From positions 118,112,001 to 118,172,000 of the forward strand of contig NW_024704742.1 in assembly GCF_018977255.1 (NCBI RefSeq): 60,000 bases of DNA. The letters run 5' to 3'. The position numbers and the translations under genes were made by a program. The DNA comes from Callorhinchus milii (lineage: Eukaryota). The notes beneath the pieces are model-generated. The model ran no database searches, was not told the origin of the DNA, and was given only the letters and a program-made list of their open reading frames with translations. Shown piece after piece: positions 1 through 60,000 of the stretch (position 1 is the stretch's first letter; each line of letters starts with the position of its first letter).

Positions 1-59
1 TGGGCGAAACATGGCAGCCAATTGCCCCCTATTCTGTGACTCCTTGCCTTAGTCACTTA

Positions 60-185
60 CTGCCACATGAAAACTTGTCAAAAGCTTTCTGAAAATCCAA
101 GATCTATAATACCAAAGCCATACCCTTGTCCACTTTATCAGTAATATCTTCAAAAGAAGGTTGGTTAAACATGACCTTCCTTTCT
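60..185 (-). mobile_element. degenerate CR1 LINE reverse-transcriptase fragment
   Basis: Reverse complement reads GRSCLTNLL..FEDITDKVDKG...LDFQKAFDK, with frameshifts. Confidence 0.75.
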
Positions 186-830
186 GAATCCAAGCTGACT
201 GTCCTTCAACAAGTTAGGATTGTTCAAGCGTTTGCCCCATTCGATTTACCAGAATTGTGTCAAAGATTTTCCCAACATGCATGGTCACAGAATATGTACA
301 ATATTTCAGAATAAAGCAAAAGACAGTTTGGAAATAAAAAAAAGGTAGTTGTTGGAAGTCAAGATATTAATCTCGGGGTTCATGAAATTCAGCTTTAGAA
401 TCTGCTAGAGTAGACATTGGCTTGGCTGATTGGGAAAAACATCAAGCATAAACCCAGTTGCATAGGAAGTCTCTTAGTACCAGAAATCCAAATAAATTAT
501 TTTAGTTCTTCAGATACAGACGCCAGCTCCATAACCCCAAATCGCAATGAGCAAGCTTTAAAAATTAGAGAATTTGTAGAAGAACTTTTTTTTAAAAAAA
601 TGAAGCACAAGGGCCATGATTCAATCCGAAACCCTCAAAATACCTTCCTTGCCACAGCAATTTTATTTTGTCCACAATGGAGGTGAAAAATGATGTTAAA
701 ATATGCCAAATAATCATTTTCACAATATATAAAGAAAAAAAAATCACTATTGATATCTAGCAGCATTTGTTTTCACCTGCTCATCTTGCCTACTTTAGTA
801 ATAAAAGGAATGCATTACGTAGATTCCTAC

Positions 831-984
831 CTGTCGTTTTACTACGTTTTCTGGCTCAGAGTCACTCTCAGATGCAGATTCTGAACTTTCTTCTGAACTT
901 TCCTCTGATTCAGAAGAAGTTGCAGCTTTTGTCTTTTTGGATTTAGTTTCAGGTTGTATCCCATTTTGTGAGTCATTGTTTTCA
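831..984 (-). CDS. AP3B1: AP3B1 exon (approx. 20), 154 nt, hinge (S)ENNDSQNGIQPETKSKKTKAATSSESEESSEESSESASESDSEPENVVKRQ
   Basis: cag| after a pyrimidine tract, |gtagga; phase 2 to 0. Confidence 0.9.
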
Positions 985-1329
985 CTGGAGAAAGGGGGAG
1001 ATGGGATATTAATTTTTATTTTTTCCATATTTATCACTTGCCACCAGAGGTCACTGCTTGGATAACTGATCTCCAGCTTCTTCCATAACTCGAAATGCAG
1101 AGCCCTCCTTCCGTACAGCCACAATGAGGAAGCTAAACAAGATTGATGATGAGATGTGACAAATGTAACCCTCAAGGAACAGTTATTCAATTATAAATAA
1201 AAAAATTGATATGTAGTATTCAAAAAAAACAGCTTTCATTCATATTTCATCTTTCATGTTGGAAAACATCTCAAAAGAGAGCCAAAGCAAGGTAGAAGCT
1301 TTTGTTTTTGGGTGAGGGGGGGGGGAGAA

Positions 1330-1620
1330 GAGGAAGAAAAGAGAAGCAGTAAAAGGAAGGTGACTGAGGTGCAGTCAAAAAGGTAGGTTAGAAGAGTTCT
1401 GAAAGCAGAGAGAGAGAGAGAGATGCAAGGCAGAGGGATTTAGACAGCGGCTGAAAGCTCACTTCCAAATGGTGGTGTGGAGGGGGCAGCGGGCATGAAG
1501 CAGGACCGAGTTAGCAGAGTGAGTAGCAGCATAGGAGATTACAAAGGTAGGGTGTGGCAAAGACATATGCAGGCATTTTAAAGTTAGAACAAGGTTCCTG
1601 AAATCAATATGCTAGGAAAT
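1330..1620 (-). mobile_element. old L2-like 3' fragment
   Basis: Purine-rich on + strand; resembles the other minus-strand L2 3' copies (e.g. 31160-31510). Confidence 0.5.
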
Positions 1621-3074
1621 AGGTACCTGTTGATTATGTAGGCGAAATATGTGTGGAGTCTGGTGCAAGAAATGTATGGATTTTGGAGTTCTAGTGAGCA
1701 GGGGCAGAATGGTTATCAATAGAACTGGGGAGCAGTGTCTATTTATCAGTATCAAACGATCCACTTTAAAAGCTTTCCTGGACTCACCTATAAAACAAGC
1801 GTTTCTGGACAATGGCAGAAATATATGTCTGTGTGTGTGTTTAAATTCTGGAGTAATTTGTGTAGCCAATTGCTACCTTTTCTTGGTTCTTTTGATAGCT
1901 AACGGATGTTTACCCTGCTACAGAGAATTTCGAATGCTAATCTAATGAACCAAATTTACTGGTAACTGGCTTTTCAACTTTTGCAGCAATGAAAGCCAGT
2001 ATTAATTTAAGCTACAGATTTCATTTGTTCCGAACAGGAAAAACAATATAAATCACTTTTAAAATCATTAAATCCTGACTTAAATTAATAAAGTTATAAT
2101 TAGGGCATTATGGTGTATTTGTTATGAAGTGGCAGGGCAAACTGCCTTAATTACTGTCTATAATAAAAGGATCAGAGTGCGTGCTACACCCCAATCAGTG
2201 CTGTCAGCTACCAGAGAGTCAATCTGCACACTCATCAGCAGCACAAGCAGCAGCCTATGCATGAAAGGGCAGCGATCTCACCAAGCACTGACAGGAAAGA
2301 GTGCAACCTGTCAAATAAGATTCACAGTTCTTAAATAAGTAATATGTACTTTTTTTTTTTAAAATCAGGTGAAACGATAACATGATAAACCCTATCAGTA
2401 AAAATCAGGAAAGCAAACCTGCGCTAACTAAATTAGCATTAAATCAACAACATCAATTTCAGTTTAATAGCAGACCAATAGTTAAGGTGCTGCCTCCCAA
2501 GTCCCAGTTTCAGGCAGCAACCAGTGGTGTCATGTTTACTGCAGAGCCTCTAATGTGGGGTTCTCTCAGCCCCAGTTCACACCATACAACACAAAAAACA
2601 CAGGAGGTGAAAATTCCATTCACGTTAACAGTTTAATGCAGGTTTTGTAAAGAATGTGTCTATTTGACAAATGAGGACCTGGATTAAGCAGCTGGTGCTG
2701 AATAAATTGGTACATGGTATTGGAGTTGAACCACTAGAAAAATCGAGGTGGTTGGCCATCACAGCCTCCCATCCATGCTGAAGGCAAATATCTGTCAGAA
2801 AACTGATGAGGAAACCCTGCGGCTTGGGACAACACCTCCTGGAAGGAATTACCTGCAAATCATGGACACATGGGGGCAGGGATTCAGCTCCTGCAATTTG
2901 GGTATTCCTCTAAACAAAGCTCTTAAACTAATATTAAGATTACCTTCAATGTATCCACATTACTGTTTCAATTTTATGACACTTGGAATAATTTTCAAAA
3001 AGTCTACTTCACTGAATTAGCAAACCTGTCAATCCATGGTTCTCACATTAAGTGCTGTTGGAGGTGTATTTTAC

Positions 3075-3225
3075 CTTTCTTGAGTCTTTGTTTTTCTCTT
3101 CTCTGTTTTCTCCTTTTCAGACTCAGAATCACTGTCACCATCACTGGATTCTTCACTTGAACTGCTTTCACTGCTGTCCTCATTCTTGCTGTCGCTCCCT
3201 TCATTCTCACTACTGTATTCGCTGG
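3075..3225 (-). CDS. AP3B1: AP3B1 exon (approx. 19), 151 nt, acidic Ser-rich hinge (T)SEYSSENEGSDSKNEDSSESSSSEESSDGDSDSESEKEKTEKRKTKTQE
   Basis: cag| (3226-3228) and |gtaaaa; phase 1 to 2. Confidence 0.9.
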
Positions 3226-3380
3226 CTGATATAGAAAGTTGAGGGGAGTTAAGAATATTTTGTTTCTCAATGATCACAATCATCAGTTTTCCACTGGAAC
3301 TTAAACCATTTTAACCATTCTTCATGTACAACTTGTTGTGATACATCAAATATATCTTTTAAAAACACATTGTATTGCAT

Positions 3381-3495
3381 ACACTGTCACTGTATCTCTG
3401 TATCACACACTGTCACTGTATCTCAGTATCACACACTGACTATTTCTCTCACACATTCACTGTATCTGTCTATCACACACTGTCACTGTATCTCC
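3381..3495. repeat. minisatellite, about 26-bp unit ACACTGTCACTGTATCTCTGTATCAC
   Basis: Two near-perfect copies plus 2-3 degenerate copies, directly upstream of a SINE. Confidence 0.85.
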
Positions 3496-3498
3496 ATT

Positions 3499-3823
3499 GT
3501 GGAGTCCTGTAGCTCAGTGGTTAGAGCACTCGCTTTGCAAGTGAGAGACCTGAGTTCAATTCCAGGCAGAGGGCGAAACCTTGGGCAAGTTTCCTTACTC
3601 CACACAGAGCCTAATAATAATCCCTCCAAAACCAAACAATAATAAATGGTCATTTTCAATCTACGACTGTTTGTGGGACATTGCTGTGCGCAATTGGCTG
3701 CCGCGTTCGCCCACAAATATACAGTCAATTCACTTTACAGTATATTCTGTGAAGCGCTTTGGGACGTCCTCCCGACGTGAAAAGCGCTATATCAAATGCA
3801 AGGATTATTATTATTATTATTAT
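3499..3823 (+). mobile_element. full-length tRNA-derived SINE (young family, short subtype)
   Basis: Pol III A box TAGCTCAGTGG, B box GAGTTCAATTCC, L2-like 3' stem-loop, (ATT)n tail; multiple homologues in window. Confidence 0.92.
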
Positions 3824-4752
3824 ATCACATTAAATATGTATGCTATTCCCCATTGAATTTCATACACAGCAAAACATTTATGCGCCAAGTATGAAAGCTG
3901 AAGGATCAGTAAAAGTAAAATTAATAAAAGGAGGCAATACATTAATCTTACAATGGAATTAGTTAATACATTTATGGAATTTCATTTTTAAATACACGTT
4001 CCAGAAACATGCATTTAAACATTATCTGTAACTGAAATTACAACTAATCTCCAAATTAATAATATTGAGAATGTTAATAATTAACAATAATGCTGATATA
4101 ACTAGTTTTGACCCATTATAGTGGCCTTTTCTAGACCTAAAAATTCAATTCTGGCAGGAGGAAACCTAGATTAGAGATTATAATCAATTCATGACACCGC
4201 CAGTTGCTATTAGGCAAAGTCAACACAGTATTGTTCAGACGAGGCAGTTCCCAGGTTCAAGTGCACCATAACCCATAAATAATTATTATTTAGGTTCACG
4301 CATGCAAGAATTGTCAGTTGAGCACTGTTACTCAGGCATGAACCAGCACGCAGGAGAGATGGGGTGGGCAAAAAAAAGTAGTGAAGGAGTTTGAATGCTG
4401 CTTTTTAGGCCTGGAACATGATGGATATATTTTAAACAAAGTGTTTGTGTGGCGCTTTAAGTTTTATTTTTATGGATCGACTGTTTTAGCACAGAGATTG
4501 TTTTTTTGTCCTACCCTTCAAATGCTGATCAACAGACATGGTAAGGGAGTTGCCATGGAAATGGATGAGCACTTACTGACTGAGAGACCGAGCACACAGC
4601 AGTTTTGATTCTCTAACGGCTGGGGGCTGGCGTGAAAGTAGTTCTAATGGGATTACCTCGTGTGGGGAGAATAAATTCCCCACGTGTGTGAGATAACGTG
4701 TTACATGCTGTTTCAAGCTAACTGTATGTCACAACAGTTCATCAAAACTCAC

Positions 4753-4846
4753 TACTGCTGGATTCCTGCTCCTCAGAATCAGAATAAAACTGATCCTCTG
4801 CTTTTTCTTTCTTCACTTTACCCACAGATGAGATCAGTTCTTTCAC
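4753..4846 (-). CDS. AP3B1: AP3B1 exon (approx. 18), 94 nt, VKELISSVGKVKKEKAEDQFYSDSEEQESSS
   Basis: cag| and |gtgagt; FYSDSEE hinge start; not in the ORF track, but phases fit both neighbours. Confidence 0.9.
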
Positions 4847-5849
4847 CTGTGGACACACACAGAAAATCAGTGATTTTGCCACAATATTAGCGGCTGAAAA
4901 GAAATGGATCTGAAAATGCACAAACTTTTTTATATAACTTCTGTATTTATGTCACATTTTGGAAGCGTTCCCACTGGTAAGGTTACAAATATGCCTTCCT
5001 AAAAATAAACCATTTAAAAAAGAAAGTACAAGTATGCAACAGTTTCAGTTACACTGACTGTTATAGATCAGAACTATAGGCCAACAAGTCTGTATACTCC
5101 ACATGAGCCTCCACCCCCCCTCCGATCCCTTTTTCCATACCCCACTACTTCCTATGGTTATCTTTTTATTACAAAGTACCAACTTCCCACCATTTCAATG
5201 CCTTTGCTGTAGTTTCAACGAATTTTACCAGGCAGAAAAAGATCATGAACAGTTCAATCACTCCAATCACCACCAATATACAGATCAAGAGTGGTTTTAG
5301 AGCTGTGTTCTCTTTTAAGATGACAAAGAGCAACACCCAGAAATTCTTATTTAAAATAGGAAACAATATTAAATGCAATCTACATAATGTAGAGAACTAT
5401 GCCACTGGTTTCAAGGCAGCAAAGAATGAGTTTTTAAAATAGAAAAACTTGATTTAGTCAATTGGCTTTGGAAGGTAAATAAATAAAACACTGAAAATCT
5501 GGTTGACCAAACACATTTAAAACAATACCTATTACTTTAAAGGGTAGCATGTCGTCAATCTACAAGTTAGTCATCATCAGTGTGCGGATGCATCAAGGCA
5601 ATGGTACTGAAGCATGGGCTGAACAAAAGTATAGTTACCCTTTAGAATCTATTAAATCGTGTATGTGCACAATAGTTTGAGAGGGTTAAATAGCATTTTA
5701 AAAGGAGCATTTTTCTTGGCTGCTTTTATAAAGGGCAATTTTATGTGGTTGTCTGGGTCTAATATCTCTGAGGCTCAAAACTCACACGGACTATCCAAGC
5801 TTTTTTTAATATAGTGTTGAGTGTGTTCTCAATTGTTCTCTGATTGTTA

Positions 5850-6140
5850 CAGATGCCATTTTTGGATGAAACATTAAACTGGGGTTCCATCTGCCTATTT
5901 AAGATCCTATGGCACCATTTTTAAAAGCAGTGAGTTCTCCAGGTTTCTTGGGCCCAAATATTCTGCTCTCATCTAAATTCACCACAATCAGAATGTACAA
6001 ACTCATTGTTATTTGTGTGATTTTGCAGGCATAGATTTTCTGTCATACTTTCCTGCATAGCAAGTTACTTCAAAGTAACTCATTGTGTGAAGTGCTCAGA
6101 ATGTTTTAACATGCTAAATCACTATATTAAATACAAGCAC
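5850..6140 (+). mobile_element. degenerate Deu-domain SINE remnant (SacSINE1/AmnSINE1-like)
   Basis: GATGCC..TTTGGATGAAACATTAAAC..AAGATCCTATGGCACCATT resembles the Deu core; homologous to 58580-58985. Confidence 0.65.
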
Positions 6141-6687
6141 TGTATTACTTTGGTTTGCCGATTGAAATCTGAGCGGATGGGGATAATGTTTACAAATGCA
6201 AAGCTAAAAACAGAAATTCTTTCACATGCGGAAACCATCTCAATATCATCTATAAAGAATAATATTGAATCAAAAAATCATTATAATGAAACAATTTGAA
6301 ATGTTGAAGATTTAGGGGTTATTAAATCCAATAGTTACGCAAATATTAACTAATGAATGTGACAATCGGGGAAATAAAAATATGAAATATTTGATTATGA
6401 ATGTATAAAAAATGTATTTACAAATTGAAATTATTTAAAAATGCTAATTCTATATTAAGTAATGCAAATTATCCCTCCCCAAGTTCACAATAACAGTAAC
6501 ATATTGCACCACAGTAATATTCTGAACCAATTTCTCATTTCCACCAGATTTTTTCAACACTCATTCTCATTGTAAAATGAGCACAATTTTCTGCCCCAAT
6601 TCTTTTCCCTCCCAAAATTTGCAAAATATTGAGCTGAAATGTCACTCAGCGTGCACCAGCAAATAACACAAGAGTAAAATCCCATAC

Positions 6688-6815
6688 TGGCTGAACTTCC
6701 ACATTTCGGACCGATGGATCAGGAATTGTCTGTGGCCAGTCTGGAAGTTCCAGGTATCCGTTTGCTCTTGTGTTAAGTGTGTGTGATAGCGTGCTAAGCT
6801 GGAAACGATCCCTAT
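6688..6815 (-). CDS. AP3B1: AP3B1 exon (approx. 17), 128 nt, (D)[42 protein letters not shown]
   Basis: cag| and |gtatgg; phase 1 to 0. Confidence 0.93.
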
Positions 6816-7489
6816 CTGTTGAATAAAGAAAAAACAACAATAAATTACATTGGCTTTATGTCACACGGTGCAATCTTAATCAGGGCCTGTAGTAATTGGC
6901 AGTGTATTATCTCAAATGTCATGGTATAAATAAAAACTAAGATGATTCTTCACAGGTCAGAAAACTGAATTCAGCACATAGATTACAATAATCTTACCCA
7001 TAATGGTCAATAAAAAAACTAATCATTCAGTGTGTTTAGAGGTGTTGCTTTGAAATGCAGCTTCTCTAAAACTTTGCTGTGAATATTAAGAATGACAGCA
7101 CAGTTAAACAATCCGCATACATGTCGTGCTACAAAACTCATTCTGAATTTTAATACTTTGTTTTTCTGTCAACCTGAACGAATTGTTTTCGCCTACAGTG
7201 AAAAATTAAACAATGCACCACAACAGAAATAGAACCACAATAGAAACAGAACTTTTTAATGCTACTGCAATAGCAAGTGGTAATGAAACAAACTAGATAT
7301 TCTGTTTTTAAATAAAGTGGTAATCTCAAACCAAAGAATTTATGAAAAATTTCATAAGCAAAACAAATCTACTCAAAGTATTATTCAGAGGTAAAGATCA
7401 GCCAATTCAGAGATGTGTGTTGTATATCTTGCCTCCCCCTCTTCATAGCCACAAACTCACAGAATGTGATGACGATGTTTCACTCACAA

Positions 7490-7592
7490 AACGCACAGTC
7501 ACTACACTTTACAATATATTCTGTGAAGCGCTTTGACACATCTCAAAGATGTGATAATGTGCCATATCAAATGCAAGGATTATTATTATTAC
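7490..7592 (+). mobile_element. 3' fragment of young tRNA SINE
   Basis: CTGTGAAGCGCTTTG...ATATCAAATGCAAGGATTATT tail. Confidence 0.85.
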
Positions 7593-9299
7593 AATGACAA
7601 AAATTAAACAGGAAAAATATTTTCAAATCTGTTTTTCAAAGTCCTTAAAACAAGTCGGCCATCATTTCAAATCTATTCATAAAATTAAGTTTGTCCTACA
7701 AACTAAATTATTTTAAAAATTCAAAATCTATTTTGGATGAGGACTTACATTGACAAATCAAAACAAAATATGTAGAAGCAAACATTTATATTACCAACCT
7801 TGAAAATACAACAGCAAAGTTCCAAAACCCACAAAATAATACAAGTTTAGTCCCCAAAGGTAATAACTGAATTAAAGATAGTAGTCAATAGTAAGGCAAC
7901 TACATCAATACTGAACACTGAATATACTGTATATTCAATTGAAACAGTAAATCTCAGGTGTTTCTTCACATGATCAGGTATTTTTTCTGAGAAATCCTTA
8001 GATCAGGGGTTTTGCTCCCAAAAGCTCCCAACAACGAGGAAGTGGATGCTCTCCAGTGACAGCAGCCAGTGGATCCTTCCATTGAGCAAACCTCCTGGCT
8101 GCCATCAGTGTCAATGGAGTGTACGTAAAGATCAATCCCAAACACTTCTTTTTTAATCCCATCTATGGCTCAGGGTTCTTTTTTCTTTATTGAGTGCCAA
8201 ACAAGCTACAGCCAGAGGCAATAACAAACATCTCCAGTTCTCACTGAAAGGTGAAAAAGGCCTGAAGTATTTGGTCTGGGAGTCAAGGTGTAAGACCAGC
8301 ATCATTCCACCCTCATCAATTTTAAACATCTTTTGACAAAACTTGTTTTAACAGACCATGAAACTGATGCTGGCCAACAGTTATGATCAACAGAGATTCC
8401 TGGCACCACTGGGCTATCTCCTCTTCATCAAGATGCAAATTGTTCTGGGCTTTCTGAATCAAATCTACAGTTAAGATTGTCTCTGAAAATAAAGAAGGTA
8501 GAGCCCCCTGATGGTTTAATGAGTAAACGCACTGCAAGAATTGATAAAGAGTCATACAGATGTGATGGGTCCCAGGTTTAATCTCTACTTTGAGCAAGTC
8601 AATCTCAGCGCAAACTGTGGTAGAAGCCTTTAGATGCCACCCTCAACATCCCTGAGATAGGCAACTTGCTCTTTTCGTCATTGCTTAATGACTCTCATCG
8701 GAAAAGCTACATGTAGCGATTGGATTGAGGACACTATTGTGACACTGTCGATGTCGTAGCCTTTCTCCCTCACAAAAAAAACATGCGTACATGCATTGTT
8801 CTGGAGGGTTGCAAGTACTCAGAAAAGTTCCCTCAAAAAAACATTTAGCACCTTCAGTTGAGAAAGCAAACTAAGAGCACTTGCAATACTTGCTACATTT
8901 CTCCATCAGTCTTTCTATAGCTCCATATAATTATTTTTATGGCTTATTCAAAATCTGAAAGAGTTTTGCAGCACTAGGAAATGAATTAAAATCTGAAAAT
9001 TTAAAATGATATCACAATCCCTCATTATCTGCATATAACGTGTCCTGTATTCAGTTTGCAACGAATAAGCCAGTTTCAGAATTGTGATTATACTTTACAT
9101 GCCTACGTTTTAAACATTCAATTCTGGCTACTGGAGATTTAGTAATCTTCAGTTTAAAAACTAATAAGGTAGTCACTCAACATTATTTTCCATTAAGATG
9201 CCAGGTTAAAATATTTCCGTACAACTGACCTTTCTGGTCGCATTATCAATAATACAAGTACTTCATTACAAATGTTATTGTACCCCTTTGGCCTGTCAA

Positions 9300-9450
9300 G
9301 AGGCTGTATTGGGCTCGGCTGTGAAATCCCCCACGGTTAAATATCCAGCTGACACTCACTGACTCGGCTCACACATAAAGTATGGCCACTTGGATAAGAT
9401 AGCATTTGGCAACCAGCTACCATGAACTGTATCCCAACTCAAGCCACGTA
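9300..9450 (+). mobile_element. fragment of ancient SINE-like repeat
   Basis: GGCTCGGCTGTGA..GACACTCACT..GGCTCACACATAAAGTATGGCCACTTGG; diverged homologues at 9670-9995 (-), 55270-55430, 57620-57725, 17780-17940 and 8505-8860. Confidence 0.6.
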
Positions 9451-9669
9451 CTTCAGATGCCCAGATGATGAGGGAATATATGGGAGTGAATTTCAGGCTG
9501 TAAATCAGTCCTACGTTATTTCTTTCTTCCCCTTTTTGTATTGTAATCCAGCCAGATGATTGCAAAGTGCTCAAGCTTTGCATTTTCAGTTTACATCTGA
9601 AATTTAGATTGTTACAGAACTGGATTGGTTTTAAAATTGCTCTCCCCATTTGGACCTTCCACAGCTGCT

Positions 9670-9995
9670 GGTCCTCACCCTCCTCACTCCTGAAGTACAG
9701 TTCCACCTAAGCTGGTTGCCCTCATGCACACAGCCCAAGTAGCTATTGATTGTGTGTGAGTCCTGACAGTGAGTGTGAGCAGACTACTTGACTGTAGACG
9801 GAGTCACAGCCAAATCTGACTTCTCATCTGGCTGTCACCAGTATAGGATGCTGCAGAGGAACCATAAGCAGGAAATCTGGCTAGTTTTCTCCTCTTTAAC
9901 CCTGGATAGGCTGTGCCACGTAAGACGCCCCAAAGTCTCAGATACAACCAGCTTGGACCAGGATTTGAGCCACTTACCTCCCAGTCTAGAGGTAA
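9670..9995 (-). mobile_element. ancient SINE-like repeat, interrupted by the L2 insertion
   Basis: Reverse complement aligns by eye with 9300-9450; the head appears to continue at about 13632-13662. Confidence 0.6.
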
Positions 9996-10000
9996 GTCAG

Positions 10001-13000
10001 GGCCGGTGATAGCTCGAGGCAGGGTTGTGGTGCTGGGGATCGGGACCGGTGTTAGCCAGAGACAGGGGCTGGCTGGTAGCTGTAGATTGGGCCGGGGTCT
10101 CGTGGACCCTAAGGTGGGGCAAGTGTCTGGAGGCCGAGGGTCTCGGGGATCGAGCGGTGGCCATTACCTGGTTAGGGGGAGCCGCCATTTTGGACTTTCA
10201 GGTTTTCCCGCCATTCTGTGTGACGTCACTTCCGCTCGCCAGGTTTGAATCCCTGGTAGCAGGTACAATACAGTATAGCTTACACCAGTGTCTCCCTCCC
10301 TCCTTCCCTCCCATCCTCTGACCATCTCCCTCCCCTGTGCTTCCCCTGCAGGCTGCTCATTGCTAACCACAATGAGTGCCCTCCCCCCTCTGCGTCACCT
10401 CTAGTCCCCACAGCCTCCTGCAGGCTGACAATGTCCCACTAATTCGCCGCCTCTCGTCCCAGCGTGTGCATCTTGGCTGCCACCCCCAACCCGAGCTGGC
10501 CCTCCCTCAAAATGCCCCCCTCCCTGCAACTCTCCCGCTCTGTCCTGCTCTCTCTCCGCCATTCCCGCCTCCTGACCCCCCCCCCACTGCCTCCCTCTGC
10601 TCCAGCCTGGGAATCCTCCACCGGGCTCATCGTGACACTCAGCGTTGGCTGTCAGCAGCAGCCATACCAACTGCCCCATTCCCCACTACCGCCACAAGCC
10701 ACCCCGGTCCCAGACCCCGGGGGCTAACCTCTCCTCCCTCATCTGCATCCCCACCCTCTCTGCCAACCAATCCACTACCCCTTCCCATTCCACACATCCC
10801 TCTGCCAACTGTCCACTCCGCATGGGCCTTCAAAACGTTCGCTCCATCTGCAATAAGGCCCTGGTCATCAATGAACTCATCCTCGATGAAAACGCTGACA
10901 TAATGGCCCTCACTGAAAGCTGGATCACCCCAGGCGACACCTTCCCCCTCACTGAGGCCACACCATCCGCCCATACCTACCACCATGCCCCATGCCCCAA
11001 CCGCTGTGACGGTGGTGCGACCCTCATCTCCAGGGCATCACTTGCCCTATCCCCCTACTCAGCTGGCTCATTCCCCTCCTTTGAACGCCCTCTGCCATCC
11101 CTCCCATCTCTCACTAAAAATTCTCCTAATTTACCTCCCCCCAAAACCCTCCCCAACTTAATCTCTGACATCTCCACCCTTCTAGCTTTCCTCTGCCTCT
11201 GCTCCAACCACCTCATCATCCTAGGCGACTTCAACCTCCACTTCACCCCCTCTTGTACCACCTCCTCAGACTTCTTCTCTGTACCTCTCCCTTCACATCC
11301 ACTCTGCTACCCACACCCACAGTCTCCGGCTCGACTTGGTGATCACCCAGGGCCTCAGTGTCTCGGATGTCAACATCACTGACAAGGCCATCTGTGACCA
11401 CCATTTCATCCAAACCTACCTCCATCTTCTACCGCCCATGGAAAAACATCTCCCCACAATCCCTCTCTGCTGCCCTGGAGCCCTCTGAACTCCTCCCTCT
11501 CTGGCCCACCACCTATCCTCTGTGTTTACTCTCCTCCACAGCACCCTCTCTACCACACTCAACGGCCTTGACCCCATCACCTACCGAACTGCCTCCTATT
11601 CCCGATCCTCACCCTGGTTCACCACTCGCTCAAGGGCCAGGTGCGGTCTGCCAAATGCACTTGGCTCAAATTCGGCCTAATGGTCCACCGGCACATCTGG
11701 CTGGACTACACCAAAACCTACCGCTCCGCTCTCGCCTCGGCGTCCAAATCATCCTTCTACTCCAGGTTAATCCTGGAGGCTAAGGGCAACCCCAGGTTCC
11801 TGTTCTCCACCACCAACTGGCTCCTCCGCCCTCCCCGCCTCGTAGATTCTTTCCTCCGACTCCCACTGCGAGGAATTGCTGGACTTCCTCGAGTCCAAAA
11901 TCGAGGGAATCTGCTCAGCTGCCACTGCCCTCCCAACTTCCATCCCACACTCCGACCGCTACCCATCCCTCGTTCCACACATTTGAACCTGTCACCCCCT
12001 CCTTTGTCATCACTACCATATCCTCCATGAAGCTCACCACCTGCTCCCTGGACCCCATCCCCACTCCTCTCCTTAAATCCCAGCTCCACCTCCTTGCCCC
12101 ACTACTCACTGACATCATCAACCTCTCCCTGTCATCTGGCACTGTTCCTACTCCCCTCAATACAGCCATTGTCACCCCCACCTTGAGGAAACCTTTCCTT
12201 GACCCATCACAGCTATCCAGCTACCGGCCGATCTCCCGCCTCCCTTTTCTGTCTAAGACCCTTGAGAGAGCCTTCACCTCTCAGCTTCGCTCTTTCCTCT
12301 CCTCCCATTTCCTCCATGAGCCCGGAAACTGCTCTGGTCAAGGTCACAAATGACATCCTGACCATATGTGACCAGGGCTCCCTCTGCCTCCTTGTCCTCA
12401 TCGACCTCTCCGCCGCCTTTGATACTGTGGACCACTCAATCCTCCTCCACCGCCTCTCCTCCCACCTCAACCTTCAAGGTTCTGTCCTTGACTGGTTCAG
12501 GTGCTGCTTTTCACACCGCCTCCACTTCGTCTCTGCAAACGGCTTCTCCTCTAACCCCCACACCGTCTTGTACGGCATTCCTCGGTTCCCTCATCTTCAC
12601 CCTCTACATGCTCCCCCTGGGTGACATCATCCGCAGACATGGAGTAAATTTCTACATGTATAAGGATGACAGCCAACTCTATCTCTGCCTCCACCCTCAA
12701 CTCCAGGACTACTGGCAACCTGACCGACTGCCTGTCCGACATCAAGTCCTGGACGAGGGCCAACTTTCTCTAACTCAACGTCAGCAAGACCGAGGCCCTC
12801 CTGATTGGCTCGCACCAGCGCCTCCGCATCTCGAGCGCTGGCAGCATCAGCCTTCACGGTTGCACACTCAACCTCACGAAGCCAGTCAGGAACCTGGGTG
12901 TCTTGTTTCACACTGAACTATCCTTTCTCCCCCAAATCCGCGCCATGACTGGCACTGCTTACCACCACCTCCGCAACATTGCCAGACTCCGCTACTGCCT

Positions 13001-13631
13001 CACCCCTCAGGCTGCCGAAACCCTCACCCATGCATTCGCCACATCAAGGCTCAATTATGAAAATCCCTCCTCATCGGCCTTCCCAACTCTTCCCTTCACA
13101 AGCTGCAGATCATCCAAACTTGGGCAGCTCGTATGCTCTCGCACACCAGGCTCTGTGACTCCATCACTCCCACCCTCACCCGACTCCACTGGCTCCCCAT
13201 CCCTCAGAGGATCGAATTCAAGATCCTCGGCCTCACTTTCAAGGCCATTCATGGCCTTGCCCCCTCCTACCTCTAAGACCTGCTGACTCCCTACCAACCT
13301 GCCCACTCCCTCCATTCAGCGGGCTCTGGCCTGCTCCATGTCTCCCGCCTGACCTTCGATGGCTGGGCTTTCAACCTCTCAGCCCCCACACTCTGGAACT
13401 CCATCCCACAGTCCCTTCACCTCGCTTCCTCCCTTGCCTCCTTCAAGGCCGGTCTCAAGACCCTCCTCTTCAACCGTGCCTTCAGTCGCTCTCCCACCTC
13501 TCTGCCTTCCCTCACCCCTACCCCACCCCTCCCCCATGCTAGGGTCCTGACCCCTGACTGTCCAGCGCCTTGGGATGTCCTCCTGACGTGAAAGGCGCTC
13601 TATAAATGTAATTTTGTTTTTGTTGTTATCT
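10001..13631 (+). mobile_element. L2-clade LINE, near-complete ORF2, pseudogenised by frameshifts and stops
   Basis: APE motifs LQNVRS, DIMALTESW, ILGDFNLH; RT motifs SYRPISRLPFLSK, LIDLSAAFDTVDH, YKDD (YADD position); 3' stem-loop and (TTG)n tail; possible 5-bp TSD GTCAG at 9996-10000 and 13632-13636. Confidence 0.93.
10161..10250 (-). promoter_or_regulatory. CpG-rich promoter-like motif cluster with ATG and 5' splice site
   Basis: YY1 GCCGCCATTTTG 10181-10192, E2F-like TTTTCCCGCC 10203-10212, CRE TGACGTCA 10221-10228 overlapping ETS ACTTCCG 10228-10234, CHR-like TTTGAAT 10244-10250; minus-strand CAG|GTAATG at 10168/10167. Confidence 0.6.
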
Positions 13632-14490
13632 GTCAGTTACAGATGTTCATTAGATCATTGGGCTTGTGCTGAATTTTTTAAAAATAACATTCCTCATGAA
13701 TGCAAGTGGAAAGTATACCCCACAGAGAAAAAGGAACCCAGCAAGACCAAAGTGACTGATAAGATCAAAAATAACATTTTAAAACATGCAAGTAAAGTAT
13801 AGCAAGGACAGAGTATAAATACATTAGCTGGCAATAACAAAAATCAGCATCAGGAAGAGGGCAATAGAGTGGAGTCCCATAATAATGCAATGTTTGGAAA
13901 CCATAAAATCCCCACCTAGGTTATAGAAAGGCACAATTGCAAGTTTGACTGCGCAGACGCAAAGGCAAACAACTCACTCCTGGAAAATTAGCCACCAACA
14001 TGACTTCCCATTTGCTGGGCCTTCCCAAAGCAGGAATGATGTTGGTAATCTGATGACTCAGAAGTCAGCTGATTTTTTTTAAAAAAACACGCAAGTTAAA
14101 ATGGCTAAATTCTGAGTTATTAGGCCGCCGCTGATTGAACCTGCTGTTTTGCTTGACACAAACAAAATAGGAAGCCTTATCAATGGCAACCTAATGATCC
14201 AGAAGTCAGACATTTTAATTCAAAAAGCCAGCCAGCGTTTTTGTTAAGCAAAAGCTTTTGCAAATGTACTCTTTCGTGAGATGGCATTTTCCACGTGTGC
14301 AAATTCACTGAATTTACACATTGGTTTTATGGCAATATGCTTTTGTAAAAGCCATTTTTGTATTCATGATTAGAAGCCATGGTGGTGAATGTTTTCCCTC
14401 GATGCTGGGTAACAATGGTCAAATATTCAGTCCCATCTCACATTCACATTTATTGATTTCAAATATAATAATGAGATTTTTACTCTGTAC

Positions 14491-14677
14491 CTTTAAATGG
14501 AGATTCGAGCACGGGTGCTGGCTTCTGAACGAGGAAAATTTTCTTGGCATACTTGCTTAAAGCTCCACTCTTCTCATTTGGAACTATCAGCTGCTTGATA
14601 AATCTTGTACGGTCTCTAATGTCATAGTTTTGATCATACTTGGCTACGTTTAATATGTACTGCGTAAGCAATTTTGT
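14491..14677 (-). CDS. AP3B1: AP3B1 exon (approx. 16), 187 nt, [26 protein letters not shown]...[10 protein letters not shown]
   Basis: cag| and |gtacag; YDIRDR motif at end of trunk. Confidence 0.97.
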
Positions 14678-16976
14678 CTGTTGGCAAAACAAAACAAGAA
14701 AATAATACATGTTATTTATGATTATTGATAACTCTGAATAAACATATTCAAAGCCTTAATAAAAATGAATGGTTATGGCCAACAAATGTGGCTCCAATGG
14801 GAATACACATTCTAAAAGCAGCAAATGAAATTTTAGCTAAGAAACATGCCCTCATCTGTTCTGAGTAGGTGAATGCTGAACGCTGAGAAGAAGCCAGGCA
14901 CTAGATTATTAAACTGCTGAAGTGGAAAGAAAGGCATCATTAAAAAATAATCATATATGGCAAAGCTGGTGAAGGGTCTACGTGAGGATAATGAATGTAG
15001 AAATACAACTAAAAACATAGCACTCAAGACTTAATTTAGAAAATATGCAGGACATCAACATATCAGATGGTATTAGGCTTGGCACAATTCTACCAAATAG
15101 GTACATCTTATAAACAATACTGCCCCAGGCATGTGTGGTGCCCAGAGGACTGATTGCACTTATAGGCTATTCATTGAATTATGAACCATTAGCTAAGCTA
15201 TATGAATCACTGAACTGTATTATTGCAAATTATTTGCAACGCATCTAGCCATTACTATCTCAGGATAACTAACTGCTGATGTCCTCTACGACCAAGATAA
15301 GTGGCTCCACGGTCTCTACTGTGTAATGAAAGCTAGAGGTTTAGGAAGCAAAACCTACTTGCAGATATTCTGATCTGACCTTTTCACCAAATAGTAACAC
15401 TTAAAAATAGGTTTCTCATTCAAACTTTGAATAGGATACATTTGCCAAATTATACTTTGACATTTCAATGACCATCAAAATAGTAGATTTTCATACGATG
15501 GAAGTATTATTTGTTGCAAAGTATTTCTAATTTATTTTGATGTTACATAGTACACAACAAACAATTGGAGATCAGGTAACTTAAGTGGAATGATTCACCA
15601 CGAGCATTTTATTTATGGTGATTGTCAAGTGTTAACACCAAAGGAAAAAATCAAACCAAAATATAAAAATACCACCCTTTAATCATTCTTAATGTTTCCT
15701 GATTCACTGAACTAATTCATTGTGCAAATTTGCAACTAAGCTAATACAGAGAATATTGTTAAAACAAGGATGCACACAGTATGTAAAATGAGGTTTCAAG
15801 CAGTTCTGACATTAAGTAATTAACGTACATAATTTGCTAACTTCTTTTCACACTTGGTACACAGAGGCAAAGGAATGTTAATATTGGGAAGTGGAACATT
15901 TTTCATTTCAGGCAGTCGGTGTCAAGATCATACAATCCCCAGTCAGTTATAGCACAATGAATGGTAAACTCTCAACTTTGCCTCCAAAAAAACACCAACA
16001 GCATCCCCTACTGCATCAATGAAATATTTCCCATCAACCAAACCAGCTATCTTTTGTGTCTTTATGATTGCCAACTCAATACCAAATTTGGAAGATGCAG
16101 TGTTGTGTGCTTGTATCCAGTTAGCAGTGGTTGGAGTTCCCAGCAAGAGTTTAGATAATCTATTAAAGAGAATTAAAGCAGAGCTACTGTAAGCGCTCTG
16201 TTCCAGCAAACAGTGTTGCAATACTTCCAGTGTATGAAAATCTACTACTTTGATGGTCATTGAAATGTCAAAGCATAATTTAAGCGCTCTGAGATGCTAC
16301 CCTGTGTGGAGGGCCCTATATAAGTGCAAGTTGTTTTGTTGTACTGTAAATAAGACATACAGCATCATGATTTTATTTCCTTGATGGCCATTGAAAGCAC
16401 TGAAAAGCTCAGAGAAATTGTGCTTCATTATAAAGAAGCAAGTCAGATTTCCAATGGTTTGCTGTAAGCTTCAACAAACAGTGTTAATTAAGGGCTTTGA
16501 GGTATCATCCTGACGTGAAAGGTACTGTACAAAAATGAACTTTATTGTATGGAATAACTTTGTTGAGAAAGTGATAATCATCCCTACTTTTGAAGTTCTA
16601 TGTTCAAAGGAGTGGATTTTGGACAATTTGATTATCTGGCAGAGATCCACAGGCAGAGTCAACATGCAAAGCTTCACTTTTGTTATACAGTGATTTATTT
16701 TACAGCCAATGCAGAACTCTGACCTCCAACCACTCTCCCTATCCCGAAATTTCTGTCTCATTGGTTTGGTGCCTTCCAACCTCCTCCACTATTGTAGGCC
16801 ATATCTCTTCTTCTCTAGCCCCCAGATATTCAATAATGTCCACGTGTAAATGTAATTACATTTTTTAAATGTTGAGTTTACAACAAAAGTGGTATTTTAA
16901 ATAAGAGCAAGTATCCAACAGAATGTTAATATTGTAACCCTGAAATAAATGTCAGACTTTTACATCAACTTCTCAC

Positions 16977-17153
16977 CTGCTTGGGATTTGTTAAGTAGAG
17001 TTTAGCTGCAAGGTTCAAAGTTTGCAGCTTCACAATCTCCTCTTCATTTGTGAAGGTTTTTGCCATTATCCGTAAAACATCTGGTGCAATCTTTGGAACC
17101 CGCTCACAGTATTCACCTATCAGCCAAAGGATACTAGCTCGAGCCATGGGTAC
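16977..17153 (-). CDS. AP3B1: AP3B1 exon (approx. 15), 177 nt, [28 protein letters not shown]...KLYLTNPKQ
   Basis: tag| and |gtgaga; WLIGEY motif. Confidence 0.97.
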
Positions 17154-18140
17154 CTACAGAAAGTACAGAGAGGAGAGGGGATAGAAACAAGTTTAGTTAT
17201 GTCATTAATAAAGGCAACTTCTATTCATTTTTATGGGTAAAATCTTCTATTCACACCACTGACTGCAAATAGCTGAATGTTTCTGCAATATGACACATCC
17301 AAATACTGTAGGTTCTAAACAGAAATTGTTTGTTTACAAGTGATCTAGTGAACTGCCCAATTTTAAAAAAGGTAAATTCCCTCTAAGTATGCAAGATCAC
17401 ATGTATGATTAGAAGAGAGCAACAAAAAAAAACATTTCTAAACTTGGGTATAATTTTGAACATATGTAGACAGAAATATTAAACAACACTTCCAACTTGC
17501 AGTTAGCAAGTAAGGTAAACATTTACAAAATGGATTTCCTCATAACTGTAGATTTTATAGGAACAATTGTACAGAACATTGAAAAACAGGAAAAATGAGG
17601 CTCTACCATTGTGTAAAACTGAGCCATAAGACCCAAAAGTCCCAGATTCAGTCATGGTCTGTGCTAAATTGCTAAACCAGAATCAGTATTACAATAAGGA
17701 TTCTACAATTGGTTGGTAGGTATAGAGGGGAAAATGAAACAAAAATAAATCAGTCAATAGTTCCCTCCCAGAAGATGTGTTTGCATGTGAACATTGGCTT
17801 GGTTGCGATTCCCTCTAGGTTGAATATTCTGACATGGTTTAGGTTAATGCATAAAGAATTGCTGATTGAGCAGTACCAAAGGGATGTCAATACTTCCAGA
17901 AACATATCCCGGTATGCGCCAAGACATTCAGGCCAGAAAAAGAAGATACATTAAAAAGGGGTCAGAACTAGACCTGAAATTCAACCAAGTGTTAGCCTGC
18001 AAGATCATCATGTCTTAAAATGCAAGATGTTGCCTTATGAAATGCTCTAATATTTAATCTTAATTTGAAAGCTGCTTTTCTGTAGTCCTCAAGAAATGAA
18101 AAGTTTGAATAGGTCAAGATGAATTTTGCACAATTTTATG

Positions 18141-18519
18141 CAACAACAACATTTCATTTATAGAGCGCCTTTCACGTCGGGAGGACGTCCCAAGGCGCTG
18201 GACAGTTGGGTCGGGACCCGAGCAGGGCGGAAATGGTCAGGGTGAGGGGAGGGAAGGGAGGGAGCGAGGAGGGGGTAGAGAGTCGAGAGGGGAGCTGAAG
18301 GCACGGTCGAAGAGAAAGGTCTTGAGACCGGCCTTGAAGGAGGAAAGAGAGGAAGCAAGGCGAAGGCACTGGGGGATGGAGTTCCAGAGCCTAGGGGCTG
18401 AGAGGCTGAAGGCCCGGCCACTGATGGTAGGGCGGTTGGGGCGGGGAATGTGGAGCAGACCGGAGCCAGAGGAACGGAGGGTACGGGCAGGTAAGTAGGG
18501 GGATAGTAGGTCAGAGAGA
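18141..18519 (-). mobile_element. young 5'-truncated L2 3' end
   Basis: (CAA)n tail and stem-loop; nearly identical to 49610-49985. Confidence 0.92.
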
Positions 18520-18672
18520 GCAATCGTAAATGTTACGATTAAATGGTTTTAGACAAGACAAGTGGGTAAGACAAGGTGGAAGTTTGGACCTATTAATCTG
18601 TAGTATTTGTTGGGAGTGACTGGAGACAGTCAAAACTACTGTTGATCAAATCAGCAGTTAAGTCATTAGCTG

Positions 18673-19792
18673 GGCCAATAGAAAAATGTGGACGCACTTG
18701 TTCCGCTGTAAACAACTTCCTACTTTAAATGAAGTTTCTGGCCCACAAGCCGCTCATTGGTTACTTGACGTTACTGTGGGCGGAGTGGCTCCGGACACAC
18801 ATGCTCGTTGCTGCACAAGCGGCAAATGGGCTTCACTTAGAGGCCCCGCTGTAGTGTTCATCTGTATGTCTCTCTCTGTGTTTGTGAGTGTCTGTGCTAT
18901 TCTCTCTATGTGTTTGTGAGTATCTCCATGTGAGTATCTGTGTCTGTGTCTCTCTCTCTCTGTTTGTGAGTATCTCTATGTGAGTGTCTATGTGTCTCTG
19001 TTTGTGAGTATCTCTATGTGAGTCTCTGTGTGTCTCTCGGTTTGTGAGTATCTCTATGTGAGTGTCTGTGTCTCTCTCTCTGTTTGTGAGTATCTCTATG
19101 TGAGTGTCTGTGTCTCTCTGTTTGTGAGTATCTCTATGTGAGTGTCTGTGTGTCTCTCTGTTTGTAAGTATCTCTATGCGAGTGTCTGTGTGTGTCTCTG
19201 TTTGTGAGTATCTCTGTGAGTGTCTCTCTCCATGTGTTTGTGTCTGTATGTGTGTTTGTGAGTGCATCTCTCTCCTGTGTGTGTGTGTGTTTGTGAGTGT
19301 GTCTGAGGGTCTCTTCTATATGTGTGTGTTTCTGAGTGTCTCTGTGTACGTGTGTCTCTCCTCTGTCTGTATATGTATATCGCTGTATCTATGAGTGTGT
19401 GTGTCTCTCTCTCTCACTGAGAATGTGCGTCTCTCTGTGTCTGTGTGTTGCCCTGTATCTGTGTGTGTATCTCTCTGTGACTGTGTGCAGTGCCGGCCCT
19501 GAGAGGCAGGAGGTGGTGAGCTCCTGTAGACTCGCTGGTGTCTACTCCCCCGCAAAAAAATAAAAGGGCCACCGAGTTTACCTTAAAGAAATATTTTTTT
19601 TTGCAGCAATCTAATATGTGTTATTTCCTCATGTTTAGTTTTTATCAATAAACTGAAAAAAATGTAGGTTGGCAGTAAAATATATCTCAATAGCACCAAC
19701 CAGCCTCCGTAACCGCCCCCTCCCCCCCCCTCACAAAATTTACAAATCATCCTGCAATTTCTGGTAAACATTTCCACACTTTTCTATTGGCT
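18673..19792. mobile_element. non-autonomous DNA transposon (PIF/Harbinger-like) carrying an internal minisatellite
   Basis: 20-bp TIRs GGCCAATAGAAAAATGTGGA / TCCACACTTTTCTATTGGCT (18/20); flanks CTG and CGG (possible 3-bp CWG TSD, one mismatch); superfamily assignment is inference. Confidence 0.7.
18860..19480. repeat. TG/TC-rich minisatellite, about 40-bp unit TGTTTGTGAGTATCTCTATGTGAGTGTCTGTGTCTCTC
   Basis: Directly visible tandem copies, degrading toward 19480. Confidence 0.92.
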
Positions 19793-19936
19793 CGGATCAT
19801 TAGAGATACAAAGCCCATTGATACTCAAGTGCAGTTAGTCACATAATAATAGGCTGATAGCAGCCAAAGTGTCAGCAACATTTTCTGGAAGACACATTGA
19901 TTGATCTTCCTGTGTTGCTGCTCAATTTGTACTCAC

Positions 19937-20046
19937 TGTAATACTATCCAGAAGCTTGGCCATATGTTTGATGATTTCACTGTGTTGTGCAGGTTGTGTC
20001 TGAAGAAGCTTCTTAATGACAACCACACTTTCTGCAACAACGGTTT
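19937..20046 (-). CDS. AP3B1: AP3B1 exon (approx. 14), 110 nt, (E)[36 protein letters not shown]
   Basis: cag| and |gtgagt. Confidence 0.97.
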
Positions 20047-22308
20047 CTGTTGAATAAAACACAGCCTTTGAGGTAAAACAAACAAACAATAACAGCTTGC
20101 ACAGCGCCCTCCACGCAGGGCAGCATCTCAGAGCGCTTTTCTGACCAAAGCTAAGCTTTTAAATAAAATTAGTGGCCATTTACGATCATAACAAGGTCTT
20201 TGAAGCATCTGTTGGTCCTAAATATTTCTTCTTGATCAACACAACAAAGCAACCGTCTGCAGACCTGGGTCTTATTAAGAACCATTCAAATCCTCTCCAT
20301 GACATTTCTGATCAATTACCCAAACCATTTATAGCACTACAAAAACCTTGCTGCATATACTGCTATTCATGGTATATGCTTTATTGTTTGAAGGTAGTGA
20401 AACGTAGAGAACTCTACATTCAACTGTTCAACAAGCCACATAATGTAAAACTCACACTATTATTAAATGTGGATTGTAATTTTCCCTCAGTTGAAAATAA
20501 CTACTGCAGTAAAAGTGCTGGAATTTCCATTGATTGTTAAGGTAGAAAAGCAACAATATCTCTTGACATCCTTGGTAAAATAATAGATAGTCACTGAAAA
20601 GGAACAACACTCATCAATAGCACATTATAAACCAAACCCATCAGATTTTCTAACTGACCTTGTTAGACTTAACAGACAACCACCAGGGATTTGTATGAAG
20701 CGTGAGAACAACTACAAAGTATTAGTGAATATCTAACAGTTTAATTAAGCTTCTGATTAATCCCCAGGACTTTCTTGTGTTTCAGTCCAAGGAGCAAATG
20801 ACAAAACCACCCCCAATTTAGTTATTTTGCGGCAGGACAGAATGATCTTAATTTTCTGCTCCATCAGACCTGGATTTAAAACAATACATATGTTATAAAT
20901 AATGATAATGTAATTTTGGAGGTTAAATATTTCATAAACCATTCATAGTCATTTAAAGAATGTTGCTAGTTATTTTTCTCCTCATTGCTTTCATACTCTC
21001 CTTAATCACACACAATACTTCAGTTAACTGGCAGGATTAAGGTTGAGGTTTTCTGTCACCAACAGAAATTTCAGCATTTTGAAGGCCAAAAGTTTCAATG
21101 GACATCTCCCTGAACAACAAAAAGGACTATCCCCTGAAGCGTGAGGTAAACCGAGTGAAGCATATACAGTCTGCAGTCACAGACAGCTTTTCCTGCTCAC
21201 AAAAGAGCATTTTCCATCTGAATACACAAACTTTCTGTTTGAATCGTTTGCCCAATCCTCTGACATGGTGGTGAATTTTTTCCTTCCATGAAAGAAGCCC
21301 TGCCTTCTTCAAACAGATGCAGGAATCATGCTTTGAGCCAGTGTTCATTCTTCAACAGTGGTGTCCCCACTACCCCACCGCCCCCCATCCTGGCTAACTG
21401 TTAAATTACACCAGTTCAGTGCTCTGAAATGTTACTCCACATGAAGGGCACTATATAAATGCAAGTGGCTGTTGTTGGGTAGAGACTGAGATGGTATTAA
21501 CTTAGTTCTGCTAATATCAGATGAATGAAGACATTTTCCTTTCGTTAATTAATCTTCACCACCATCAATAAAAGGGAACTGAAAAACCATACCGTTCACT
21601 AAATTTTAACTAGTAATGAAAAGTATCACCAATATTCAGTCAGAAATAAAATCAATTCTTAAAATGAGAATAAAGGATCAGAAAAAGACCTTTCAATCAA
21701 TTTAATCTCATCCAACCTCAATGCTAACTCCATCGTGCTTCCATTGGAACATCGAGCAATTCCAATATAATTGAGATGTATTTGGTGTCTCTCACGTCAG
21801 GAGGACATCCCAAAGCACTTAGCACTGCTGGTTGACATTTGAAGTGGGTATTGGAGCAAAAATCCATACTCCAAAACTAGGAGTAAAGGATCAGCAGGGC
21901 ATTGTCAACCATGGAAAATGGAAGAGACGATGGGAGATAGCACAGGGGAGGGGAATTAGAGAATCAGAATGCTGACATAACTTAAATCATTTATTTGTTA
22001 ACTTAGGCACAGGCTCAAATTAATAAAGGATAACTAAAATGGACCAACAAAAAATATCTAAGATCAGTCCAGTGCACTGGCCTCTACAGCTCTTCCTAAT
22101 AACTCGTTCAAGCTGTTGATTGTCCTCTTGTGTATAGAAATACTGGTATCCACCCTAAAATTCTGCTGCTTTGATGCATCTGAAAATATCATTCTGCATT
22201 TGCTTTCTCCATTCCATTAAGTAACTTAATCCACTGTCAAATTCTATTTATCATTAACTGTAAAAAAAAATGCAGGTAAGAGTGAAAAAAAGTTGCAGAA
22301 TGTTTTAC

Positions 22309-22441
22309 CATCTCGGTTTGACAGCAGATAGACTAAGCCATTAAGACATGTATCTGTAACTTCAGAAATATTGGTCGCACATCTTCCAATTGCCTGAATT
22401 GTTGCTGCAGCAAATTGTTTGTCTTGACTTTTCACATAGGT
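22309..22441 (-). CDS. AP3B1: AP3B1 exon (approx. 13), 133 nt, [44 protein letters not shown]
   Basis: cag| and |gtaaaa. Confidence 0.97.
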
Positions 22442-22559
22442 CTGGAGGGGAGAGGAACAAAAAAGAACGGTCTAGTTAATCTGATTCAATGTGTCAAGTG
22501 TCCCCCCCACCCCCAGATTATTCTGTTAAATTTTACTCTGTCGTGTTAGATACTCCATA

Positions 22560-22770
22560 ATATGCCCCCAAACTGTGGAGCTCCCTGCTTCAATCCCTCC
22601 GCCTTGCCCCCTTCTTGCCAGTCTTCAGATTGCAACTGAAGATCTCCCTGTTCGACCGTGCGTACAGTCACCTTCCCTCTCTCCCTGACTTGCCGTCAAG
22701 CCCAGCCACTAGCAAACGCTCCGAATATTCTACCCTGCAAGAAGGTGCAATAAAAATGCAGGTTGTTGTA
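22560..22770 (+). mobile_element. L2 3' fragment
   Basis: CCCCAAACTGTGG..CCTCCGCCTTGCC..TTCGACCGTGC..ATAAAAATGCAGGTTGTTG. Confidence 0.75.
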
Positions 22771-23325
22771 CTAAATTACTGAATAACCAATTCTAAGATA
22801 AAATAGATCTGCAATGTATTATTTTGGCTTAGTGTGCTCCAAATAGATATTCACCTACCATTTCCTGTCCTTAGTTTTGCAATCTATAGAGGCACTGAAC
22901 CAAGAGGGGGCTGGGGGGGGCAAAGAGAAGGGTAGGGGAAGGGAACATTTAGCAGAGAAGGCATCACTGAGCAGAGAGAGGAGCCCCCTTCTGCAACCCC
23001 ACTGCTGATTGTACAACAATTCTGAAGACCAGCCCACTGTACTGTCACATACCATCGAGTAGAAGTTTGAAGAGCGCTAGAGGACAAAATAACTTGCCTT
23101 GATGTTCCAAAGGGGAATAGGATACAGTATTAGAGATTTTATAAAATCTTTTAAAACAATTCAAGTTTCCAAAACTTCTTACAATTTAATTGATACGTTA
23201 ATTGGATTCAAACGGGTTAAACACCTGCTGAGTATTTGACATTCAATTTGCAACTCATCTCCCTGACAGCTTTGGTAATAGGAGACCAAATCAACAGTGG
23301 TATCAGTCACTGGCCCTGAACTCAC

Positions 23326-23388
23326 CTGGAACTCTCGTAGGACCGTGGAGATGTTGATTTCACTGGTCAGATTTGTCAGGATCTCAAG
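23326..23388 (-). CDS. AP3B1: AP3B1 exon (approx. 12), 63 nt, LEILTNLTSEINISTVLREFQ
   Basis: cag| and |gtgagt. Confidence 0.95.
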
Positions 23389-23739
23389 CTGCATGAAACA
23401 ACATCATCTTTATTCTCTGTAGCAATAAAATGAGCTGTCGCTACACATCAGTCATGAGTACAGTACAAAGAACAATTACTTAAGTGTGTAACTATCTCTT
23501 TTTTAAGGTTTTAAATGAATAAAAAAATGTTTTGCATCTTTTTATTGGCTAGTCCTCTTCCTTCAAACAAGGAAAAGGAGGATCAGGGAGAAGCACAGTT
23601 CCTCAAGTCATCTGGACGTCCTGCTTTCACACAATACAAAATGGATTTGCAGACAATCTCTCAATTCATTCTGCTGATGCTCTCCATCCGTGTGCCCAGG
23701 TGTATAATATAATGGTGAAATAATAATCAACTTACCGAG

Positions 23740-24050
23740 AGATCCTCACACTCGTCTTCAAAACCCTTCACGCCCCAGCACCTCTCTACCTCGCTGACCT
23801 ACTTATTCCCTACGCCACCACCTGCTGCCTCCGCTCACTCCAGCTTCCTGCATGTCCACTGCTCTCCTCTCCTGAAACTCTGGAACTCTCTCCCTCAATC
23901 CCTCCTGCCTTGCCCCTTGCTTTCCCATTGTCAAATCATTCCTTCAGACCTTCCTCTACGACTATGCCGACAGTCAACTCCCCGCTCCCTCCGACTCAGC
24001 ATCAGGCTCCGCCACTGTTAACTTCACCGAAACACTACCCAGCTTGAAGG
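23740..24050 (+). mobile_element. L2 3' fragment
   Basis: C-rich; AAACTCTGGAACTCTCTCCC motif shared with other L2 copies. Confidence 0.7.
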
Positions 24051-24422
24051 GCATGATGAGGGCATGACTAGACCAGAAAACCAGATGTCATGAGTTTGGC
24101 TGTTGTGAATTAGGAATTCAAACAAAGTGGCAAATTAGGTCAGGAATACTCACAGGGTTGTTTGTCGCAAAAAATTAGAGGGTTTGCTATCTCAAATGGA
24201 TGTATTTTATCAGCATGAATTTGACGGTCAAGCAAAATTACTTCACTGCAAAAGGAAGCAAATCAGCATCCTCATCTTCAAATTCATCACCAATTCTCCA
24301 CACCCATCTCCTGATTTCCTGCCCCCCCCCACTCAGGTGCCCAACCATCTGTGTAAAGCGTTTTGAGACATCCTCCCAACATGAAAGCCACTATATAGAC
24401 GTAAATTTAATTGTATAATTAC

Positions 24423-24494
24423 CTTTAATATCTTAATCTGGGTTGGATCAGTTGACCGAATATAGAAACTTTTCAAATAAGGTTGAAACAATCC
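24423..24494 (-). CDS. AP3B1: AP3B1 exon (approx. 11), 72 nt, [24 protein letters not shown]
   Basis: tag| and |gtaatt; follows a 106-nt intron. Confidence 0.95.
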
Positions 24495-24600
24495 CTAGAA
24501 GAAGAAATTTTGTGTTATACTTAATATTATGAGAACTATAAGAATAATAAATCATAATAATAAGTTATTATGTTTTCCATAATAACAGATGCAAACATAC

Positions 24601-24655
24601 CTTTCTTTGTATAGTAATTGTGGCAATGTTCTGCAAGACAATATATTGCACTTCC
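24601..24655 (-). CDS. AP3B1: AP3B1 exon (approx. 10), 55 nt, (R)EVQYIVLQNIATITIQRK
   Basis: cag| and |gtatgt. Confidence 0.95.
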
Positions 24656-25434
24656 CTGGAAATAAAAGCAATATAGTTGAGATTGACACTAATAGAATTT
24701 AAGTTAATTACTATCGAAGAGAACTTTTAACATATTATAATATAAGATGCACCTGACTCTCTCCAAAAGGATACACTATCATACAGATTACTTTGTTGTG
24801 AACAAACTTGATATTCAAATGCAAACATATAAGGTGCCACGATCTTCTCCTTATCTATACTAGTGATGTAAGTTACAGGGACAGGCCAAATGCATCCTGT
24901 CTCCATTTATTCTAGTAGGAATTGGTACTTCATATTTGCATGAAAGCTGATCTGAGATGCAGAACCTTAAGACGCCCTCTACTGAAGGCTGCATATTTAG
25001 CCAGTAGGAATTTTCTTAGTGCTTCACAGGAATTACTGTAACCCGTGCGCACCCTCCCCCCACACACAACTACAACAAGATTACATTTGTATAGCGCCTT
25101 TCACGTCGGGAGGACATCCCAAGGCCCTGAACACACACACACTATTATCTAGGGGTTGTGTCTCACTATGGTCAGAAGACCATCATGATCACTTACAAAT
25201 ACAGCATTAAGCAATTCAACCCTTCCAGTGCAAACAGCTCTTAACTTTCAGCTGGAATCTGTGTTGTAAGAGGTCAAAACCCATTTGATTGGCAGGATCA
25301 CAGAACTTCACTTCTGGTGCTAACAAACTATTAAAACATCAACACTGTAAACCAGTCTTTTCCATGAGTTAGCATTGATTAGCAGATGTGTAGCGGTCTT
25401 GTCTTCAGACATAGAATATATATATACATTCCAC

Positions 25435-25540
25435 TAATATACAGTCAACTCACTTTACAGTCTATTCTATGAAGCGCTTTGAGACGTCGAGAAGACGTGA
25501 AAAGCGCTATATCAAATGCAAGGAATCTTATTATTATTAT
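25435..25540 (+). mobile_element. 3' fragment of young tRNA SINE
   Basis: AGCGCTTTGAGACGTC...GACGTGAAAAGCGCTATATCAAATGCAAGG tail. Confidence 0.88.
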
Positions 25541-26076
25541 GGAAATTGATCTAATGTCCTCCTTTTAAAATTGCCTCAATCACCATAATGTCTATTAGAA
25601 ACTCACAAATTGTTCAGTATTACAGATTTTAAAGTTATTTCATGACTAAAAAAAGCACCTACAGTTGCACTGTAATACTTGAGCTGGAGTCATACACTGA
25701 CAGAATTGAGGTTTTCTGATTTAACAAGAAATTGCACAGCTATTTATGCAATTGTAGATATAAAGGCAGGTCAGTGTTAAATACTTGAAAATACACTTTA
25801 CCATCAGAAATTAACTTGCGATAGGACCTAACCCAAAATTAATTTCCCTCAACAGAGCTTTTATTCAAAGCTTTTATACTGCTTTATTTTTAGCAATTCG
25901 TTTAAAGCTGAACATTGCTGATACTCACACTCTAAACAACCAAGACTCAGTTTGCCAATTAACACTGGCCTGTTAATGTCAATCACAATCTCATTTCAGT
26001 CGTAAACACATGAAACATGGCACCCACTTGAAGTGAATGTAACCTTCCTGTAAGAGTGATTAAATGAATGACTAAC

Positions 26077-26174
26077 CTGTGGCTACGAAGTAATCTGACC
26101 AAAGACTTAGCAACAATGGTAACCTCTGACTTTGGTGCTAGGTGCCAGTAAAGCTGTGCGACCCCCATTACTAC
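26077..26174 (-). CDS. AP3B1: AP3B1 exon (approx. 9), 98 nt, VVMGVAQLYWHLAPKSEVTIVAKSLVRLLRSH(R)
   Basis: cag| and |gttagt. Confidence 0.96.
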
Positions 26175-26534
26175 CTGAAAAGACAGGAATGAGCCAGGAT
26201 CAGGAAGCAATTCACAATGCTCAGTTATTAAGTAACACGAACACAAGAAGTGCTCAGTGGTGCAGTACATTGTTGTATTGACGTTCTGTACACTAACCCA
26301 AGAAATCATGGACGTCTCCCACATAATGAATTCTCATCCGATCTAAGCAGTAAAGCATCAAACAATTAAAATCTCAAGAGGGGAATCAACTTTAACATCC
26401 CTTGTCACCAGTGAGAACATCTGGAAGGAATTGGGCATAAGAAGGGAAAAGGACATACAAAAAATGCACATAAATACTGGGAAGTTAAGGGGAGAAAAGA
26501 GAGAGACTCAGAAGTACTTCTTTTCCTAGAGAGT

Positions 26535-27101
26535 TGTCAGGGTTTTTTTTNGGTCAGCCGGGTGTTTAACACGATCTGAAATCATCACCATGCTTAAGAA
26601 TATCCAAACTAGACTGAGAATTCCACACATCCCACCTACACATGGAAATTCCAGAGATAGATTGTTGGAATGCCCCCACTCTCCCCGGAGGAACACATCC
26701 TGCTTACCTAATGCTGGAAAGTATAAGGCGCAGGTTGACAGGAACCAAGGCTTGGGGACCCCGGAGCGTGTGTTGGGGTCCTGTTGTGAAACCGCATAGC
26801 TGCCCATTGAGAGCACTGTCTGGCAAACTTTCCTGCTGCTTGTCCAGCTTGGAACCCCTACCTGTTCAGGCTTTGGTTGGCAGGGTTAACAAGAGCTAAG
26901 TGAATGATTCCCTGCCCCTAGTAACTGGTCTGGAGCAAATACCAACATGAATAAATGTGTCCAAAGGCCTCCCGCTGTGTCATATATTTCTATGGTTCGA
27001 AGTGTGCTTGGGTCACAAATGTAAAACCTATTTTTTTCCTGAGTGAAACCCAGACTCACCACAGGCTTGTGTTCCATCTAGAATCCAATTAAGAATTGAC
27101 A
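26535..27101 (+). mobile_element. possible solo-LTR-like element
   Basis: Begins TGTCA and ends TGACA; GC-richer than flanks; TATA-like GTATAAGG at about 26721, AATAAA at 26950; no TSD found; contains an N at 26551. Confidence 0.35.
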
Positions 27102-27507
27102 AAACTCGCCCAACAGCAGCAAGCAAGTCTGGTGTACCAGTTTCACTGTAAGGTTTACAGTGGTCTTTTACATTGCTCAAATCAAGTCTTGAAGTATAAC
27201 GCTGCCAATCCCCCTTGGGAGATATTTTTCTGTATAACCAGCTAAAATTATGAATTAACCAATGCACAGCTTTTTCTTTATAATATGAAATGTTAAAACA
27301 TTTTAAGCAATCTGCTGTGCCACTTTCATTTCCAGTGATGAGAGAGTCCACAATCCCATAAACTTGTTCAATGCTTGGCAATTTTACTAGCAGTGAGAAG
27401 TATGTGACCAGAACAATGCGCCTGGCTGCATTTAAGTGCAAATGCATGTAGCCTTCTCTCACCCCTCCCCTGCTCCCACAACTTAACAGAAATAAAAACA
27501 GTTTGTA

Positions 27508-27613
27508 CAGGGTGACCAAAAAGTTGTGGTACCATTATATCTAATAAGTCTTAAATAATTTATGATTTTTTTTTAGATAATAGGCTAGCTATCACAACTT
27601 TTTGGTCACCCTG
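27508..27613. mobile_element. 106-bp Tc1/mariner-type MITE
   Basis: Perfect 21-bp TIR CAGGGTGACCAAAAAGTTGTG / CACAACTTTTTGGTCACCCTG, flanked by TA on both sides. Confidence 0.92.
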
Positions 27614-27811
27614 TATAACCATGGCTACAGATCTATACTACTGTTAAACACATCCCCATAGCAGCATGAAGTCACTGAACTTCAACTGAAACACATGTGG
27701 TTGAAAGAAAAGTACATTACCATCTGCACAATTTTCTCTTTGTTATGGTTCGTCTAAAACTATATTTCTGGTTACAAAATAATTAACGTTAGAAAATAGT
27801 ATTTAGCATAC

Positions 27812-27967
27812 GGCAGCATTTCTGCTCTGCAGTAGAGGTTTGGTGTTCCGGAGCAGAAGGCGATGGTCTGGGTCCATCATGTACGGCTTTCTTCCACTGC
27901 TATTTTTTTTCTGTTCTTCATCAGAATCATAGAAAGCTTTCTCACCATTCTCTTCCAGTGACTCATC
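27812..27967 (-). CDS. AP3B1: AP3B1 exon (approx. 8), 156 nt, [52 protein letters not shown]
   Basis: cag| and |gtatgc; [17 protein letters not shown] motif. Confidence 0.96.
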
Positions 27968-28399
27968 CTGAAAGGACAGAAATCATTAACCATAACTAAA
28001 AATCAGCCCAGCCAATATTTATATAAACATTATAGATCGTCCAACAACCTCAAGTGTAAAAGATCTTTAATGAATGTCTTATCTTCAAATTCTAACCATT
28101 ATACCAAATGCACAAAGTTTAACCAAAATAACTCACAAGGCCATATTTCCAGCCAGAGAACTTGCTAGATAGTAGTTATGTCCCAGCACCTTTAAGATTA
28201 TAAATGGTCTGATATTTTTTGTGTCTGGGTATTTACATCTTACATAATTATCTCAAACACTTAAGACATTATTAATTATAATAATGATTATATTTGATAT
28301 AACACGTTTTACATTGGGAGGATGTCTCATAGGGTTTCACAGGATTTACTCTAGAGTAATAATAAATAATATTTTTTGCATTTGTTCCAGCTCTTTTTC

Positions 28400-28718
28400 A
28401 AGAAGTCTCAAAGCAGTTCACAGAATATACTGTAAAGTGAACTGACTATATTTTGTGAGCGAAACACGGCAGCCAATTGCAAACAGCATTGTCCCACAAA
28501 CCGTCGTGGATTGAGTGACCAAAGCACTATTATTTTTTTTAAAAAAGGGGATTATTACACCCGGAAAAACAATCCGCCAATTGCCTAATAACCAGGTTCC
28601 TACTTACTAATAGGTGGAGTAAGGAAACTTGCCCAAAGTTTCGCCCTGCCCAGGAATCGAACCTATGTCCTCTCGCTTGCGAGGTGAGTGCTCTAATCAC
28701 TAAGCTATAGGACTCCAT
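28400..28718 (-). mobile_element. young tRNA SINE (long subtype)
   Basis: Reverse-complement A/B boxes ending GGACTCC at 28716; internal extra segment present. Confidence 0.9.
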
Positions 28719-28874
28719 GTATATTTTGTAGGCAATCTGGACAGCCAATATGTGCACAACAATGTCCCACAAACAGCCATGAGATGAATGAACAATTTTA
28801 TCTGAGGGATTGTTAGTAAGGACATTGGGAGAAACTCACATCATTTTTCCGAATGGTACTATGGGATACTTTGA

Positions 28875-29230
28875 GCCTTCATGCCTTCGCAACTGGCTAC
28901 CTATCTGATCTGCTTATTCCCCCGCTCCACCACCCGCTGCTCTGCTCGGCTGGCTCCGGCCTCCTGTTGTCTCTCGTCCCCTCCGCCGTCGGTGGCAGTG
29001 CCTTCAACCATTATGCCCCAAAACTCTGGAACTCTCTCCCTTAATCCCTCCGCCTTGCCTCCTCCCTCCCCACCTTCAAATCCCACCTAACAACCTACTG
29101 TTTTAGATCGTGCTTAGTCACTTCCCCCTCCCTCTCCCCCATGCTCGGGGACAGACTACGCCACTGTGAAGCACTACAGGACACTAGCTTGTGTGCAGGG
29201 CGCTAAATAAATGCAAGTTGTTGTCGTCAT
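28875..29230 (+). mobile_element. L2 3' fragment
   Basis: Encodes AFNHYAPKLWNSLP (L2/CR1 ORF2 C-terminus); TAAATGCAAGTTGTTG tail. Confidence 0.85.
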
Positions 29231-29419
29231 CGTTAACATCCACCTGAACAAGCTTGTTCATAATGTATTATAGGTAGCTCTAATATTTTTTAAGCTTGAA
29301 CTCAAAATATGAAGTGTTTTTTAAACAGTTTCCAATTAACATAAAATGAAGAGTACTAAATTGGCATAAGCATATATTCAAAGAAAAGGTAAGAGAACTA
29401 GAAAGCCAAAACATTTTGC

Positions 29420-30090
29420 TTGTGGAGGGGACAAGGGATGTGCAGAAGGCAACTGAGCGAGAGTAGCAGGTAGTGGAGTGGGGTGTTAGCAGATTAAAGA
29501 GGTATGAAGCAAGAAAATCAATCCATTCACCAACAGGGATCCGTGGAGCCCAGCAAAAAATGGGGTGATAGCAGTGCGAAACCGTTAAGAGGAGACAAAA
29601 TGGTACGTGTGGGTCAAGTTGGACTTAAACCAGGAGAGGGCAGTCCCACTGAGGCTGATGAGGCAGTCAAGGAGGAAGGCATCGTCAACAGTGTCAAAAG
29701 CAGCAGAGGTCCAGGAGGCAGATAGAACCTGGTCAGATCAGAGGACATAATAACCTTGACTAGGTCTATCTCAATGCTGTGAGCAGAGTGGAAACTAGAC
29801 AGAAGGGACTCGACAAAGGAAGCGAAGTTGAGTGTCAGCAAGACATTCAGGACTTCAGAAAGGAAGGGCAACTTTGAGATCGACCGGTAGTTAGCAGAGT
29901 TCGACAGATCAAGGATTTTTTTTACAAAAAAGGGAGGGGTGATGGCAACGGGTTTGAGGGGGAACTGGATGGTGCTGGAGGAGACGGACAGATTGACTAT
30001 GTTTGCCAGCATGGGGAAGAGGAGAGATAGTTGATGGTCAGCAAGGGTCGAGGGAGCAGATGGTAGGTTTCATTCAATTACAGGGTAGTA
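29420..30090 (-). mobile_element. L2 reverse-transcriptase fragment
   Basis: NYRSISKLPFLSEVL and HSIEIDLVKV in ORF 29614..30012. Confidence 0.85.
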
Positions 30091-31164
30091 GAAGAGAAAA
30101 TAGGGGTTCTAGATGATATGGGCGGAGGGGTGATGGGGAAGAAGCAGGTAGGTAAATGTTATCTATATTGTAACCTATTTATTGTGAAATGTGTACGTAG
30201 AAGAACAAAAAAAACATCTGAAACCTTGCAGATTTTTTTTAAAAAACATTTAAATCACAGAAGCAACTGCATTTTCTATCAAAAGCTCAATAAACAAATT
30301 GACTATCACTAAGTGGAGAAAAAGCAAACCTAAATCAGTCCTATCAAGAGCTCCATACAGCACACATCCCCAAATTACCCCATTTTCACAACAAAGAGGC
30401 CGGCAGTACTGTTAAGTGCATTAGCTGTCCACAGAGATGACAGTAAGCCATCAACTCCACTGAGCAAACTACTCAACAACAAGCTGCACTTTACAACTGC
30501 ACATAAATATAAATAACCTTCAATTAGAGGAAAGACGTGAATTGGTACAATACTGCCTCACTAAGAGCTGAAATTCGTCAGCAAAGCTGACGACTAAGTA
30601 ATTTTTAAAAAAAGTAAATCAGCTATGAAAAACAAGAAAATAAACCCTTTTCCATCAAACCTTGATCAAATATTTTGTCTTCCACGTAATCTTTCGATAT
30701 ACTTGATTTTACAACCCTATGATCTTCTGTATTAGAGTCAGGAAATAGCCTCAAAAAACAATGTTAGCTTGATTTCTTAATACTGCACAGATTCCAGAGT
30801 GGCAGACTACAACTCAAATCAGACGTCCACCCTAAAACCAACCTGTAATTTTCGATACTGGATTCACAAGTTCCTATGAAAAAATAGTTTGTGCAGAAAC
30901 TCGGCTTTATCTACTAGATACATTTGGTATGGCATTTAATCAAGGTGAAGGAGCTTGAAGATGAGTACCAGATCTTAAAATATTTTTTAAATTATATTCT
31001 GTTGTCCACCTTCTTCAATGAAATTTAGAAAAATAGTTTCTCCAAAACATTGCTCATTATACTTTGAAACACAATGAATCCAAAAATATTTATTAAATGT
31101 GCTATTTAGATATAAAATTAGATTAAGTACCTCACCAAGATCCCTCATTTTCTAAATTTAATAC

Positions 31165-31510
31165 ATATATATATTATATATGGAAATTGCATTGTAAAAT
31201 TGTATTGCAAAGTGCTTGAGAACACCTGCTGGACACCTGAATTGGGATGGGAGCCAAGGGGAAAGATGACCAAAAGTACGGTCAAAGAGGTACGTTTTGA
31301 GATGAGCCTTGCACAATGGGAGGAAGAGGAAAGGAGTCAGAGTCACTCTGAGATGGATATCCAAAGAGTAGGGCCAAAGTGGCTGAAAGCTCAACGATGG
31401 TGGGGCGGATTGGGACATGAGATTAGAGAACATCTTGGCCAGTATGGTTGAAGGAAGTCACAGAGCTATGGTGGGGTGAGATCATCAAGGGACTCGAAAG
31501 TTAGAACAAG
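31165..31510 (-). mobile_element. L2 3' fragment
   Basis: KAHLKTYLFDRTF C-terminal motif. Confidence 0.75.
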
Positions 31511-31677
31511 GATGATTCAACAAGGAAAAATGAACAAACAGGTTTTGTGCACTGAATGACTGTTTTCTCATTCTTGCGTTTTGAAGAAAATTAAAATTGT
31601 CCCCTTTAGAGTTTTCACATTATACTCATTTAATTTTATCTGCCCACACATGCACACCCATTCACATTTTGTGGTTC

Positions 31678-32620
31678 TTAAGACCATAAGACATAGGAGC
31701 AGGAGTAGGCCATTTGGCCCCTCGAGCCTGCCATGCCATTTAATAAGATCACAGCTGATCTTCTAACCTAATTCCATTTACCCGCCCTATCCCCATATCC
31801 CTTAATCCCCCTATCCTTTAGAAATCTATCAACCTCAGTCTTGAATATGTTCAAGGAATGAGCATCCACAGCCTTCTGTGGTAGAGAATTCCACAAATTC
31901 ACTACCCTCTGAGTGAAGAAATGTTTCCTCAACTCAGTTCGAAAAGGCTGACCATTAATTTTGAGACTATGACCCCTAGTTTTAGATTCTCCAACCAGGG
32001 GAAACAGTCGCACGGCGTCTACCCTGTCAAGACCCTTAAGAATCTTATAGATTTCTATAAGATTCCCTCTAATTCTTCTATATTCTAGAGAATATAGGCC
32101 TAGTTTACTCAACCTATCCTCAAAGGTCAAGCCCCTCATCCCAGGAACCAAGCCAGTAAATCTCCGTTGCACCTCCTCTAAGGTGAGTATGTCCTTTCAT
32201 AAATAAGGAGACCAAAACTGCACACAATATTCTAGGTGTGGTCTCACCAAGGCCTTACACAACTGCAGCAAAACTTCCCTACTCTTGTACTCTAACCCTT
32301 TTGCAACGAACGCTAACATGGCAATAGCCTTCCTAGTTGCTTGCTGTACCTGCATACTAACTTTTTGTGACCTGTGTACAAGGACACCCAAATCCTTCTG
32401 AACACTAACACTACCTAGTTTCTCCACCTCTAGAAAATAATCCGCTTTTTTATTTTTACTACTAGGTGAATAACTTCATACTTCCCCCACGTAATACTCC
32501 ATCTGCCCCCCTTCTTGCCCACTCACCTAGCCTGTATATTTCCCTTTGCACTCTTCGCGTGTCATCCTCACAGCTTACTCTCCCACCTATCTTCGTATCA
32601 TCGGTGAATTTAGATATGTT
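31678..32620 (-). mobile_element. CR1-clade LINE 3' portion (HER1-like tail)
   Basis: KDLGVLV, LVRPHLEYCVQFWSPY, QRRFT..LGLYSLEYRRIRG..FFTQRVVNLWNSLP; tail revcomp GGCCTACTCCTGCTCCTATGTCTTATG. Confidence 0.95.
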
Positions 32621-33079
32621 AAGTTCTAGTTCCACTTTGAGAGGGAATTACAATGAGTGGTAATTACGGGCATCATCAGGTGTGGGGTCATATAGTAATC
32701 AGAGCCTTTATGTACCCAGGATTCAAGATGATGTCTATAGCATTTATGCTGTATCCTACAACAAAACATCTCAGATACCTTAGGTGGGTTGTCTTGGGGC
32801 AGGGAAGGACAGTTTTTCATTCTTTTTAAAATTCAATAAAATGAGCACTACTGTATTTCCCAAAAAAATCTTCTCGGGAGGGGGAAAGAAAATAACATGA
32901 TGTAACTGGGATTGAAATTGATATAAATCTAGTGAAGCAAGACATGTTCATAGTAATCCAAATTATGGTTAACAGCTGATCAGTATGTATAACTTGTCAA
33001 TCAGACTTAGAAGTATTCACACATCTTCAACTTTGCAAGGTAATGCCTAAATGGATAGTTCCAGCTGGGCATGTACCAT

Positions 33080-33270
33080 GAAATCTGCCTGTTGGAACAG
33101 CCTCAATTGGCTTATTTAAGAGAGAATTTAATAGGCAATTAGTAAAGGTATTAAGGGTACAGAGAAAGAGCAGAGAATTTGGATTAGGATAGCTGGCTTC
33201 AATGGATGAAATACAGGTACTAATATAATGGCTTGAATGGCATCCTAGAGTTGTAGATTTGTATTGTTCT
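33080..33270 (+). mobile_element. old CR1 3' end
   Basis: TTTAAGAGAGAATTT...ATTAAGGGTAC...GGCTTGAATGGC resembles the CR1 3' ends in this window. Confidence 0.55.
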
Positions 33271-34872
33271 AAATCTACCAGCGTTTCATACATATGAGCA
33301 AAAGATTGCTCTAACAACTAATATAGATTAACATGAGAACTAGAGTACTTTACAACGCAAGAGTGCAACAACAAATTACATTTGTGTTGTGCCTTTTAGA
33401 TCGGGAGGACGTCCCAAGGCGCTGAAAGATTTGTGCTGATGTCAAAGAGCACATCGAAACTTATGACTCAGTTCAATCACAACAAGCTCATAACAGACCA
33501 CAACACAAATCATATGAATATAGTGATACAGCAGGTTTTAAAATAACATCCCTTCTCTTGGAAATTAATTTTAATCTTACTGATCATACTGAAAAAGCCA
33601 AAAAAACGAAATCTAAATCATTACGTATAGAAATTGTTTTTGATGAATTCTTTGGGTCTAATCTTCTGAAAATCAACAGGGCCAAATTTATTTTCTATCT
33701 TTTTACTTCAACTGTTGTTTTTTAAAAAAAACATAAACAATAAAAACAAGTATTTGTGTCCTTGAAAAATGTCAATATTTTGCTGGAACTTTCAATCATT
33801 TCCTGTACGGTTTAGTCAAGATTGAAAAAAATGTTTTGAACAATTATAACAAACTCTTTGCGAGCTGTATTCATCTTTTTAGATTTATGTACCTTTCAAC
33901 TGAAAGTACTAGATTTAAACAATGGTATTTTTATAACATTTACAAAATCTGAAAGCCAAACATTCATTTTATCAGTCTAGTAAATTTATTAACTTAAAAG
34001 GCTTAATTTCCATTTTTCTGCGTCAGCTCCATTTATAAATGTCAAGCCCTATAAATGTGCTTTTATTTTCTTTTAGTCAAGCACCCCGTTAACAAATCTG
34101 CTCATTAATATGTAAATCTAAAGTCAATCGGTCTTCTTTCTGACAGCACTATGAATTCTGAGTGGTGCACTGTGTAATCGGCTTTACTTAGTGAAGAATA
34201 TTCATCATAAAAGATGTCATTTAAGAAAAATTACACAAAATATACCATAATTGATATGACTGCTGTCTAGTTAATAGTCCTTTAATTGTCACCCACAACA
34301 TATAGCGCTGGATTTACACATTGATGTTGGTAGGTCAAATTAAAAAAGTGATGTTTTTATAGAAAAATGAAAAACATGAAAAAAATCATGACATTTGCAA
34401 ATTTTGTAATGCAACTTAGCTGAAAAAATAGTTTACTTATCTTTCAAAAGGGCGGGGGAGGGGGGGAGAGGAAGGCTCCAATACTATTTAGAATCATAAC
34501 TAACGGTTTTGTTCATCAGGGTCAAGAAACCAGCCCAAGCAATCACTTGCTATCTCATAACTGCAAAAGTTATGATGGTAAGTACAACTTTAAGAAAAGG
34601 TTAGGATGGCATTGAATAGTATCCTTCTGTGTTGTATATTCTATTATTGCATATTGGTTTGAAAACAATTTTGTTTTGAAAGAATCAAATTCTATAAAGC
34701 ATGACTAATCGGTAGATATTTTAACAGGCTTAAGACATCAGTCACGTTGCAAAGAAAGTGCACTTTACTATAGTGAGTTACCATATGAATAGAAAAATTA
34801 TAAAGTTATCGGTAACAAAACTGTGAAATTTTACAAGTTGGACAGGGAATTATTTGTGAGCACATGACATAC

Positions 34873-35055
34873 CTCTTTCCATGGGCTTAGAAACTGCATT
34901 CTTGCATATCGAGTAAGCATGTTAATGATGACAACCTGGCCCCACTCTTCCACATCCACCAAAAGGTTGCACAACTTGCGATAATTCTTGTGAATCAGGT
35001 GGATTCGTTCAGGGCAGACCTCCTCAAATGCCATCACAACACTTCCAGCTACGAG
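34873..35055 (-). CDS. AP3B1: AP3B1 exon (approx. 7), 183 nt, [17 protein letters not shown]...EEWGQV...LSPWKE
   Basis: cag| and |gtatgt; lies within ORF 34831..35178. Confidence 0.97.
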
Positions 35056-36874
35056 CTGCAAAGATAGAATACAAAACAAAATGAGTAAAATAGAAGTTAA
35101 TATGTGCAAAATCATTTTCACTTGTAAAACAATCACCAATTGCATGAAAATGTCTTGAAAGCTCGCCTCCCACCCCACCCAACTCTTTGAGAGTCTACCA
35201 TGGACCCATCATGAACATTAGTAATTTTTTACTAGAAATACACATTTAGAATGATTTCTCCCGAACCAATAATGAAATGATCGCTGGGGTTGGTGATGAA
35301 AGCATGATAGAAACCTTCACCCAGCTCTTTTGAACAGTACTACCTTGTGTTCAAAGCAAAACAAGATTATTCAAAAAAAAATCCATCAAGTTCCAGACAA
35401 GTCCATTTTCCTTGAACTTGCAAACTTAGAAAATATGGAGCAAGTTGAAAAAGATTCAGTTCTTGTAATGAAGCCCACAAAGTTAAAAGGGGAATAAACG
35501 AGAAAATGTTGATTTGGAATGTTTTATTCATGAAAGAATTTATTGTGCTTCAGTGTTAAACAATCTTCTTATAAATTATAAAGAATATATTTTGAAAGAT
35601 ATTAGCTGACAAGAACAACATTCAAATGCCAAATTTGCACAGGTCAAAAAAGATCGTTCATTCTTGCCAAACAGATCATTAATATGTAAATTTCAAGCAT
35701 TTCATAACTACTGGCAAAAAAATAAACTGGTTACAGAAACAGATATTGTAGCCTTTTTCATATTATCTAATATTCAAATCCTTGTAATGCCACACAGCTA
35801 CGTGTGGCCTGGTGTGTAAAGATTACATGTATGGGCCACAGCAGCAGCATGGTTTACCCTATAGACAATTGGAGCTCAAGCAAGTACTATGATTGCCCCT
35901 TTGACAGTCATCAAAGCTGTTGGTTGACTATTTCTGTTTTAGAAATGAAACTCACATTAAAGTAACAGCCACAATAAACCAAAGCAGGGAAAGCTTAATT
36001 TGGGGGTAGTTAACCTCTACAAGCCAGAGAGAAAACGACAGCATAGCCTCCAATACACAACACATTTTGCCATAAAACCCCAACCTGCCCTATAGCTGGT
36101 TTAGCTGTGCATGGGCACAGTTGGTAGACTCATTCTATGCGCTCCAATAAATAATGCCATGTCACCAGATCTCTGCCAATGGCAGTTGCCGTTATCACAC
36201 GCACAATACTCAAGATACAGACTGACCTAACTACTGTGCATGTTCAACAAGACAACTGGAGATTTCAATTCATCTGAATTGGCGCAGTTGCTCAGGTTAC
36301 AATCAATATATTGTACTTCCATTCGCCTGTATTGAAATTTATTTGGCAATGATCAGTCCAAATGCATACCTAATTCCGCCTTCCTTTGAAAGACTTTCAT
36401 TACCTTTACAAATTTGAGGATTCTATTCAATGCATCCCACGCTCCTCTATTTTAACAGAGCTCCTCTTTTAACTACCTGACATCTTTTTCTTTAGTCAGT
36501 TATTAATCCAAATCAATACCTGACCCTCGATAACTAGAGTTTATCTCACATGGTACATTGGGCTTGAAAATGAAATATGCATCATAAGAGTCTCACAAAT
36601 TGAGCTTGTACACTCTATAAGATAGGGAATGCAGCCATTTTGCCTTCACACAAACTATATGAATTAAGATTATTGTAGCATCATACAATACAATTTACAT
36701 TTAGATAGTGCCATTCCTGTCATGCAGATGTCTTAAAAGCATTTTGAGATGAGAACACACTTCTGACATTAGGATGCACAACCTCACACCAAAACTGTTT
36801 TCCGCATGTACAACACCAATCACAAAAATGTCAGTCCTGGGAGGAGCCGTTTTTTACATTATTCCCAGACTCAG

Positions 36875-37265
36875 TGAAAGGTGGTTAAATTAGTAGATGA
36901 TAGAAAATTAGGAGGAAAGTATACAATCAGAGGATGCAGTGAAGATCTTATGAAGTTTTCCCAATGGGATGATTTGAATACAGACATATGTAAACCCAAA
37001 AGATTACCTTCAGATATGCCAAAGCAACAGGACAAGAAGGCACAAGTTCAGGCCTGTGAACAACATTTTAAGATAGATAGCAAGAAGCATTCCTTCTCAC
37101 AGTGGTAAACTGACAGCTTGAATGCGTTACCAGGAAGGTTAGGGAAAGCCAGGTCACTGGAATCACTCGACAACAAGCTTTAAGCCTGTAATGGAAAGGC
37201 TAGGTGGACATTTCTGGAAGAATGAAGTAAAATGGGATGAAAGGCCTTCATTCCTCTCCTCATCA
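36875..37265 (+). mobile_element. degenerate CR1 fragment, tail-to-tail with the next element
   Basis: KLVDDRKLGG (FADDTKLGG-like) and KHSFSQ motifs. Confidence 0.6.
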
Positions 37266-37291
37266 GGTCCTCCTGACATGAAAGACGCTGC

Positions 37292-38965
37292 CATAGAATC
37301 GTACAGCACAGAAGGAGGCCACTCAGTCCATCGTGTCTGTGCCGGCTTTTCGAAAAGAGCTTTCCAATTCAACCCCACTCTCCTGCTCTCTCCCCATAGC
37401 CCTGCAAACTTGTCCTCCCCAAATAATTATCTACTTCTCTCTTAAAAGTTGTTATCGAATCGGCTTCCATCGCCCTTTCAGGCAATGCATTCCAGATCCG
37501 AACAACTCGCTGTGTGGAAAAATTTCTCCTCACCTCCCCTCTGTTTCTTTTAACAATTATTTTAAATTGGTGTCCTCGGGTTACCGACCCACCCGCCAGT
37601 GGAAAGAGTTTCTCTTTGTTCACCCTATCGAATCCCCTCATAATTTTGAAAACTTCTTTAAGTCTCCTTTTAAACTTCTCTGCTCCAAGGAGAAGCTACC
37701 AGCTACTCCTGATAACTGAAGTCCCTCATTCTTGGTACCATCCTGGTAAATCTCCTTTGCACCCTCTCCAATGCCATGACATCCATCCTAAAGTGTGCTG
37801 CCCAGAACTAAACACAGTACTCTAGCTGAGGCCTGACCAGTGTTTAAAAAAGGTTCATCATAACTTCCTGACTTTTATATTCTATGCCCCTATTTATAAA
37901 GCCTAGTATCACGTATGCTTTTTTAACAGCTTTATCTACCAGTCCTGCCACCTTCAAAGATTTAGTGATATGAACCCCCAGGTCTCTCTGTTCCTTCACC
38001 CCCTTTAAGATTGTACCATCAGCTTATATTGCCTCTCCACATTCTTCCTCCCAAAATGCATCACTTCGCATTTCTCCATATTAAACTTCATCTGCCACAT
38101 ATCTGCCCATTTTACCAGTCTGTCTATGTTCATTTGCAGTTTGCTACTGTCCTCCTCACTGTTTACTACTTTTCCCGCTTAGTATAATCTGCAAAACTGG
38201 AAATTGTACTCCCTATACCCAAGTCATTTACATAGATCAAAAACAGCAGTGGTCCCAATGCTGACCCCCGGGGGACACCACTGCACACTTTTTCTGTCTC
38301 CCAGCCAGTTCTGTATCCATGCTGCCACTGTCCCTTTAATACATTGGGACTATTTTGCTTTCAAGCCTCTTATGTGGCACTTTATCAAACACCTTTTGAA
38401 AATCCATATAAACTACATCAACTGCACTACCTTCATCCACCCTCTGTTACTTCATCAAAAAATTCTATCAGGTTTATTAGACATGATTTACCTTTAACAA
38501 ATCCATGTTGGCTGTCCTTTATTAACCAATAAAGTGAAAAATTCTAAGTGAAAAATTATTTTGTCCTGGATTATAGTCTCCAGAAGTTTCCCCACTACTG
38601 ATGTTAGGCTGACTGGCCTGTAGTTCTTATCCTTCTGCCCCTTCTTGTAGTGGAGTAACATTTGCAACCCTCCAGTCCTCTGGCACCACCCCCGGTGTCC
38701 AAGGAAAATTGAAAGGTTGTGGCCAGAGCCTTCATTATTTCCACCCTTACTTCCCTCAATAACCCAGGATGCATCCCATCTGGACCGGGTGACTTATCTA
38801 CCTTGAGCACTGACAACCTTTTCAGTACCACCTCTCGGTTTATTCGTATCTTATCCAATTTCTCCACCCTCTCCTCCGATACTGTGGCATTGGCTGCATC
38901 CTCTTCTTTTGTGAAGACATGCAAAGTACTCATTCAGTACGTCGGGCTTGCCCTCTGCCTATGTA
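37292..38965 (-). mobile_element. CR1-clade LINE, 5'-truncated and internally deleted
   Basis: KSPGPDGMHP, FSTQRVVRIWNALPE and FKREVD motifs; CATAGAATC tail. Confidence 0.93.
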
Positions 38966-39589
38966 AATGCAATATGTTGTTGTCATCTTGTGATGAGGAA
39001 AGGAGAGGGCAATTGGGAAGTGGGGGGTGAGGGGGGAGAGAGTAGAATACATCCAATATTTTTTGTAAAATACCAAAAAATGGAAGAAATTATTAATAAG
39101 ACTAACTAGTCAAGAAATGCACTCAGACATTCAGATGTGTCTCAGAGTAACAGTTAGTGAAGTGGAATGAAGCAATGGTGGTGTACAGACAAGTACGCTT
39201 ATTTACTTCTCTCTCTTGTATCAACATTTATTGAAAGTGACAAATCTGGCTTGTGTCTCACAACAGGAATCAATGATATCCTCGTGACGAGCTACAGCTT
39301 TGTGTTCTCAAGAATCTCCAGGTATCAAACATTTGTAAACCACAAAGAGGACAGACCACTGGAAACAGCTAACATAAAAATTTAAACACCCATTTTTGAA
39401 GCAGGAAGATACATCAGTTGCTTAAATCAGTCATTTAACTCACTTAAATCAGATTTCCACATTATGAAGGAACGTAAGAGCTTCTACAGCTGATCTTCAG
39501 TTCCATATGAATCCAAACAACATCTGGACAGAACATCAGAAAGCTCACACAGCTTCTTAAGGTTACAATTCATGTAAAACAGTCTACAC

Positions 39590-39730
39590 TACTGTGTGCA
39601 ATTGGCTGCCACTTTTCACCTACAAAATTCACTTTAGTCATTTCAGTTTACAGTATTTTCTGTGAAGCACTTTGAGATGGCTCAACCACGTGATAAGGTG
39701 TTATATCAAATGCAAGGATTATTATTACAT
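39590..39730 (+). mobile_element. 3' half of tRNA SINE
   Basis: ATTGGCTGCC...ATATCAAATGCAAGGATTATT. Confidence 0.8.
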
Positions 39731-40082
39731 TTCACAGTATAGCAACACCAATTCTGATCCAGCTCAATAGCTGAAAGCAAAACAATTTCCAACCTAGAAC
39801 CCTCAAACAAGTGTACGACCTATTAAATTAACTAAGCATTTGAGTACAGTATTCGCAACCAGAGTCTATTCTCTGCTGGAAAATACATTCCTTCCAAAAC
39901 TAAAGAGACCTTCACTGGGTGCATACAGACACCTAAGAAATTGAGTAAATACCCATGTGCATTTACACAATGTGCATTCCAAGTTTGGAAGAAACAAGTA
40001 TTCATCTGTATGAGGAGAGTATAACTTGATAACACAAGTGAGGTGACTGCACCTTATTTACACGAGTCAGGTTAATAAGGGC

Positions 40083-40437
40083 ATAATCGTTGCATTTGAT
40101 ATATCACGCCTTCTAGATGTCCCAAAGCTCTTCACAGAATATACTGTAAAGTGAATTGACTATATATTTTTGGGCGAAGCGCAGCATTCATTTGTGCACA
40201 GCAGTGTTCCATAAACAGTCATGGATTGAGGGACCAAATTTTTTTATTTTTTGAGGAATTATCATCTCCGGAAAAACGATCCGCCAATCGACTAACAACC
40301 AGGTTCCTATTTACTGCTCAATAAACAGAGGCGTATGGAGTAAGGAAACTTGCCCAACATTTCGCCCTGCCAGGAATAGAACCCAGGTCTTTCGTTTGCA
40401 AGACAAGTGCTCTAACCGCTGAGCTACAGGACTCCAC
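40083..40437 (-). mobile_element. young tRNA SINE (long subtype)
   Basis: Complete head and tail in reverse complement. Confidence 0.92.
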
Positions 40438-41424
40438 CAACAGCATAAATGAAACAACAGTCTTTCTAATCCACATCAATGTTCCCAGTGCATCCACCCA
40501 AAGTATATATATTGAACTGCAAATTCTAGGCAAGCACCCAAAATGTTGTCGCTAAGAATTTAGATCTGATTAATTCAGAAACCGAATATAAACCAGCCAA
40601 ATCATATTGAAACCAAGTTCACACTGCTAATCACATCTATTAAACACTTCAGCTTCCAGCTAGGCACTGCATGGAACTGGCAAATCTGAATAATGCCGAG
40701 TAGATACACACTCCTAGCTGACATTTTTGTCGCTTTTACCAGGCCTAATATAATTAATGATTATAAATGTTTTAAATGTTTGGCTCTGTACTTAAAAGGG
40801 CATTAGCTTTATTATACACAACAATGCAGGACATTATCATGAAAAAGCAGCTCTGAATACAGTTCTTCTCATTATTCGAAACCTTGTTTGGATCCTGTGG
40901 GGATTTTATGCATTGCCCATTGACAATAAACGTGGAGCTGCATTTATTGACTTCAGTTCTGTCTCTCAATTCTCTGGTTCTGACTCCTGCCAAACAAATT
41001 TCTCCTCACACCAAGAAGCTAAAAGGTTTTATGACTGCTGAAAATGTAATTGTTTCTTATTTTTCAGCACTCATACTCCAAAAGAGGATATATAATTACA
41101 AGTGCAGCAATCGCTGTGTAGATTGTACAGAATAAAATGTGAAATAATAGTTTTCTACTCTACAAACCTTAAGAACCTCAATTGCAATAAAGCTCAGATA
41201 TTTAATCTTCCTTTTAAAAAGGTGTTTTTTTTCTCCTGATAGCTTGGTGGATAAGTACACCTTGACATCTTGTAGAGCAATGAGCCATTTCAGTCAAAAA
41301 GCTCCCAGCTTCAAGTTGATTTGTGCTGAACTCTCTCAGCTCAGCTATAGTCAAACTCCATTGGCCTCAATTCCTTTGTTTGTCTGGGGGGGGGGGGGGG
41401 GGGGAGAAGAGAGAGACAGTGGAA

Positions 41425-41487
41425 TACAACAACAACATTACATTTGTATAGCGCCTTTCACGTCGGGAGGACGTCCCAAGGCGCTGA
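41425..41487 (-). mobile_element. ultra-short L2 3' terminus
   Basis: Only the stem-loop and (CAA)n tail; similar stubs at about 25070-25128 and 33365-33425. Confidence 0.85.
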
Positions 41488-42944
41488 ATAGAAGAGAATG
41501 AAGCTAGAAGGTGGGGGGAAATCAATCCGCAAGGGTTCCTACTCCTGACAGCTATCCAGTATTGTACATGTTGATTGAAAACATTGTTGGGCTCCACTGG
41601 GATATCCTTCACTGTTAAATGCTTCTAACTGCTCCCTGCTCATGCACAAATATAAAAGAATTGTTATATGGTAGAGCATCAAATGTTTGTTGGTACCCAT
41701 ATTACAGTACCACAGTATGACTCAGTGCCTTTCAGAGGTTAGGAAATTTCTATTTTATTGTCTACATAAAGTGAACTTATGTACAGTAAGACAAAAGGCA
41801 CACTTCAGTTTGAACTTCACAATTTGAATCAGTTTTGTTCTGGCAAAACTTTACAATGTCACAAATACCTGAATATTGTTAGGAAGCCGAGAAACACTGT
41901 ACAGTAAATTTCAATGAGAGCATATATATTATATAATACACAGTATAATCTGCCAATGGTAATATTTTAACTTGACAATCACCATCCAATTTAATTAAAA
42001 ACATTTGTTTGTGCACTATTTCCAATTGTAAACTATTACTTACAAAAAAGAGTAGATAAGAGTCTCCATTTTATCAATGACATTCAAGAAGTGACTAACA
42101 GTGAGGGATACAAGAAGACAGGTTAATTTTCTCACTCCATATAATCAAGCAGTATTCTACTCAGAGAATCTCAATAATCATATGAAAACTTTAGCTGTTC
42201 CACTATTATCACTTCGAAGACCATTATCCCTAGATACCTTGTGCCAATTTATAAAGCTTTACATGGGCTACACCTAAAGCAAGAATGCAAGTTAAAGCAA
42301 TCATATACAATTCATAGGTATTGGTACCTCCATTTATTTATACCTCCAAGAGTTTTATTTCTTCACACATCCTGTGAAACAACTGGCAGGCCACCAAATA
42401 CACCAAAGATTTCTTCATTAGTGCAATTAGAACCCACTGAGCTAGCACTAACTGCAAACAAATAAGCATCTTCTTTTAAAACTTATTGTAAATCAAACCA
42501 GCTTGGTTTGAAAGTAAAGCTTAATTACATGGGTAATAAACTGTATCCTGCAAAGGTGTTAATTAAGCAATAGTATTGTGGAAGTTAACCCTAATATCAC
42601 ACTGAACTAAGTACTAATTCTTTGGTTCAGATAGCTTTTAATCTCTTGCTCCAACTCTCATGTCACCAGAAGCAAATTTCTCTTACTGAATCTCTCTCGA
42701 ATGTAGAGTAAAAAAGGTCAGCTGTACAAATACTTTGTAGTGATATAATTTAAATTAGTGTACTGATGCTTGCTAGATTTTTTTCTAAACAGTTTTTATT
42801 CAGCAATGCATTGATATAAGAAATGTTTTGTGGGAACAAATAATTACTGGTCAGTCAGTAACTATTGGATATCATGTAAAATCATTACCAAAAAAGGAAA
42901 AATTAGGAGAATTCTGTTAACATAAAAAGGGCAAGACATAAATT

Positions 42945-43110
42945 GCCCCACCAAAACAATGGTTAAAGCAGAATCTAGAATCGCTTTTAAAAGGGAATTA
43001 GATTAATATCTGAAAAGGAAAATTATCAAAAGGCAGGGAAGCAGAACTAAATGGATGATTCTTTCAGAGAGTCAGCACAGGCACTTTGGGCCAAATGTCC
43101 TTCTTATCTC
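42945..43110 (+). mobile_element. old CR1 3' end
   Basis: TTTAAAAGGGAATTAGAT...CAGCACAGGCAC..GGGCCAAATG. Confidence 0.6.
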
Positions 43111-44069
43111 ACCAACAATGCTACAAAGCAGATACATTAACTTCTACTTAGCAGTTCAAATGCTTTGCCAATACTAGCTTCTCAGCTCACTTTTAACCTC
43201 CAAAAGACAAATAAAACAGAAATGCTAAAAACAATGTTATTTTGCTTTGGGCACATTGAACTTGATGGGAGGGTCAACAACATAAACTGCCCTTATTTGG
43301 CATTCTTTCAGCCCCAACAAGTGGGAAAGGAAAAAGACACGCCAGTACAAACACAACGTTCACAAAATTCCCAAAGCACTCCAAAAGGTTTCTACTTTCT
43401 ATGAGCTTTAAAATGTAGCAAAAGGTAATCTCTATATATTGGGTAATGAAGGAAGCTATTTACTTGAGTTAGACCAGTGGAAATAGGTATTGTATGCAGC
43501 TATAGAAAGTAAATTTCCTGTAGAGAGAGACTTTTGACCTTTGACTTGGAACAAATTCGACAGACAACATGGGATAACTGTAAACTATTTCAAATTGCCT
43601 AGTATCTAGAAATCAATGGCTCCAGCAGTCTAATAGAAACACTGCTCTGTATGACAGGCACAAAGGACAAAATGACAACCTTCCCTGGAGTCAAACTGCA
43701 ATAAATTAATCAAGCTGAAAACAAAAGATGATGTCAGTAACACCAGGCTGGAAGCAGCAGGTTTGAGGAACAAAAATACAATTTACAGAACACAGTGAAA
43801 TAAATTAACTATCCAGCCTAATCCATCATAGTACTCACTTATTTCCTATCGACCACATTGGTTTGCTGCTTGCAGGTACTTGAAAAAGAAACAACCCAAG
43901 AATAATTTTCCTGATCACAACCTTTTTTATTTAGGCAAGTATATGAAACACAAAATGCTTTTATGCATTATTTCTATTAAATTTGGGGTAGTGGGCCACA
44001 ACGTGGTCTGATGAGGAGTTGAATTCCTACCTTTCCAAGCTTTCAAATTCAGTGTCAAAGCTGCAGAGG

Positions 44070-45100
44070 CCAACAACAACCTACATTTATATAGCGCCCG
44101 TCAAACAGGGCAGCTGCTCGAAGCGCTTAACAGTGACGGAGCTTAATGTCAGGCCAGGGAGAGGTGACCGTCGACACGGTCGAACAGCAAGGTTTTTAGG
44201 CGTGATCTGAAAACGGGTAAGGAGGAGACAAAGAGGAGGGACTGAAGGGGAGAGAAGTTTTCGGGCGTATTGGTTGAAAGCATGAAGCAAAAACAGAAGT
44301 CACTGGGAACACTCAGTATGTCAGGCAGCTACAGAGAAAGGAAAGTGAGTCAACGTTTCGGGTCCACCACCCTTCGTTAGAACTGACTTGGTTGAAAGCA
44401 TGGCTGCTGATGCATGCCAATGGTGGAGCAGAGGGCACGAGGGTCAAGCAGGAAGCCAGAGCCAAGCAAGCAGAGGTGACAGGTGTAAGTGGGAAGTTAG
44501 CAGATTGGAGGAGGGAGGTGCCAGGGCATGTAGAAGGCATTGAGGGGGCAGCGTGCTAAGGGGAAGAAAAGAAGTCCAAGCCCTTTGCACATTTAGCATT
44601 AGATGTGAAGATCAAAGGTGCTCGAGGGTGCGTAGAGGAGGTGATCGAGTCGTGGAGAATAGCACTTTGGAATTATTTTTGGCCTTCAGAATGGGCTGAG
44701 AATAGAAAGCAGTTCTGGCCCGGGAGAGGCATTACGTACGAAGATACTCAAGACACATCTGGTGGTGAACTGCGAGTCCAGTTTTGTGCCATCTGTGCTC
44801 AAGCGCCCAGGTTTGGGATTTAAGGGAACGGAAATGATGTTTGGAGATGGTCCCGGGTTTCATGGGGGCAAGGGAACTGAAAATCAAGGAGAAACAACTG
44901 TTTAGCAGCTTGACGGCTGCATCGGGATCGCTGCAGGTAGTAGGTCAGAAGGTTCGAGCATGAGAGGGCGTTTGTGAGGGTGGGGTGAGGTGCAATTTTC
45001 ACAGAGTTGAAAATCAGGTGGGTGGCTTGGAGGAGGGGATGAGTGCAAGAAGACAGGGAGATGAGAAAGTAGTCAGAGGTGGCCAGCAGCCTACCAAAGT
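44070..45100 (-). mobile_element. degenerate L2 fragment, split by a Penelope-like insert
   Basis: CAACAAC tail and stem-loop at 44070-44130; AFNQYA motif; purine-rich + strand. Confidence 0.75.
44285..44387 (-). mobile_element. 103-bp Penelope-like terminal fragment with degenerate hammerhead motif
   Basis: Flanked by a perfect 15-bp direct repeat TTGGTTGAAAGCATG (44270-44284, 44388-44402); resembles fish/shark Penelope terminal repeats. Confidence 0.75.
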
Positions 45101-47141
45101 TTGGGAAGCAGAAAAAACAGGAGGAACAAAATTGATTGGCATCTCTTTTTCGCTCTCTCTTTCTCCTGAAAGCACCAGTTGCCTGAATGTAAAATAAAAC
45201 ATTGTAAGCAAATCGCTTTTGATATAGGTGCTATGAATATACCAACCAGCCTTTAAAAAAAGGATTTAAGTTTGTTAGAAAAAGAAAAACGTTTTTCCAA
45301 TAAACCCATGAAGTTGATCTTCCACACTAGAATTAAATTCTAGTTTTCTTAAATTCGGTCGACTAGTGGTAGTCAGATAGAGTGAAACGTGGATTTGAAC
45401 ATTCAGTGAATTAACACACGCACCGCTAAATTTAACAAATGGTAAAGCATAAATTTGGAGCAAAATTATCCAATATGCTTTGGGGGATTTCAGGCCAGAG
45501 AAAATGAACAGTTCTTTTTATTTATATCGGCCTTTGGTCATTTTAAGTGCTCCGAGTTGCTACCCTAAGTGAAGGGTGCTTTGTAAATTCAAGTTGTTGG
45601 TTCAATAAAATCTTTGATGCAATGTAAATCAGTGTGCTTGATGTGTGCCATTTCTGGGTATTTGGTAATATTCTAACAATTTCTATTCAAAGGTACATTG
45701 TTGTAGGAAATGTTTAATGAGAACAAAACCCAAATATGTGAATTTCAGATGGTTTTTATTCCAAAGCATAGTCAGTGGTTCTAGAATTTTTAAAATCTTT
45801 TTGCCATGCAGACTGAAATGCCATCATATATTGGCATTAATTACATATTTAATTTTTTTTCTGGTAACTGCCTGCATTCTGATTGAACCTAGCAACAAAG
45901 GTATTTTGCTTAAAACAGTCGTTTTTCAGGCACAGGGAGAACATTAGTACCAAATACCTAAAATTCAAGATTCTGTAAATGTCTAAATTCTGTAATTTAA
46001 CAAGCACCAAGATAGGTTATAGAATCTTACACGTGTTTAACTGAAGAGCCAGTGTGGGCTAAAATAACAAGTTTAAGAAAAAAAAATCTGATATGATGCA
46101 ATTTTAAATCTGCCAGCCACCCCTCAAGCAGTAATCATTCATGCTGGAAGAATCACAACCATAACCTTACACACAGATTACAATCATTTTAATTTCTCTC
46201 ACTTGAGAAATATAACAGCTTTTGGAAGGAATAGGACCTAATGCAATAAAATCAGCAGGCTGCTGAGCAAATTCAAATCACAATCTTTCATTTTTTTTAA
46301 TGTAAAGCCAATAAGCACAGTTCATTTTTCTTTTACTGGTAGCTGCTGATTTTTTGTGCTGTTGCTAAGAACTTCAGCCATTAGCTGTGTTCCTAGGTAA
46401 ACTACATGCACCATCAACAAAAGTGACACCCAATCTATGGAGTTCATATTTTCTCCAGATTATCTATGCTAGTTGACAAGCTGGTAATGGAAAAATCACA
46501 CAAAGCAAATGGTTCCTCTAATAACAATAAATTTCCTATAAAATTATGAAGGGTACAAAACGTTTCCTTGCATCTATTTTGTCATGAATTCTAATTAGTG
46601 CTTCGGAAACCTGAGAGTGCTAGGTCATCACGAGAAGAGTGGGAAGATGTGATTGATAATAGAGTGAGTCGGCCCATGCAGCCAGCGTTCCCTTCTCTCA
46701 AATTAATGGCCATCCCACCTGCCCTAATCATACAGCCCAAATGATATTCCCTTCTTATTTCAATTTTCAGAAGGAATGGAAAACGGGAAAGATCAGTCAT
46801 TTATCTTGTAATAGCTGGATAATAGATCTATCACAACATCTGCACAAACTTACTGGATTTTTTTTCCACAACACTTACCAACATCGAGTTGATGACATTC
46901 ATAAGCAGTGCCTTGGCATGTACTGACTGAACAAATAAAAGGCTTATTCAACATATTGGGGTCTAACAGGAAATGTAAATTTAAATATTCCTAAAGAGAT
47001 GAATATTAATTACTCAACATGCTCAACCCCCAAACTCAACACTGTTCTCAATGCTGACAACCACAAGTCAGGTCAAGCATACAACATTTGACTTTAGATC
47101 ACAACAGTGAGTAGGCAGGATCCTGGCTTCACTTCTGTTAA

Positions 47142-47535
47142 GGAATCTTGTAGTGTATTGGTTAGAGCACTTCCCTCACAAGCAAGAGGACCTGGGTTTG
47201 ATTCCCAGGCAGGGCGAAACGTTAGGAAAGTTTCCTTACCCAACCCACCTCTGATTACCCAGCAGTAAGTAGAAACCCAGTTGGTAGTCGATTGGTGGAT
47301 CGATTATCCGGGGGTAATAATCCCTTCAAAAAATTGAATTAAAAAATAATTTGGACACTCAATCCATGACTGTTGGTAGGACGCTGCTGCGCGCAACTGG
47401 CCGCCAAGTTTTACCTACAAAATATACAGTCAATTCACTTTATAGTACATTCTGTGCAGCACTTTGAGACTCTCAAAGACGTGATAAGGCGCTATATCAA
47501 ATGCCAGGATTATTATTATTATTATCATCATCATC
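47142..47535 (+). mobile_element. young tRNA SINE (long subtype)
   Basis: A/B boxes, internal segment, (ATT)n(ATC)n tail. Confidence 0.9.
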
Positions 47536-47889
47536 ATTGAATGCTGCAAATTGGAAATCCAATGTCCTATATGGCTTCCCAGGTGTTGGTATTGTGTGTG
47601 GTGTTAGGGGTCTGTCACCACAAATTGACAGATCCCAATATACCCAGAAAGTTGTTTTTAAATATAATACATAAAAATTTACACACATAAAATACCATAG
47701 AACCCAATTATAACAGTATTTTGGGGTCTATGAGATTCCAACCGACACCACAACAGAGTGAGATGCCGCTCAACGTACTCACATTCACAGCATGTACACA
47801 GAGGTTCCCACAAACGAGCCAGGTTTCTGTACCCAAATATGGATGACTTCTAGGCCATCCAGTCGTCACCACCACCTTCACTTCTTGCA

Positions 47890-48030
47890 GTGCACAAGAA
47901 ATGACATTGGCTACAACCTGATGGATCTACATGTCAGCCAAAATATACAGTCAGTGCACTTTGCAGTATGTTCTGGAGCCGTCTCAAAGATGTGATAAGG
48001 CGCTATATCAAATGCAAGCATTATTATTTT
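47890..48030 (+). mobile_element. 3' fragment of tRNA SINE
   Basis: GATAAGGCGCTATATCAAATGCAAG tail. Confidence 0.75.
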
Positions 48031-49609
48031 AAGGTTATTATTTTCTAGTGCACATGAAGTGGGAATGGACAAATTCCAGGGCATCAGATCACAATCAACA
48101 TCAGTTCATGAAAAGCAACATTGGTGGTACATTTGCCATTTTATTTTGGAGCATAGCCTCCAGATGGATGGCTTGCTTGCATTCTGGAATTATTCAGAAG
48201 TAAATGCTAGGTTCCACACTCTAATTGCAATTTAAGGAAACCCCAATGTATACATACGTTTTGAAATTGATGCTTAACCTGGTTTTCGAACTTTATTTTG
48301 CCTAGCACACATCTACAATTCACACTTTACTACACGTCACTTGTACTCCAGTTAAACTTCTCTCTCTTCTTCGCACTCTCTCCCATCACAAGCACAGACG
48401 AGCAGACTATTTTGTTCAACAAAAAAAAGATACATCAAAATATATACATACATAAATGTTGTGTTTCTTAGTCAGCCAAGACAAATTGAATGAAGACTTT
48501 TAAAATGGGATTCAGATCTGGAGAAAGGTCATGGCCAGTCAGTGCAATATGATTCATCATACCACACTGCTGGGCATGTCATTTTATTTCTAAACACATT
48601 GGGCAGTTTTTGACTAAATTATTTGAATGCATATTTCACATGATTGCTCTCTGCTTCCCCTTAAAAAAAATCAGTTGCAACAGTTTACTAGAAATAAAAC
48701 TAGTGGCAATCTTATTTTTACTTTACAAAAAAGACATGCACACAAAAGTTTATTACACTGGTGGATGTAGGACTAAGCTCTGATTAAGCACGCCGAGTGA
48801 CAATGTTTATTGATCAGTAAAATTCAGCAAAAATAAATTTATACTCACCCACACTCCACAATACTATTAGCTTTTAACAATGGTCAATTTTGTTTTAAAC
48901 AAAAAGGCTTTCTCATTCTAATATGGGAAAGTGAAGAATATATAAAAAATAAGATCAGAGATGAAAGTGAGTTTGTATACAACATTGAATTTTTATGCAG
49001 TTATGTTTTATTCTTAATGAAGGTACGGGGAGGGGGCTTGATTTCATTAATGCAGCGGGAACTGGATCTCTTTGTTAGCTGAGTGGCAGATGTAATAGTG
49101 CGCATGTAGTCTAATGCTGCACCACACACTGTCTGGAAAGCAGAATGAAGCTGCAGGTGCTAAGAACGCAGATGCAACCTGCTTAGATTATAAATTGTGG
49201 CTCAGGCTAAGCCGCAGGAGTGTTACTTCTCTTGAAACAAATGTTGAAAAGGCATATAGATTTGACACATAAGAATTGTAATAGGGATTTCACTACCAAA
49301 AATAATTAAGTCATAAGCATTCATTTTGGAACGTATTTCAGAGGATCCTTTTCAATACTGCAATGTTAAGAGAAATAACTATTCAAACCGAAATAACATG
49401 TTAATGGTTTGACAATGAAGACTAAAATTTAAACTGCAGGATCTGTTTTTGCACTATGCACATATTGCTTAATTAACAGCCAGCTGTTCACGCAGAAAAA
49501 AAAACTGCCTCGCGGTTAAAGCACGTTGGTACAATTGGTAAATAAAAAAAGCCGGCACCCACTCACTGCATTTAGTTGCTCGTTTAATGGTGGCACTGGC
49601 AGATGACTG

Positions 49610-50112
49610 GAACAACAACAACAAGATTCCATTTATTGAGAGCCTTTCACGTCGGGAGGACGTCCCAAGGCGCTGGACAGTTGGGTCGGGACCCGAGCAG
49701 GGGGGAAATGGTCAGGGTGAGGGGAGGGAAGGGAGGGAGCGAGGAGGGGGTAGAGAGTCGAGAGGGGAGCTGAAGGCACGGTCAAAGAGAAAGGTCTTGA
49801 GACCGGCCTTGAAGTAGGAAAGGGAGGAAGTGGCGAAGGCACTGGGGGATAGAGTTCCAGAGCCTAGGGGCTGAAGGCCCGGCCACCGTTGGTAGGGCGG
49901 TTGGGGCGGGGGACGTGGAGCAGACCGGAACCAGAGGAACGGAGGGTACGGGCAGGTAGGTAGGGGGATAGTAGGTAGGAGAGGTAGGAGGGAGCAAGGC
50001 CATGAATGGCCTTATAGGTGAGGATCTTGAATTCGATCCTCTGGGGGATGGGGAGCCAGTGGAGGCGAGCGAGGGTGGGAGTGATGTGGTCCCGAAGCCT
50101 GGTGCGGGACAG
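49610..50112 (-). mobile_element. young 5'-truncated L2 3' end
   Basis: Encodes RDHITPTLARLHWLPIPQRIEFKILTYKAIHGLAPSYL; nearly identical to 18141-18519. Confidence 0.93.
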
Positions 50113-50129
50113 TGGAGACATCTAGAGAC

Positions 50130-50220
50130 ATGTCTTCTAGATGTCTCAAAGCGCTTCACAGAATATACTGTAAAGTGAATTGAACGTATATTTGTGGGCG
50201 AAACGCGGCAGCTAATTGTA
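50130..50220 (-). mobile_element. tRNA SINE body fragment abutting the L2
   Basis: CTCAAAGCGCTTCACAGAATATACTGTAAAGTGAATTG. Confidence 0.85.
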
Positions 50221-50822
50221 TAGCATCTTTCAAGCAGGATGAACCTTATGTTATGGTTATAGTTTCAGCATAAGCACACTCGCTGCACAATGAAAAGAAT
50301 CTATGTTCAAACTATTTCTAAATTACTGAAATGTGTACCTTTCAGGAGCCTTAACGTATATTGCAACACAGGTATGATTTTCAACAGACATTCCTGTATC
50401 AGTGAAAAATCAGTTTACAGAGACAGATGAAAATTACTCTGTCACACAGTTCAAATTAAACATAGAATAGACCACCATTAAACTTCCTTGCAATGTCATG
50501 TTACTTTGGAGGTTTACAACCAAATCCTATTAAGAGACAAGAATAATGAAAATATTGGTAAACGAATTTCTCAGGTCTGTCAGGGTTTTAAAATTGCAAC
50601 CAAATGCTAATAATCAAAGATTAAAAGGGTGTTTCACTTTGGGAAGAATTTCACTTTGAAGCTGCTGTTTCTTCAATCCACCGTTGTTTAATCAACAACC
50701 TAATGACGCAATATGGTAGTTTGGAACTTTGCAAATCAATTACTTCTCAATTTGATACAAAGTAACATGAGGAAGACATTCAGTTCACCAACGACATGAG
50801 GAATCTCCCATTCATAAGGCAC

Positions 50823-51200
50823 AATAATAATAATATTAATAATAATATTCCTTGCATTTGAAATAGTGCCTTATCACATCGTTGAGACATCTCAAAGCGC
50901 TTCACAGAATATACTATAAAGTGAACTGACGGTATATTTGGTGGGCAAAACGCAACAGCCAATTGCCCACAACAGTGTCCCACAAACAAAACAGTCGTGG
51001 ATTGAGTGACAATTTTTTTTGGAAGGAATTATTACCCCTGGAAAAGCGATCCGCCAATCAACTAACAACCAAGTTCCTACTTACTGCTAAAAGGCGTGTG
51101 GAGTAAGGAAACCTGTCCAACATTTCGTCCTGCCAGGAATCAAACCCAGGTCTCTCGCTTGCGAGGCGAGTGCTCTAACCACTGAGCTACAGGACTCCAC
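50823..51200 (-). mobile_element. young tRNA SINE (long subtype)
   Basis: Full head (GGACTCCAC at 51192-51200) and tail. Confidence 0.92.
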
Positions 51201-51295
51201 AAGAGATAGGATAAGAATCAGAAGGAAGGTTATCTACCCCAGAATGATTTTGTTTAACTTCAGTGCTCAGGGACATGCTTAAATTGCACAGATAC

Positions 51296-51610
51296 AATAA
51301 TAATAATACTTGCATTTGATATAGTGCTTTCCATGTCTTCTTGACATCTCAAAGCGCTTCACAGAATAGACTGTAAAGTGAATTGACTGTATATTTGTGG
51401 GCGAAATGCGGCAGCCAATTGCACACAGCAATGTCCACAAACAGCCTTGGATTGAAAATGACCAATTTATTATTGTTTTGTTTTTTGGAAAGATTATTAT
51501 CAGACATGTGGAGTAAAGAAACTTGCCCAAGGTTTTGCCCTGCCTGGAATTGAACTCAGGTGTCTCGCTTGCAAGGTGAGTGCAACAACTGAGCTACAGT
51601 AGGACTCCAC
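51296..51610 (-). mobile_element. young tRNA SINE (short subtype)
   Basis: Full head and tail; lacks the internal segment, like 3499-3823. Confidence 0.92.
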
Positions 51611-53039
51611 AATGAGAGAACTTGATTCACTCTCCACACAGCACATTGAAGCACTGAACTTAACAATTGGACTTGCCATTAGCAGTTAGCAGCCAATTCA
51701 AAACAGAATCAAAGAAAAAGTATTGATAGAAAATTTTAAAAAATTAAAAACACAGAAATGTCACCACTAAAAATTGGGACCAAAGCCTCCTTTAATTATT
51801 GAAGAGCCCATCCAATTCATTTTGCCACACATGCAATGCACAAATTGGATCAGTGATGAATAATTCACACATTTGGAGTGGGCTATGTCTGCAAACAGCA
51901 AATTCCTGATCTCAGCTACCCAGGCAGTCAAACTAGTTTCTAATTTGAATAGAAACAAATCACCCGTTCCCTCGCCACTCCCAGTCCATTCTAGTAGGTG
52001 CATAGCAGAAGCGAAAACTTTTAAACAGAGCAAGTTACATAAAAAGTACATGTCAAAGAACTTTAATTTATGTGGCAGCTAATTTGCATCTGTAGTATCT
52101 TACAAACAATGAAGTAAACAACGTATTCATTTGAAACTGGAGAGTATTTGGACAGTGAGGGAATAAAATAATACCCAGGAGAAAAAGCTTCAGGTTTCTA
52201 TGAAATAGTAACAATGGCTATTAACATTCATCTGAATCATAAGGGAGATGGGACTTAATTTAATAACAATCAAAGAAGGTAATATCTGGAAATGAATAAA
52301 CTTTAACATTTCAGGAAAGAAAAATGGAAATTTCAAAACTGGAAGAGAAAGGAAGTATAAGGGGGGGGAATAGAAAACTAAAATGGAAGACAGAAAAGGG
52401 CAAAAATACCAAGAAATCACATCTTAAAACAACAACAAAAATCTGGGGGCTTTATTAGAAGTTAGAAACTATCCCAAAGTTCAAGATCAAGAGGAAATGC
52501 AAAAATAAAAGAAATCATAAAATGGCATAATATCTCCTCCTACAGGACTAATTGGTTACTGCAGGAAGATGTCATCAGTGTTAACACTGGGCATTCTGTG
52601 CATTTTACTTTGCATTCTCACTGCAGTGCTAATAAAACCAAAACGAATTTTGTTAATGGAAACATTTGTTTCAATAGCTAATGCATTTCAGTAGGAATGG
52701 GATTTAAATTATAGAACAAGTAAAGTTCATCTAAAATATGGGTGGCGAAGAGCCACTCAGTCAGCATAAATTATGCATTGAAACAAACCACAGAGTAATG
52801 CACTTATAAATATGAAAACCTAAAAAACGATGTTAATTACAAAAAGATAAAAGAAGCACATTGTTTCTCCCAGGCAGAACAGGGCAGCCATTTAGACCCC
52901 CAAAGGCAGGTTTTATCCCAGTATGTACCAGGAAAGTTGAATTAGAATTAAAGCAGAATGAAAATTCACAGAAATGAAACTATGAATTAGAAAGAGAGCA
53001 GTGAGTATCCTGAATTAAATCTCTAAAAACTGAATCTAA

Positions 53040-53155
53040 ATAATAACAATAATACTTGTATTTGACATAGTGCCTTATCATGTCATCAAGATGTCTCAAA
53101 GCGCTTCACAAGATATACTGTAAAATGAATTGACAGTGTAATTCGTGGGCGAACC
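53040..53155 (-). mobile_element. 3' fragment of tRNA SINE
   Basis: Tail and stem-loop in reverse complement. Confidence 0.82.
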
Positions 53156-53498
53156 TTTGACCACTGGCTCTACAGGGCCCCAATACATTTAACCACAAGT
53201 CCAAAGCGCATCAGTTTATTAGAACTCCTCAAATTGTTTCAGTGCAAAGAACTGAGGCTCCCCACTCCTCTACCTCAGTTGAACAGTTGAGTGGTATTCA
53301 CTTTCTACTCAAATATGAAAAATCACACTAAAATAAGGTATCAAATCGCACAGCTTCCTTGGCCATGTACCCCAGCCAATGTATCCAGAAAAAGAAGGAA
53401 ATGGAATCTCTGCTCCATTTCTCATGGAAATATTCTACAACTGAATCTGGATTTTTGGACCTTTGTAGGATTCGGCAGCATAAAACGGTATCACTCAC

Positions 53499-53565
53499 TG
53501 TACTTTTGTCCTTCAGTAACTTTTCGATGATCTCAATTAGTGGTTCTTTCTGTTCTGGATCGAGG
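53499..53565 (-). CDS. AP3B1: AP3B1 exon (approx. 6), 67 nt, (S)LDPEQKEPLIEIIEKLLKDKST
   Basis: cag| and |gtgagt; phase 2 to 0 fits neighbours. Confidence 0.96.
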
Positions 53566-54013
53566 CTGTAGGTGCAAAAAAAGGATCAAGATTGCAACAA
53601 TGCACATAAGAAGCTTGAAAGTAATTCTAAAATTTTCATTGCATTCCTGCAGGGCAATTCGCCTGCCCTTTGATATAGTTGGAGTCTAGTCCAGCAACGG
53701 TAACTAAAACACTAGGGTGTTGCATCAAGCCATATATTTGCCTTTTTTTTATGGATGGTCTAAAAAAACCATGGCTCAGTAAGTGACTGTTAATTCTGCA
53801 TTTATAACTCTGCATACAGATCTGAGTAATTTTATATGGGAATGAGTTGGGAAAGGACCATACTTCATCTCTAGTATTGTCTCCAATACAATCTCAGGAC
53901 ACAAACATTCTTGTAAGGAATTCATAGTATAATTGAGAATAATTGCTGACTTGTTGGGGCGAATGGCCAGTTTCTGTGTTGTAAGTCTAAACAATTTTTA
54001 TACCTTTACCCAC

Positions 54014-54174
54014 CTGTAAAGCTTTTGAATGGCATGAGCAGCAGTTTTTCTGACGTATGGAGACAGGTCACTGGCAGCCTCCTTAATGGACAGCATCATT
54101 ATTGGAACAATAATTGGAACTCGGATACTGGACAGAACTCGGAGAGCACTGGCACGAATCAACTGATTAGGATC
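54014..54174 (-). CDS. AP3B1: AP3B1 exon (approx. 5), 161 nt, [53 protein letters not shown]
   Basis: tag| and |gtgggt; DPNQLIRA and PYVRKTAA motifs. Confidence 0.97.
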
Positions 54175-55791
54175 CTACAAAGAATAATAGAACAGAATAC
54201 ACATGAAGGTATTTTCACAAACTATATTTCAGAAAGGAGTATCTCACTCTCCAATCCACTTGTACCTCCCCTACCACCAACCCCCAAAACAAAAAACAGG
54301 AGAGCATCAACTCACCCCAGAATGCAATTTCATAAACGACGGTAACTTGATCAAATAATTATTGCATTTAGTGATATCCCAAACCACTTCAGCAGGTATA
54401 CAGGGCAAATCAGAAGTCCTTACTCATAGAGTTTTTAAGTATTAATTGTTTTTTACTTCAACATTCATAGAGCGTGCAGCTATTACAAAAGATATCATTC
54501 ATCACATTTGTGAAAGTTCTTGTCATCGAGTTGATGTGTGTAAACGTCTACACGTCATGCAGTTTAAACATCTCATTTGTAGGAGTAAGGACTTATGATT
54601 CACCCTGTATACTTGAGGAGATATCACAACTGAATCCACCACACCACACACAAGTGCACATTCTTTCTGGAGAGGACCATTGGATCAGAACCCCAGAAGC
54701 AATGTTTCCACTTCTTCAAGAATACTAAGCTCAAATGCAACACCCCAGCACCACCTTGACAGAGAATGGCTAATTCAGCAGAGATCGGCGATCAAACCTG
54801 AGCCTAGCTTCCTCTCTAGTTCAATTGCCCCAACACAGTGTAACTACACACATTTTTAAAAACAAATTTAAAGGAAATGAAATAGGAAATTGTTCAGAAT
54901 GCTAAAATAATAAATAAAATTTATTCTGAAAGTTAAAATGTAAATACAATTGGCATTTATTGCTTTCTTCCCTGATTTTATGCTTTGAATTGTTATATTT
55001 TAAGACTCTTAAAATTTAGAGCCTAGGCTCTTGTAATTAAATAACAAAACCTTCCATTTCATATGTTGACTGTGGTCGACATATCTCAAAACTGCTTCAC
55101 ACAATGAGTCAGTTTGAAGCGTGACAATAGATAGGTACTCAAATGTGGCATCTAATCTGTACCAACCACAAACTAAAAATAATAAGGCGAATATCTAAGC
55201 GTATGAGATCAAGTGAAACAGTGTTCTCACTCTCCATCCCTATCCGGTGACTCAAAAATGTAACTATGAACATTAGGTGAAGGCAGGATCCGATTGATTT
55301 ATATTCAAGTAGCCTCAAACACGCACATGAAGTATGGCCACCTGAGCGAGCAATTATTCTGAATTAAAGTGTTCCATACCACCTATTGCCACCCTCAGTG
55401 GAGAAGGAGTGAGGAGAGGACTTCAAGGAGGAGCTTAAAAAAAAGAGATTAGCAAACCTTTCGGGTGCATTTCTAAAATTATTCATGCATCACTTTTAAC
55501 TAAAGTTACAAAATACATTTTCAATACTATGTGCCGATTTTTCATAACATTTTCTACTTAACACTGCTTCATGAAGTCTTCACTTCACAAGGTGCAAATG
55601 TTTGTGCCATTTATTCACAGAACTGGATACTATGGAGATACACGTAGAGAACTGAAATAAACCTGAACAATTTAAAATGCAAAATCACTGTTCAATAAAC
55701 ATTGAAAAATGAACTAAACACTCATAATGCTGCAAATTGGTGTTATATTAACAGTACTTCAAGCAACATTTGCAAATCTGTTGAAACTAAC

Positions 55792-55887
55792 CTTCAATGC
55801 ACGCTGAAATGTGCTGATCGACAGTAGGGCCAAATCTTGTTGCTCTTCCGCATAGCGTACAAGGTAAACATATACTAATTTCTTTAA
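55792..55887 (-). CDS. AP3B1: AP3B1 exon (approx. 4), 96 nt, [32 protein letters not shown]
   Basis: cag| and |gttagt; hallmark KKLVYVYL motif of beta-adaptins. Confidence 0.97.
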
Positions 55888-57299
55888 CTGCAGAGACAGA
55901 TACACAAAATATATTTACAGCTAGTTCATTAAACATGGCAACAAATGCAGCTTGTAGTAAAATTTATAATTTAGGCTTTTAAATCTGATGTGCTTGAATT
56001 ATATAGAGGCCTACTATGTTCAACATTATTCAGCTAAACACAAGACAAACTTCAGTACATTTCATTGGCCATTGTGTACATAGAATAAAAGTATTCTGTG
56101 TAAAAAATAAATTGGCATTACACTACATGGGTTAATTTATTTATTTACTGGACAAAACTGCAATTCAAGTAATCTAATGTGAACTGTCTGATTTCAATGT
56201 TCATAAATTATATAACCTGGCCAAAGATCATCACTAATGAGTCTATAATCTATAGTCGATGATAAAAGACTCGATCTTAAACTCTACTGAAATAAAATCA
56301 GTCACATGACTACATTACCCTCCAAATGTGCAAAACCCTTAGCACAATATTCATGAATAGCACTTAAGGCTTTTGTAGGATTAAGACAACCACACAGATA
56401 TAAATGTTGGATTACATTGAAATGTAAAGTCACCTTCCACTACACTAAAATAGCTGTGATCATCCTCAATTTGCACGTGCTTGGCCTACGGAACAGATAT
56501 TTAGAGCAAGATTAAGCTTTTTGTATTTAGCCTACACAGATGAGCCAGGCAGGCCGGCCAATCATCAGCGGTGTCGTGGAGTACTGCAAATGTGCCTGGC
56601 TCGAGCATTGGATCACAGATCACAGTTGACTCAGTTTCGTTCTCCCTTCACCAGGTATGTCACCTTGCAGCCAGCTGAATCTCAGAGAAAGCCCGCTTGC
56701 CTCACCTTCCCCTGCCTCCACAATAATAGTCACAACTTGGTCCTCAAACAACTAAGCCCGGGTTTGAGCTCTCATGAGATGCACAAGGGCATCAAGAACT
56801 CATCCTAAGCAGCTCTGTAAGCAACACACCTGCATATAATACAAGAGCACATTACCACTGCCAGGAGACACACTATAATATAATGAATTTCAACTCCAGC
56901 ATTTTGTGGTGTTAAGCCTCAGCTTTAGATGCCTAGAATTCTGCACTAAACCAGAGTAACCACAAAATCCCAGAAAAACACATGCTCATGAAACCACTCC
57001 CAGTATCACCTTCTAAATCTATCTCACAAGTTTGGACCTGGATTTTATCCACAAGTCATAGGAACCTTTCACTGTATGCCTAGGTACTCTAATTCAATAA
57101 AGCAGAATATTTGGAAACGCTAGTTAGCATGCTATAAACTAATGCTCAACAACGAGTCACAAATGTGCAACTTTCACTCACTTGGTAAAGCTGCTGCCTA
57201 GGATAAAACTGAAAGAGACCAGAATTACAACAGGTTTGATTCTTTGTCTGACTTCTGCTGATAGCTAGCTTCAAAGAGTCAATAATGGAGAAGGGTATT

Positions 57300-57500
57300 A
57301 ATAATAATTATCTGATATAGCACCATTTGATATTGCAGTTTATCACGTTGTTGAGACGTCTCAAAGCTTTACAGAATATATTGTAAATTAGATTGACTGT
57401 ATATTTTGGGGGCAAAACATGGTGGCCAATTGCACACAATGGTGTCCCACAAACAGTCGTGGATTGAGCGACTATTTGTTTTAGCCATTTTTGTTAGGGA
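57300..57500 (-). mobile_element. 3' half of tRNA SINE
   Basis: GTCCCACAAACAGTCGTGGATTGAG motif and tail. Confidence 0.8.
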
Positions 57501-58579
57501 TATTACCCAGGAAAGCAATCTGGGAGTCATAACAGGTAAATAAAGAGCAGAGAAGTAAAAACATCCAGGTCTCCTGCTGCTAAATGCTATCTGGTGAAAA
57601 ATGCTATCTTGCTGAAAAATGCCCAAGTGGGTGTCCACTGAGGACAGGATCAGGCTCAGCTTTGATGCCAAGTTAAATAGCCTGCCAATTGTCCCCATCT
57701 TGGTTCACATACGAACAAAATATGGCACACACTATTTTCACTCCCTCAATATGTACTGTCCCCCAACAGCAGTCACTGCATTCACATGAGAAAATTGAGT
57801 GAAAATAGTGTATACGAATCAGTTTTTACATGAAGAAATGCATTCCATGATCTATAATCTTAATGGGATAAAATGAACAGAAACTGCATAAAAGATGGTT
57901 TCAAAAATATTGTATTTAGAATTATTTTAGGTTATCACAATTTGTGCCTCTCCCTTTCTGCACAGCAGCCCAATATTAAATCACAGAAGATTGCAAAACA
58001 GTCGATTTGTTCTTGTCTTGGTGTAGATTAGATAAAATCAATGCTAACCACGAGAGACCTATGGATCGTCTGACTGCAGTTCTGAGTGAAAGCCTCCTTT
58101 CCCAAAAAAACAATGTGTGACCAGAAACAGGAGCACTCAAGGCGACGTGACTAGGCTCCCAGACCAAGCGTTATTTCTCACAGTCCTACTATGCTTCCTG
58201 ATGTGATTCTAATCAGAAGACTACTGTGTTAGGCATTAAAAACACAGGCAGACCTGCCAAAGAAAGCAGTTTAATTGATCCATCAATACTAGTGCACTAA
58301 ACTCCGTGACATACTGGTCAAATCTCCGATTTTTTTTTTAAACTGTACCCTGGTGATTCTTTAATGTTAATTTTGGACTCATTTCTATTCTCTAAAAATG
58401 CCCCATCCTGTGACCCAGTTTGACTATCAATGCAGCGCACTCATTTAAAACTCTGCATAATCTTACCCACCAGTCATTATACTATATCAACTCCACTAAA
58501 TACAGCTGAAACTCCATCTCTAACCAACTTAGGAAAAGAAGAGTGGAACAAAGTACCAGAAAACAAATACTATTCAGGC

Positions 58580-58985
58580 ATCAGCTTGGCTCAATTGGTA
58601 GCAATTCTCGCTTCAGGGTCAGAAGATTGTGGGTTCAAGCCCTACAATGGACCTTTGAGATCAAAGTCTAGGCTGTCACCAATGCAGTGCTTGATCGTCA
58701 AAAATGCTGTCCTTTACATGACAGATAAACTGAGATCCTGTCTGTTTTTTCAGGTGGGCGTTAAAGGTCCAATGGCACTATCTGAAAAGGAATCTCTCCC
58801 AGTGGCCTGGTCAACAACCTCCAAGACAATCTCCAAAAAATGGTAAATCACTTCATGGCATTATTGTGCAAAAATTGGTTGTCATGTTCGTCTACTGATA
58901 TATAGTCACTATACCCTACAGAAAATGCAAACGTTTGAAACATTTCAGTGTGCTGCAAAGATTATTATGATGCTATCAATTAAAT
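58580..58985 (+). mobile_element. full-length degenerate Deu-domain SINE (SacSINE1-like)
   Basis: tRNA-like head TGGCTCAATTGGTAGC..GGGTTCAAGCCC; Deu-like core CAGGTGGGCGTTAAAGGTCCAATGGCACTAT; AAAATTGGTTGTCATGTT. Confidence 0.75.
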
Positions 58986-59127
58986 AAAGTAAAGCACATC
59001 ATCGCATTAAAATGACACAATGGAATATTTTGCACTGATTTGTTGTATGTAAACCATTAAGTACATGTTCTGAAGCCCTTGAAAGGTGTGGGTCAAGTGT
59101 ACACAGACTACACTTGTGTTAACATAC

Positions 59128-59202
59128 CTCAATGTTTTTACTAGCTACATTCTTCACAACAGCAGGAAATAACTCAGAGGCATTTTTTCCTTTAGCAATC
59201 AT
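59128..59202 (-). CDS. AP3B1: AP3B1 exon (approx. exon 3), 75 nt, [25 protein letters not shown]
   Basis: cag| acceptor, |gtatgt donor; beta-adaptin N-terminal trunk sequence. Confidence 0.97.
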
Positions 59203-60000
59203 CTGTAAATAAAGAAATATACGCGATTTCAGTAACAGCTACTCAAAATATGTATGTACACAGAAAGAGATCCTTTTATCAACATGTAGTTTTTAGACCA
59301 GAATCATTGGACATAATTGACATGTACGTTTAAGCCAATTATTATTAAGCACTTCAAGTTGGAATGACAACCAATGGGTTAATTCCTGATGTTTGTTTGG
59401 GGAGGAAGCTCAGAGGGCCACTTATCAGTGGTTCTGAGTGTTATGCGTCCCGTGATCCAATGTGCTATGGTAGGTTAAAAAACAGTTTTCCACATTAGTT
59501 CACATATTATTTGCAAATGTACATTTTACAACTACAAAGCCTCTCGTATTGTAAAAAGCAGTATTCATTCCGAGGGCTCAGGACAAACTGATGTGAATAT
59601 AGTGAATCCTCTCTTGAAACTACACAGTACAAACATGAACCTGACTTCAGCTCCTCAGTTGTTATAATTGCCATGCAACAGTTCAGTTGCATATTTTTGG
59701 GAGAAGAAATTATTGCATTTGATACATTGAAAAATAATGTTCCCAATCTAATTTCTCAAAAAAGTAATTAAGATAAATATCTGAAAATGTTCTCTTTAGA
59801 GCACCCCAATACTGGTGTTTTTAGGCACTAAACAAATTTTTAAAATCTCCCAGAAGCTGTTCCAAACTATGCTAGATGAATCCATTTCTTCACTTTCCCT
59901 TTGCAATTCAAAACTTTGTTCAAGTTCGTCAGATCCGACAACACCCATTGCCCGAAGCACGTTGATCCACTGCATACGCAGCACAGAAAGCCAAGGCTTG

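Follow-up and report, generated by a model that had tools for sequence, protein, structure and literature searches.

Internal promoters with YY1, exchange of 5' UTRs, splice sites and antisense activity are all already known for LINEs of the L1 type. Little has been described of L2 promoters, since the majority of L2 copies are old and truncated. Within the L2 clade, Tamura et al. in 2007 reportedly described splice sites in zebrafish ZfL2-1 and ZfL2-2 that can join host exons.

Promoter activity of the mouse L1 Tf monomer depends on a YY1 motif whose sense-strand sequence is GCCAT, and GCCGCCATTTTG is given as a long YY1 site of high affinity (PMC11602158); the antisense activity of the mouse L1 5' UTR is 5-22% of the sense activity (PMC9022269). 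In human L1, splicing within the 5' UTR removes promoter sites and makes dead ends, and the splice donor, which overlaps RUNX3, may be kept for promoter function (PMC5860796). The ETS-CRE composite is an element of proximal promoters (PMC3464117, PMC4555227), for which the excerpt of PMC3464117 gives no strand bias. No description of an L2 antisense promoter or 5' UTR intron was found in the literature as covered by titles and abstract openings, with repeat-database reports and most subscription journals outside this scope, and the excerpt of PMC5499810 does not cover the leader described here.

An L2 insertion in an AP3B-like intron

The window analysed here is a 60,000 nt stretch of the Callorhinchus milii genome (contig NW_024704742.1, positions 118,112,001 to 118,172,000 of the forward strand). 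An intron of a minus-strand gene in this window hosts a decayed plus-strand LINE at approximately 9990-13629. The exon at 6815-6688 matches AP-3 beta-1 (E 7e-15), a further AP3B-like exon is found at about 17153-16977, and the LINE copy is antisense to this AP3B-like host gene. An APE endonuclease is matched at the N-terminus of ORF2 (PF03372, E 3.4e-8, 10636-11379) and an RT-like motif is visible at 12600-12690, Pfam giving no RT match on the frameshifted pieces. The 3' end carries a stem-loop and a short microsatellite tail (13561-13629), and dispersed 5'-truncated copies are also seen. From the RT and 3'-end motifs we take the element to belong to the L2 clade. No ORF1 is present in the L2 family at the leader position (9990-10350). 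The features of the locus are as follows.

6815-6688, minus strand: 128-nt AP3B1-like exon of the host gene, downstream of the insertion, with a phase-1 acceptor.
9990-10001, plus strand: 5' edge of the L2 copy, a remnant of the family's sense-donor motif (cut 9991|9992).
9992-10351, plus strand: intron-like segment of the L2 5' UTR, GT...AG, 360 nt, retained in all copies seen.
9997-10188, minus strand: antisense frame of the initial annotation, 63 codons, ending in TGA (9999-9997).
10002-10180, plus strand: G-rich, length-variable region of degenerate tandem repeats (11 G-runs, CpG o/e 0.63).
10162-10170, minus strand: antisense donor CAG|GTAATG of the initial annotation, not kept between lineages.
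10181-10192, plus strand: long YY1 consensus GCCGCCATTTTG, retained in the older lineage.
10203-10214, plus strand: presumably E2F-like site TTTTCCCGC with a second CCGCCAT core.
10221-10235, plus strand: overlapping CRE/ETS composite site, retained in the older lineage.
10239-10256, plus strand: conserved short inverted repeat, 18 nt, nearly unchanged between lineages.
10291-10352, plus strand: polypyrimidine tract with its CAG|G acceptor (10351|10352); the first sense ATG (10372) follows 20 nt later.
10352-13629, plus strand: decayed single-ORF L2 body with APE endonuclease match, RT-like motif, 3' hairpin and short TTG-rich tail.
14491-14677, minus strand: AP3B-like exon of the host gene, upstream of the insertion, with an approximate 5' boundary.

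The initial annotation had read the promoter-like block on the minus strand, and every motif that it listed is present where it was placed: an exact ETS-CRE motif (10235-10221), ATGGCGGGAAAA (10214-10203), YY1/ATG (10192-10181, ATG at 10188) and CAG|GTAATG (10170-10162). On the L2 sense strand, the YY1 site reads GCCAT. In 5000 dinucleotide shuffles of 9990-10360, neither the exact ETS-CRE motif nor the long YY1 site appeared (0 for each); thus, the motif cluster is beyond chance. The strand composition also flips as described, with a G-skew of +0.42 at 9993-10180 and -0.74 at 10291-10351. The inverted repeat presumably resembles a tRNA T-arm or B-box; Rfam gave no match on it at E<=1 in the copies L043 or L123, and elsewhere just tRNA-like matches outside the block and one weak sub-threshold match. 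The folding of 9990-10360 is no more stable than that of shuffles (z +1.77).

At the 5' edge, 9990-10001 aligns over 12 nt to the family donor motif AGGTAAGTCAGG in L003. Beyond this motif, about 110 nt present in L003 are deleted from the window copy, which also lacks the family's upstream leader. Fuller copies reach upstream of this edge with a common leader, some with tandem units of about 28 nt, and the window copy is therefore 5'-truncated. The GTCAG at 9996-10000, earlier proposed as part of a target site duplication, is part of the family's own AGGTAAGTCAGG, a motif matched 37 times in the genome. A duplication was rejected, as the 5' GTCAG is family sequence and the 3' GTCAG (13632-13636) does not directly adjoin the tail.

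A 9-nt perfect inverted repeat (9972-9980 and 9989-9997) is found at the 5' junction of the insertion, and because of it a second strong minus-strand donor, AG|GTAAGT (9979-9972), lies on the AP3B1 strand just outside the L2 copy. It is possible that the repeat records a tiny fold-back or priming event.

Orientation and conservation of the leader

A genome search with 9990-10300 gave at least 43 matches, and 40 of 126 candidates were scored. The motif block was found in 59 distinct loci among 96 fetched (window copy included). The copies were chosen by likeness to the window copy or to L123, so that all counts are lower bounds and biased to similar copies. Near-identical clusters were counted as separate loci (L131-L135, L052 and L053 on C10, 19.57-19.66 Mb; L048 and L056 on C61 and C97), and are probably segmental duplications, not independent insertions. 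The leader is present in most copies and is a family trait; by the test that the initial annotation had set out, this favours its proposal of an L2 counterpart to the L1 antisense promoter over that of a 5' inversion.

The inversion, supposed to have arisen by twin priming and to be private to the window copy, fits the flip in strand skew and the 9-nt inverted repeat at the 5' junction. However, the block continues on the same strand into the L2 body (10352-10800) in 57 of the 59 loci that bear it, or 56/58 without the window copy, with the same skew in these other copies, and an inverted body is seen in 0/59. The two exceptions are L027, in which an internal deletion skips to a later part of the body, and L093, which is 3'-truncated and ends in the pyrimidine tract. 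There is also no ORF1 here to be inverted. The proposed inversion is thus refuted for the 9990-10350 segment, and has virtually no chance of being right.

An older lineage of the family was reached through L123, with the block in 26/30 loci. Majority bases were compared between 56 copies of the window's lineage and 25 copies of the older lineage. They agree over YY1, CRE/ETS and the 18-nt inverted repeat, and differ over the spacer from YY1 to CRE (10192-10218) and most of the G-rich region. At the site of the window's TTTTCCCGC, the older lineage has TTTCCCGCC, shifted and without the ATG. Within the window's lineage, variability is 0.06-0.09 in the motifs and 0.17 and 0.14 in two of three spacers; the third spacer (10212-10220) varies no more than the motifs (0.057), and the antisense donor varies like a spacer (0.13). 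As in a LINE internal promoter, the block lies inside the 5' UTR of full-length copies, and its factor sites are conserved between lineages.

On balance, this stretch is probably the native 5' UTR leader of the L2 family, with YY1 and CRE/ETS as a likely forward internal Pol II promoter, and with an intron-like stretch that is left in place in the copied RNA. Positive G-skew is typical of DNA downstream of CpG-promoter starts, and the G-skew on the sense strand is positive just inside the 5' end, supporting a forward reading. Judged by sequence, the motifs appear to suit a forward internal promoter no less than an antisense one, since the sense strand carries GCCAT at the YY1 site, as it does in mouse L1 Tf, and no strand bias is given for ETS-CRE in the excerpt of PMC3464117. 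ETS-CRE therefore does not fix the direction of firing, and the orientation of YY1 does not imply antisense firing. Against the forward promoter, the block is set back 250-600 nt from the 5' end, its order on the minus strand (ETS-CRE, then YY1/ATG) resembles a housekeeping first exon, and the sense donor GT is broken in 10/38 copies.

Under the native-leader explanation, YY1 and GABP/CREB-type factors would bind the block in unmethylated active elements, and full-length RNA would be driven from a start upstream of the sense donor. Splicing from donor to acceptor would remove the promoter, and therefore only intron-retaining RNA would found new active copies. The sense donor itself may act in U1 binding close to the promoter, or belong to a factor site.

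The antisense proposal holds that the leader contains a dedicated promoter of the L1 ASP/ORF0 kind, with a short coding first exon and chimeric AP3B1 transcripts. Its motifs are real and family-wide: among 53 copies scored for the antisense frame (six more were dropped, as their block did not match the pattern), the ATG is found in 47 and AG|GTAA in 22. Since L2 copy and host gene run in opposite directions, the downstream exons would lie in front of such a promoter, with the second strong minus-strand donor at 9979-9972, and an antisense activity 5-22% that of sense in the mouse L1 5' UTR gives it a parallel (PMC9022269). However, the ATG at 10188 is the reverse complement of the YY1 core, Kozak context included, and is thus forced by it; the antisense ATG and donor of this copy arise as side effects of the YY1 core and the sequence next to it. 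A further, out-of-frame ATG lies upstream on the minus strand, at 10214.

Neither frame nor donor is conserved. The antisense frames in the 53 copies range from 3 to 202 codons. The two motifs that carry antisense ATGs are 13 nt apart in most copies, 11-12 nt apart in a second subgroup and 14 nt apart in the older lineage (13 nt in 31/43 copies of the window's lineage, 14 nt in 17/18 older-lineage copies scored), and as the length of this spacer differs, the antisense frame is broken between lineages. In a tree of the downstream body alone, groups of 13 and 30 rows part with a support of 92/94, the bootstrap not having settled, and the short-spacer variant occurs in 8/13 rows of the first group and 0/30 of the second; this variant shifts the antisense frame and weakens the antisense donor. 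AG|GT is found at the antisense donor in 0/20 older-lineage copies. The window's antisense ORF does stay open to the insertion edge, as had been claimed, but its openness is not notable, since 1185 of 5000 shuffles are free of stops over the same 62 codons. A coding role was rejected on these variable frames, chance-level openness and lineage-dependent spacer, and on the lack of any Pfam match to the antisense ORF. The predicted splice of MAAPPNQ to the acceptor at 6815 was confirmed to be out of frame, open across the 128-nt exon and closed by a TGA in the next, so that such a fusion stops in the second host exon that it reaches.

What stands of the antisense proposal is the family-wide, promoter-like block; an ORF0-like conserved frame and donor do not (spacers of 13, 11-12 and 14 nt; AG|GT in 0/20), and a dedicated antisense promoter of this kind is very unlikely. 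The window copy retains 7/9 CpGs, a number that 15/59 copies match or exceed, and special preservation of its CpGs was accordingly rejected; nor are the motifs special to this copy. The copy in the AP3B1 intron is an ordinary decayed, 5'-truncated member of its family, and is probably silent. Some antisense leakage is expected of LINE CpG promoters in general, and weak antisense activity of the block, with leakage into AP3B1, would be plausible.

The intron-like frame of the block

The motif block is flanked on the sense strand by a donor and an acceptor that the initial annotation had overlooked. The donor (9991|9992) matches 8/9 U1-pairing positions, and the GT...polypyrimidine-AG consensus of introns is present and conserved. 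In 32 other copies, 281-805 nt lie between the two sites. Of the copies in which the acceptor was located, 46/48 have an intact AG (older lineage 21/23), the donor GT is intact in 28/38 (older lineage 13/13), and the tract and CAG|G are retained across lineages despite a changed tract sequence.

These ends could belong to a regulated spliceosomal intron from 9991|9992 to 10351|10352, with the spliced RNA having a short translation leader, or being a promoter-less dead end, and the unspliced RNA being copied into the genome. The 8/9 U1 matches, the conservation of tract and CAG|G across lineages, the free length (281-805 nt) between fixed ends and the G-runs after the donor all point this way. 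However, the sense strand downstream is pyrimidine-rich throughout, so that the tract is partly compositional, and an alternative 5' end on the same L2 body has a GTAAG motif without a tract. No spliced genomic copy is seen, whereas human L1 leaves spliced copies (PMC5860796): spliced copies number 0 in 30 leader loci (of 40 matches) and 0 in 30 body-start loci (of 40 matches), and three spliced-junction probes found 0, 2 and 1 near-matches, of which none is spliced, compared with 37 genomic matches for the unspliced donor probe. The near-matches L199 and L200 were rejected as the places of L072 and L080, both unspliced, and L201 is likewise an unspliced or truncated copy. The acceptor context (10345-10355) is duplicated 72 nt downstream (10417-10427), which puts another potential acceptor beyond the first sense ATG; the junction probes found no spliced copy using it.

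In sequencing runs that were guessed to be RNA, three contigs on the family copy L043 are unspliced, one over the donor and two over the acceptor. Contigs of four runs on L043:1400-2150 contain four joints, none of which is 1556-to-1897 or GT..AG, and cover of the upstream leader is near zero in three of the runs. Loose contig ends were dominated by an unrelated repeat in the flank, and with cover this thin the lack of a spliced joint carries no weight. Contigs of run X11 over the ORF start (L043:2007-2150) are far deeper than those of the other three, with level and strand unreadable from contigs.

A regulated intron is possible, if rather unlikely. LINE proteins copy the RNA that encoded them, and if splicing were shown beside zero spliced retrocopies, the family would be an exception to a LINE copying the RNA it was translated from. 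A further combination, unlikely and put forward tentatively, is that the promoter sits wholly inside a genuine conserved intron with retrovirus-like sorting of RNA, while the CpG block fires weakly backwards and seeds antisense starts in host introns such as that of AP3B1. If true, spliced RNA would be translated or discarded, and only intron-retaining RNA would be reverse-transcribed.

Exchange of 5' ends and comparison with known systems

A different 5' end is found in 4/30 body-start loci. A search with this alternative end gave 35 matches, and 25 loci were fetched: 5 join the window's L2 body and 18 run into the start of a Cys-rich ORF. In the tested loci, this ORF matches a GDSL esterase family, and an endonuclease match comes after it. 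We take this esterase-ORF and endonuclease layout to be that of CR1-type LINEs. In this genome, different LINE families thus have leaders in common. The alternative 5' end has TATA-like, GTAAG and CRE motifs in repeated units; on the L2 body it is seen in L097, L098, L109, L114 and L116 (also L076 and L089), and on the esterase-ORF1 LINE among L099-L121.

A separate observation concerns copies whose 5' end falls within about 40 nt just 3' of the block (the equivalent of 10245-10284), which make up 7/30 pattern-sampled copies (L169, L178, L183, L184, L185, L189, L198). By a hand estimate, starts here are about twice as frequent as further upstream. This could reflect a second, internal start site, or a short repeat at which truncation is favoured.

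Exchange of 5' ends raises the alternative that the leader was captured whole (first exon, first intron and acceptor) from a host housekeeping gene or another element, its signals being inherited baggage. The exchange seen in this genome (5/25 on the L2 body, 18/25 on the esterase-ORF1 LINE) and the three different sequences that precede the sense donor are in keeping with this. However, no host source locus was found with the one exact pattern searched: of its 17 ETS-CRE...ATGGCG matches (15 places), all but L130 align to the window's L2 family, and L130 shares only the motifs with it. The CpG-rich stretch with GC-box repeats at L130:1501-1700 looks like a host promoter. Capture would explain the origin of the leader, not its maintenance, since the retention of motifs across lineages argues for function. 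We regard capture as quite unlikely; it is compatible with the explanation of a native leader with a promoter.

The proposed L2 ORF0 and the proposed inversion are not supported, and the AP3B1 copy is ordinary. With primate L1 ASP/ORF0, the locus shares an antisense ATG, a frame of approximately 60-70 codons and a donor in a LINE 5' UTR (PMC4859970), but the L2 antisense frame and donor are not conserved between lineages. As in the human L1 SpIREs, donor and acceptor flank promoter elements (PMC5860796), but the L2 family has 0 spliced retrocopies compared with 37 unspliced matches. Whereas the ETS-CRE composite is otherwise one of proximal promoters, that of the window has been spread by a retrotransposon. 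Like mouse L1 Tf, the L2 family has a LINE 5' UTR with YY1 reading GCCAT on the sense strand, tandem 5' units and exchange of 5' UTRs (PMC11602158, PMC9022269). It differs in belonging to the L2 clade, in its single ORF and in having one YY1 and CRE/ETS block deep in the leader, rather than one site per monomer; its block is flanked by consensus donor and acceptor, and its promoter is a candidate. The L2 family thus provides a mapped candidate promoter with lineage-level footprints and an unusual intron-like frame.
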